From Scenedesmus sp. PABB004 (Eukaryota): a stretch of DNA of 64,000 nt. Of this stretch, positions 1 to 64,000 are shown piece after piece (within the stretch, counting starts at the first letter, position 1; every line of letters begins with the position of its first letter). The notes beneath the pieces are model-generated. The model was given only the letters and a program-made list of their open reading frames with translations. It was not told the origin of the DNA and made no database searches. The DNA is taken from contig JABVCE010000002.1 in the NCBI GenBank assembly GCA_014905635.1, positions 2,542,001 to 2,606,000 on the forward strand. The letters run 5' to 3'. Position numbers and translations under genes: made by a program.

Positions 1-3000
1 GCCGTCTGCAAGAAGTGCTTCAACATGGCCACCATCGACAAGAACATGGCGTCCGACGCCGTGTCGTTCATGGCGTCCGACATCTCCAAGATCTTCGACG
101 GCTGCCAGGAGATCCACTACCTGTGGACGGCGCCGATCGAGGCCGGCGCCATCCTCACCATCCTCGCCGTGCTGGTCAGGGTGTACGCCCTGCCCGGCTG
201 GGGCGTCATCGCCATCGTCCTGCCCGCCCAGTACCTCTTCGGCTGGATGATCATCAAGAACAAGATTGGCAACGCCAAGAACACCCAGGAGCGCGGCGGC
301 ATCATCCAGGAGATCCTCCCCGCCATGAAGCTGGTCAAGTACTACGCGTGGGAGCAGTTCTTCGAGAAGGAGATCGCGGCCATCCGCAAGCGCGAGCTGA
401 AGATTCAGTTCAAGAACGCGTGCATCAAGACCGTGAACCTCGCGATGGTCTTCGGCACGCCGCCCATGACCGCGTGCGTCATCTTCGCCAGCTACGAGCT
501 CATGGTCGGCCGCCTGGACGCCACGCTCGCGTTCACGACGCTCTCGCTGTTCAACATCCTGCGCTTCCCGCTCGTCGTGCTGCCCAAGGCCATGCGCGCG
601 CTGTCCGAGGCCGTCGCCTCGGTCAACCGCATTGAGGGCTTCCTGCTCGAGCACGTGCCCACCGACGCCGAGGGTGCGCGCAAGTCCACCGGCGCGGGCG
701 TCAAGATCGTGAGTGCCGCGCCTGCCGCGCGCGCGCCGGGCCTGCGGGCGCTGCCAGCCCCGCGCGCGCGCGCGCGCCCGCGCCCGCCGTGTGCACGCTG
801 ACCGCCCGCCGCCCGCTGCCGCCGCCTCTCGCCCCGCAGCGCAACGCCCAGTTCAAGCACCACGGCAAGGACAACTTCACGCTCAACGTGCCCGAGTTCA
901 CCGCAGCCCCCGGCGAGCTGGTGGCGGTGGTCGGCCGCGTCGGCGCGGGCAAGTCCTCCCTCTTCCAGGCCATCCTCGGCAACATGGACCCGGTGCAGGG
1001 CCACGTCGAGACCGGCGGCCGCGTGTCGTTCGTGCCCCAGAACCCCTGGTGCCAGAACCTCACCCTGCGCGAGAACATCCTCTTCGGCCTGCCCTTTGAC
1101 GAGGAGAAGTACGAGCGGGTGAGTAGCCTGGCTGGCGCTGCAGCGCGCGCAGCGGGCCAGCACTGCAGCCGGGCCGCGCGCGCGCGCGCGCACTGGCGCT
1201 GCAGCCGGCCGCCCGCCTGGCTCGGCGGCTGACGCGCCGCCGCGCCCCGCGCCGCTTGCAGGTCATCGTCGACTGCGCGCTCGAGCTGGACCTGCAGATC
1301 CTGCCCAAGGGTGACCAGTCCAAGGCCGGCCTGCGCGGCATCAACCTGTCTGGCGGCCAGCGCCAGCGCCTCAACCTCGCGCGCGCGGCCTACTTCAACG
1401 GCGACCTGGTGCTGCTCGACAACGCCCTCTCCGCCGTCGACCACCACACCGCGCACCACATCTTCAAGAACCTGCTCAAGGACAGCATGTGCGAGAAGGC
1501 GATCGTGCTCATCACCCACCAGGTCGAGTTCCTGCCGCAGTGCGACAAGGTGGCCATCATGGACGAGGGCGACATGATCTACTTTGGACCCTGGAACGCG
1601 CAGGCCCAGCAGCTGCTCAGCAAGGTGCTGCCCACCAGCCACCTGCTCGCCGCCGCCGGCGGCGCGGAGGAGCGGAAGGAGCCCAAGAAGAAGAAGCCCA
1701 GCGGTGCCACCAGCTCGGGCCTCTCCCTCTCGGCCACCAACATCAAGGACAACCTGGGCAAGAAGAAGGAGAAGAACGCCACCAGCCTCACCATGCAGCA
1801 GGCCATCGTCACCTACGCCCTGCACGGCGGCGTCGCCGTCGGCCTCCTCTCCCTGCTCTGGTTCCTCTCGGCGCAGACCACCCGCCAGATCTCGGACTAC
1901 TGGTGCGCAGCGGCGCGCTGCGCTCGGGGCCTCCCTGCCTGCCGCCGCGCTGCCGCCGCGCGCGCGCGCGCGCAACTGCGCGCTGGCTGACCGCCCCGCC
2001 GCCCCGTGCGCGCGCCCGCGCTGCAGGGTGCGCCAGTGGACCGGCGACTCGCGTGGCTGGTACAAGAACGGCCTGCCGTTCCCTGCATTCCACCCGACCA
2101 ACGGCGCGGGCGCCGCGTACGTCATGATCTACGGCTGCCTCACCGCCGCATTCATCATCCTGATGCTCTGCCGCGGCGGCACCTTCCACCTCTGGACCCT
2201 GGGCAGCAGCCAGCGCATGCACTCCAAGATGCTCCACAAGTGAGCGCCGCGCGCGCTGCCGCACGCTGCGCGCCTGGCCCGCGCGCTGGTGGTTGGCTGG
2301 CAAGGGCCGGTGCCAACCGCTGACCACCGCGGCGTGCCGCCCGCCGCCGCGCAGCGTGCTCTACGCGCCGCTGGGCTTCTTCCTGCAGAACCCGGTCGGC
2401 GAGATGCTCGTCGCGTTCACCAAGGACCAGGACATCCTGGACGAGAACCTGGTCGACACGCTGCACTACCTGGGCATCTACGGCCTCATCATGCTCTCCA
2501 CGGTCATCACCGTCAGCGTGACCATCCCCATGTTCAGCGTGTTTGCCGCCGTGCTGCTGATCGTCACCCTGATCATGCTCTACTTCTACCTCCCCGCCGC
2601 GACGACGCTCAAGAAGCAGAAGGTCGAGACCGCCGGTGCGTGCGCGGGGCGCTGCGCGGGCCCGCTGCAGCTGCAGGCAGCGCTGGCCGTCGCGCTGCTG
2701 GCCGCCGCGCGCTGCCTCTGCCGCCCCGCCGGGCTGCTGCTCACGCGCCCGCTGCCGCGCCGCAGGCGACCTGGTCGGCCTGGTCGCCGAGACGCTGGAG
2801 GGCCTGCCCATCATCACCGCGTTTGGCCAGAACAAGTACTTTGTCGCGACCGCGGCCAACAAGATTGACGAGCACCACCGCGCGCTGTTCAACGGCGAGT
2901 CGCTCAACCTCTGGCTTGCCTTTTACTGCGACCTCTACGGCGCCATCCTGGTGCTCGCGGTCTGCATCTTTGCCGTGGTCATGCGCGAGCAGCTCGGTGC

Positions 3001-4334
3001 CGCTGCGGTCGGCCTGGCCTTCTCCAACACTATCCAGGTGCGCCGCCGCGCGCGCTGCGCGCAGCACGCGCTCTGCGCTGCGCGCCGCCAGCGCCTGGCC
3101 ACGCGCCCAGCCCGCCGCGCCCAGCCCGCTGCGCCCAGCCCCGCCGCGCCTGCCCAGCGCCTGACGCGCCGCTGCACCTGTCGCCGCGCCACAGATGCTT
3201 GTGTTCTACACCTGGACCGTGCGCAACCTGGCCGACACCATCAGCCTGTTCGCCTCGTCCGAGAAGATCGGGTGGATGGCCACCAAGACCCCCCAGGAGG
3301 GCGACGCGCTCTACACCGCCGACCACACCGCCGAGGGCGGCAAGGATGGCAAGGACGCCGGCAAGCTGGTTGTCGCGATCGACGCTGCGGCCGACGGCGG
3401 CGCGCCGGCCGGCTGGCCGCGCCGCGGCACCATAGAGTTTGACAACGTGTGGATGAAGTACCTGCCTTCCGCGCCCTACGCGCTGAAGGGTGAGCGCCGC
3501 CACCTGCAGCCTGCGCGCGCGCGCGCGCGCCGGCGGCGCGCCCTGGCTCGCGCGCAGGCCGCCCGCGCCCGCCGCTGACGCGCCTGCCCTGCCTCCCACC
3601 CGCGCGCAGGCGTGACGTTCCGCCTGAACCACGCCGAGAAGGCGGGCGTCGTTGGCCGCACCGGCTCCGGCAAGTCCACCCTGCTGCTGGCGCTGTACCG
3701 CATGTTTGAGCTGGACAAGGGCTCCATCCGCGTCGACGGCGTCGACATCGCCTCCCTCGCCCTGCGCAAGCTGCGCCCCGGCCTGTCCATCATCCCCCAG
3801 GAGCCCGTCGTCTTCAGCGGCACCGTGCGCACCAACCTGGATCCCTTTGGCGAGTTCACCGACGTCGCCATGTGGGACGCGCTGAAGAAGGCCAACCTGG
3901 AGGCCCAGGCCAAGAGCTGTGGCGGCCTCGACGGCAAGATCGACGGCACCGGCGGCAAGGCCTGGTCGCTCGGGCAGCAGCAGCTCATGTGCCTCGCGCG
4001 CGCGGCGCTGCGCAACGTGCCCGTGCTCTGCCTCGACGAGGCGACCGCGGCGATGGACCCCCACACCGAGCAGGAGGTGCAGGCGGTCATCAAGCGCGTC
4101 TTCTCCGAGCGCACCACGCTCACCATCGCGCACCGCCTCGACACCGTCATAGAGTCCGACCAGGTGATTGTGATGGAGGCGGGCGTGCTCAAGGAGATGG
4201 CGCCGCCCTCGGTGCTGCTGGACAACCGCGAGTCGATGTTCAGCAAGCTCGTCGACAAGACCGGCGCCTCGGCGGCCGCCGCGCTGCGGCAGATGGCGGC
4301 CGAGTTCCTTGCCAGCCGGGCCAACCGCGCGTGA
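1..4334 (+). CDS. HLA3: ABCC/MRP-type ABC transporter, HLA3 (MRP1)-like putative bicarbonate transporter; 5'-partial, spliced (approx. exons <1-708, 840-1118, 1262-1902, 2027-2239, 2355-2635, 2766-3037, 3195-3489, 3610-4334)
   Basis: Two NBDs: GRVGAGKSS / LSGGQRQR / LLDN and GRTGSGKS / WSLGQQQL / CLDEAT, plus TMD segments. Stretches such as QEILPAMKLVKYYAWE, GDQSKAGLRGINLSGGQRQRLNLAR, DNALSAVDHHTAHHIF and FTKDQD match my recollection of Chlamydomonas HLA3. GT-AG introns restore the frame. Confidence 0.9.
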
Positions 4335-4734
4335 ATGAACGCGCGGCTGTGCCGGCTGGGCTGCATTTGAGCGGGGGGTCTGGTCTGAATTTCGTCTCTG
4401 CTGCCTCGTCGAGGGGAGGGAAAAGAGCGCGTGTGGGCAGGTTTTTGGCGCGAGCGGCAGCTGCGCGAGCGCCTGCTCGTCGCCGCGCGGGCTGGAGCGT
4501 GTGTTTGGCGCCGCGCAGTGCTGGCGTCGTCGTCTGGTGCAAAACGGCGCTGGAGTGCTGTACACAAGTGCGCCAAGGGCCGCGGCGGGTTGTTGTTTGA
4601 CTGAACTCCCGCGCCGCGTGGGGAGCAGGGCGCCGACACGCATCATGAAGCGCGCGCTGGGCACGAGCTCGGCGAGCCGGCTTTTCCCTCCCGTGTGAGA
4701 GGAACGCAATCGATTTCTTCGTCTAGCACAGCTT

Positions 4735-4739
4735 TGTAA
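4735..4739 (+). promoter_or_regulatory. TGTAA green-algal polyadenylation signal (HLA3-like gene)
   Basis: TGTAA lies ~400 nt after the stop. The same motif follows other + strand genes at 19528, 25835 and 40804. Confidence 0.6.
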
Positions 4740-4819
4740 CTGGACACTGCCGCCGTCGCGGGAGCATCCCCGGGACCTGTGCGCGCCAGACGTGCCGCCG
4801 CTGCTGCCGACGCTGCCAG

Positions 4820-4945
4820 CGCCGCTGCCACCCCACCGCCGCCGCTGCCACCCCACCGCCGCCGCTGCCACCCCACCGACGCCGCTGCCACCCCACCGAC
4901 GCCGCTGCCACCCCACCGCCGCCGCTGCCGCCCCACCGCCGCCGC
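4820..4945. repeat. 20-bp minisatellite (GCCGCTGCCACCCCACCGCC/GAC), ~6 copies
   Basis: Directly visible tandem unit. Confidence 0.9.
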
Positions 4946-4969
4946 CGCTCCTGCCGCTGTGACGCGCAG

Positions 4970-5332
4970 GTGAAGGTGTCGGACGGCGCCAGCCCGCAGG
5001 CGGCGGCCTTTAGCTTTGAAGCCGACGTCGACCCCGCTGCGCTGGCGGCGGCGGCGCGCGGCGACGAGCGCGCTGCGCGCGCTCTCGCGGCCGCGGTGGC
5101 GCCGGGGTTCGCGGAGGAGCTGCTCGCCGCGCGCGCGTGGCGGTGCGTCGCGTGCGGCGAGCCGGCGACGCGCGTGGTGCAGCACCCTGTGCCCTACTTG
5201 GGCAACGCGTCCCCCGCCATCGCCGACCTCGCGGGCGCGGTGTGCGACCGCGCCGCGTGCGCGGCCAGGCACGAGGCCGCGCGGCGCCCCTGCTCCCGGC
5301 GGTCGTGTGACGGCCCAGCCGCTGCTGAGCAG
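4970..5332 (+). pseudogene. Orphan exon-like segment with CxxC...CxxxxC (WRCVACGEPATRVVQHPVPYL...AVCDRAAC); probable zinc-binding gene fragment
   Basis: Preceded by a GTGAC...GCAG acceptor-like site and coding-like in composition. No convincing start exon or continuation found. Confidence 0.35.
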
Positions 5333-5648
5333 GTCTCGCATTGCCGGCGGCACCGCCGTCTGGGTCCGTGCAGCCGGTCAACGCTATGCGCGTGTGAGGC
5401 GGCCTCCGCCCCGCCTCATCCCACGCGCGTGAGCGGTGATCAGGCACTCGTACCGCGATGCAGGCCAGGTCTACGCGCGCGCCCAGACATCAGCCTAGGA
5501 GGCGTCACTCTCAAATCACCGACGCCACACCTCAGCCTCCCTCCGCCTGCCGCCCGCCAGAGCTCCCCCGCGCTAAAGGCGCGCCTCCACCGCATTCCCC
5601 GCGCGCTCCCGCCATCGCCGCGCGCCCACGCGCCCACCCCGCGGCGCC

Positions 5649-8600
5649 ATGGCCCCCGGGGGGCCGGCGACGCCCAAGTACCACAATGTCTACCCCATGG
5701 GTGGCAGCTGGATCGTGCAGATCAGCCTCCAGGGCAAGATGTACGCCTTCGGCACCTACGGCAGCGCGGAGGCCGCCGCGCGCGTGGCGGACGCCGCCCA
5801 CTGCGCGTTCGTGCGGCGCGGCTGGCAGAGCGCGTTTCACGTGCTCCTCAAGGGCGGGCTCAACTTCCCGGAGCACCCGCCGTCGCGCGAGGAGGAGGAC
5901 GCGGCCGTGGCGCGCCTGCTGGACTCCAAGGGCGGGAGGAGCCTCGCAGAGAGCCTCGCGCGTGAGCGCTGCACTGTGCCGCGCGCGCGCGCCGCGCTGC
6001 GTCGCCTGCCCCCTCACACGCCCGCGCCCTCGCCCCGCAGGCTCGCCGCCGCCCTGCACGCCGACGGACCCGCTGCTGGCCATGGCCGCCGGCCGCATGC
6101 AGCCTGCGCGCAGCGAGCGCGGCGGCGGCGGCGGCGGCCTGCCGGGCCTGCGGCCGCGCGGCTCGACGTCACAGCGCGACGTCGAGCGCTCGCTGGAGTT
6201 CATCGCCGAGATCTTGCCGGCGGTCACGGGCGCCGCGGGCTTCAGCGTGGAGCGCTTCACGCACGAGCTCAGCAAGGAGATCCTGGACGCGCTGGAGGGC
6301 TACTGCGGCCCCAGCCCGGACGAGGACCCCGCCGCGTCGGACAGCGCGCAGCAGGAGGTCAACGGCGTGGCCGCGGCGCTCGGCGCCGACGGGGACGCGC
6401 TGGCCGCCGCGCTCGACGCGCTGCGCGGGTCGGAGGGCCTGACCGGCGACGCTCTGCTCAAGAGGCAGGTGGCCGCGGCGCGGGTCAGCTGGCTCGCCGC
6501 CGCGCCGCCGCACCTGCTGACTCTCTTCACCTACTTTGCGAACGAGGTGCTGTGCGGTGCGTGGGCCCGGCGCTGGCGCGCGGCGCTCGCGCGCGGCAGC
6601 TGCGCAGGCGGCGCGCGCGCGGGCCCTCCCCCACACGCCGCCGCGCGCCGCTGCGCCGCTCCGCTGCAGTCGCGCTGCTGATCGCCGACGGCAGCGTGGA
6701 CGTGGCCGCCGGACTGCGCGTGGTGCTGCACCTCGGCAGTGGCATGCCCATGCCGCGCGCGTGCCGCGATGTCATCGCCTGGGACCTGGAGGCGCTTGCC
6801 GCCGCCAAGCGCACCAGCAGGGGCGCGGCATGCTGCGAGCCGCTGCACCCGGTGAGCGACATCGGCCTTGTCGGCATGGCAAGCGCGCTGGTGGCGCTGA
6901 GCGAGTGGGAGCAGCAGCAGCAGCAGCAGCGAGCGGCGGCGGCGGCGGCCAGGGCGGCGGCGGCGGCGGCGGCGGCGGCCAGGGCGGCGGCGGCGGCGGC
7001 GGCGCCGCGCGGCAGCGGTAGCCCCGTGCCGGACATGGCGACGCCGCCGCCGTCGTCGCCGCAGTCGCGGCGGCAGCAGCTCGGAGCGCAGGGGCAGCAG
7101 CAGCAGCAGCAGCGAGCGGCGGGCGCAGCGGCGGCCCAGGTGGCGGTGGCGCCGGCGCACGGCAGCGACACGCACAGCGGCCGCAGCCCCAGCCCCAGCC
7201 CTGCGCGCGGCGGCCCCGCGGCGCCGGCGGCGCACGGCAGCGGCAGCCCCGCGCCGCTGGCGCCGCTCACGCCGCGGCGGGAGGGGCAGCAGCAGCTGCA
7301 GCCGCTGGCGGGCAGCCCCGCGCCCACGCGCGCGCCGCCCGCCGGCGGCGGCGGCCCACAGCGTCGCGCCGCGGCCGTGCGGCACCCGCTCGCCGGCGCG
7401 CGCGGTGTGCGGCTGGGCGTGCGCGCGCCGGCGCTGCAGCTCGTGGTGGACGCGCTCAGGGGCGCGCACCTCACGGGCGACCAGGCCGCGTTTGCCCGCC
7501 TCTGCGCGGCCCGCTTTGCCAGCGTGCCGACGCACCGCCGCATGAACCTGGGCACCGCGGCCAAGGTGGCGGCGCGCGGCGGCCTCGCCGCGGGCGACCG
7601 CGAGCGCACGTTCAACACCGCGCCGGAGGCCATCGAGGAGCTGCTGGCCGCGCTGCGCGACCGGCTCGGCGTCGCGTTTGCGCCCGCGCGCGTGGACGAG
7701 CGCTGGCTCGCGCAGGTGGGGCAGCGCCGCGGCGGAAGCTGCGGCCCCGGCGGCCGCCGCCCGCCCACCCCCGCCCGCCCGCTCGCCTGCCACGCCGCCA
7801 GCTGCTGATGTACGGCGCGGGCGCGAACGACGAGCGCGTGGCGCGGCTGCTGGCGCGCGGCCCCGCGCTGCTCAACGCCTACCCGGCTATGCGCGCCCTG
7901 ATGGACGCGCTGACCGGGCTGGTGAAGCGGCTGCTGCGGGACGACGCCGCCGCGCGCGAGCAGCTGGCAGGCGCGCCGCAGCGCGTGGTGGACGCGGTCA
8001 AGGCGCTGCGCGCGGCGCACGAGGCCGCCGCGACGCTGCACGGCAAGCTCGAGGCGGGCGCGCGCCTCGACTTCAACGAGCGCTTCAGCTGTAGCCTGGG
8101 CTACCTGCACGCCGTCGCGACGGGCCGCGCCGGCAAGCAGGTCCGATGGGAATGGCGGGGCGCCGCGCTCCTCAGCCCCGCCGCCCGTGCCCCGCCACGC
8201 CTGCGCTCACGCTGCGCGCCCCACGTTGCCGCCGCGCGCGCGCGCCCCAGGCGCACCTGGGCCTCGACGACGCCAAGTGGCTCGGCCTGGTCATGCTGCG
8301 CTTTGGCGCGCCGCTGGCGGCGTGCGGCGAGGCGCTGCTGGCGCACACGACCTGCCGGCCCGACACGCTGCTGGGCACGGCGGTCGTGGAGGCCAACCAG
8401 GCCATTGATTGCCTGCGCTCGCGCGCGCAGCAGCCTGGCAAGTACGACTACCCGCAGCTGGGCATGCTGCGCTACGCACGCGCGCTGGGCCTGTGGCGCG
8501 CGGCGCACCTCGGCCCGGGGGGCCTGCCGCCGCCGGCGGGCGACCCCGGTGCGGCGGCCGCCGCGGCAGCTGCGCTGGGCAGCGGGCCTGAGGCAGCAGC

Positions 8601-9849
8601 GGCCGCGGCCGCAGACGCCGACGCCGTCGTGCAGCGGCGCATCGCCGCCGCCGCGTGGGAGCGGCTGCGCGAGGCGGGCGAGGCGGCGGCGGCGGAGCGG
8701 CAGCGGCAGCTCGAGCAGCGCAAGGAGCGCCTGTCCAAGCCGGAGGCGCAGCCCCTCGTGGCGGCGCGGCGCGCGCTCGAGGCGGCGCTCGCGGCGCCGG
8801 AGGCGGACGCGCCGGGGCTGATGCTGCCGCCGCCGCCGCGGGCAGGCGCCAAGCGCGGCAACGCGGGCGGGAGCGACGCGCAGCCCAGCGCGAAGTCGGC
8901 AAAGCACACGCCGCCGCCTGCGGCGCCCGCGGGGCCCGCGGCGCCCGCGGGGCCCGTGACGCACGCGGCGGTGGCGTGCGCGGCGCAGGTGCTGCTGTCC
9001 ACCGTGCGCGCCGCGCCGCCCCACCAAGGCGCGAGCCCTGTGGCGGTGGAGGCGGCGGCGGGCGCCCTGGCCAGCGCGCGCTCGCCGGCCGGCCCGCCTG
9101 GCGGGCAGCTGCAGCCGCAGCTGCAGCCGCAGCTGCAGCCGCAGCTGCCCGAGCTGGGGCTGCCCGACCTGGTGCGGTTGCTGCTGGACGGGCGGCGCGG
9201 GGGCGGTCTGACGCTCCGCGCGGTGGCGGCGCACCGCGACCTGCCGCGCACCCTCTCGTCGTGGGCCGGCGACTTTGTTGCCGCGAGCTTTGCGGCCCCG
9301 GGCGCGCCAAGCGTGGCGGCGCCGGTGCTGGCGGTGGCGCTCGTGGCCTGCGCCGCCGCAGGCCTCGAGGCGCGCGCGCAGGCGGCGCCGGGGCCCTCCG
9401 GCGCCGCGCCGCGCGAGGCGGACTTTGTGCACCTGCTGGGGCGGCTGGTAGGGGCGCTGGCTGACGCGGCCCGGGCTGCCGGCGCGCCGGCGCGGCGCAC
9501 GCCGGCACAGCGCGCGCAGCTGGCGGCCCTGCTGGCCTGCGTGGCGGCGGCGGTGTGCGCGTGGCCGGCGCTGCCGCGGGGCGCGGCGGCGGCGTTCAGC
9601 CGCAGCCAGGTCATCCACGGCCTGCAGTGGCAGGCCCTGGAGCTGAGCAGCGCGCTGGCGGAGCTGGCCGAGTGCGTGGCGGTGGACGCTGGCCAGCGCC
9701 ACGGCCTGCAGCGTTACGTGCGCGACGCGCTGGGCAACCAGCCGCCGCTCGAGCGTGTCCTGCAGGCGTGCCGCGCGGGGGCGCGCGCGGGCCGCGAGAT
9801 CCAGGCGGCGCGGGAGGCGTGCCAGGTTTGCCGGGCCGTGGACGAGTGA
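5649..9849 (+). CDS. Large protein with divergent N-terminal AP2/ERF-like domain (exons 5649-5961, 6041-6556, 6670-7715, 7802-8140, 8251-9849)
   Basis: KYHNVYPMGGSWIVQISLQGKMYAFGTYGSAEAAARVADAA...LNF follows the AP2 pattern. Four GT-AG introns join the ORF-track frames in the correct phase. Contains polyQ/polyA tracts. Confidence 0.7.
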
Positions 9850-11436
9850 GCGGGCGTGCGAGCTGGCGAGTTGCAACGCGCTGGGCAGCCAGGTGAGCCC
9901 AGGCGATCCCGCGCTCGCACGTGGCAGGCTCGAGCAGGTTGGAGCTCCGAAAGCATTGAGCAAGCTCTGGCATGCACTAGGCTGAACACACCGGCCTGCC
10001 CGGCGCCGCGACAGGTCGGTGCCGCAGCTCGTGAGCACCGTCGCAGCCAGCGCTGCCAACCCGCGTGGCACGCCAGCTCACAGCGGCGGCCGGCGCAAAA
10101 CCAGGAGCGCGATGGACCAGCGTGGACCCCAGCAGCAGCGGCGACAGCAGCGGGGCGAGCCGGATAAGGGGCTGGGGCTGGTGCAGTTGCCGCGGCTGCG
10201 CCTGCCGCGGGCAGGCGCCAAGCGCGGCAGCGAGAGCGACGGCAACGCGCAGCCCAGCGCCAAGTCGGCGAAGCACGGGAGGTGGTGCACTGTGACCTGC
10301 TGCGCAGCTTCTCGGCCTGCGTCGTTCACCTTCTGGGGCGCGCCCCAGCCAGGCGACTGGTGGGGGCGCTGGCCGACGCGGCCCGCGACGCTGGCGCGCC
10401 GGCGCGGTGCACGCCGGCGCCGCGCCGCGCGAGGCGGACTTTGTGCACCTGCTGGGGCGGCTGGTAGGGGCGCTGGCTGACGCGGCCCGGGCTGCCGGCG
10501 CGCCGGCGCGGCGCACGCCGGCACAGCGCGCGCAGCTGGCGGCCCTGCTGGCCTGCGTGGCGGCGGCGGTGTGCGCGTGGCCGGCGCTGCCGCGGGGCGC
10601 GGCGGCGGCGTTCAGCCGCAGCCAGGTCATCCACGGCCTGCAGTGGCAGGCCCTGGAGCTGAGCAGCGCGCTGGCGGAGCTGGCCGAGTGCGTGGCGGTG
10701 GACGCTGGCCAGCGCCACGGCCTGCAGCGTTACGTGCGCGACGCGCTGGGCAACCAGCCGCCGCTCGAGCGTGTCCTGCAGGCGTGCCGCGCGGGGGCGC
10801 GCGCGGGCCGCGAGATCCAGGCGGCGCGGGAGGCGTGCCAGGTTTGCCGGGCCGTGGACGAGTGAGCGGGCGTGCGAGCTGGCGAGTTGCAACGCGCTGG
10901 GCAGCCAGGTGAGCCCAGGCGATCCCGCGCTCGCACGTGGCAGGCTCGAGCAGGTTGGAGCTCCGAAAGCATTGAGCAAGCTCTGGCATGCACTAGGCTG
11001 AACACACCGGCCTGCCCGGCGCCGCGACAGGTCGGTGCCGCAGCTCGTGAGCACCGTCGCAGCCAGCGCTGCCAACCCGCGTGGCACGCCAGCTCACAGC
11101 GGCGGCCGGCGCAAAACCAGGAGCGCGATGGACCAGCGTGGACCCCAGCAGCAGCGGCGACAGCAGCGGGGCGAGCCGGATAAGGGGCTGGGGCTGGTGC
11201 AGTTGCCGCGGCTGCGCCTGCCGCGGGCAGGCGCCAAGCGCGGCAGCGAGAGCGACGGCAACGCGCAGCCCAGCGCCAAGTCGGCGAAGCACGGGAGGTG
11301 GTGCACTGTGACCTGCTGCGCAGCTTCTCGGCCTGCGTCGTTCACCTTCTGGGGCGCGCCCCAGCCAGGCGACTGGTGGGGGCGCTGGCCGACGCGGCCC
11401 GCGACGCTGGCGCGCCGGCGCGGTGCACGCCGGCGC
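9398..11436 (+). repeat. Near-identical 1016-bp tandem duplication covering the 3' end and downstream region of the AP2-like gene
   Basis: Identical ORFs are offset by 1016 (9555/10571, 9755/10771, 10065/11081). Confidence 0.95.
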
Positions 11437-14110
11437 AGCGCTCGCAGCTGGCGGCCCTGCTGGCCTGCGTGGCAGCGCCGGTCTGCGCGTGGCCGGCGCT
11501 GCCGTGGGGCGCAGCGGCGGCGTTCAGCCGCAGCCAGATCACCCCCAACCTGCAGCGGCAGCTCCAGGGCCTGCCCTGGAGCTCGGCAGTGTGCTGGTCG
11601 GGCTGGCCCGCGCGTGGCGGAGGACGCCGGCCTGCAGGGCTGTTGAGGGCCAGCATGCTGGTTGACTTTGCTCTGCTCCCCTGCACGCAGCAGCTGCCTG
11701 CTGTGCATGCCACCAGCGGACCCGCGTCTGATGTGCGCGCACTGCAGTGGTCGAACTGACTGCTGCAGGTCTGTCTGGCCTGCAGCCTGCTCCCAATTAC
11801 TTGTCGTAATATCGCGGAGCTGCCTGGCACATTGTGTTCACGGCCTCGTGCCCCACTGTCGTCCGCAGCCGGATGTGCGCATGAGCGCTGTCGTTGTTAC
11901 AGCCATTACGGCCATGTTACAGCCATTAACGGCCCTGGCCCTTACTGTGCTGGCGGCGCTGGGCAGCCAGCCGCCGCTCGGGCAGGTCCTCCAGTCGGCG
12001 CGGGAGCGTGCCAGGTGTGCCAGGCTGCCGCCGCAGGCGAGTGAGCGGGCGCGCGAGCTAGCGGGCTGCTGGTGAGGCACTGCGTGGGGTCCAGCGCTGG
12101 CTCAGAGGTTGGCCCCGACACCGCCTGGCCAGCTGCGGGAGAGGAGCGCACGCACCGCCCAGAGAGGGGCGGCAGCCGCCTCGCTGGCCGCGAGGAGCCC
12201 CGCGCAAGGTCGCGGCGCGTGCTGAGCCGTCAGCACGAAAGCTCGGGCGTGGGCCGTCCAGCGCCCAGTCGCACTGGTCGCGTGTCGGGGCCGCGCCCGC
12301 GGTGGCGCCGCCAGCACGTTGTCCGCGCTGCAGGCAGGGCGCGCCGCGCAGCAGCCTGGCGCGTCATGCCGGCCGCTCAGCTGCACACACACGCTCCGCG
12401 GCAGACGGCAGACCGGGAGGCTGGCGGCGCCGAGCGGGCGGGGCGTGGTAGAGTGGCCTCGCCGCCTTTAGTGCCGCCCGCCTTTGCCGGCCCGCCCCGC
12501 CGTGGTCGGCGACGACAAGACCGGCGCCTGGGCTGCATTTGAGCGGGGGATCTGGTCTGAACTTCGTCTCTGCTGCCTCGTCGAGGGGAGGGAAAAGAGC
12601 GCGTGTGGGCAGGTTTTTGGCGCGAGCGGCAGCTGCGCGAGCGAGCGAGCGCCTGCTCGTCGCCGCGCGGGCTGGAGCGTGTGTCTGGCGCCGCGCAGTG
12701 CTGGCGTCGTCGTCTGGTGCAAAACGGCGCTGGCGTGCTGTACACAAGTGCCAAGGGCCGCGGCGGTTGTTGTTTGACTGAACTCCCGCGCCGCGTGGGG
12801 AGCAGGGCGCCGACACGCATCATGAAGCGCGCGCTGGGCACGAGCTCGGCGAGCCGGCTTTTCCCTCCCGTGTGAGAGGAACCCAATATCTTGGTTTTAG
12901 CACAGTCGTGTAATCAACCAACTGCCGCTTGCCCACCGCGACCTGCCGCGCGACCTTTCGGCCTGCGACTTGGTGGCCGGGCGCCGGCACCACCGCTGGC
13001 GGTGGCACCCGGCAGCCCCGGCCTGCAGCTGAGCAGCGCGCTGGCGGAGCTGGGCAGCCAGGCGCCGCTCGGGCGAGTCATCCAGATAGCCAGCGCGGGG
13101 CCCGCCGCGCCGCGCCCGCGCGCTCGCGCTGCAGGCCCCAGGTTGCCGCCGCGCGCGCGCGCCAGGCGCGCCTGGGCCGCGACGATGCGATGTGGCTCGG
13201 CAGTACCTGGGCCCTGGGGCAGCGGCTGTCGACCCCGGCGCGGCCGACCGCGGCACGGCGGCTGCAGCGGCGCCCGCGCGGCGCGGCCACCGTGGAGGCG
13301 GCCGCGTGGAGGCGGCCGAGGCTGCGGCGCGGGCTGCGGCGGCGGACACCGACGCTGCCGTGCAGCTGGACCTATGACCGGTCAAGGGCTGGTGCAGCAG
13401 CAGCTGCTGCGGGACGCAGCGCGCGAGATTCAGTCGGCGCGGGAGGCGTGCCAGGTGCACACCCAGGCCACCGCCGCGGGCGAGTGAGCGGGCGCGCGAG
13501 CTGGTGAGCTGCTGGTGAGTTGCTGCGCGGGGTCCAGCGCTGGCTCAGGGGTTGGCCCCGACACCGCCTGGCCAGCTGCGGCAGAGCGGAGCGCGAGCAG
13601 CGCCCAGAGGGGCGGCCGCTGCCGCGGCAGCGGCCGCGCTGGCTGCGAGGAGCCCCGCGCAAGGTCGCGGCGCGCACTGAGCCGTCAGCACGCAAGCTCG
13701 GTGCGTGGGCCGGCCAGCGGCCAGTGGCGCTCGTCGCGTGTCGGGGCCGCGCCCGCGGTGACATCACTTCACGTTGACCCGTCGACCGCCCGGCAGGCAG
13801 GGCGCGCCGCGCAGCAGCCTGGCGCGTCGTGCCGGCCGCCCAGCCGCACACGCTCCGCGGCAGACGGCAGGCCAGCAGGCTGCAGCGCCGAGGGGCGGGG
13901 CGTGGTAGAGTGGCCTCGCCCCCTTTGGTGCCGCCCGCCTTTGCCGCCCCGGCATGGTCTATGTAGCGACGGGCAGGCCCGCGCACCCGGGGACTCGCCC
14001 ACATGCTCGCCCACCCGCTGCTCTGACCGCGCCCACCGTGCCGCGCCGGTGCTGCGCAAGCCCTGAGCCCGCGGTGAGCCCAGGCGATCCCGCGCTCGCA
14101 GCTGCGTGGC
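11437..14110 (+). pseudogene. Patchwork of degenerate fragments of the AP2-like gene, plus a twice-repeated ~500 bp block (approx. 11990-12495 and 13430-13950)
   Basis: 11437-11560 resembles 9505-9630; 13100-13370 resembles 8180-8640, including intron; 14074-14100 equals 9893-9919. Confidence 0.7.
12513..12915 (+). repeat. Ectopic copy of the HLA3-like gene 3' end (17 nt of last exon plus 3'UTR 4357-4740)
   Basis: Near-identical to 4357-4705. Begins with CGACAAGACCGGCGCCT (=4253-4269) and ends at TGTAA (12909-12913). Confidence 0.92.
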
Positions 14111-14226
14111 ACGCGCGCTTGGCCGCGAGCACGCGGCTCACCCGCCGTGCCGCTGCCGCGCCGCTGCCGCGCCGCCGCGCCACGCAGCCCTCCACCCTCC
14201 CCCTCCCCCTCCCCACCAGCCCAGCC

Positions 14227-17200
14227 ATGGGCGTGGCCACGACGACGGAGTTCGATGGCGTGCCGCCGCTGTTCCAGTGCTTCCCGGGCCGCGCGCCGCT
14301 GCCGGTCGACAGCGAGGCCAAGGCGCGCACCATCCGGCTGTTCAGCTTTGGCCAGCCCTACATGCGCGCCTTCCACCTCAACTGGATCGCCTTCATGCTG
14401 ACCTTCATCTCCACCTTTGCGCCCGCGGTGAGCGCCTGCTCACCGCGGGCGCCGGCAGGCGCACGGCGCGCGGGCAGGGCGGCGCACATGGCGTCACGGG
14501 CGGCGCAGCGGCGTCACCTGGCGGCGGGGACGGCGGGGTCGGACGGACGCCGGCCGCCCCGCCCCGCACACCTGCGCGCGCGCCCCGCCCCGCCGCGCAG
14601 GCGCTGCTGCCTGTGATCCGCAACAACCTCGACCTCACCCGCATGGACGTCGGCAACGCCGGCATCGCCGCCGTCGTCGGCGCCGTCGGTGCGCGCGCCC
14701 GCCGCGCGCGCCCGCGCGCGCCCGCCCGCGCCCCTCGTGACGCACCCCCCGCGCGGCGCGCCCCTGCCCGCGCTGCCCGTGCCGCGCGCAGCGTCGCGCG
14801 TGGTCATGGGCAACATGGTCGACACCTTTGGCCCGCGCTTCGGCTTCTCCTTCCTCCTCCTCCTCACCAGCCCCGCCATCTTCTGCATGGCCCTGGTGCA
14901 GGGCCCCGCCGCGTTTATTGTGCTGCGCCTCTTCATCGGGTGAGACCGCCCGCCGCCGCCGCGCAGGCCCGGACGGCCCGCCGCGCGGCCCGCTCCGCGC
15001 GCTTCGGCCCCCCGCCTCGGCCGTCCTAGACCCTCACCCGCCCCCTCGCCCCGCCCCGTCGTCGTCTCGCGCCAGGTTTTCGCTCGCCGCGTTTGTGTGC
15101 TGCCAGTTCTGGTGCACCAGCATGTTCAACACCAAGATCGTCGGCTCAGCCAACGCCATCGCCGCCGGCTGGGTGCGCCGCGCCCGCGCGCGCGCGCGCG
15201 CCCCTCGCCGACGCCCCCCTCGCCGACGCGCCCGCCGCCGCCGCGCCCGCCGCCGCGCCCGCCGCCGCGCCCCCTGACACCGCGCCGCGCCGCGCCCGCC
15301 GCCGCGTCAGGGCAACATGGGCGGCGGCGTGACTCACTTCCTCATGCCCCTCATCTGGCAGGGCATCTCCGCGACCACCCCCGCCTTCCAGGCGTGGCGC
15401 TGGGCATTCTTCGTGCCCGCGTCGATGCACATCCTGCTCGGCGCCGCCATCCTGCTCACCGCGCAGGCGCGCGGCGCCGCCGCCGCGCCCCAGGCCTGCA
15501 CGCCCGCCGCCCCGCCGGCGCCGCGCCCGTGGAGGACGGGCTGACGCCCGCCCGCCCGCCCCCCGCACCCAAACCCTCGCTGCCAACCTGGGTAAAACCC
15601 TTTTTTTCACTAAACCACAGGACCTGCCGGGTGGCAACTACCGCGAGCTCATGGCCGCCAAGCTCCGGCAGCGCGACAACTCGCCCAACGCGCTGCGCGC
15701 CGCGTTGCTCAACTATCGCTCGTGGATCATGTGCATCAATTACGGGTAGGTTTAGTGTGCCCGGCGTCCAAACCAACGCCCCTCAACTCCTGTGCGCGAG
15801 GGCTCGGCCTGTGAGCCCTGAAAAACCCCAAACCCTGAGCCCTGCGCCCGCGCGCCCGCACCCCTCTTAACCCTAGGTATTGCTTTGGCATTGAGCTGGT
15901 CGTCGACAACGTCATCGTCTACTACCTGGTGCGGGGTGCAGGGTTTAGGGCCTAGGGTTAAGGGCCTAGGGTTTAGGGCCTAGGGCCGCCCTGCACGGGA
16001 CGGGCCGGCGGGGCGGAGCGCTGGAGCACCTCAGCCCGGCCGCGGCCGCGCATGAGTGCCGAGCCGCCGAGCAGCGCCTAAACCGCGCTGCCCGCCCGTG
16101 CCGCGCCGCCGCAGTATGACCAGTTCCACCTCACCCCCGTCATCGCCGGCGCGATGGGCAGCATCTTCGGTGCGCGGCCGACGCGCTGCGCCGCCGCGCC
16201 GCGCGCCTCGGCCGGCGCGCTGCCGCGGCGCACTGTGCTGCCCGCCTCGCGCGCACTCCGCCGCCGTGCCCCGACCCTGCGTGAGCCCCTCCTCCCGCTT
16301 GCCACCCCCCAGGCATGATGAACCTGTTCACGCGCGCGAGTGGCGGCATGATCTCAGGTGCGCGCCCCGCGCCGCACCGCCTCGGCCGCCGCCGCGCTCA
16401 CGCCCTGCGCCCCGCGACCCGCGCCCCGCGCTCACGCCCCGCGCGCCGCCCGCGCCCGCGCCCGCGCGCAGACCTCGCGGCGCGGCACTACGGCATGCGC
16501 GGCCGCCTGTGGGCGCTGTGGACGATCCAGACGCTCGGCGGCGTGTTCTGCCTGCTCCTGGGCGTGTCGGCCGTCTACAGCAGCCTGGCCATCACCATGG
16601 TCGTGCTCGTGATCTTCTCGGTCTGGTGCCAGCAGGCGTGCGGCCTCAGCTGCGGCGTCGCGCCGTTTGTGAGCAAGCGCTCGACCGGCCTCGTCTACGG
16701 CCTCGTCGGCGCGGGCGGAAACACCGGCGCGGCGGTCACGCAGGCCATCTTCTTCACTTACCTCCCCCTCTCCACCACCCAGGTGCGGGCGCGGCGGCGG
16801 GTGGGCGCGGCTCCCGCGCCCGAGCCGCCGCCCGCCGGGCCGCCCGCCGCGCGGCCGCCTGCCCGCCTGCCTCACGCGTGCCCCGCCCCGCCCCGCGCAG
16901 GGCTTCTTTTGGCTGGGCGTCATGGTGCGGCCGGCCGGCAGGGGGCGCCAGCGCCAGGGATTGGGGTTTAGGGTTGCCCCGTGGCCCCGCTGCAGACCAT
17001 GCGCGCCGCTGCGTGGGCAAGGCGCGCTTCGCGTGACAGGGCCCGCCGCCGCTCCCCTAGGTCATTGGGATGACCTCCCTCTATGCCCTGGTCTATTTCC
17101 CCATGTGGGGCGGCATGTTCTGCGGGCCCAAGCCGGGCGTCACCGAGGAGGTGCGCGCGCCGGGCGCCCCGGGGCGGCGATCACGCGGCAATTAAGCGCG

Positions 17201-17415
17201 CCGCGGGCCCGCCCACGCGCGCCGCGTGCGAAACGCCGCCGCAGGACTACTACCTGTCTGAGTACACCCCGGCGGAGATTGCGGGCGGCCTGCACAGCAA
17301 CTCCCTCAAGTTTGCATTCGAGAGCCGCTCCGAGCGCGGCTGGGCGGCCGGCGCGGCCAAGGGCGCGGCCGAGCCGCCGGTCAAGCCGGTGCACGTCGCC
17401 GCCGGCACCGCCTAG
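14227..17415 (+). CDS. NRT2: High-affinity nitrate/nitrite transporter, NRT2 (NNP) family; 13 exons including a 24-nt micro-exon (16901-16924)
   Basis: LPVDSEAKA...[15 protein letters not shown]; nitrate signature [85 protein letters not shown]. Confidence 0.95.
15941..15985 (+). repeat. Interstitial telomere-like repeat (GGGTTTA/GGGCCTA) in an NRT2 intron
   Basis: gggtttagggcctagggttaagggcctagggtttagggcctaggg. Confidence 0.8.
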
Positions 17416-17948
17416 GGAGGGAACGGAGTGTGTGTGTGCATGTGTGTGTGTGTGCGAGAGCGGGGACTGTCCAGCTGCCGGGCACGCACACAATGCGCGC
17501 GGCGCCTGCCGCGCGCCCGAACCAACCCGTCTCCTCTCCGCTGGCCGGATGAATAAAAACTGCTGCTGTGCCCCTCAGGGTCGCTGTTGTACGTGCTGCA
17601 TCGAATTGCCGCGCGCGGCGGCCGCGCGTCGCGCGCCAGCCGGGGGCTCCGAACCCAACGCAGTCGCTAGAGAGGTCTGAGGAATATTAGGAGGCTCTGG
17701 GAGCGCTGAGGCACTCCAGGAGGCTGCGCGGGTTTTAACGCGGCGGCGTACGCGCAGCGGCGGCGGCGTCGTCGGGTGACTGCTGGCCGTCCGCCGCCCC
17801 GCCACTCCTCCCGCGCTCCCGGAGGCTCGGCCCTCCCCGGACCCGCGCCAGACGGCGGGGCGCTGAGCGCCCGCGGCGCAGCGACAGCAGCGGCCGCAGA
17901 CCGTGCGCTGCGGGCCGCCGCCGCTCCCGTTCGCCGCTACGGGGCGTC

Positions 17949-19401
17949 ATGGACGTGCTCGCCAAGGGCGCCTCGCTGCTGGCCACGCAGGCGTGGTGCG
18001 CGGCGCGGGCGGCGGCGGCGCTGCCGCGCTTCCTCGCGTGCACCGCTGCTCGCGCGCCGCCGCCGCCGCACCCGGGCTGCACCTGGTTCGAGGGCGCCGT
18101 CACCCACGCCCGGCGGCGGCCGGTGGAGAACAGCTTCGAGTGAGCGTGCGCGAGCGGGCGCAGCGGCAGCGGGGGCGGGCGCGGGCGGGCGCGCGGGCGT
18201 CACCCCGCGCGCCGCCGCCGCAGGTACGCCGTGCGCATGGCCCTGGTGGACCTGGACCAGCCGTCGCCCTGGTTTGAGGCGCACCAGGCAGCTGACCACA
18301 TGACCGCCGACGCGGCGCGCGCGTTCGCGCAGACGGACGGTGCGGCCGGCGGCGGCGCTTGCTGGCGCTTGCTGGCGGGCGGCGCCGCAGCCCGCGCGCC
18401 GCTCACGCGCCGCCCATGCGCCGCGCGCAGGTCGCGTGCTGCTGCTGACGACCGCCGCCGTGGCGGGCTACGCCCAAAACCCCATCAGCGTGTACTACTG
18501 CCACGACGCCCAGGGCCGCCTCGCGCGGGCCATCGCCGAGGCGCGCGCCGCGCGGCGCCGCGCGTCGCCGCGCGGGCCGGCCGCCGCCGCCGTTGTTTTG
18601 CCTTTCCTGCTGCCGCCGACGCGGCCGACGCGCGCGCGCGTCGCGCGCAGGTCACCAACACGCCGTGGGGCGAGCGCGTGACGTTTTGCTTCGACCCCGC
18701 CGGCGACGCCAGCCCCAAGGCGCTGCACGTGAGCCCCTTCATGGACATGGCCAACACCTGGTGCGCCCCGCGGCGCCGCCGGCGGCAGGCGCAGGCGCAG
18801 AGGCGCGGGCGCGCGCGGCGGCGCGCCGCTCGCGCCGACACGCCTCCGCCCCCGCCGCCCCGCGGCGCCGCCGCCGTGGCAGGCAACTCAAGGCGAGCGC
18901 GCCGGGCGGGCCCGGCCCGCTGAGCGTGTCTGTGCTGGTGAAGCACCCGGCGCTGGGGGCCTACTTTGACGCGCACCTGCTGCTGCGGCGCTGCCCCGAC
19001 GACCAGCAGTGCCCGCCGGAGCAGGGCGGCCTGGCCAGCCTGCTGCGGTGCGCGGCGGTGCAGGCGTGCACGGGGCGCAGCGGGGCGCACGGCGGCGCAC
19101 GGGGCTGGCGGCCGGCTGCGCCCCGCGCTCGGGACCGCCCGTGGCGCCCTCCCTTGCGCGTCACGCCGCTCCCTCCCTCGTGCTGCCCGCCGCCCCACAC
19201 AGGTTTGGCTTCATGCCGCAGCGCGTGGCGCTCTGGATCTACTGGCAGGCGGTCGTGCTGCTGGCCAAGGGCTGCCCCGTGCAGCCCAAGCCCTCGGACG
19301 CCTTCCAGGCGGCCGTGAGCGCCAGCACCGGCATCAAGCCCGGCGGCGCGGGCTGCCCCTACGTGTGGCGGCCAGCGCTGGTCTGGCCCTGGTACCTGTG
19401 A
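17949..19401 (+). CDS. DUF1365 family protein (6 exons)
   Basis: G.V.H.R..P...F.Y; QNPISVYYC; IAEVTNTPWGER; KALHVSPFMDM; PQRVALWIYWQA. Confidence 0.9.
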
Positions 19402-19595
19402 GCGGATGCGCTGCACCGAGCGCGATCGCCGCCCGCGGCCCCGCGCCGCGAGGCGCCGGGCGCGGCCCCCGAACCCAACCCTGACACCAGCACTGCGCTC
19501 GGCGCTCACGCGATCGGTCACACCACGTGTAACACGCAGCGTGCGCTCGCACGGAGCATGCGCCCCGCGCCGACGCGCCGTCGCCGCGCGCCGCG

Positions 19596-20890
19596 TCACT
19601 GCCAGGGCGAGAACGGCACGCTGCGCAGCAGGCTGGTCTGGAACTGCTGCACGCCCGGCGTGACCGCGGCGATTGTGTCGCGCCACTTTGGCACCTTCCG
19701 TGCCGACTCGCGCGCGCTGGCGCGCAGTCAGTCGGCGGCGGCGGCGGCGGTCAGTGTGCGCGCGCGCGCGGCGGGCGCGCGGCGGCGGCGGCGCACCGGA
19801 TGCAGCCCGCGGCGGATGGGTAGCGCCAGAGCTCGACCACCTGGTTCAGCACGCCGACGTCGCTGTGCGCAAACGCGACCAGCCGGCCGTCCGCGTCGGC
19901 CGCGACCTTGTCCGGCAGCCTGACGCCGCGCGCCGGCCGGCGGCGGTGCGGGGCGGCGGGAGGGGCGCTCGCACTCACGCCGACGCCGTGCAGCGGCGGC
20001 ACAGCGCCGGGCGGCGGCGCGCCGCGCGGCGGCGCGCACCCGTCGGCGAACGCGGCGAGCAGCTTTGGCACCGAGCCGTAGCCCGGGTGGAGCTGGTACT
20101 GGCGCAGCTCGTACACGGGCGACCCCTCGGGCGCTGCGCCGGCGGGGCCGCGCGGGCTGGCAAAGCCCGCCGCGCCGGGCAGGCCGAGCGCGGCGTAGAC
20201 GGGGGCAGACTCGAGCATGATGCGAGACGACTGCCAAGGTGGGGGGGGGCAAGGGGGTCGGCGTATTGTTGGCGGCGCACAGGGGGCGGCTCGCCCCAGC
20301 CACGTGACGGCCCCGCGCCGCGCACCTGGCGCGCGACGTGGGGGCGGCTCTCGTCGATAAACTCCTGCCACCCCACGTCGCGGGCGGCCGCCGCGCGCAC
20401 CGCCTCGCGCTGCGCCAGGTCCTGCGCGCGGCGCGGCGCGTCGGCGCCGCGACGGAGCCGGCCACGTCGCTGCTGGGCCGTGTGCGGCTGCCGCGGGCGC
20501 GCAACGCGTTTGCGCACCTTGTAATGGTACAGATGCGTGACTGTGTTCAGGTCGCCGCCGGTGTCGCACGTGAACATGCTGCGGGCGCCGCGGCGGTGGG
20601 TGCGGCGTCAGCGGCACGCGCCGCGCGCAGGCAGGCAGGCGGCAGCTTGCGGCCACGCACCCCAGGAACGGCAGCAGCCTGCCGCGCAGCTCCGCTGCCT
20701 CCGCCGCGAGGGCCATGAAGGCTTTGAAGCCCGCGGGGTGCAGCGTGTACTCCCGAATCTCGAGCAGCCCCGGGCCCGCTGCAGCAGTCGCAAAGCCCGG
20801 CGACGCGGCGCCGCTGCCGGCGGCCAGCGCGCGCCACGCGGCGCCGCCGAGGCCGGCCCGGCGCAGGGCGGCGGCGGTGGCGGTGAGCAT
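19596..20890 (-). CDS. NIPSNAP family protein, probably mitochondrial
   Basis: Two NIPSNAP repeats (EIREYTLHP...GDLNTVTHLYHY and YELRQYQLHPG...DVGVLNQVVELWRY) and the C-terminal PFSPWQ. Arg/Ala-rich presequence. Confidence 0.92.
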
Positions 20891-21161
20891 GATCACGGTG
20901 ACGCCGGCGTGGGAGGGCAGGGCCCGGGGGGGGGGGGGGTGTCGCCCGTGCCTGCGTCGGCGCGCCGCGGGGTGCCGCCGCCGTCCCGCGCCGCTTGCTG
21001 TGCCGCCGCGGTTTTCTCGCCCCACACTCTTTGCTCCTGGCCGCGTTCGGTTCGCCCGGCCGCTCCCCCGACGCGCCACCCCGCCACACCGAGCCGGGCC
21101 CGCAAACGCACGCGCCGCGCTCTTGCCGCGCTCGCTGCCGCGCTTCCCGCGCGAGTTCCTC

Positions 21162-21531
21162 ATGTTGGGCCAGCGCAGCGCCCTCGCGACGACCCAGCCC
21201 AGGCGCGGGCCGGCGGCCGCGCTGCCGCGCTGCCGCGTCGCGGCGGGGCGCGGGCAGGGCTGCTTCCGAGATGATGCTGCGCGTCGCGGAGGCGCCGCGC
21301 GACGCCGCCGGCCCGCGCCCGCCCCTCTCGCAGGGCCGTCGCTGCTGGCAGCGTGCGCGTCGCCAGGACGGCCGCCCGCAACAGCCGCAGTGCGTGGCGG
21401 GGGTTGCGGGCGCGCCGCCGCTGCTGCCGCGGGCGGCGCGCGGCGCGATCTGGGGCGCCGCGCCGCTGGGCCCGCCCGCGCGCCCGGCCCGGGCCTGGAT
21501 CGGGGCCCGGGCGCCTGATCGTCGCCGCCGC

Positions 21532-21624
<93 letters not shown>

Positions 21625-22895
21625 GCAGGCCGGCAGGTGGCTGCCGGCGCGGCGAGCAGCCCCGCGTGGGCGGCGTGGAACGACTGCCTCCCGCAGTGGA
21701 CGAGCAGCACGACCAACCTGCCCGCGCCCAATGCGGCCGACCGCAGCGCGCTCGCGGCGGCGGTCAAGGCCGCGGCGGTGAGCTTCAAGCCCAAGCCGAC
21801 ACTCAAAATTCCGGATATCGATGATCTGCCAGAGGTCCCCAAGAACCTCCACAAGCGCCTCGAGCTCGTCGCGCGCGTGCAGCTGGCACACTACCTCGGC
21901 ACCAGCCTCGCGGTGCGGCGCACGCACTCACGCACATGCACGCGCACGCGTGGCCGCGGCACGCGGCGGCGGCGGACCGCGCAGCGGCGGCAGAGAGCGC
22001 GGCGGCGTGCGGCCCACGGCGCCGCTGCGCCGCCGCTGCGCAGGAGGTGCCCGCGACCATCCAGGAGTTCACGACGACCGACATCGCCGCCGCCTGCAGC
22101 GCCGCCGGCGTGGTGGTCAAGGCCGGCGCCAGCAAGCGGGTGCGGCGCGCCGCGCGCAGGGCCGCGCGCCGCACGCAGCGCCGGGCGCGCTCGCCGACCT
22201 CGCGCCGACCCCGCGCCGGCCGCGCCAGGCGCTGGTGAGCCTGGTGGTGACCGAGACGGAGCGCCAGATGACCTGGTCGCGCCTGGAGGGCCTGCTGCTG
22301 CACTGGGCCGTCACGCGCGCGCCGCCGCCGGCCGAGAAGTGGGAGCTGCCGCCGCGCGGCTGGAAGACGCTGCCGGACACGACCGTCGACGCGGGCGGCG
22401 CGTGGCAGACGGTGCTGGAGAAGCACCCGCTCCCCGAGCCCGACGGCACGATGGGCCCCGCGCCGATGTACACGACGCTCCTCTCCCTGCCGCTCGAGGT
22501 GCGGCGGGGCTGGCGCGCCGCGGGCAGCGGCGGCGCGCCCGCGCGCGCGCGCAGGGCCCCGGCGCACGCTGTGCGCGCTCACCAGCTCGCGGCCGCCCCC
22601 GCGCGCGCCGCGCGCGCCGCGCAGGGCCCGCTGGCGGAGGGCGGGCTCATCTTTGTGCTCAAGAGCGGCAGCACCGGCCAGAACACCAAGTGGCTCAAGG
22701 CACGGGGGGCGCGCTGCGGGCGCGGGCGGCGCGGCGCGGCAGCGCGCTCGACGCGCGGGGTGGTGACGGCGCGGCAGCGCGCGGCCGGCTCTCGCCCCAC
22801 GCCGCCGCCCGCCTGCCCGCCCGCCTGTCGCGCAGGACGCGGCCAAGGGCACCGACTTCTTCCTGGACCTGCAGACGCTCAACGCCATGAAGTGA
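21162..22895 (+). CDS. Putative plastid protein with a single C-terminal CBM45-like (GWD/AMY3-type) starch-binding module
   Basis: LLLHWAV...KWELPPRGW...AWQT...LIFVLKSG...KWLKD...GTDFFLDL. Transit-peptide-like N-terminus (MLGQRSALATTQPRR) splices in phase 0 from 21389 to 21637. Confidence 0.65.
21523..21624. repeat. (GCC)n microsatellite, ~33 units, intronic
   Basis: Visible run with one interruption. Confidence 0.95.
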
Positions 22896-23229
22896 GCCGC
22901 GCCGCGGGGGCGGGCGGCAGCTTGCGTGCTGCCGCGCGGTCTCCCTGCGCGAGCGGCGGCGAACGCGCGGGGCTGCACGGGGTCCTGCGCCGGGGGAGCG
23001 GGAGCAGGGGGGGGGGGCTCTGCACTCGTGTTGTGACGGGCTGGCTGGCAACACGGCGACGACCGCGAGCGCGGCGGCGCGGGGTCCGCCGCCGCCCGGG
23101 GGTTCTCAGCGCGCATGGCAGCCATCGCGCCGCAGCCGCCGGCAGCCCACAGTCCTCCCGCCGCGTCGCCGGCAGCCACACAGCGCCCCCGAGCGCGCCC
23201 ACCCCCACGCCGACAGCCGTCTTCCCACG

Positions 23230-24031
23230 ATGCCGCCCGCCAGCTCCGCGCCGACCTGCCCCGCGCCCCCCGCCTCCGTCGCGCGCATGACCGTGTTTGC
23301 GTCCTTCGGCCGCAGCGAGCTGGCGGGCGAACAGTGCGTAGTATGTGAATAAGGACGCCAAGGAGTCGAGCCACAGGTGCGGCGCCCCGCCCCGCGCGCT
23401 ACACGCCCCGCCGCGGCCGGCCCGGGCGCTCGGCGCTGTCGGCGCGTCACGGCCTCCGCCAGGCGGCGGCGGCGGCCCGCCGCGGGCGCTGGCGGCGCCG
23501 GGCCGAGCGGCAGCAGCGGCGCGCTGATGCGGCGGCGCGCCGCGGCGGCTGTGGGTGGCCGGCAGCCCCCACCCCCACTCCTCCGGGGCGTGCGTGCGGC
23601 AGGCGGTGCGCCCCCGATCGCCGCGCCGCCGCTCACGCGCTCACGCGCCGCCGCGATGCGGCCGCCGCGCCGCACCCAGGTGCTGCGCGGAGCGCAGCCT
23701 GCTCAACGCGTGGATCGTGCGCGCGGGCAAGCAGAACGTGCCGCGCCACCAGGTGGTGCACTGGGTGCGGCGCAAGGCGGGCGGGGAGCTCACGGTCTGG
23801 CGGCGCCTCGCCGACGGCTCGCTCGGCTGCAGCGTGCCGTGCGTGCTCTGCCGCGAGCTCCTGCTCGCGTTTGACCTGCGCGTGCGCTGCGTCATCGCGC
23901 CGGGCCGCGTCTTCACGGGCCGCATGACCGACCCCGGCGCGCCCGCGTCCAAGCCCACCTCGGGGCAGGAGCGGCTGCTCGGGCTCGGCCGCGGCGCCGC
24001 GCCGCGGCTGGCGCCGGCGCCGCACCAGCAC

Positions 24032-24075
<44 letters not shown>

Positions 24076-24112
24076 GGGGGCGCGGCTGCGCGCGGTCGTG
24101 GCGGCCACGTAG
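23230..24112 (+). CDS. Zn-dependent nucleotide deaminase-fold protein (CAE...PCxxC), similar to small phycodnavirus deaminase-like proteins; 5' structure uncertain
   Basis: Splicing 23376 to 23680 gives SSHRCCAERSLL...HWVRRKAGGELTVWR..DGSLGCSVPCVLCR...PASKPTSGQ, followed by a polyQ tail. Confidence 0.7.
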
Positions 24113-24532
24113 CTAGCGAGGGGCGGGGGCGGCCGGCGGGGGATGTCTGGTGCACCACGTGTGCATGCTCTCGTGGGCGGAGCTGCGCCGCCGCGGCGGG
24201 CGGCCGGCTCCGCTCCTGTGTACATTCAATTGCTGTACGACCAGCGCCCGGGCTGTGTGCGCATTTGCACCCGGGGAGTAAGAGCGCTGCGCCGGCGGGC
24301 GTCGCGCAGCTCGCCCGAAGCTTGAACCCCGTGCGCACGCGCGCCGCCCGACACCGCAAGCTGGTACCTGGCCGCCCACAGGCCCGCGCTGCGCCGCCCT
24401 CGCCGCGCCCTGGCCCTGGCCTGCCGCCGCTCCGCAAGAGCGGTGCCGCCGCTCGCCACGCCCTCCCCACAGACCGCCGCGCCGGCCGCAGCTCGCTCCC
24501 AGGCACCCGGACCAGCTCGGTGTGTGTGTGCC

Positions 24533-25735
24533 ATGGCGCAGCGGCTGCAGTGCGCGGGCCGCTCCTCGCGGCCGGCCACGTCCTCATCGCGCAGCAGCAG
24601 GCCTGGTCGCGCCTGTGCCGTGCGCGTCGCGGCGGCCCAGCGGCAGCAGCCTCAGGGCCCCGCCGAGGACATCCTGCGCAGGGCGGGCGCGGCTGCCCTG
24701 GCGCTGAGCATGCTGGCGGGTGAGTGGCCGAAGCGGCGCGGATGCCCGCGGCAGGCGAATTGGCTCGCTCAGGGCCCGAGCAGGCTCACGCGTGCGACGC
24801 AGCAGCAGCGCGCGGCCGCCGGGCGCGGGGCGCCGCCGAGCGCGCGGCCGCGCCGCCGCCGCTGCCGCCGCCGGCCAGGCGGCGCGCAGGCGGCGCGCCC
24901 CGAGGGCGTCAACCGCCCCGAGCTGCTGCCCAAGGAGGGCACGCCCGTGATCGACGTCGCCGGCTTCCTCGCGCCCTCGGAGGAGAAGCGCATCCGCAGC
25001 ACGGTCGAGTCGCTCGAGCGCGACACGGGCTTCAAGCTGCGCGTGCTCGCCCAAAACTACCCCGAGACGCCGGGTGCGCCGTACACTGCCCCGCCCCCGC
25101 CCCCGCCCCCGTCGCGCCCCCGTCGCGCCCCCGCCGCGCCGCCGCCACGCCGCCGCCGCGCCGCCGCCGCTGCGGGCCGCCGTGCCACGCGCCGCGCGCC
25201 GCCAGGCCTCGCGATCCGTGAGTTTTGGGGCGTCGACGACTCGACCGTCGTGTTTGTGGCTGACCCGAGCTTTGGGGACATCCTGAACTTCAACGTCGGC
25301 CAGGCGGTCGACCTGGAGGTGCCGCAGGTGCGCACCGCGGCCGCGGCGCGCCCGGGGCGGGGCGTCCGGGGGCGGGCCGCGGGCGGGGCGGCGCGCCAAC
25401 GCGTGCGCCGCGGTCCGCCCCGCACCGCGCAGAGCTTCTGGGGCCGGCTGGCGGGCAAGTACGGCAACAAGTTCTTCTGGCAGGAGAAGGGCGAGGCGGC
25501 GGCGATCATGAACGCGGTGCGGCGGAAGCAGCGGCGCCCTGGGGGGGGGGGGGGGGGAAGCAGGCGGCGCGGCCGCCCAGCGGCTGTGGCCAGCGCGCGG
25601 CGCACGCGAGCGCGCGCGAGCCGATGCGGCGCGACGCGCGCGCGCGGCCCGCAGGTCAGCGCGGTGGACACCTGCCTGCGCGAGCCGTCGGGCCGCGCCA
25701 AGTGCGCGACGGTGCAGGGCGGCTTCGACGACTGA
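24533..25735 (+). CDS. Thylakoid lumenal 15 kDa protein 2-like (TPM-domain)
   Basis: ARPEGVNRPELLPKE...VIDVAGFL...LERDTGFKLRVLAQNYPETPGLAI...SFWGRLAGKYGN...CLREP. Bipartite presequence RR...hydrophobic...AQA. Confidence 0.92.
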   Translation: MAQRLQCAGRSSRPATSSSRSSRPGRACAVRVAAAQRQQPQGPAEDILRRAGAAALALSMLAGEWPKRRGCPRQANWLAQGPSRLTRATQQQRAAAGRGAPPSARPRRRRCRRRPGGAQAARPEGVNRPELLPKEGTPVIDVAGFLAPSEEKRIRSTVESLERDTGFKLRVLAQNYPETPGAPYTAPPPPPPPSRPRRAPAAPPPRRRRAAAAAGRRATRRAPPGLAIREFWGVDDSTVVFVADPSFGDILNFNVGQAVDLEVPQVRTAAAARPGRGVRGRAAGGAARQRVRRGPPRTAQSFWGRLAGKYGNKFFWQEKGEAAAIMNAVRRKQRRPGGGGGGSRRRGRPAAVASARRTRARASRCGATRARGPQVSAVDTCLREPSGRAKCATVQGGFDD

Positions 25736-25880
25736 CCCTCGGACGCTGCCGCGGCGGGGCGCTGCGCGGCGCGGATGCGCGGCGCGGAGCGGCGCGCGCG
25801 CCCGCCGCGGCCGCTGGTGCGCGCCGGCGGGGCGTGTAAGCAGGGCGCCGCTGTTTGTTGCCTCTCCGCCCGCGCCGCCG

Positions 25881-28800
25881 TCAGCGCGCGCCGCCCGCCT
25901 CGGCCGCCGCCGCCTCGGCCGCGAGCAGCTGCTGCACCAGGCCCATCACCGCCATGGCCTCGCGCCCGAGCAGGCCGTGCCCCTTGCCGCCGGCGCCGCC
26001 GCTGGCCGCCACGGTCGCGGTGAGCACGCGGTCGAGCGCGCCGCGCAGGCGCTTGATGAGCACCGCGGTCGCCGCGGGCGCGCGGACCTGCAGCCAGCCG
26101 TCCACGAGCACCGTGCCGGCCTCGTGCTGCACGCGGATCGCGCCGCCGAGCAGCAGCAGCATGAGCGGGCTCGCGACCGACACCTCGCGCAGGAACACCT
26201 GCACGCGCGCGGCGGGACGGAGGGGCAGAGCCTCAGGCCCCGGCGGCTGCACGCCGCGCGTGCCGGGCGCGGCGGCGCCGGCCCGCCCGCCGCCCGCCCC
26301 GTCGCCGCCCGCCGCCCGCCCCGTCGCCGCCCGCCCGCCCGCTGCGCTGGCGCGCGCGCGTGCACGCGCGTGCGCCGCCGCCGCTCACGCGCGTGGTCTT
26401 GGTCTTCTCGAGGAACACCACGTGCGGCTGCTGCAGCTGCGCCGTCGTGAGCTCGGCGAGCACGCTGCCGGGGTGCAGGAACACCTGCTGCCCGCGCGCG
26501 TCGAGCCAGCCCGGCCGGCTTGCCGCGCTGCCGGCCCCGACCATGACGGCGACGTGCGGCGCGAGCGCGGCGACGAGCGCGCCCTTGATGACCTCGGGCC
26601 GCCCCGCAAAGCGGTTGGCGGGGTGACTCGGGTCGTCCGCCCAGCACGCCCACTTGCCCGCGCCGCGGCCGCGCGCCGCGCCGGCGCCGCCGTAGACCGC
26701 CGACGCCGCGCCGGCCGCGTGCGGCGGCAGCAGGTGCGCCTCCTGCAGCAGCGCGGCAAACTGGCGGCGCAGCTCCTGCATGCCCTCCAGCACGGTGGTG
26801 GACAGGAAGTGCCGCCGCGCGACCTGCCAGGGCGGCGCGGGGCGGGGCGCAGCGGTCGGGCAGCGGGCGCGGGGCGGGGCGCAGACGCCGGTGGCGGCGC
26901 GGCCGCGCGCCCCCGCCGCCGCCGCCGCCGCACCTGCGCCGCCGCGCGGTCGCCGCCCGACGCGCCGGTGAGGCGCCACAGCTCAAACGCCGCGACCAGC
27001 AGCAGGTGGTCGCTCTGCTGCCCCGCCGCGAGCGTCGCCGCGGCGGCGGCCGCCGCGGGCACGCCGCCCGCGCCCTCGGCGGCGCCGCCGGCGTCGACGG
27101 CCGCCGTCGGCGTCGCGAGCGCGCGGCGCACGCGCTCCAGCTCGTCCTGCTTCTCCAGCGGCGCAGAGAAGGGAGACTTGTTGCTGAACGCGGCCGCGAT
27201 GGTCTGCGCGTGCGTGCAGCGGCGGCGGGCGGGGCGCGGCGGCGCGGCGGCGCGGGACGCGGTCGGCGCGGGGCCGCAGCGGTGCCGCTACCCCGCCGCG
27301 CCGCAGCGGTGCATCTCCCCCGCCGCGCGGCAGCGGCGCCGCACCAGCGCGGGCGCGAGGCAGCCCAGCGCCGCGCCCATGACCAGTAGCTTGCCGAGGC
27401 GCGGCTCCAGCGGCAGCACCGCCAGCAGCCGCCCGAGCGGCGTCAGCACCTCCTGCCCAGGCTCGCGCGCCGGCGCCGCGCCGGCGTCCCAGCCGTGCGG
27501 CTGCGCCGCGCCGGCGCCGGGGTCGTCGCCGCCGCCGCCGGGCTCGCCGCCGCCGCCGGGCTGCGCGCCGTCCGCGCCGACGATGGTGATCGCGCCGACC
27601 TCCTGCAGGCCCGCCAGCGCCGCCTCGACCGCCTTTGGCGGCGGCGGCTGGATGAGGCTGGGCAGGAAGGACGCTGCGGGGCCGAGGCCCAGCAGGTGGA
27701 TCTGCACGCGGCGCGGCGCACGCGACGGGGCGCTCGGCGGGGGCGCGCAACGCCGCCAGCGTCGCGCGGCGAGCGCCCCGTGGGCGCGGGCGCGCGCGCG
27801 GCCTCACCTGCAGCACCAGCTCCTCCAGCGGCACGCGCGCCACCTCGGGCACGGCGTACTGGCGCAGGCTCTCCTCGAAGCGCGCGCGCGTGTAGCAGCA
27901 GAGGCAGGTGCCCGCGCGCACGCGCCCCGCGCGGCCGCGCCGCTGCAGGGCCGCCGCGCGGCTGACCCAGTCCTCCACCAGCAGCGACATGCTGCGGCGG
28001 GAGGACGCGGGCCGGGAGCGTCGGCGGCGCCGCGGCCGGGGCGGCGCCGCGCGCGCTGTGCGTGCCACGCGCCATGCCGCTGTGCGCGCTGCGCGGGCCG
28101 CCGCGCGCGCACCGCTTGTGCGGGTCGAAGCGGCGCTCCTTGTGCCGCCCGCTGTCGATGACCAGCACGCAGTCCTCGATCGTCACGCTCGTCTCGGCGA
28201 TGTTTGTCGCGAGGACCACCTTGCGCACGCAGCGCGGCGGCACGCGGAACGCGGCCGCCTGCTGCGCCGTGCTGACCGCGCTGTGCAGCGGCAGCAGCCA
28301 GTGCGCGCCGCCCGCGAAGCGCCGCGCCGCGGAGAGGCGCTCGAGCAGGGCGCTGATCTCGCCGATGCCGGGCAGGAACACCAGGATCGCGCCCGGCGGC
28401 GTCTCCTCGTCCGCCCAGGCCACAAGCTCCTCGAGCAGGTCCAGGTCGAGCGCGCCCTCGTTCAGGCGCGCCAGGTTGCGCCGCACGTTGGCCGGGTACT
28501 CCTGCAGCGGGGGTGGGGTTGAGGTTTAGGGGTTGAGGTTTAGGGTTGAGGTCGAGGCGCGCGCCGGCGGCGGCGCGGCACGTCGTCGGCACGGGCCTGG
28601 CCACGGCGCGGAGGCGCGGGCTCCTGCGGGCCGCGGCTGCCGCGCTGCTGTCCCACGCGCCGCACCGTGTATCGGTCGGGGTCGTAGTGTGGGTTGAGCG
28701 GCCCGCCGCCCTCCTCGTCGCCCCACCCCGCCGCCATGAGCGCGGCCTTGCCCGCGCTGCCGCGCGCCGAGGCCTTGCGCGCCGCCGCCGCGGCCGCCGC

Positions 28801-31606
28801 GCCGGCGCGGCCGGGGCGCAGCGCGGCGCGCGCGTCGGGCGCGAGGACGTAGCGCGTGGCGGCATACACGTCCTCCAGGTACTGCACCTCCACCGGGAAG
28901 GTGCGCCCGGGGCAGGCCAGCACGGGCGCGCCCCAGAAGTAGGCCGAGTACGCGCCCGCGTCGAGCGTGGCGGACATGAGCAGCACCTTGAGCCGCGGCG
29001 CGGCCGGCGCGGCGGCGGCGGCGCCGGCGCCGGCGCGCCGCGCGGCGGCGTCGGCCGCGTCGTCGGCGGCGTTGCGCGCGGCCGCGATGCGGCGCAGGAG
29101 CGCCATGAGCACATCGCCCTGAAGGGGCGGGTGGGTGTGGGTGTGAGTGTGTGGGTGTGAGGGGTGTGTGTGTGGGGGGGGGGGGGGATGGCGGCAAGGT
29201 GGGCAGGGCGGCGGGGCGTGCAGGGCGCGAGAGAGGCGGGGGAGCGTGGACGGGAGCGCCAGCGGCGCAGGGGCTGGCGGCGCGCCGGGGGCCGCGCCTG
29301 CAGGCTGCGCTCGTGGACCTCGTCCACGACGACGTGGCTCACGCCGCGCAGCAGCGGGTCCGACGCGAGCCTGCGCGGCACGAGGCGGCGGCGGCGGCGG
29401 CGGCAGCGTCAGCGTCAGCGGTGCGCGGGGCGGCGGCCGGCGCGGCCGCGTGCAGGCCGGCGGCGCGCCGCGCACCGGCGCAGCAGGATGCCGGTGGTGC
29501 AGAACAGCAGCCGCGTGTCGGCGCCGCACGCGGCATCGAGGCGCACGTGGTACCCAACGGCGCTGCCCGGCGCGCCCGGCCCGCCTGAGGCGCCCGCGGC
29601 GGCGCGGCGCGGCGCGGCACGTCAGAATAAGGCAAGCCGCGGGAGCACGCGTGCGTGGGGCCGGTGGGCCGGCGCGTGTCCAGCGCGGCACGCGGAGGGG
29701 CGCGCGGCGCGGCGCGGCGCGCACCGGCCTCGCCGCGCTCGACTGCGACGCGCTCGGCGACGCTGATGGCGGCGATGCGGCGCGGCTGGGTGACGATGAC
29801 GTTGCACGACGCGCCCTGCCCCGCCAGCGCGGCGGCCTCGAGCAGGAACTGGGGCACCTGGCGGCGGCGGCGCGGCCGGTGCGCGAGCGCGGGCGGCGGG
29901 CGGCAGTCGGGCGCGCGCCGCGGGCGCGGCGCGGGCGGCGCGCGCGGCGGCGGCCCGCGCGGCGCGCGCGCCTGCGTGGTCTTGCCGCTGCCCGTCTCGC
30001 CGCCGACCACGACGGCGTCGCTGCTCGCGAGCGCCTCCTCCAGCTGGCCGCGCAGGCCCGCCATCGGCAGCCGCCCCCGCGTCTCCTGCATGGCCCGGCC
30101 CTCGGGGCTGGACCGCCTGGCTCGGCGGCGACGGAGGCGGCGGCAGCGGCGGCGGCGGAGGCGGCGGCAGCGGCGGCGGCAGAGGCCGGTGAGACAGCAG
30201 CAGCCGCGCCGACGGGCACAGCCGGCGGCAGGCGAGGGCGGCGCCGGCGGCGCACCAGGCCAGGAGCTCCCGCCGCATGCGCTCGCTCCTGCGCGCCGCC
30301 GCCGCCGCCGCGGCCGCCGCCTCGCGCTGCGCAGCCTGCGCGGCCTGCGCCGCCTGCGCCTGCTCCGCCTGCGACGCCGCAGCGGCGGCCGCTGCGGCGG
30401 CCGCCAGGTCGCCGGCCGCGTCCTCCTCATCGTCGTCGAGCCCAGCTGCCAGCAGCCACTCCTCAGCCTCCTCGCCGTGCGTGACGAGCTCGCCCTCGCC
30501 CTCGCCCTCGGCCGCCTCGCTGCCGGAGCCCTCGTCCGCAGCGTCGGCCGCGCCGCCGCCCTCCGCGGCGGCGGCCGCCGCCGCGTCGCCGGCGCGCGCG
30601 CCGGCGTCCCGCGCCGGCGCGTCTGCAAACGCCGCGTCGGCCGCCCCGCCGCCCGCGTCGCCCGCCGCAGCGTCCGCCCGCTCCTGCTCCTCCTGCCTGC
30701 GCTGCTGCTCCTGCTCGTCGGTCAGCAGGGACCTGCACGGGCGCCGCCGCGGCGCGGCGTCAGCGACCCACCTCCCGCAGCGGCGCGGCACCTGTGCACG
30801 CGGCGGCGGCGGCGGCGCGCGACCGCACCTCAAAAACTCGTCCCGCTGCTGCTCCTGCTCCGCCGCCAGCAGCTCCTCCACGCCCGCGGCGCCGCCCTCG
30901 CCGCCGCCGACCTCGGCCGCCCACCAGCGCTGCCAGAGGTCCGCCCACTCGGGCTCGAGCTGCACAAACACGGCCTGCATGGCCTCGCGCGCGGGTGCCG
31001 CGCCGCCGGCGCCGGCGCCGCCGCCGCCGCCGGTGACGGCCGCCTTGTGCAGCGCAAAGAGCGCGCGCGCGGCGGCCGCGTTCTGCGCGTCCTGCACCGC
31101 CGCCCAGCCGTCCTCGTCCGCAAACAGCTGGAAGGCGCGGGGGCCCGTCAGCGCGCCGCCGCGCTTGCTGGCGGGCTTGGGCGCGGCCCTGGCGCCGCCG
31201 GGCGGCGCGGGCGTGGGGGCGAGCACGACCCGATACCGGCAGGGGCCCCGCCCCGCCAGGCCGACGGCCGCCGCGGCCGCCTCAGCGCCGCCGGGCTGCA
31301 CGATGCGCTCGAAGCGCGGCGCCGCCCAGCCCGCGCGCTGGCAGTGCTGCTGCAGCAGCGCCTTGGGCGCGCGGCGCTCGACCGGCGGCGCCGCCGGCGC
31401 GGGGCGCGGCTTGCCCTTGCCGCGGGGCTTGGCGGCGGGCGCCTCGCCATACGCGCCCCACGGCGTGAAGGGCGCCGGCTGCTGCGCCGCGCCCCCGCCC
31501 AGCGCGGCGCCGGGCGCGCCGCCGCCGGCGTCGCCTGCGCGCGTCGGCGGGCAGGCACGGGGCGTGAGGGCGGGGCGACACGGGCGCGCGCTGCCGATCG
31601 CCGCCG

Positions 31607-31638
<32 letters not shown>

Positions 31639-33870
31639 GCGCCGCTCACCGCTGGCGTCATCGAATATGTCTGGCGGCTGCCACTCGTCCTCCGCCGCCG
31701 CGGTCTTGCTGCCGCCGTCGCCCGCGCTGCCAGAGGCGCCGCCCGGCGGCTCCGCCGACGCTGCTGCGCCGTCAGCCGCCGCGCCGTCATCGGGGGTGGG
31801 CGGCGCGCCAGCGGCATCGCCCAACTGCAGGCCCTCCAGCGCCTGCTGCACGTCTGCCCCTGGCTGCTCGTGCTGCTGCTGCTGCTGCTGCTCCTGCTGC
31901 TCCTGCTGTTCCTGCTGCTCCTGCTGCTCCTGTTCCTGCCCCTGCTGCTCCTGCAGCTGCTGCCGCTGCTCCTGCAGCTGCTCCGGCCGCTCGGCGGTCG
32001 CGGCGCCTGCCGCTGCAGGCGCACCGTTTGCCGCCCCGCTCGCCGCGCCGGCACCGGCCGGAGCCTCCTCCAGCGCGGCGGCCTCCCAGTCGTCCGCCAC
32101 CTCGCCGAGCGGCCGCAGCACGCCCGGCGCGGCGCCGGCTGCCGCCGCAGCCGCCGCGCCGCCACCGCCGCCGCTGCCGGCGCGCACGTCGGGCGCCCAG
32201 TCCTCCTCCTCCTCCTCCTCGCCGCCCGGCGCGGCCGCACCGCCCGCGTCGCGCTTCTTCTTGCCGCCGCCGCCGCCGTGCTTGGCCTCCTTGGCGCGCG
32301 CCTTCTTCTCCTTGTACTCCTTGACCTTGTCGACGCCCTTGTCCTTGGGCTTGTGCTTCTTCTTCGCCGCCGGCGCCTCCTCGCCGCCCGGCGCGGGCCC
32401 GCCGCCCGGCGCCGCGAGCGCCGCGAGCGCGGCCGCGAGCTTCTCCGCGTCGCGGGCCTTCTTCCTGCGCTTGCTCTCCTTGGCGCCGCCGGCGGCGGCC
32501 GCCGCGGCCGCCGCGGCCTCGGCGGCGGCGGCGCGCGCCGCGGCCTTGGCCGCCGCCTGCGCCTCCTGCTGCACGAGGTGCGCCGCGCTCGCGCTGCCGG
32601 CGAGGCCCATCGCCTCCAGCGCCGCCTCCTCGCTCAGGCCCGCGCTCTTCATCTCGCCCCGCACCGCGGCGATGAGCTGCCCCGCGTCGCGCTGCCGCGC
32701 GCGGTCGCCGGCGGCCTTGGCGGCCGCCGCCCACGCGCGCGCGCCCACAAACTCGGCCGCCAGCCTGGCGCGCTGCTGCTCCGGCAGCAGCGCGCCGCGC
32801 TCCGCGTGGCGGCGCTCAATCTCCCGCGGGTCGCCCCAGAGCTCCCAGTCCTCAATCGCCTGCGCGGGCGCGCGCGGGCGGAGCGCGCGACCACGCTTGG
32901 GCGGGCGGGCGCGCGGGCGCGCCGGCCGCGCCCGGCGCCCGCGGCGCGTACCTCGCTGTCCGGCTGCGCCGCCGCCTCGCGCGGCGGCTGCTGCTGCGAC
33001 TGCTGCTCCTGCCCGCCACCACCGTCGCCGCTGCCCGGCTCGGCGTCGCTGTCGCCATCGCTGGCCATGTACTGCTGCAGGATCCAGGCCTTGGCCGCGG
33101 CCTTCTCGTCGGCGGTCGGCTCGGCCGCCTCGCCTCCCGCCGCGCCGCCCGCCTCGCCGTCGGACGACGAAGCGTCGTCCCCGCTGCCGCCGCCGTCGCT
33201 GCTGCCGCCGTCGCCGGCGCCCGCGCCGCCCGCGCCCTCCGCGGCGCGCGCCACGACCTGCAGCAGGCGGCGGTGGGGGTCGGCGGCGCGCCGGCCGCGC
33301 CGCGCCGCAGCCCGCCGGCCGCGCCGCCGCCGCGCCGCGCCGCGCCGCAGCCCGCCGGCCGCGCCGCCGCCGCGCCGCGCCGCGCCTTGACGTCGCCCCC
33401 GCCGCCGCGGCCGCCGCCGGTGAAGCGGCGCGGCAGCGCGCTGGCGGGGAGGTTGAAGCAGAGCCAGTCCAGGCAGGCCTCCACGTCGGTGCCGCCGCGC
33501 GGCAGCGCCGCCAGCGCCGCCTGCACCTGCTCGCGCGTGAAGCCGTACTCGAGCAGCCGATCATACAGCGCCGCGTACGCGGCCTGCAGCGCCGCGCCGC
33601 CGCGCCCGCCGGCGCCCTGCGGCGGCGGCGGCGCCGCGCGCGCCGGCGGCGGCGCGAGCTCCTGCGGCGGCGGCGGCGGTGCGTCGGCGTGCGCGCCGGA
33701 GGGGCTGGCGGGCGTCGGCGATCCCGGGCGCCCACCTGCAGCAGCGCGCGGATGCGGGCCTCCGCGGCCGCCGAGAGCTCCACGTTCTGCTGCAGCTTCG
33801 CGCCCGCGTAGCCCTCCGCGCCGGCGGCGGCCGCCGCCTTGGCGGCGCGGGCGCGCTCCTTCGACGCCAT
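25881..33870 (-). CDS. DEAH/RHA RNA helicase, DHX29/DExH4-7-like, multi-exon
   Basis: [61 protein letters not shown]. Also HA2/OB-type C-terminus, N-terminal UBA-like [11 protein letters not shown] and dsRBD-like [10 protein letters not shown]. Confidence 0.92.
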
Positions 33871-34402
33871 GCCCCGCTGCACGCACGTGCGCCCGGCCCC
33901 CGGCCGAGCGACGCGCCGCTGCGGCGGCGCGCGGCGCAGCAGCAGCGGCGGCGGCCGGCGCGCAGCCTGGTGGTGCGGCGTGCCGCGGGATCTTCGCCGC
34001 CGCGTGGTGGCAGCGGCTGCAGCCTGCAGCGCTTGCGCGCATTGGCTGGCGACGGCGGACGCCGCCCCGCAAGACGCGCGCGATGCGGCAGCTCGCCGGG
34101 CAGACCCAACCGCGAAGGCCGAGGAAAAGCGTCCCCGAGCTGTGTGACTGACAGTGGACGCACACAGGTCATCTTCGTGGCGCGTCCGCGAGCTGGCGCG
34201 GCCCTGGGGCGCAGCCTTAAGGCGCGGCGGCGTCTGCGCGCGCCGCGCCACGGCCGGGCGGCCTGCGGCCTTCCCCTCCTGCTCAGAGTGCTGCAGTCAC
34301 TGACCTCCGCCGACGTGTCACGCCGCAGTGCCTTCGCGCGCCCGGCTCGCATCCCGGGTGCCGCCGCGTGAGAGGGGCGTGGCGCCGCCGCCCGGCGCCG
34401 CC

Positions 34403-36757
34403 ATGGTCTCCATCAAGCTCGAAGACGGGTCCCTGGAGCAGCCTATGGCTTACGGCCACGCTCTGGCCGCCGGCGGCGGCGCGGCGGGTGCGGCGGCGAG
34501 CAGCGCGCGTGCGCCGCTGGCCGCGCCTGGCCGGCGCCGGCCAGCGCCGCCGCGGCCGCGCCACTGCGCCGGGCAGCTCCCACGCCTCACGCCCGAGCTC
34601 CCGCCGCCACGCACAGGCGGTCATGGCAGCCCGGAGCGCCGTAAGCGCCCCGCGGACGCCGCGCCCGGCGACTGGGCGGCGCCGTGGCAGGGCGGGCAGC
34701 TGGCCGCCACCGACTACGCGGGCCACTACTGGCCCGCATACGCGCCCGGCAGCGATGCCGGCTGGCCGCTGACGCCGGCGCCCCAGGGCTTCACGCCCGA
34801 CGCGGCGTGGGGCGCGTCGCCGCCGCCCGGCAAGCGGCCCGCGCGCGCGACGGCGGGCAAGCACAGCCGGCGCGGCGACGGCGACGACGGCGAGCTGTGC
34901 GCGCCCAGCCCGCCGCCCAAGCCCCGGCCCAAGTCCGCGCCCGGCGGCGGCCCGCCCGCCGGCGCGCCGGGCGGCGCGCGCGGCAACCGCGCGTCGTGCA
35001 CCAGGTGGGCGCGAGCGCGCACGGCGCGGCGCGCCTCCGCCGCCTGCTGCCGCCGCGCCGCCGACGCCGGGCCGCGCGCGCCGGGGCCCGCCCCCGCCGC
35101 CGCGCAGCCAGTACAAGGGCGTGTGCTGGAACCGCAAGAACATGCGCTGGCAGACGGCCATCAACGTCGCGGGGCGGTGCGCGCCGCGCGCCGACCGCTC
35201 ACACCGCCCGCGGCCCCCCGCTCGCACCGCCCTCGCACCGCCCGCTCAGCCTGGCCTGGGCCTCGTCCGCTGCGCATCACGCGCAGGTACCTCTACCTTG
35301 GCTCCTACAACGAAGAGGCCGAGGCGGCGCGCGCGTACGACCGCGCGGCGCTCAAGATCCGCGGCCCCGACACGCACCTCAACTTTGACGCCGCCGGGTA
35401 CGTCGGCCCCGACGGCGAGGTCCTGCTGGACGACCACACCGCCGCGCTCATCCTCAAGCACTGGGGCCCCACCACCACGCGCGCCGCGCACCGGCGCCCG
35501 CCGCCCGGCAAGCCGAGCGGCAGGCAGTCGGCGCCGCCCGGCGCGTACGCGGGCGCGGCCCGCGCCGCGACGCCGCACCCGGCCAGCCCCAGCCTGGGCG
35601 GGCTCGAGCGCCCGTCGCCGGCGATGCTGGCGGCGCAGCCGCTCGAGCTCGGCGCCAGCATGTTTGCCGCCGCCGGCGGCGGCGCGGGCGCCGCCCTGGA
35701 CGCCGCGGCGGCCACGGCGGCGCAGCCCCAGCACACGTCATTTGCCGCGGCCGCGGCGGCGCTCGGCCTCGGCCTCGGCCTGCAGAGCATGCCCTGGGCC
35801 CTGCCAGACTATGAGGTGCGGGGTCGCGCGCCTCGCTCGAGTGCGTGCGCGCGCGCGCGCGCACAAAGCCCTGCCGCTCTCACGTCGGCCCGCACGACCC
35901 GCGCTGCCCCGCAGCCCCGCGCCGCGGCGCCCCGCGCGCACTCGGCCGGCGCGCAGCTGCCGCCGCTCGCGGCCGCGCCGCTGGGCGTGGAGCCGGCCGA
36001 GCCTGGCCAGGCGCCAGCCCTCGGCCTCGGCGTCGGCCAGGGCCTGAGCCTCGGCGGGAGCCTGGACTGGGTGTCAGAAGAGGAGGCGCTGCGGCTGCTC
36101 GAGGACGGCCCGCTCGATGGCGAGCTCACGCCGCACGTGCCGCCGTTCCGCCCGACCGACCAGGCGCCCGGCTGGCTGCTCCAGGGCGCCGGCCTCGGCC
36201 TAGGCCAGGCTGGCGGCGCGCACGACTGGTCGGCGGCCGCGCCGGCGGCCCAGGCCGGCTGGCTGCCGGCCGGCGACCCGGCGTTCGCGCGGCTGCAGGC
36301 CGCGCACGGCGCGGCGCCCAGCCCGGCCAGCGACGCCAGCGCGGCGTGGGCGCAGCACGCGGGCGCCGCGCCTCCGGCGGCCAGCCCGAGCCCCAGCCCG
36401 ACCCGGGAGCGCTCCGCGCCACGCAGCGGCGGCAGCGCTGCCGCCGCCGCTAGCGGCGGCGGCTCCGGCGGGGCGCCGGTGCACGTGGACCTGCGGGAGG
36501 TGATGCGGCGCCTGCCGGACGGCTGCACGCTGGAGCAGCTCGTGGTGGGCGGCGGCGGCCAGGTCGGCGCGCTGTACCGCGCGGCCGAGGCTCCCGGCGG
36601 CGCGGCGGCAGGGCCCTGGGCGGCGGCGCTGTGGGACGGCGCGGCCTGGCGTGCCTGGGGCGACCACGCGACCGCCGCCGACGCGCGCGCGGCGTGCGCG
36701 GCGGCGATGGCGGGCGCGGCGGCGGCGGAGAGTGACGCCGACTGCAGCAGCGGCTGA
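34403..36757 (+). CDS. AP2/ERF-domain transcription factor
   Basis: Spliced domain SQYKGVCWNRKNMRWQTAINVAGRYLYLGSYNEEAEAARAYDRAALKIRGPDTHLNF. Confidence 0.9.
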   Translation: MVSIKLEDGSLEQPMAYGHALAAGGGAAGAAASSARAPLAAPGRRRPAPPRPRHCAGQLPRLTPELPPPRTGGHGSPERRKRPADAAPGDWAAPWQGGQLAATDYAGHYWPAYAPGSDAGWPLTPAPQGFTPDAAWGASPPPGKRPARATAGKHSRRGDGDDGELCAPSPPPKPRPKSAPGGGPPAGAPGGARGNRASCTRWARARTARRASAACCRRAADAGPRAPGPAPAAAQPVQGRVLEPQEHALADGHQRRGAVRAARRPLTPPAAPRSHRPRTARSAWPGPRPLRITRRYLYLGSYNEEAEAARAYDRAALKIRGPDTHLNFDAAGYVGPDGEVLLDDHTAALILKHWGPTTTRAAHRRPPPGKPSGRQSAPPGAYAGAARAATPHPASPSLGGLERPSPAMLAAQPLELGASMFAAAGGGAGAALDAAAATAAQPQHTSFAAAAAALGLGLGLQSMPWALPDYEVRGRAPRSSACARARAQSPAALTSARTTRAAPQPRAAAPRAHSAGAQLPPLAAAPLGVEPAEPGQAPALGLGVGQGLSLGGSLDWVSEEEALRLLEDGPLDGELTPHVPPFRPTDQAPGWLLQGAGLGLGQAGGAHDWSAAAPAAQAGWLPAGDPAFARLQAAHGAAPSPASDASAAWAQHAGAAPPAASPSPSPTRERSAPRSGGSAAAAASGGGSGGAPVHVDLREVMRRLPDGCTLEQLVVGGGGQVGALYRAAEAPGGAAAGPWAAALWDGAAWRAWGDHATAADARAACAAAMAGAAAAESDADCSSG

Positions 36758-37063
36758 CCAGCGGTGTGCGCAATGGCGGGCGCGCACGCAGTGCCCGATG
36801 AGCGCACGGGCGGCGCGCCTTGTGCCTGGAGGGAGGTGGAATAAGCACTGCTGGGAGCCCGACGGCTGCCAGCAACGGCTGGCTGGCCTGCACGCAGCTG
36901 CAGCCAGGCTGGGCGCGCTCGCTGCGCGCGTGGCGGTGCGGAGACCAGTGCGCTGCCTCGCGTGGAATAAAGTGCCCGGAAACAATAAATGTGACACACT
37001 TGCACAGCACACCAGCGCCCTCCCGGCTCGCTGCGGCAGCGACGCAGTTACCGCCGCGCCGCC

Positions 37064-38855
37064 TCACGCGCCGTCGCCGTCGCCGCCGCCGGCGCCCACG
37101 CTGCCCTCGATCGAGTCGTCTGACAGCTCCAGGTCGGCGCTCTCGCCGTCCTCGTCGTCCCCGCCGCCTCCGCCGCTGGCCGCGGCCGCCGCAGCCGCGC
37201 CCGCCGCCGCGGGCGCCGCGCCGCCGTCGAGGCTGGCGGCCGCCAGGTCGGCGCGGAGCTTGGAGAGCTCGCGCTCGCGCCGCTTCGCCTCGGCCTCGGC
37301 CTTTTCGACGCGCGCGCCGCGAGCTCCGGCACGTAAAACTCCTCGTACTGCGCCGCCGCGCCGCTCAGCGCCTGCGCGCGGCGCGGCGCCCCGCGCGCAC
37401 GGCGACGGCGCGCGTGAGGGCTGGCCGGCCGCCTGCGGCGCAACGCGCTGCGCCGAGCCGCGCCGCGCCGCGCCCCCGCGCCGCGCCTCGAACAGCTCGT
37501 CCATGCCCGCGCCCGTGAGCGCCGACACGCCGACGGTGGTGAGGCCGGCGTAGAACTCGTCCAGCACGAGCGCGAGGCTGCGCGACAGGCTGGACGCGTA
37601 GCTCGCGTCGCACTCGAGCGCGGCGCTGAAGGCTTCAAAGTCGGCCATCCACTCGAGCGCAAACGCGTGGCCCGACACGTCGGTCTTGTTGAACACCTGG
37701 CGGCGGCGGCGCGGGGCGCGGCGCGCGGCGCGGCGCGCGTGGGACGGGCGGCGCGGCGCACGCACGGGACGGGCGCGGCGGCACGCGCGAGGCGCCGCGC
37801 CGCGCCGCGCGCCGCGCGGCGCGCGCACGGGACGGGCGCGGCGGCACGCGCGAGGCGCCGCGCCGCGCCGCGCGCCGCGCCGCGCGCCGCGCCGTGCGCC
37901 GCGGTCCGCACCAGCAGCAGCGGGAGGCGCGTCTTGTAGAGTATGGAGACTGCCTGGAGCATGTTGCTCATAAAGGTCTGCGGGCTGGCGCAGCGCGGCG
38001 TGTCGACGACGTACAGCACGGCCGTGGGGAAGGCGCTCGCGAGCAGCTCCGTCACGAGCTGCCCGCTCGCGCTCCAGGTGAAGATCTCGATCTGCCCCGG
38101 CGTGTCGGCAAAGACGTGCGCGAGCGGCGGGTCGCGCGGCTTCTCGAGCAGCTGCACCACCTGTGCAGGTGGCGAGGAAGGCGCGGGGGCGTGTGAGCAC
38201 GTGCTGGCCGCGCGCCGGCGGCGCGCGCGCGGGCCACGGCGGCGCCGCGCGCCGCGCGCGCCTGGTCGAAGCGCGTGGCAAAGAGGTTGCACGCGGTGAG
38301 GATGCCGCCGTTGGGGCCGAGGCCGTACTGCTTCATCACGTTCTTGTAGTTCACCTGCCGCGGTAGAAGGGTTTTAGACAAGAGGGTTTGGACAGGGGGG
38401 AAGAGAGGGGCGCCGTCGTGCCGCCAGCCGGCCGCGCAGGGCGCGGCGCGACGGCGGCGCGACGGGGCGCACCGTGTCCCGGATGTCGATGTTGGCGGCG
38501 TAGGGCAGGCTGGTGACGGCGGGGTCCAGGTTGATGATGTAGCCGGGCAGCCGCCGCGCGTGCATGTGCGCGTTGATGCGCTGCACGAGCGTCGTCTTGC
38601 CCGACCCCGCCATGCCTGCGGGCGCGGCGCGGCCGCGGCGGCCTGGTGGCATGCGCAGCGCGCGTGGCGCGGCGGGGCGCGGCGCGCCGGGGGCTCACCG
38701 ATGACCAGCGCGACGATGGGCTTGGCGCCGGCGCCGGCAACGGCGCCGCTCCCGGCGCCGCCGGCTGACGTGCTGGCCTCGCCGGCGCTGCGGACCGCGG
38801 CGTCCGCCACGGGAGCTTCGCTCATCACCGCCGCCCCCGATGGCTCCGGCTCCAT
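37064..38855 (-). CDS. GPN1: GPN-loop GTPase 1 (XAB1/NPA3); apparent 1-nt frameshift near 37310
   Basis: [55 protein letters not shown]. Confidence 0.95.
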
Positions 38856-39222
38856 GAGTCCCCCGCGGCGGCGGCGCCGCGCGCTGCTGCTGCTGATGGG
38901 CGTGCCTTCTCGGAGCGCTGGCGGCGCGGGCAGTCGCGGACGCGAGCGTTAACAATGGATAACAAACCAGCGCAGCTGTGGACGCCGGTGCAGCGGCGGA
39001 CGGACCGCGAGCGCCGGGCCAGGAGCCCTCGCGGGTTAGGCACGATGTTCTCGCCTGGCAGCGCGCCAGGCTCGGTGTAACGCGCGTGCCTGGCCCTGGG
39101 AGGCCCACCCGCGCGGCTGCGCACGATCCCGGCACTCGCCACGCTCTGCCTCCGCACGCGCGCGCGCCCCGCCACTCGCCGCCACACGCCGCCGCTGCCG
39201 AGCGCGCCGCCGCGCACGCGCC

Positions 39223-40753
39223 ATGCCGGGCCTGCAGCAGCTGCCACAGGCGACGGTAGCCCCAATGCACCTCTCAGCTGCACCTTGCGCGAGGGGCGTG
39301 CGGGCGGCGCCCGCCGCCGGCCGGGCGCCGCGCCGCTGCTCGCTGCGCTGCCGCGCAGACGCGGACGGCGGCAAGCGTGGGACGCTGGCCAAGCAGGCCG
39401 CGCCGCCGGCCGCGCCGCCGGCCAGGGGCGGCGCCGCCGCGACGCAGCAGGCGGCGACGCAGCAGGCGGAGCAGCAGCAGCAGGGCTGGCGCGTGTTCAG
39501 CTGGGCCGCGTACCAGGAGGCGCCGTGGGACGTGCCGTGGGGCGGCGGCACCGTCGCGGCGACGATGGCGGTCTGGGCGGCCGGCTTTGCGGGCACCGCC
39601 TTCCTCGCCGTGCCGGCGCTGTACGTGGCCGCGTCGGGCGTGCCGCTGTCGGAGCTGGGGCCCGCGGGCCAGGCCGACTTTGCGCTGTGGAGCGAGGTGG
39701 CCGAGCTCGCGGTCACTGCCGCCATCCTCGGCAGCGTGGCGGCGCGGTGCGGCGCCGGCCGCCAGCGGCCGGGCCAAGCTGCGCCCACCGCCGGCCGGCC
39801 GCGCGCGCCCCCGCCGCAGCCCACGGCGCCGCTGGCTGCGCTGACCGCGCGCGCCGCCGCGCAGGTACTGGCCGGGCGTGGTGGAGCAGGGTCTGTTCAA
39901 CTTCAGCCCCGCCGCGCCGTTTGAGCGCGGCAGCGGCTGGCTCGCCTGGGGCTCATCGGCGCCGCGGGCGCGCCGCTCGTGGTCGGCTCCACCGCCGCGC
40001 TGCTGAGCGCGCTGGGCTACGACACGCTGACCTCGGGCGGCCACGGCACAGTCGACGGCGTCGCGGGTGCGCCGCGCGCCGCGCACCGCCGCGCCGCCTG
40101 GCGACCCTCGGCCGCGCGCTGCCCCCACGTGCAGGGACCTTTGCCCTGCGCCCACCCTCCCGCCTGCACCGTTGCCCCTGCGCCTCCCTCTCCCCTCCAC
40201 TCCCCTCCCCTGAACCCTGAACCCTCCCCCAGGCATGATCAGCATGGACACCCCCACCTACGCCCGCCTCCTCGCCGTCACGGGTGCGGCGCGCACGCGG
40301 GCGCCGCCCCGCGCGCGCCCGGCCCCGCCGCACCGCGCGCCGCGCGCCGGCCCGCCGCCGCCGCGCGCGCCGCCGTGCACCACGCCCATGCGCGCCCGCG
40401 CGCCCGCGCGCCCGCGCGCCCGCGCGCTGGCTGGCGCAGGGCTGCTGGCGCCGGTGCTCGAGGAGAGCCTCTTCCGCGGATTCCTGCTGACCAGCCTGAC
40501 CAAGGTGATGCCGCCCTGGGCGGCGGTGCTGGCGAGCGCGACCGCGTTTGGGCTCGCGCACCTCTCGCTGCGCGACCTGCCGGTGCTCATTGCGCTCGGG
40601 TGCTGGCTGGGCGCGATCTACTGCCGCTCGCGCAACCTGCTGACGCCCATGCTCGTGCACGGCGCGTGGAACGGCGGTGTGCTGAGCCTGCTCTTCTGGC
40701 TCACCGCAAACGGCGTGGACGTGCAGCAGCTGCTCAAGGACGGCCAGCTCTGA
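39223..40753 (+). CDS. CAAX protease self-immunity (CPBP/Abi) membrane protein, probably plastid; apparent 1-nt frameshift near 39950
   Basis: APVLEESLFRGFLL, FGLAH, VHGAWN motifs; N-terminal WDVPW; transit-like start. Confidence 0.9.
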
Positions 40754-41471
40754 GCGGCACTCTGAGCCGCACGCTGAGCGCGGCGCGCGCAGAGTCGCGG
40801 CGGTGTAAGCTCGCTCGCTGTCGAAGTTACCGCGCTGTGACGGAACCGCAAGGCAGCTGATCTCAATGCCGCGCCCACACCCTGCCCAACTCTGGGGCGC
40901 CCGCCTGCCGGCCGCGGCGCGGGCGCCCCCTCGGCGGCGCGCGGGCGCGCTGCTGCGCGCGCCGCGGCGCCGCCGCTGCCAGCGGCGGCCCGGGGGCGGC
41001 GCTGTCAGGCAGAGAGCGCTGCCGCTGTCAGCTGCCGGCCCCCGGCCGGCCGCTGGATGCGTCTATGCTGGTGGACCTGCTGCAAGCCTCGCAGCGCCCT
41101 TGCCGCTGCGTTCGGGCGCGGGGGCGCCCGCCCTCTCTCACACCACACAAACGAGCTGGGCTGCGGCGCGGGGGCCTATCCTAGACACGCGCCGGCGCTG
41201 CCGCGCGGCGCGCGGCACGGCGCCGCCGCCGCCGCTGCCGCCGCCGCGCGCCCGCCCGCGCGCGGGCGCGGGCGTCGCGCAGAGCCCGCCGCCGCTGCTA
41301 GCTGCCGCGGGGCCGGCGCGGCCGGCGCGCCGGCCGCCGGCCTGACTCTTCTTCTGCCGCTCATGCGAGCGCTGTAGGGGCGGGACGCGCGCGCGCGTGC
41401 GCACAGCGGCGGCCGGGCCCGCCGGGCCCGCCCGCCGCCGCGGCGCCGCCGCGGGTCGTGTCCGCCGCGCC

Positions 41472-44103
41472 TCACGCGAAGCGGTCGAGGCGGACGGTGA
41501 TGATGCGGCCTTCGTAGTCGGTGTTGTTCAGCTTGGCGCACGCCGCCTCGGCGTCCTCCTTGCTGAAAAACCGCACCGTGCCAAAGCCCCTGCGGGCGCG
41601 ACGCGCGGCGCGGCCGGGCGCGGCGCGGCGGGCCCCGCGTCGGCGCGCCGGCGGGCGCGCCGCCCGTCGCCGCCGATGCGCGTGGCTGCCGCGCCGCGCC
41701 GCGCCGCCGCAGCCGCTGCGCGGGCGCCGCGCCGCGCCGCGCCTGCTCTTGCCCCAGCTGTCATAGACCACGTCTGCCCGGTGGACGCGCCACTCCTTGA
41801 ACGTGTCCTTCAGCTGCTGCCACGTCGTGGTCCACGGCAGGTTGTGCACCACCACCTGCGCGGCCGCCGCGCCGCGCAGCCGGCCGGCGCTCTGGGACCG
41901 CCCCCCGCCCCGGGCGCCGCCGGCCCGCTGCGGCGCCCCGCGCGTGCCCGCCGCGCGCCGCGCGCCCGCGCCGCACCTGCAGGCCGCTGCTCTCGCCCGG
42001 CTGCCCGCCCGGCGCGCCGGGCGGCGCGAACGGCCCGCGCCCGCCCGGCCCGGCCGGCGGGAAGGGCCCGCCGCGCACGCCGCGCAGCGCGCCGCGGCCG
42101 CCGCGCGGCACATACATGCCGCGCGGCGGGTAGCCGTACGGCGGCGCGCCGTAGTAGGCCCCGGCGTAGCCGTACGCGTCATAGCCGCCGTAGCCATAGC
42201 CGTAGGCCATGGGCATCGGCGGCCCCGCCGCGCCCGCCGCGCGGCCCCGGGTACGCGCCCGGCGGCGGCAGCGGCGCGCCGGGCGGCGCGCCGGGTGGGC
42301 TGCTGCGGAAGGTGCTGCGGCGGGGCGCGCCCTGCGCGGGGCGGCGCGGGGCGGCGCGGGGCGGCGCGGGGCGGCGTGAGGCGGCGGCGGGCGCGGGCAC
42401 GCGCAGCCGCTGCTGGCACTGCTGGCGCTGCCGGGCTGCCGGCGCTGCCGGCAGTGCCATCTGGCGCTCCCCGGCAGCCTGCGGCCCGTGCCAGCTGCTG
42501 CCGCTCCTGCCCGCGCCAGCTGCTGCTGCCGCTCCTGCCCGCGCCAGCTGCTGCTGCCGCTCCTGCCCGCGCCAGCTGCTGCTGCTGCCGCTCCGGCCTG
42601 CGCAGCTGCCGCCGTGCCAGCGCCAGCCGCCGCCGCCCCAGCCCGCCCGCGCTGCCGCCACGCACACGCGCGCCGCGCTGCTGCGCCTGCCGCCCCTCGC
42701 TGCAGCCCCTCGCTGCAGCCCCTCGCCGCCGCGCCCGCCGCACCTGCGGCGCGGCGCCGCCCGGGCCGGAGACCTTGGTCGCCTTGGCGCGGCCGTCGGG
42801 CCCCTCCTCCACATCGTACTCCACCTCCTCGCCCTCCCGCAGGCTGCGGAAGCCCTCCGCGTCGATGCTGGTTTGGTGGCAGAACAGGTCCTCGCCGCCG
42901 TCAGAGGGCGTGATGAAGCCAAAGCCCTTGGTCGCGTTGAACCACTTCACCACGCCCCGCGCCCGCCCGCTGCCGCCGCCGCCGCCGCCGCCGCCGCCGC
43001 TGCCGGACGGCTCGCCCGGCGCCGCGTCTGCTGCGTCGCCGGCCGCCGCCGCGTCTGCTGCGTCGCCGCCCGCCGCCGCGCCTGCTGCGTCGCCGGCGGC
43101 CGCCGCGCCTGCTGCGTCGCCGGCCGCCGCCGCGCCAGCTGCATCGCCGCCCGGCTCGCCAGCTGCGTCGCCGGCCGCCGCGTCAGCTCCGCTGCTGGCC
43201 GCCTCACCAGCTGAGGCTGCCTCGGCCGGCGCGGCCGGCGCAGCCGCCTCGGCCGCCGCGGCCGGCGCAGCCGCCTCGGCCGCCTCGGCAGCGGCGGCAG
43301 GGGCAGGGGCGGGCGCCTCCACGGCGCCCTCGCTGCTGCTGCGGGCGGGTGCGGACGGGCGGGCGGGCGGGCGGGAAGGGAGGGTCAGCTCGCCGCCGCG
43401 TGCCACTGGCACCACGCAGCGAGCCGTGATGCCGCACGCCGCCGGGCCCCGAAGACCTCGTTGCTGCGGCTGCGCGCAGGCCGCCGCGGCTGCAGCCGGC
43501 CGCGCTGCGCTCCGGCGCGCCGCCGGCGCCGCCGGCGCCGGCGGCGCGGCGCCGGCCTGATGCAGCGGAGATGCTCCGCCGCCGGGGCGGCCGCCCGCGG
43601 CGGCGGGGCCCGCGCACCCTGCCGCCGCGCGGGCGCCGGCGCCGCCGCGGCGGCCGCTGCTGCGCCGCTGCCGGCGCCGCCGCCCGCCGCGCGCGGCGCG
43701 CGTGTCGCTGCGCTGCTGCAAACGGTGGAGGGGCCTCCCGGGCGCGCCTGGCGGCCGGGATCTAGCGCGCCCCGGCCCACGCTGAGCTGCTGGGGGCGTT
43801 ATCTAGCCGAGCCTGGTCGCTGACCAGCTCCGGCCGTCCCGCGCGCCCCGAGCCCGCGCCGGCGCGCGCGCACGCTCGCCGGGAGCGGCACCGCGCCTCA
43901 AGCCGGCTCGGCGCTGGCCGCGGCGCGCCAGGCGCTGCGCGCCGAGGGCGCCGCTGTCGGGCTGGCCCGCGCCATCCCGACACCCCCGCGCCCTGGCACC
44001 CCTCCAGGCGCCGCGGCCGGCCGCGACGGCGCCTGCGCACTCGACCCGCCCTCCCAAAGCCTCACCTTGCAGCTTGGGCCTCCGCCTCCGCCGGCGCGCC
44101 CAT
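41472..44103 (-). CDS. NAB1: Cold-shock domain plus RRM protein, NAB1-like LHC translation repressor (exon 1 44103-44066, exon 2 43338-42744); apparent 1-nt frameshift near 42225
   Basis: [17 protein letters not shown]...LFCHQT...GFRSLREGE, then [12 protein letters not shown]...[30 protein letters not shown]...VRLDRFA. Exon 1 ([12 protein letters not shown]) joins exon 2 in phase 2. Confidence 0.9.
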
Positions 44104-44538
44104 CTGGTCTGCCGCGCCTCCGGGGCCGGTGGCAGCCGCGCGCGCTGCCTGGCCGCCGCTGACCGAGCTGCTGCAACGTCGCTCGCGCGGTCGCCGGCGC
44201 ACTTGCACGCGAGTGATCCCGGCATGCAGTATGTTACAGATTTTGTTACTTGGACAACCGCGCCAGAGACGGCGGCCTCGCGCGCCGGGACGGCGCGCTC
44301 GCCGCGGCCGCCGGGGGTGAGCGCGGCCGCGCGCGCGCGGGGCGGCGGCGCGCCGCGTGGTGCCGCCGGTGCGCGGTGCCGCCCGCGCGGCGCGCGCCAG
44401 GCTGCCGCCCCAGCCGTCCTGGGTGCTCGTCGCCGGCCGGCGTCTGCCCGGCGAGCCCCGCGCCCCTCGGCGCGCGGCCCGCGTCCGCCCGGTGCCGCCG
44501 CCGCGGGCGGCGCCGGGTCGCGCCCAGCACGGCGCCCG
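44069..44538. repeat. ~470-bp direct repeat, copy 1 (NAB1 exon 1/5' region plus RMD1 3'UTR-like sequence)
   Basis: Near-identical to 46576-47044; its right part recurs from 50541. Confidence 0.95.
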
Positions 44539-44569
44539 CGCCGCGCGACGCATGGCGATGCGGCGCGCC

Positions 44570-46510
44570 GCGCCGGCGGGTGCGCGCGACTGCGCCCACC
44601 GTGCCTCGCAGGGCAGCGCCCCGCCCAGGCCGGTAGGCGGCCTCGCAGCGGTCACGCCCGCGCTGCGCCGGGGCCGAGCACCGCGAGCGCGCGCTCGCCC
44701 AGCTTGGCCAGCGCCTCAGCTGCGGGCGCTGCGCGCGCGGCGGTGTGGCGGCGAGCGCGCTCCGCGAGGGCGGCGGCGCAGCCCGGCGCGGGCGCTCCGC
44801 GGGCCGCGGCGCGTGCACTCACATGTGCTGATGCCCGAGAGGCCGGCGAGCATGGGGCGCTGCCAAGCCACGACGCGTCGGCGACTCAGCTGCCGGAGGA
44901 GGGGGAGCGGTCGTCGGTGGCCACCGAGCGAGCTGCGCCTGCCGCGCGCGCATGGCCGCCACGCTGGCGCCCAGCACCGGCGTGGCGGCCATGCGGTGCT
45001 GCTGCGTGCGCCAGCCGCGCCAGCTGCTCGTCCCCCAGCTGCGCCCGACCGCAAGCCGACCCGCGTGCGCCGCGCTGCCACCCGCACCTCGCACAGGTCC
45101 ATGCACTCGTGCTGCTGCTCAGCGCCCGAGGGCATGGACCTGTGCGAGGTGCGGGTGTGCAGCAGCAGCAGCAGCAGCAGCAGCTTCGCCACCGCCGAGG
45201 TGCTGGGCTGGCAGGTCGTTGGACGCAGGCGGGGCGCGCGGGCGCACCTGGTCCGCGGGGCCGTCATCGCCCTGGTGCACGGGCGGAGCCGTTGCGGAGT
45301 GCGCCCCTGCGGCGCCCGTGGCGGTGGGGCGCGCGCGCGTGCGCGTCGTCACGGCGGGCGCGCCGCGCCCGCCGCGCGCGCGCGGCGGCCACGCGCGCCG
45401 CCGCGCCGCGCCCACGCGAGCGCGCCTGGTCCGCGGATCTGTCCTCCTCCACGACCGCCTCGGCCGCCGCGGCTGACGTGCTGGCGAGCGCCCGCTGCTC
45501 GCCCGCCTCGCACCGCACCGCTGGCGACAAACGCTGCGCCCTCCAGCCCCTGCAGCTGGCCCCAGACGAAGGACATCTGGCAACAACTGCAGGGGCTGGG
45601 GGGCGCCGCGTTTGACGCCATGCACGCGGCTGCGCGCCCTGCGGAGGGCAGGGTCGAGGCTACTCCCGAGGCGTCCTTGGCAGCACCGGGAGCAGCCGCG
45701 CCGCGCCGCGCCGGCCACGCGCAACCGCCCCACCTTTGCCGCCGCTGCTGGCGCGCGGCAGTGCAGCAGGCTGATGTGCTGCCGAAGCGCGACTGCCCAG
45801 CCAGCGTGCCCGTGAGCAACCCATCTTGCTGACCGGCACGCTGGCTGGGCAGTCACATGATGGCGCCGGCGTCCCCTGCGGCGGCGCAGGAAGGCGAACG
45901 TGCGCGGCAGCTGCCGCGGAGCAGGAAGGAGAGCGTGCGCGGCCCGTGGGCGCGCTCGTCCTCTTTCTGCTCCGCTGCAGTGTGGCGGCGTCGAGCAGCA
46001 GGGGCGGGAGGTGCCCGCCGCCAACGTCGACGCAGCCCTGTGTGTGGGTTGGGCGAGCGGCAGCGCGGCGGCTGCGTGTGAGGCGGCGCGGGGGCTCGCG
46101 CTCAGCCCGTGCGCGCCGCTGTGCGGGTGTGCAGCAGCTCCAGCGCCGCGGTGCAGCACATGCAGCGTTGCTAGCCCGCCTCGCAACGCGCCGCGACGAT
46201 GGCGTAAAGTCGCGGCAGCAGCGGGCCGTGAGCCTGTGCGGCGCCGGCGTCCGCGGCTGCTGCTGCTGCTGCGCTCAACTCCTCGGCGCGCGCCCTGCGG
46301 GCCCCGTGCGGCCTCAAGGGGGTCGACACACCTCCGATTTCCACGGTGCGTGGCGCCGAGGCGGTCAGGCGGCGCGGATCTGTCTGAGCGAGCGCGCGGA
46401 AGCCGCGCTCGCTGCGGCGCGTGCCGCCGCGCCCCTGGGCGGCAAGCCAGAGGCTTGTGTCTGTGCTGGGTGGGCGGGAATGGCCATGGGCGCCATTCCG
46501 GGTTGCGGGC
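44570..46510. ncRNA. Array of consecutive long hairpins; candidate polycistronic miRNA/siRNA precursor or structured RNA
   Basis: Stems: 44949-44967/44977-44995 (19 bp), 45079-45109/45127-45157 (30 of 31), 45522-45555/45587-45620 (34 bp, 2 mismatches), 45791-45819/45826-45854 (27 of 29), plus several weaker ones. No convincing spliced CDS. Confidence 0.55.
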
Positions 46511-46575
46511 AGCGCGCCCCGGGGCGGCGTCACGACGGGCGGCAGTGCGCGCCGCTGAAGCCAGAGCGCCGCCTA

Positions 46576-47044
46576 GCAGCTTGGGCCGCCGCCTCCGCCG
46601 GCGCGCCCATCTGGTCTGCCGCGCCTCCGGGGCCGGTGGCAGCCGCGCGCGCTGCCTGGCCGCCGCTGACCGAGCTGCTGCAACGTCGCTCGCGCGGTCG
46701 CCGGCGCACTTGCACGCGAGTGATCCCGGCATGCAGTATGTTACACAATTTTGTTACTTGGACAACCGCGCCAGAGACGGCGGCCTCGCGCGCCGGGACG
46801 GCGCGCTCGCCGCGGCCGCCGGGGGTGAGCGCGGCCGCGCGCGCGCGGGGCGGCGGCGCGCCGCGTGGTGCCGCCGGCGCGCGGTGCCGCCCCGCGCGGC
46901 GCGCGCCAGGCTGCCGCCCAGCCGTCCTGGGTGCTCGTCGCCGGCCAGCGTCTGCCCGGCGAGGCCCGCGCCCCTCGGCGCGGCCGGTGTCCGCCCGGTG
47001 CCGCCGCCGCGGGCGGCGCCGGGTCGCGCCCAGCACGGCGCCCG
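46576..47044. repeat. ~470-bp direct repeat, copy 2 (NAB1 exon-1 remnant lacking its splice donor)
   Basis: The minus strand encodes MGAPAEAAAQAA, but the GTGAG donor is replaced. Contains a minus-strand TGTAA at 46741-46745. Confidence 0.95.
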
Positions 47045-47143
47045 GGCGACCTCAACCCGCTGCGCCGCGGCGCGCGTGCGGCTGCTGCTAGGCGCTGCGC
47101 TCGCGGGCGCGAGGGCGCTGGCGTCATGACGCCAGACCACTGA

Positions 47144-47918
47144 TCAGTGACGTCCTATCAGGCCAAAGAGGCCCATCACCTCCAGCAGCCCCGACACCAC
47201 CTCAATCACGATCAACCTGGTAGCGGCAGCGCCAGGGGGCAGGCGGCAGGCGGCAGGCGGCAGCGGCGGGCGGCATGATCAGGGGCGGCGCGGTCGGCTG
47301 GGCGCGCGCGGCGGCGGCGTGTGTGTGTGTGTGGGGGGGGGGGGTGCTGTCCCTTGCGCCGCACCAGATAACGATCCACTCCTGCAGGGCAGGGCGTGCG
47401 TGGGAACGAAAGCAGAGGGTGACGACGGCGGCGGCGGCAGGGGGCGGCGGGGCGGCGGGGCGGCGGGCGCTGGGCGAGACAAAGACAAAGTCAAAGACGG
47501 GCGAGGGCCCCCGCGCGTGCGCTGCTGCCGGGGCGCCCCCGCTCCTCTACGCCGCACCAGGCGCGCGGCGTGGTGGTTGTTCTCGTGGTCCCGCAGCATG
47601 TCCAGCATCTCCTGCAGCACCTGAGCGGGGGGCGGGGCAGGGCAGCACGTGGTGGGCGGGGACCGTGCGCCGCCCCGCGCCGCCCCGGGCGCGTGGGCGG
47701 GGGCGTGGGCGGGAGCCGCCGCGCCGCGCGCCGCCTCACCCGCCATGCCCTCCCCCGCCCTCACCCAAAGACAAAGAGAGTTATACCATAGGCTCGCGCC
47801 CAATGGTCCCTCACCCCGCCTCACCGTGAAGCGTGCGTTGAGCACCTCCACGCGCTGGTCGAGCTCCAGGTACTCGCAGATGTTGTCGTACAACACCTGA
47901 CAGGGAGAGGTTTAGAGG

Positions 47919-47957
<39 letters not shown>

Positions 47958-49045
47958 TGTGTGTGACATGTGTGTGTGAGTGTACACTCTAGGGGCGCGC
48001 GGGTGAGGTGCGCTGCGGGTGGGCGGGACCGATCAACACGCGCTGGTCATGCTGGCCATGCGGGCCCCCGCGGCGCGGCGGTGCGGCGCTCGCGCCTGGA
48101 ACGAGTCTGGCGCGCGCCAGAAGAACTCTGGCGTGTCGAGCACGCTGCTCAGCAGGTTGACGGCGGCCTTCTGGATGAACACCTTGCCCTGGGGGGTCGA
48201 GGGGGGGGGGGGGGGGAGGGCGGGAGGGTCGCCAATCGAGGCGGCGCGACCAAGGGCGTACACAGTCGCACGCGCAGAAACACACACAGTCGCACGCACG
48301 GTGACACACACAGTCACGCACACAGCCACACACAGTCAAACACACAGTGTCACACGCACGCATCAGCGCCGCGCACCATGAGCTTGGCGATCGTGGCCGA
48401 CGCGAGCGCGACCTTGCCGGTCGCGGCGAGCGACTCTGGGAGGTGCTTGGTGTCGAGCACCATCGCCGACACGCGGCGCTCGTGCAGGGAGAGCTTGGTG
48501 GACTGCGCGAGCGCGTAGCTGATGGCCAGCTTGACCTGTCGCAAGGTGTGGGTGTGTGTGTGTGTGTGGGGGGGGGGGCAGAGAGGGAGAGCGGCGGCGG
48601 GCGGCGGCGCGCGGGACGCGCGGAGCGCCGCGCGCGCCTGGTGGTCCTTGGCGGCCTTGCGGTGCAGCGTGACGGTGTCGTTCTGGATGTGGGGCTTCTC
48701 CAGGCTGCTGTAGTTGAACTCAAACTGGAGAGGGGACGGCGGGGGCGGCAGGGCGGGGCAAGGGGGTGAATGATGGCCGCGCGCCCGCTCGCAAGCCGCC
48801 CGCCGCGCGCGCCGCCGCGCCGCAAGATCCCGACCCCACACACATCCACACCACCCACACACACCGCCCTGCCCGCGCACCTCGTCGACCTCCACGTCCT
48901 CCGGCGGCACCGGCTGGTGCGCCGCCGCGGCGGCAAGGCTCGCGACGACCGCGGCCTCCTGGCCCGAGTCCAGGCCCCAGCAGGCGACGACGCCGTAGTC
49001 AAAGAAAAAGAGGTCGCCCCCGGGCGCGTCGCCAGCGGCTGGCGG

Positions 49046-49104
<59 letters not shown>

Positions 49105-50356
49105 TGGGCGTGGGCGGGCGCGTGGGCGTGAGTGGGTGACTTGTGGCACGGCGGAGCGGGGCGCCGCACGCGCACCCGCCCACCCACGCCCACACACACC
49201 ACCACCGCCATGCCCACACCCCCCACAGGCCCACCCACCCGCAAAGAACTCCACGTAGAAGACGTCTGGGTAGCTCTTGATGGCAGACGCCGGGAACGAC
49301 GCGCGCAGCACCTGGCGGTGCGCGGCAAACCGGCGGCGCGGTGGTGCGCGGCGGCGTGCGCGGCGGGGTCAGGCGGGCAGGCGGGGCGGCGCGCGCGTGC
49401 GCGCCCGCTGCCGGGCGCACGGGCACAGCGCGCACCGCGCGCAGCCGCACGCTGCGCACAGCACGCTCCACACGCTCCGCTCTCTCCGCGCACGCTCACG
49501 CGCAGCGCCGCGCGGCCGCGCAGCACCGCCGCGCCGCAAGCCACATGCGCCGCACCTCGTCGAGCTTCTTTCGGTTGAAGCTGTCGGCGGGGCAGTAGAG
49601 CGTGATGCGCCCCCGGCTGCCCCGCCCGCAGCGCGGCGCATCAAGGTCGGAGAACAGCCCTGGCCGGGCGCACGCGGCGGCGGCGGCGGAGGACGGGGTG
49701 ACTGGTCGGGCGGCGCGGCGCAGAGGGGCGGCGGGCGGCGGCGGGTGGTGGCGAGCCGCACCCGGCGTGATGGTGAGCGCCGAAAAGTCGTCGGCGCCCG
49801 CCAGCGACGGCAGCGACTCTGCGGCGGCGCGGCGCGGCGCGTCGGCGGCGGCGGGCCCGCCCCGCCCGCCCCGCCGCGGTGCGGCTGGCACACCCCTACC
49901 GCGCGGCGCGGCGCACCCGGCGAGGTGCCCTCCAGCGGCAGCGCCGCCAGCGCCGCGGCCGCGGCGTCCTCGTCCTCGTCCTCGTCCTCGGGCAGCGGCA
50001 CCCACCTGCGGCCGGCGCGCCGGGCGTCAGCGCCGTCGGCCGCCCGCCGCCGACCGAGGTGCGCCCCTCCCCTCCCCGCTCCCTCGGCGCGGCGCGCCGC
50101 CGCCGCACTTGTCTCGCTGCCGCGCGGAGCTCGCCGCCGCCGCGGCCTGGCCGGAGAGGCTGAGCAGCTGCCGGTTGGCGCCGCGGCCGACGGGCGCGAG
50201 GCCGTGCCGCGCGCGCGCCTCCGGCCCCGGGCTCGTCGTCGGCCGCCGCCGCCCTGCCATGAGCTGCTGCGGCTCGTGGTTGGGCGGGCTGGTGGAGAGC
50301 AGCGGCTGGAGCGGCCCGTCCCGCTGCAGGCTGCGGCGGTGCTGCTTGCCGCTCAA
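47144..50356 (-). CDS. RMD1/DUF155 family protein, tandem copy A (ATG of copy B is TTG here; next in-frame ATG at 50260)
   Basis: DLFFFDYGVVACWG, KLAISYALAQSTKL, VNLLSSVLDTPEFFW, YLELDQRVEVLNARF, LEWIVIWLIVIE. Confidence 0.88.
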
Positions 50357-50891
50357 CGCGCCGCACGACGCAGCGCGGCGCCCGCCGGCGGCGCCCGCGC
50401 AGCGACGCGGTCTCGCGGTCCGGGGGGAGAGCGGCGTGGCGAGGCCGGCGCAGCGCTGCGGCGGCGCAGGCACGCGGGCGGCAGCAGCGGCAGCAGCGAG
50501 GGCTGCGGCGGCGCGCGGAAGTGTGGCCCGCCGGGGCGGCGTTACCTGCACAACCGCGCCCGAAACGGCGGCCCCGAGAGCCTGGACGGCGCGCTCGCCG
50601 CGGCCGCCGGGGGTGAGGGCGGCGGCGCGCGCGTGGTGCCGCCGGCGCGCGGTGCCGCCCGCGCGGCGCGCGCCAGGCTGCCGCCCAGCCGTCCTGGGTG
50701 CTCGTTGCCGGCCAGCGCCCGGCGAGGCCCGCACCCCTCGGCGCGCGGCCGGTGTCCGCCCGGTGCCGCCGCCGCGGGCGGCGCCGGGTCGCGCCCAGCA
50801 CGGCGCCCGGGCGACCTCAACCCGCTGCGCCGCGGCGCGCGTGCGGCTGCTGCTGGGCGCTGCGCTCGCTGCCGTTGCGGGCCTGGTCTCT

Positions 50892-52598
50892 TCAGTGCTG
50901 TCCGACCAGGCCAAAGAGGCCCATCACCTCCAGCAGCCCCACCACCACCTCAATCACGATCAACCTGGAGTGGCGCCGGCAGCAGCGGGCAGCAGCGGCA
51001 GGCGGCGGCAGCGGCAGGCGGCGCGATCAGGGGCGGCGCGGTCGGCTGGGCGCGCGCGGCGGCGTGTGTGGGTGTGTGTGTGTGTGGGGGGGGTGCTGTC
51101 CCTTGCGCCGCACCAGATAACGATCCACTCCTGCAGGGCAGGGCGTGCGTGGGAACGAAAGCAGAGGGTGACGACGGCGGCGGCGGCAGGGGCGACGGCG
51201 GCAGGGGGCGGCGGCGGGCGCTGGGCGAGGGCGCCCGCGCGCGCGCTGCTGCCGGGGCGCCCCCGCTCCTCTACGCCGCACCAGGCGCGCGGCGTGGTGG
51301 TTGTTCTCGTGGTCCCGCAGCATGTCCAGCATCTCCTGCAGCACCTGGCGGGGCAGGGCAGCACGTGGTGGGCGGGGCACCACCACCACGCCGCCATTCC
51401 CCCCCCCCCCCCCCCTCCTCCTTGATGGGTTGCCGGCCTGCCTGCCTGCCTCCCCGCCTCACCGTGAAGCGCGCGTTAAGCACCTCCACGCGCTGGTCGA
51501 GCTCCAGGTACTCGCAGATGCGCTCGTACAGCGCCTGGAGAGGGTTTAAGGGTTTAAGGGTTCAAGGGGTTCGGGTTAGTGTGTGTGGGTGTGGATGTGG
51601 GTGTGTGACGCGGCGCGGCGCGGCGGTGCGGCGGCGGTGCGGCGCGCGCGCCTGGAACGAGTCTGGCGCGCGCCAGAAGAATTCTGGCGTGTCGAGCACG
51701 CTGCTCAGCAGGTTGACGGCGGCCTTCTGGATGAACACCTTGCCCTGGGGGGTCGAGGGGGGGGGGGGGGAGGGCGGGAGGGTCGCCAATCGAGGCGGCG
51801 CGACCAAGGGCGTACACAGTCGCACGCGCAGAAACACACACAGTCGCACGCACGGTGACACACACAGTCACGCACACAGCCACACACAGTCAAACACACA
51901 GTGTCACACGCACGCATCAGCGCCGCGTACCATGAGCTTGGCGATCGTGGCCGACGCGAGCGCGACCTTGCCGGTCGCGGCGAGCGACTCTGGGAGGTGC
52001 TTGGTGTCGAGCACCATCGCCGACACGCGGCGCTCGTGCAGGGAGAGCTTGGTGGACTGCGCGAGCGCGTAGCTGATGGCCAGCTTGACCTGTCGCAAGG
52101 TGTGGGTGTGTGTGTGTGTGTGGGGGGGGGGGCAGAGAGGGAGAGCGGCGGCGGGCGGCGGCGCGCGGGACGCGCGGAGCGCCGCGCGCGCCTGGTGGTC
52201 CTTGGCGGCCTTGCGGTGCAGCGTGACGGTGTCGTTCTGGATGTGGGGCTTCTCCAGGCTGCTGTAGTTGAACTCAAACTGGAGAGGGGACGGCGGGGGC
52301 GGCAGGGCGGGGCAAGGGGGTGAATGATGGCCGCGCGCCCGCTCGCAAGCCGCCCGCCGTGCGCGCCGCCGCGCCGCAAGATCCCGACCCCACACACATC
52401 CACACCACCCACACACACCGCCCTGCCCGCGCACCTCGTCGACCTCCACGTCCTCCGGCGGCACCGGCTGGTGCGCCGCCGCGGCGGCAAGGCTCGCGAC
52501 GACCGCGGCCTCCTGGCCCGAGTCCAGGCCCCAGCAGGCGACGACGCCGTAGTCAAAGAAAAAGAGGTCGCCCCGGGCGCGTCGCCAGCGGCTGGCGG

Positions 52599-52669
<71 letters not shown>

Positions 52670-53976
52670 TGGGCGTGGGCGGGCGCGTGGGCGTGAGTGG
52701 GTGACTTGTGGCACGGCGGAGCGGGGCGCCCCACGCGCACCCGCCCACCCACGCCCACACACACCACCACCGCCATGCCCACACCCCCCACAGGCCCACC
52801 CACCCGCAAAGAACTCCACGTAGAAGACGTCTGGGTAGCTCTTGATGGCAGACGCGGGGAACGACGCGCGCAGCACCTGGCGGCGCGCGGCAGACCGGCG
52901 GCGCGCGGCGCGGTGCGCGGCGGTATATACATATATGCGGCAGCGTGCGCAGCGGGGTCAGGGGAGCAGGCGGGGCGGCGCGCGCGTGCACGCCCGCTGC
53001 CGGGCGCGCGGGCACAGCGCGCACCGCGCGCAGCCGCACGCTGCGCACAGCACGCTCCACACGCTCCACTCTCTCTGCACACGCTCCACGCGCAGCGCCG
53101 CGCGGCCGCGCAGCACCGCCGAACCGCACGCCACATGCGCCGCACCTCGTCGAGCTTCTTTCGGTTGAAGCTGTCGGCGGGGCAGTAGAGCGTGATGCGC
53201 CCCCGGCTGCCCCGCCCGCCGCGCGGCGCATCAAGGTCGGAGAACAGCCCTGGCCGGGCGCAGGCGGCGGCGGCGGAGGACGGGGTGACTGGTCGGGCGG
53301 CGCGGCGCAGAGGGGCGGCGGCGGCGGTCGGCGGGCGGCGGGTGGCGGCGGCGGCGGTCGGCGGGCGGCGGGTGGCGGCGGCGCACCCGGCGTGATGGTG
53401 AGCGCCGAAAAGTCGTCGGCGCCCGCCAGCGACGGCAGCGACTCTGCGGCGGCGCGGCGCGGCGCGTCGGCAGCGGCGGGCCCGCCCCGCCCGCCCCGCC
53501 GCGGTGCGGCTGGCACACCCCTCCCGCGTGGCGCGGCGCACCCGGCGAGGTGCCCTCGAGCGGCAGCGCCGCCAGCGCCGCGGCCGCGGCGTCCTCGTCC
53601 TCGTCCTCAGGCAGCGGCACCCACCTGTGGCCGGCGCGCGCGGCACGCGTCAGCGCTGTCAGCCGCCCGCTGCCGCCCGCCGCCCGGCGCGCCCGCTCCC
53701 GCCCCGCTCCCGCGGCGCGCCGCCGCCGCACTTGTCTCGCTGCCGCGCGGAGCTCGCCGCCGCCGCGGCCTGGCCGGAGAGGCTGAGCAGCTGCCGGTTG
53801 GCGCCGCGGCCGACGGGCGCGAGGCCGTGCCGCGCGCGCGCCTCCGGCCCCGGGCTCGTCGTCGGCCGCCGCCGCCCTGCCATGAGCTGCGGCTCGTTGC
53901 TGGGCGGGCTGGTGGAGAGCAGCGGCTGGAGCGGGCCGTCCCGCTGCAGGCTGCGGCGGTGCTGCTTGCCGCTCAT
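50892..53976 (-). CDS. RMD1/DUF155 family protein, tandem copy B (apparent 1-nt deletion near 52572)
   Basis: Same exon structure and motifs as copy A, offset ~3.55 kb; starts MSGKQHRR. Confidence 0.88.
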
Positions 53977-54431
53977 CCCCCCGCACGACGCGGCGCCCGC
54001 CGGCGGCGCCCGAGCAGCGACGCGGTCCCACGGTCCGGCGCGCGCGCAGCGGGGCGAGGCCGGCGCGGCGCTGCAGCGGCGCAGGCGCGCGGGCGGCAGC
54101 AGCGGCGTGCGGCTGCGGTGGCGCGTGCGCAAGTGTGGCGGGGCGGCGTGCGATCCCGGACTGCGTCGGGGCGCCGGGCGGTGGCGGGGATGACGCCGGC
54201 GGGAGGGAGGGGCCTTGTTCTGGCAGCGGCGGCGGCATATGTGCAGGCGCTGCCGCTGTCGCGCCCGCAAGCCCTGGCGCGTTGCCTCTGCACTCTGGGA
54301 TCGGGCCCACCGCGTCGCCGCCTTCGGGAAGCACCGTCGCGACTGCTGCGCGACGCCCACCAGCGCGCACGGCCACGGGAGCAGGTCGATCGCTTCGCGT
54401 CGTCGCCCTCGCCCGTCGCCAGCTCGACGCC

Positions 54432-57023
54432 ATGCGGGTGCGGGACGGGGACGTCAGGCGCGCCGCCATGCGCGCCGGGGCGCTGCGGCCGCGGCCTCAC
54501 GCCCCCGCCCGCCGCCGCAGCGCGCCGCGGCACGCCTGCTGCTGCGCTACGCGGCGCGGCCGCCGGCGCCGCCGGCAGCAGAGGCGGGCTGGCCCGCGGC
54601 CGCAGCGTCCCTGGACAGCGGCCTGGCAAGGACACCAGCCGCGCGGCAGCCGGGCCAGCCGGCGGCCCCGCGGTGCGCTGGCGAGGAGGAGCAGCCGCAG
54701 CACCCGGCGTGGCGGCGCCGCGCGGCGCTGCCGGGGGCGGCCGACGCGGCGTCCTGGCGCGGCTTTGGCAGCAGCACGGCGCCGCCCGACCACGCCGACG
54801 GCGCCGGCGGCGGCAGCAGCGACGCCGGCGGCGGCGCCGGCGGGGGCGAGGGAGCGACGACGCTGCAGGTGCGCGCGGCCGTCCCTGGCAGGCGGCGGCG
54901 GCGGGGGCGCAGGTGGCCCAGGCGCGGCGGGAGCCAGCAGCAGCGGCGGTGGCCTCACCCCGCCGCCGCGCCCGCGTGACGCGCCGCGCCAGGCGTCCAT
55001 GGACAAGCTGGTTGACACGGCGGTGGCGCTGGTGGAGGAGGGCAAGCTGCAGCAGGCGGTGCAGGTGCTGCAGCAGGGCATTGAGCTGCTGACCTCGGCG
55101 TTCCCCGGCAGGTGCGCGCCGCCGGCAGCCGCCGCCGCAGTCGCTGCCGCCATGCCGCCGCCGCGATGCCGCCGTGCCGCGCGACGGCGCCGCCGCCCAC
55201 GCCCGCCGCAGCCCGGAGCTGGGCGAGCTTCACAACCAGGCCGCGCTGCTGCTGCTGTTTGGGCACCAGCACGACGCGGCGGCGCAGCACGCGAGCGACG
55301 CGCTGGCGCTGACGGAGAAGGCCTTTGGCCCGACCCACCCGCTCACGGGGCACCGCCTGCTGCGCCTCGGGTCGATCAGGTGCGCGCGTGTGTGGGCGGG
55401 AGGGAGGGCGCGGCGGGCGCGGCGCCCTCCCGGCTCGCAGCGGCGCAGCCGCCGCCGCCGCCGACGGCGCCGCCGCCGCCGCCGCGGCAGGGTGGCGGCG
55501 GGGCAGATGCAGGAGGCGCAGCCGCTGCTCGCGGCCGCCGCCGACATGCTGTCGGCGCAGCGCGAGGTGCGGCGCGGCGCAGAGGGCGCCGCCGACGCGG
55601 CACTGCCGACCGCCGACGCGGCGCGCCGCGCGTTGCCGCCCCCTCCCCTCCCCTCCCCGCCCCGCCCCGCCCCGCAGGACCCCAGCCTGAGTGAGGCGCT
55701 CTTCTATCTGCACCTGCTCGCCCTCGCCGCCGCCGACAGCCCCGCCGCCGTCGCGGCCGTGACGCCGGGGCTGTCGGACGCGCTCAAGCACCTTGTGGCC
55801 ACGCTCGGTGCGGCGCGGCGGGGCCCCCGCGGGGCCCGCGCGGCCCGCCCGCGTGCGCCGCCGCCGCGCCCGGCCGCCGTCGCATGAGCCCGCCGCACCG
55901 CCGCCGCCGCGGCTGCGCGTGTTGTGCCGGCCGCCGGCAGGCCCCGAGTCTATGATCGTGCGCCTCGCGCTCTCGGCGCACAGCCGCCTCGTCGGCGCGG
56001 CGCTCGACGGCGGCCTGCCGCAGGGCGAGGCGGCGTTCAAGCAGCACATCGCCCTGCAGGCGCGCGCCACCGCCACTGCGCGTGCTGCGCAGCCCGCGCC
56101 GCCGCCGGCCTGCCGACGCCGCCGGCCTGCTGACGCCGCCGCCGGCGTGCTGACGCCGCCGCGCGCTGCGCGTCCCGCGTGCGCGCAGGAGGTGCAGGAC
56201 CCCGGCGGGCCTGAGCTCGGCCTCAGCCTGTACCAGCTGGCGACCACCTACTACGCGCACGACCTGCTGCATGACGCGGGGCCCGCGCTGCAGCGCGGCG
56301 CGGCGCTGCTGCGCGGCCACTACCCGCCAGACCACGACCTGGTGCGCGGCCGCAGTGCGCGGCGGGGCCGCGGTGTTGAGGGGCCGGTGTTGAGGGGCCG
56401 GCGGCGGCGGGGCGTCCCACGGGGCCCGAGGCGGCCGGCGGCACGCGCGCTGCCGGCGCGGGCGGCGCCGGCACGGGCCGCCCTCCCTGCTTCCATCCGT
56501 CCCCACACGCGCGCGCGCGTGCACGCGGCGCAGGTGATCCTGTGCAAGCACCGCCTCGGCATGATCGCCGCCGCGGGGCGCGACCACCGCGCCGCGACGC
56601 AGCTGCTGGGCGAGACGCGCGCACACTACGCCGCGCAGCAGCCGGGGCACCCACTCGCGCACGAGGCGGAGCTGGGGCTCGCGATGGCGCGGTGCGGCGC
56701 CGCACGCAGGCTGCGCGGCGGCGCGCCTGCCGCCGCTGCACATGCCGCCCTGCCTGCGCCGCCGCCGCTGGCGCCACTTTTGCCAACTTCTTGCCGCCAC
56801 CACCTGTTTGCCGCCGCCGCCGCCGCCGCCCAGGCTCAAGGCGCTCGACCCGCGCACGCCCGCAGACGCGCGCAAGGCGGCGGTGGAGACGGGGCTCGCT
56901 GAGATGCGCGCGGCGCTCGCGGGCATGGCGGGCGTGCTGGGCACGGAGCACCTGCTGGTCAGCGGCGGCAGCCGCTACCTGGCGCAGCTGGGGGTCATGA
57001 TGGGCGGCGCGGCGCCGGAGTGA
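54432..57023 (+). CDS. TPR-repeat (kinesin light chain-like) protein, probably organelle-targeted
   Basis: Helical repeats with FGPTHP, YPPDHD, GHPLA and VLGTEH turn motifs. A 6-nt first coding exon splices to RAAARLLLRYAAR. Confidence 0.75.
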
Positions 57024-57201
57024 GGGGCCGGCGGGCGGCGAGACCGTGCCGTGCTGCGCAGCTGTCGAGCCGCGTGTGACGCCGCGGTGACTGCTTCTAA
57101 GCAGGCGCCCGCCCGCCCGCCCGGCGCCGCCACTCCCAGCCCAGCCGCACCGCCGCCGGCACACCGTCTCTCTCTCTCTCTCGGCCGGCCACGCAGCAGC
57201 C

Positions 57202-59234
57202 ATGGCGCTCCCCGTGACCTCAGTTCTCTGGGCGGCGCCTGGCGGCGCGGTGAACGACCGCGCCGTGGCTCCTGAGGACTTCGCCGTGTCCACGACGGGC
57301 ACCGTCAGCGCAGCAGAACTTGCGGATGGGGAGGTCCTCGTCGAGCTGCTGTGAGCGGCGCGCGGCACTGCGGCACCCGCCGGCGCCGCTGCTGCTCGCC
57401 GCTGCGGTGACGCCGCCGTTCACGCCGCCCCGTGCGTCCCCCGCCCGCAGCTACCTGTCTGTTGACCCGTACATGCGCGGCCGCATGCGGCACATGAAGG
57501 TGCCGGCCGCGGCGGCAGCGGCCGCTGCTGCGTAGCCGCGGCGGCACCACCGGCCGCCCCGCGCTCACGCGCCCGGCGCCCCGTGCGCCCGCCGCCGCCG
57601 CCGGCGCCAGTCTCACTACTTTGTGGGTCCGTTTGAGGCCGGGCAGCCGATCACGAGCGGCGCGCTGGGGCTGGTCAAGGTGTCCCGCGCGGCCGGCTTT
57701 GCAGCCGGCGACGTGCTCACCGGTATGATGCCCTGGTCGTCGGCCTTTGTGCTGCGCCCCGACGCCCAGGTGCGCGCGCGGCACCACAATTGTACAAGGC
57801 CGCGGCAGACGGGCCCAGCCGGCCGCGCCCGCCCCGCCGGCGGCGGCCGAGCGGCGCGGTGCGCGGTCGGCACGGGCGCAGGCGATGGTCTCCAAGCTCG
57901 ACCCGGGCCTGCTGGGCAAGGTGCCGCTCAGCTACTTCCTGGGCGTCCTGGGAATGCCAGGCATGACCGCGTACTGCAGGTGTGGCCGCGGCGCGCGGGC
58001 CGGGCGGCAGGCCAGACGGGCGCGCGGGCGGGCGGGCGGGCGGGCGGGCGGGCACGGGCGGGCGTTGGCGCGAGCTGCCCCACGGCGACCGCGGCGGAGC
58101 GCGCGCGGCGTCCCGAGTCCGCGGCGCGCCGCGACCTGACCCTGCTGCCGCCGCTCGCAGCCTGAAGAAGATCGCCGCGCCCAAGGCGGGCGAGGTCGCG
58201 TTTGTGAGCGGCGCCGCGGGCGCGGTCGGCCTGGTCGCGGGGCAGCTGCTCAAGCGCCTGCACGGCTGCACCGTCATCGGCAGCGCCGGCAGCGACGACA
58301 AGGCGCGCGCTCGCCGCGGGCGGCGGGCAGGGGGCGGGCGGGCGGGCGGCCGGCTGGCGCGGCCGGCCCAGCTTGTGTGCCCAGCGCGGCCACGCACCGC
58401 CGCCGTTGCCGCGGCTGCGCGCAGGTCGCGCTGCTGCGCCGGCTGGGGTTTGACCACGCGTTCAACTACAAGACCACCGACACGTCGTCCGCGCTGGCCG
58501 CCGCCGCGCCGGATGGCATTGACATTTATTTCGACAACGTGGGCGGCAAGGTGAGGTCACGGCGCGTGGCGCGTGTGCGCCGCGCTGGGCTGGGCCGGCC
58601 ACGCGCGTGCTGGGGCGCCCGCCGCCGGCCCTCACGGCGCCTGCGCTGTGCGCACGGCCGCAGACGCTGGAGACGGTGCTGGACCACGCGCGCAACCACG
58701 CGCGCATCGTCGCCTGCGGCATGATCAGCCAGGTGGGCGCCGGCGCGCGCTGCTGCGGCCGCTGCGGCCGCTGCCGGCGCCCTGCGCCGACGCGCGGCCG
58801 CCCGCTCTCGCGCCCCGCCGCCTGCAGTACGACGCGCCCGAGGAGCAGCGGTACGGCGTCAGAAACCTCTTCCAGGCGCGTACGGGCAGGGCAGCCTCGG
58901 GCGCCGCGGCGCGCGCGCCCCCTCCCTGCGTCAGCCTGGCCCACGCCGCGCTGCCCGCCGCCGCCCGGCGGCTTCGCAGGTGATCACCAAGCGCATCACG
59001 ATGCAGGGCTTTATTGTGAGTGACTGGATGGCCGAGATGGGGCCCGAGTTCAGCGAGACCATGGGCGCCCTCGTGCGCGACGGGCGCGTGGTCGCGGTGG
59101 AGCACGTCACGCGCGGCCTGCCCAACGCGGGGCGCGCGTTTGTGGAGATGATGGCCGGCGGCAACGTCGGCAAGGCGGTCGTCGCGGTCGCGGAGGTCGA
59201 CCCCTTCCCCGTGGCCGACGGCGCCGCGGCGTGA
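57202..59234 (+). CDS. NADP-dependent alkenal double-bond reductase / PTGR-like MDR oxidoreductase
   Basis: YLSVDPYMRGRM, LGMPGMTAY, VSGAAGAVG, GSAGSDDK, FDHAFNYK, GIDIYFDNVGG, CGMISQY, GGNVGKAVV. Confidence 0.95.
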
Positions 59235-59534
59235 GCGGCGCGCGGCGTGAGGTGGGCGGCGTGAGCGGTGCGCGGCGAGGCCGGGCGGCGCTGGCGCGAG
59301 CGCGGCGGCGCGCGGTCAGCCGGCCGCGGAGTTGACCTTGGCAGACGCGGGGCGGCGCAGAGAGGTTGCAACTCGTTGCCAGCCCTCGGCGCCGGCGCGC
59401 AACTCACTCGCTCTCGCTCTCGCCCGCGTTCTCGAGCGCTGTCAAGCCGCCGCCGCTGCTGCTCTACACACCCGCGGGCCCGCGCCTACTGTACACAGCC
59501 TCGCGCGGCGGGCGCGCGCACGCGGCAGCCGCTG

Positions 59535-62500
59535 CTACCGCGCGGCGCCCGCCAGCGCGCGCTCCTCCTGCCGCGCGCGCTTGTGCGGCGGCGACCCGCC
59601 GCCGCCGCCGCCGGCCGGCTCCGGCTCGGCCGCCTCCACCGCGGCGTAGAGGTCGTCCAGCACGGCCTCGGCGCTCGGCCCCGCCGCGGCGGCCGCCGCC
59701 GCGGCCGCCGCGGGGTCGTCGTCCGCGCCCTGCGCCTCCAGCTGCTGCTGCTGCTGCTCCTGCTCCCCCGGCGCGTGCTGCTCCGCCGCGGCGCCAGCGC
59801 CGCCGCCCGCCTCGCGCGCGCGGCGCTGCTCCGCCTGCGCGGCCTGCTGCTTCTGCTGCTCCGGCTTGAGGGGGCGCCCGTGGCGGGCCTTGGGCCCCCA
59901 GAATGCGGGGTTTTGCACAAACCGCGTCACGCCGGCCTTGACGCTCTCCGGCACGGCGCCGGGCGCCTTGCGGAAGTCCGCGACCAGCGCCGGCGCCTTG
60001 GCCAGGATCGCCGCGGCGTAGCTGCCCTGCCCGGGCGGCCGCACCGGGTGCGCCGCGACCCAGCAGCGCACGACGTCCCAGACCGCCGCCGGCGGCGCGT
60101 CCGTCTTGAGCGCGAGCGGGCTCGCGTGGCTGCCGCTCACGCGGTAGCCCGCGTTGAGCAGCGCGCTGCGCAGCGTCTCCGCCGGCGGCGGCGAGCAGCG
60201 CACGGTCTTGCAGAGGTCGTGGATGCTGCGGCGGGGCGCGCGGGCGGGGGGGGGGGGGGGTGCGGGCGCGGGGGGCGCGGCCGTCGGCGCGGCGCGGGTC
60301 GCGGGTCGCGGCGCGGCGGCAACGTGTGGTGTGGCGTGCGGCGGCGCGGCGCTCGTCTCACTTGTAATAGAGCGGCACGTCCGGCAGCTCCTCCACGACC
60401 GAGGTGAGGATGCCGCGCAGGCGCGGCCACGCGGCGTAGCGCTCACTCTCGGCCGCCATGTCGCCGAGCAGCCCCGCGACCCACGCCTGGTCGTGCAGCG
60501 GGCGCGCCCAGATGGGGCCGCCCATGAGGAACCCGGCCCCGCTCTCGGGGCACCTGCGGCGGCGGCGGCGCCGGGTGGCGGCGGCGGCGCGCGGCGCGCG
60601 TGAGCGTTGAGGGGCGCGCGCGGGCGGCAAAGGCACACAGCGAAGGCGGCATGCGGCCCGGCGCAGGGTTTAGGGGGGGGGGGGCTGTCAGACAGTACGA
60701 ATACGTATAGATAGTGGTGCGACACGGATGATTCAGATTTTGCCCTATCTGTTCGTCATCAGCCAGGCCCCCCTGGCCCAGTGCGCAGCACAGCGCGCAC
60801 AGCACAAACACAGACCTGGCACCACCACGCACACACGCACGCACGCGGCCGCCCCGCGCCGCCGTTGCTGCTGTCAGTGTACGAATACGGTCCCCATTGT
60901 GGAGTCGGATTGTTGCAGTTGTGGTGTATCTCATCACCCAGCAGCCGCGCGGGGCGGCACGCGGGACACGCACGCACAGGCACGCACGCACGCACAGGCA
61001 CAGGCACGCCAACACGCACGCAGCGCGGGCGCAGGCGCGGGCGCGGCTGCGGCTGCGCCCGCGCCCCACAGCCGCGGCGCCCCGCGCACCGCTCCGGCAC
61101 CACGGGGCCGTGCCCGGGCGTGTGCTTGATGCCGCCGCCCTTCTGCTGCTGGTCGCCGACGGGCTGCAGCCACCAGCTGTCGCAGCCCTGGCTCTGCCAC
61201 ACGTACGCGCGCTTGCTCGCGGAGGCCTTGACCTCGCCGGCAGACGTGAACACGCGCACAAACACCTGCGCGCGCGGCCGCACGGTCGGCGCCCCGGTCA
61301 GCACGCCGCCCCCGCGCCGCGCCGCCGCGCTGCCCTGCTCACACGCCCTCTGCGCACGCGCCGCCGCCGCCGCCGCGGCCGGCGCCGCACCCGGACGTAA
61401 AAGTCCATGTGCACGCTGAGCAGGGGCACCACGTAGCGCTTGTACCGCGCCGCGTGGCTGTCGAGGCAGGACAGCAGGATGCGCACCGCGGCCTCGTGGC
61501 AGTAGGGCCGGTGGATGGGGTAGGAGCCGTACTTGGTCCAGCACACCTGTGTGTGCCCAGTGGGCGGGCGGGGCGTGCAGAGAGGGAGGTGCGGAGAGGG
61601 CGTCAGGCGAGCGCGGCGGTGGGCGGCGGGCGGCGCGAGGGCTGCGTGCGTTGGACGGGTGGGTGCGTTGCTGCGCGTGTGCGCTGTGCGCTGTGCGCGT
61701 GTGTGTGGACCTTGAGTAGGCGCTGGCGGGCAGCGCGGCGCGAGGCCGGCCCGCAGGCCAAAGCAGGTGCAGCTCTGCTGTGCTCAGCCGCGATATTGTG
61801 TCAGCCGGCGGGGGAGCGCCAGTGCACATGCCCAGGGCGGCTGAGGTGGCGCGCGTGCGTGCTTGCGCCGCGCCGCCAGGGCGCCGCTGGGTGGCGGGCG
61901 CCCCGCACGCCGCCCCGCGCGCCGCCGCCGCGTCCGCCGCACCTCGCCGCTGTTGCCGCACAGCACGGCCATGTCTGTCGCTGTGACCGCGAGCAGCCCG
62001 CCCTCCGCCACGCTCTGCACCGCGCTGTCCAGGAACGCGGTCGGCGAGCCATAGGGGTCCAGGTCGACCGCGTGGTACAGCTGGATGGACCGACGCCGAG
62101 CGCGGGCGAGGGGCACGGTGCGGGCGGCGCGTCGGCTGCCGCGCGTGCCGGCGCGCCGGCGACGCGCGCGGGCGGCGGCCGCTGCGGGGCGCCGCGTGCT
62201 GTGGGCGCCACCGCGCGGCGCGGGGCACAGCCCTGCGCGGCTCACCGAGGGGCTCTGCAGCATGAGCAGCCGCGCGTCGGAGCAGGTGGGGTGCACCTTG
62301 GCCGCGCGCGGGCCGTTGGCAGCGATGTTGGCGGCCATGCTCTCCACGACAGACGGGTCGACGTCGTTTGCGTCGATGCGCGTCACGCCCTCCAGCTCGA
62401 GCGCGTACCGGATCGAGCGCAGCCCCGAGGCGGCCAGGCCCTCCAGCACGCGCAGGCCGGGCTGCGCGCGCGCCGGCGGCGGCGGCGGCGCGCGCAACGG

Positions 62501-63575
62501 GCAGGCAAGGCGAGGCGGGTGGGGCGCGCGCGGCGACGGGCGGCGCAAGGGCTGCGTGCATTGGGTGGGTGCGTTGCGTGTGCGCGTGCGCTGTGCGCTG
62601 TGCATGTGTGTGTGGACCTTGAGTAGGCGCTGGCGGGCAGCGCGGCGCGAGGCCGGCCCGCAGGCCAAAGCAGGTGCAGCTCTGCTGTGCTCAGCCGCGA
62701 TATTGTGTCAGCAGGCGGGGGAGCGCCAGTGCACATGCCCAGGGCGGCTGAGGTGGCGCGCGTGCGCGTGGCCTGCGCCCGGCTCGCTGCTCCCAGCTCG
62801 CGGCGCGCCGGCGCTGCTGCCGCCGCCCACCTGCGCGTCGTCCTGCTCCGCCTCTGCCGCCGGCTGCGCGCCCGCCGCGGCCTCGTCGCCCCCGCCGCCG
62901 GCCTTGCCGCGCGCGCGCTTGCCCTTGGCCGCCCGCTCGCGCGCGTCCTTGGGCAGCTTGATCTTGCCGGCCGCAATCTCGGCAGCAAGCTGCGGCAGGA
63001 AGCGGCGCAGCACCGCGACCGAGAGGTCGCGGTTGTTCACCTGGCGCGGCGGGCGGCGGCCGGCGGGCGGCGGCGGGCGCGGCGCGAGGGTCGTGAGCGC
63101 GGGCGGGCGGGCCAGCCGGCGCGCGCGGCGGGGGTCCGGCGTCGGGCGGCGGCGCGCACCTGCGCCTCGTTGTAAAAGACCTCGTTGCCCTTCTTGTGGA
63201 TGCGCGCCGCGCCCTCGCGCAGCCACTCGCCGTCGTCGCCGCCGTTTGCGGCGGCCGCCGCTGCCGCCGGCGCGCTGCGGGCGTGCGGCGTGGCGCGTGG
63301 GCCGGCGGCGGCGAGCAGCTGCGGTGCGCGGTCTGGGCAGCGTGCCGGTCCGGACGCGGCGGCGGGAGCGGGGCGCGGCGCCCGCGTCGCGCGGGGCGGG
63401 CAGCAGCAGGCGCCGCGATGCCCGGCGGCTCCGCGCACCGTGCGCCGCCGGTCTTGGGCATCGTCGCACTGGTCAGTGCGGCCGCTGCGCCGGCTGTCGG
63501 ACGGGCGAGCAGGCCGCCCAGCAGCGCCTGCAGGGAGCTGGCGAGCGCGCCGACGCGGCCGAGGGCGCAGCGCAT
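59535..63575 (-). CDS. TRM1: tRNA (guanine26-N2,N2)-dimethyltransferase
   Basis: EG.A.I...VFYN..Q..NRDLS, LEGLAASGLRSIRYA, DLDPYGSP, TATDMAVLCG, CHEAAVRILL, MGGPIW, GYRVSGSH, KTDAP, NP.FWGPKAR. Confidence 0.95.
60685..60766 (-). ncRNA. Box C/D snoRNA (intronic, TRM1 intron 60554-61089)
   Basis: Minus strand has C box TGATGA (60761-60756), D' CTGA (60736-60733), D CTGA (60691-60688) and a CTG/CAG terminal stem. Guides are antisense to CAGTACGAATACG (LSU rRNA) and TGCCCTATC (SSU rRNA). Confidence 0.85.
60868..60944 (-). ncRNA. Box C/D snoRNA (intronic, same TRM1 intron)
   Basis: C box GTGATGA (60937-60931), D' CCGA (60908-60905), D CTGA (60877-60874) and a CTGCTG/CAGCAG terminal stem. Guides are antisense to GTACGAATACG (LSU) and TTGTTGCAGTT (SSU). 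Confidence 0.85.
61701..61847 (-). ncRNA. Box H/ACA snoRNA, copy 1 (TRM1 intron 61547-61942)
   Basis: Hairpin (CTCAGCCGC/GCGGCTGAG), H box ACAGCA, second hairpin, then ACA. The 3' pocket fits SSU GAGUG-UU-CAAAGCAGG. Confidence 0.75.
62608..62754 (-). ncRNA. Box H/ACA snoRNA, copy 2 (TRM1 intron 62462-62830)
   Basis: Nearly identical to copy 1 (offset 907 bp) while the outer intron flanks differ. Confidence 0.75.
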
Positions 63576-63827
63576 CACCGGCGGCCGGCGCCGGGCGCGG
63601 GGAGAGGGGAGCTGGTCCCCGACGCGCGGCGCGGGCCGCAAGTCCTCCCGCGCTGGTTGTCATTTGCAGTGCCGCAGTGCCGCCGCTCGCGGCGCGCTCG
63701 CGGTCGTGTGCCGCGCGCCAAGATCGCCCGCCAGTGCGCCTGATCTCTTCCTGCACTCCCAGGCACTGACACGCACGCGCCTGGCCGCTGCTGCTGCTGC
63801 TTCCATCGTGCTCGCCTGCCCAGCGCC

Positions 63828-64000
63828 ATGGTGCTCGGCCTGCCCGGCGTGTGGGCGGTGATGGCGGGCCTGGCGAGTGGGAAGCGCGTGGAGAGCCTGG
63901 AGCTGCCGGAGATGCCCAACATGCCGTTCTTGTACTGGCTGGCGGTTGCGGGCGCGCTGTGCAAGCCAAAGTGGACCGACGCCAAGGCCTGGCCGGCCCT
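63828..64000 (+). CDS. Start of an unidentified protein (MVLGLPGVWAVMAGLASGKRVESLELPEMPNMPFLYWLAV...), 3'-partial
   Basis: GCCATGG context, strong GC3 codon bias, open to the window end, divergent from TRM1. Confidence 0.55.
   Translation, partial: MVLGLPGVWAVMAGLASGKRVESLELPEMPNMPFLYWLAVAGALCKPKWTDAKAWPA

Follow-up and report, generated by a model that had tools for sequence, protein, structure and literature searches.

In Chlamydomonas reinhardtii, DCL3 cleaves hairpins that lie in 3'UTRs, introns and non-coding RNAs, whether small RNAs result or not, and some fold-back mRNAs are sensitive to it without giving clear small RNAs (Valli et al. 2016, PMC4817775; cited, like the three papers that follow, from excerpts). 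The miRNAs of this species are described as unconserved and seemingly newly evolved, and the criteria applied to such molecules comprise a hairpin fold, at most four mismatches opposite the main read and a precise 5' processing (PMC5511227). As for the birth of hairpins, short-range template switching in replication has been reported to produce a complete and perfect hairpin in a single step, mismatches being acquired later, and to have been the starting point of new miRNA genes at sites with a pre-existing promoter (Monttinen et al. 2023, PMC10710096). In plants, polycistronic precursors of non-homologous miRNAs are on record (PMC2812943).

The locus presented here lies in a window of 64 kb (the whole stretch of DNA that was analysed, 64,000 bases), with a G+C content of ~78% and intron-split genes of eukaryote type. 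It is made of five discrete hairpins that together span 1,032 bases (1.03 kb, positions 44949-45980), with stems of 19-34 bp, loops of 6-31 nt and inter-hairpin gaps of 57-365 nt. An earlier note, made from the letters of the DNA, had described a 2-kb array of thirteen hairpins; the real object is this 1.03-kb cluster of five. The features of the region are listed in Table 1.

Table 1. Features of the hairpin cluster and its surroundings, with positions in the 64-kb window. Minimum free energy (MFE) and z-score are given as plus strand / minus strand; each hairpin was compared with 200 dinucleotide shuffles, none of which folded as well.
Feature	Position	Strand	MFE (kcal/mol)	z-score	Description
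NAB1-like gene	41673-42992	-			cold-shock domain (CSD) 2.2e-24; RRM_1 2.7e-4
Direct repeat copy 0	44068-44539	-			duplicate: part of the RMND1-like 3'UTR, TGTAA and ~170 bp downstream
TGTAA	44234-44238	-			candidate poly(A) signal; would end a minus-strand transcript of U
Spacer U	44540-46574				2,035 bp; unique, non-coding, holds the cluster; no codon periodicity, no second copy in the window
Hairpin 1	44949-44995		-45.5 / -45.0	-7.3 / -7.1	19-bp stem; 1/19 arm positions differs (T/C; G.U on the plus strand)
Hairpin 2	45079-45157		-71.0 / -71.0	-11.1 / -10.7	26 perfect bp plus apical extension; 2/34 arm positions differ
Hairpin 3	45522-45620		-77.3 / -84.8	-10.0 / -12.6	34-bp stem; 3 arm differences
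Hairpin 4	45791-45854		-56.4 / -56.6	-12.1 / -9.6	20 perfect bp plus 7/9; 6-nt loop; 2/29 arm positions differ
Hairpin 5	45911-45980		-50.6 / -44.1	-5.8	imperfect stem, ~27 bp; 6 arm differences and a gap
Direct repeat copy 2	46575-47045	-			RMND1-like copy A: its native 3'UTR and the flank downstream
TGTAA	46741-46745	-			follows the RMND1-like copy A stop codon by ~400 nt
RMND1/DUF155-like copy A exon	48356-49045	-			PF02582, E 5.3e-21; coding periodicity

Near-perfect, 19-34 bp long, non-coding and placed beside a 3'UTR, these hairpins have shapes that fit the DCL3 substrates of Chlamydomonas, as far as the excerpts of PMC4817775 describe them. In both cases near-perfect stem-loops are found in non-coding parts of coding transcripts of a chlorophycean alga or next to such transcripts, and the likeness may extend to two other properties, namely that the hairpins may either be a source of miRNAs or siRNAs or do no more than target the RNA for cleavage, and that they are not conserved between species (PMC5511227, in the excerpts used). 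They differ in that the present hairpins are known from DNA sequence alone, in that the organism is not Chlamydomonas and in that five unrelated hairpins follow one another, of which the excerpts of PMC4817775 make no mention. With the polycistronic plant precursors, the locus shares the presence of several unrelated hairpins on one short stretch that could potentially be a single transcript, whereas the plant cases, as presented in the excerpts of PMC2812943, are identified through sequenced miRNAs and their related targets. With the template-switch hairpins covered by the excerpts of PMC10710096, it shares an inverted copy lying beside its template, a short loop, a near-perfect pairing later mismatched and the need for an existing promoter in order to become a gene. 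Those hairpins, however, were inferred from ancestral states in primate and mouse alignments and are single, vs. five in 1 kb here. The layout of the five hairpins is compatible with template-switch products.

As a whole, the hairpins reach z-scores from -5.8 to -12.6. The four that had been ranked as the strongest are all present where they had been placed, with z-scores of -7.1 to -12.6 over both strands and none of 200 shuffles folding as well. Among nine weaker candidates that had also been proposed, only 45911-45980 (hairpin 5) stood the comparison (z -5.8, 0/200). Two others, 46368-46430 (z -3.1) and 45626-45700 (z -2.35), were each equalled by 2 of 200 shuffles and are graded as marginal because their coordinates had been picked by eye and nine tests were made, and the remaining six are attributable to chance (z from -2.15 to +0.30, with 7 to 107 of 200 shuffles as good). 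Concerning the form expected of a miRNA or hairpin-siRNA precursor, i.e. a single stem-loop with few mismatches over ~21 nt, it is found here, hairpins 1 to 4 having 1-3 arm differences each in 19-34 bp, vs. six and a gap in hairpin 5. No sequence match was found between any two of the five hairpins, which share no motif and have unrelated termini, so that their description as mutually unrelated is borne out. Likewise, since the stems contain 19-31% A+T, they are not simple-repeat artefacts, in line with the earlier note. The folding of hairpin 3 is stronger on the minus strand and that of hairpin 5 on the plus strand; with a summed MFE of -300.8 (plus) vs. -301.5 kcal/mol (minus) for the five, folding energy favours neither strand, and the plus polarity that had been hinted at from the G.U pairs finds no support.

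The rarity of these structures was assessed by a plus-strand scan of the whole 64-kb window, using 1,873 scan windows, each 100 nt long and compared with 20 shuffles (step of 25 nt for positions 1-22,725 and 42,001-49,000, and of 50 nt elsewhere). Scores below -4 were obtained for 8 of the 74 scan windows within 44570-46510, all located at 44901-45875, vs. only 5 of the 1,799 outside (minimum of -5.0), in agreement with the earlier remark that no comparable density was noticed elsewhere in the window. On the minus strand, 6 of 120 scan windows were below -4, all at 44926-45875. The median score, in contrast, was 0.12 inside 44570-46510 vs. 0.08 outside for the plus strand, and -0.34 for the minus strand (44001-47000); no plus-strand score fell below -2.7 at 46001-48000. 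In this region, the outliers are confined to the hairpins, and the claim that almost the whole insert folds is not upheld. A highly structured lncRNA, the other possibility raised at the time, was also rejected, as an excess of folding along most of its length is not seen: outside the five hairpins, both strands fold like shuffled sequence.

Scanned for gapless inverted repeats, the 64 kb gave seven rows scoring at least 16, four being hairpins 1 to 4 and three being pure G/C simple sequence. The five hairpins are the sole complex hairpins of the 64-kb window. By a hand calculation, the chance that five uniformly placed sites fall within 1,032 of 64,000 bases is ~3e-7, and such a clustering requires a local cause or retention. 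As for a continuum of small palindromes in spacer U, 2 were counted vs. 0.53 expected, a figure of little weight since the counter missed stems with loop-side mismatches.

The spacer that holds the cluster is devoid of coding signals. There is no codon periodicity at ~43100-47500, and the long, composition-driven ORFs across U have no protein relatives among 8,000 scored candidates, nor in a search of 1.84 billion representatives. No tRNA was found in U. No Rfam family was reached at its gathering threshold, and no snoRNA or other non-miRNA family was matched; at E <= 1, there were 13 matches, all to miRNA families, with 23-41 bits vs. gathering scores of 64-98. Spread over assorted families, these matches reflect shape only. 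Searching sequencing runs listed one DNA-type match (a freshwater metagenome, share 0.06) and no RNA run. Near-matches to the arm 21-mers, either as targets or as copies of nearby genes, were no more frequent in the window than for shuffled arms, and an origin of the arms as inverted copies of nearby genes was rejected on this ground. U is not a decayed third RMND1-like gene body either, as no similarity was found.

On the minus strand, RMND1-like copy A lies upstream of U, with the stop codon of its last exon read at ~47144, and the NAB1-like gene lies downstream. The RMND1-like unit stands in tandem (A at 46753-50541 and B at 50541-54149, 85-92% identity), and a partial third copy adjoins the cluster. 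The two direct repeats that flank U differ by 9 substitutions in 472 positions plus 5 gap columns, are 83-85% identical to the corresponding part of unit B and have clean junctions with U. Copy 2 runs on into the gene body, just as its counterpart in unit B does. Both repeats represent the 3'UTR of the RMND1-like gene and are not LTRs or element termini, since this 3'UTR is continuous with the gene body and is also present in unit B. U may be either an insertion or a native spacer into which the 472-bp 3'UTR copy was placed.

Two observations bear on the origin of the hairpins. First, a 35-bp tandem repeat occurs at 45876-45943 (1.9 copies with a period of 35 and 87% matches), the second copy of which is the 5' arm of hairpin 5, so that the 35-bp unit stands direct, direct and inverted. 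Second, 18 nt of the 3' end of hairpin 2 are found again as an exact copy at 46121-46138. Both count for an origin at the DNA level. As for age, 8 of the 116 arm positions of hairpins 1 to 4 differ (6.9%), a higher proportion than the 9 of 472 counted between the direct repeats around U (Fisher p 0.009). Provided that both arms of each hairpin started out identical, the hairpins would predate the 472-bp duplication, as their arms are more diverged, and a single event giving both the hairpins and the flanking duplication was rejected for the same reason. Only two of these eight differences are transitions, the other six being transversions; in this small sample, there is no excess of the G.U-compatible changes that selection on an RNA stem might leave.

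TGTAA is the poly(A) signal of green algae. It occurs 13 times in the 64-kb window vs. 3.9 expected, a count that none of 100 shuffles reached, and this enrichment fits such a role. In the vicinity of U it is found on the minus strand only, at the two sites of Table 1, with no plus-strand TGTAA between 40808 and 60363. Because both flanking genes and the nearby TGTAA sites are on the minus strand, U would be read on that strand. Counting against this argument, it hangs on the poly(A) role of TGTAA in green algae, and no TGTAA was found below the NAB1-like gene; not all genes of the window carry one.

The reading we put forward, tentatively, is that of young inverted duplications with Dicer-sized stems, which could quite possibly give hairpin small RNAs if minus-strand read-through takes place. 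From the structure and context described above, we infer its origin, transcription, strand and processing as follows. Each hairpin would be a short inverted duplication of the DNA itself, left by a short-range template switch during replication or repair, and these duplications would have preceded the 472-bp duplication of the neighbouring 3'UTR. U would be read on the minus strand, as read-through or as an extended 3'UTR isoform of RMND1-like copy A, the transcript ending at the duplicated TGTAA (44234-44238). The stems carried by this transcript would be long enough for a Dicer-like enzyme, and the locus, still young, would deliver hairpin-derived siRNAs or proto-miRNAs from a polycistronic precursor. 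Instead of this, or on top of it, the stems could be Dicer cleavage sites that destroy the read-through isoform, comparable to the UTR hairpins and DCL3 of Chlamydomonas. The z-scores of -5.8 to -12.6, the clustering unique in the window and the position in a non-coding, unique spacer were counted in favour of a small-RNA precursor. The equal folding of both strands, the arm differences that are mostly pair-breaking transversions and the target-like near-matches that do not exceed those of shuffled arms were counted against it.

If the locus is transcribed and diced, it would be a clear example of the birth of a small-RNA locus in a green alga, and the action of Dicer on extended 3'UTRs could be tested beyond Chlamydomonas. 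The locus would hold several unrelated inverted duplications at a stage at which they have kept nearly perfect pairing, on the read-through RNA of a recently rearranged gene array and with a borrowed terminator. If it is not transcribed, it would be a local curiosity, palindromes having formed next to a tandem duplication.

A more elaborate version appears unlikely. Here, the hairpins would be a candidate polycistronic set of non-homologous small-RNA precursors on an alternative, extended RMND1-like 3'UTR bounded by the two poly(A) copies, the choice of poly(A) site deciding between an mRNA that is kept and one that is cut by Dicer, and the duplication would have been retained as the terminator of this new RNA unit and as a shield for the NAB1-like promoter.

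Nearly as likely as the small-RNA-precursor reading, if still doubtful, is that the hairpins are inert DNA palindromes, i.e. neutral remnants, never processed as RNA, of errors such as template switching or snap-back synthesis during replication or repair, the spacer being unstable and next to a tandem gene array. Two of the points raised against a precursor, the six pair-breaking transversions among eight arm differences and the equal folding of the strands, are what such palindromes would show. The direct and inverted copies of the 35-bp unit side by side at hairpin 5 speak in the same direction, as does the vicinity of the tandem RMND1-like duplication and its partial third copy. The apparently greater age of the hairpins, compared with that of the flanking duplication, agrees with a sequence of events in which the palindromes preceded the rearrangement, and the palindromes may even have promoted the 472-bp duplication through fork stalling. 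A uniform neutral process, however, leaves unexplained why five are present in 1 kb and none elsewhere in the non-coding part of the 64 kb; the clustering demands a hotspot or a single complex event. Moreover, an arm divergence of 6.9% means that the stems have decayed little so far.

An origin from mobile or foreign DNA is improbable. U would then be a non-autonomous transposon, a nest of foldback or MITE-like elements or a captured fragment, accompanied by a duplication of the flank. The layout itself, a repeat followed by 2 kb of unique DNA and by the repeat again, invites this explanation, as does the lack of similarity between U and the gene body found after the RMND1-like 3'UTR in unit A and in unit B. 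The ~0.5-kb direct repeats around ~2 kb of non-coding DNA recall the LTR-bounded miniature retroelements (TRIM/LARD), but in the present case the repeats are the 3'UTR of the neighbouring gene, occur in tandem unit B as well (83-85% identity) and show neither TG..CA ends nor a primer-binding site when the sequence is read by eye. An LTR retroelement was rejected, since the terminal repeats belong to the RMND1-like 3'UTR and are continuous with the gene body. With MITEs and foldback elements, the hairpins have in common that they are short inverted repeats able to fold and to give siRNAs; they differ by being single-copy in the window, by loops of 6-31 nt, by the lack of shared termini and, again by eye, by the lack of target-site duplications or other short direct repeats beside any of the five. 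The 64-kb window has no second copy of U or of any hairpin arm, and the ORFs of U give no transposase or other protein signal. Among JGI metagenome contigs, the 23-nt arm of hairpin 2 had no match, and the arms of hairpins 2, 3 and 4 had none among IMG/VR viral contigs. The arm of hairpin 1 had four in IMG/VR, each of 19 nt, in GC-rich phage coding DNA where it is not palindromic; these four are chance coincidences.

The hairpins could also act as DNA between the two genes, by forming cruciforms or by binding proteins, for example as an insulator, an origin or a recombination site, which we consider very unlikely. The repeats are strand-symmetric, with a terminator region on one side and the next promoter on the other, which speaks for such a role, but the five sequences have no motif in common and their 19-34-bp stems far exceed dimeric binding sites; we know of no precedent for elements of this kind in green algae. 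An assembly artefact, with the segment mis-joined or chimeric, is the least credible of all, for even if near-identical repeats adjoin at a place where assemblers err, the junctions are clean and mismatches that have aged within 50-100-nt palindromes argue otherwise, these being to our knowledge no artefact of assemblers or reads.

Concerning the two flanking genes, the RMND1-like exon had 583 pattern matches among metagenome contigs, with no relative confirmed by tblastn. By its NAB1-like protein, the organism is a chlorophycean green alga distinct from all those named here. Among named proteins, those closest to the NAB1-like one are the CSD and RRM proteins of Monoraphidium, Astrephomene, Tetrabaena, Chlamydomonas (CHLRE_06g268600) and Raphidocelis, with a best identity of 84%, over the cold-shock domain only.

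The minus-strand RMND1/DUF155-like gene adjoining U, the unique non-coding spacer that holds the hairpin cluster, belongs to a tandem duplication whose units A and B are 85–92% identical, and to which a partial third copy (copy 0), left of U, can be added. An AT-rich island with TGTAA is common to copies 0 and A and absent from unit B. Within the RMND1-like unit, (GT)n runs followed by G-runs are spaced by about 610 bp, and these tracts are probably intronic.

Coordinates of the duplicated and repeated features in the window
Feature	Position	Remark
RMND1/DUF155-like tandem duplication	46753–54149	units A and B
RMND1-like unit A	46753–50541	
RMND1-like unit B	50541–54149	
Third RMND1-like copy, partial	44068–44583	3'UTR region only
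(GT)n and G-runs in RMND1-like unit	47319–47350, 47920–47983, 48546–48585	copies also in unit B
(CAG)8.7	45159–45184	immediately after hairpin 2
(CTG) run, complementary to (CAG)8.7	46251–46272	1.1 kb downstream
NAB1-like minisatellites	42484–42658, 42953–43283	

Inside U, the 3' end of hairpin 2 (45149–45166) is repeated exactly, in direct orientation, over 18 nt at 46121–46138, 972 bp away (E = 5e-5 within U), and the 26 nt just before hairpin 3 (45496–45521) match 46169–46194 at 88%; both matches may have been left by short duplications that happened earlier within U. As for the CAG and CTG runs, their pairing on a single RNA could put hairpins 3–5 inside a large loop; many other parts of the window also carry runs of this type (e.g. 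around 24030 and 31880). Besides the hairpin cluster, the only 100-nt plus-strand windows with a folding z below -4 were 9101–9200, 14301–14450, 19101–19200 and 7826–7925, the lowest value being -5.0.

TGTAA occurs at 13 sites in the whole window for 3.9 expected (approximately 3.3-fold enrichment), a count reached by none of 100 shuffles. Five sites (4735, 19528, 25835, 40804 and 46741) lie 80–440 nt downstream of same-strand coding-like segments, the remaining ones having no such position. Enrichment and placement are consistent with a poly(A) signal. No TGTAA was found downstream of the minus-strand NAB1-like gene when the window was scanned.

The NAB1-like coding region, together with the sequence immediately upstream of it, contains minisatellites with 5–12 copies of 27–28-nt units. 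They share the frame of a long minus-strand ORF (41472–43802), and may represent either an N-terminal protein repeat or 5'UTR sequence.
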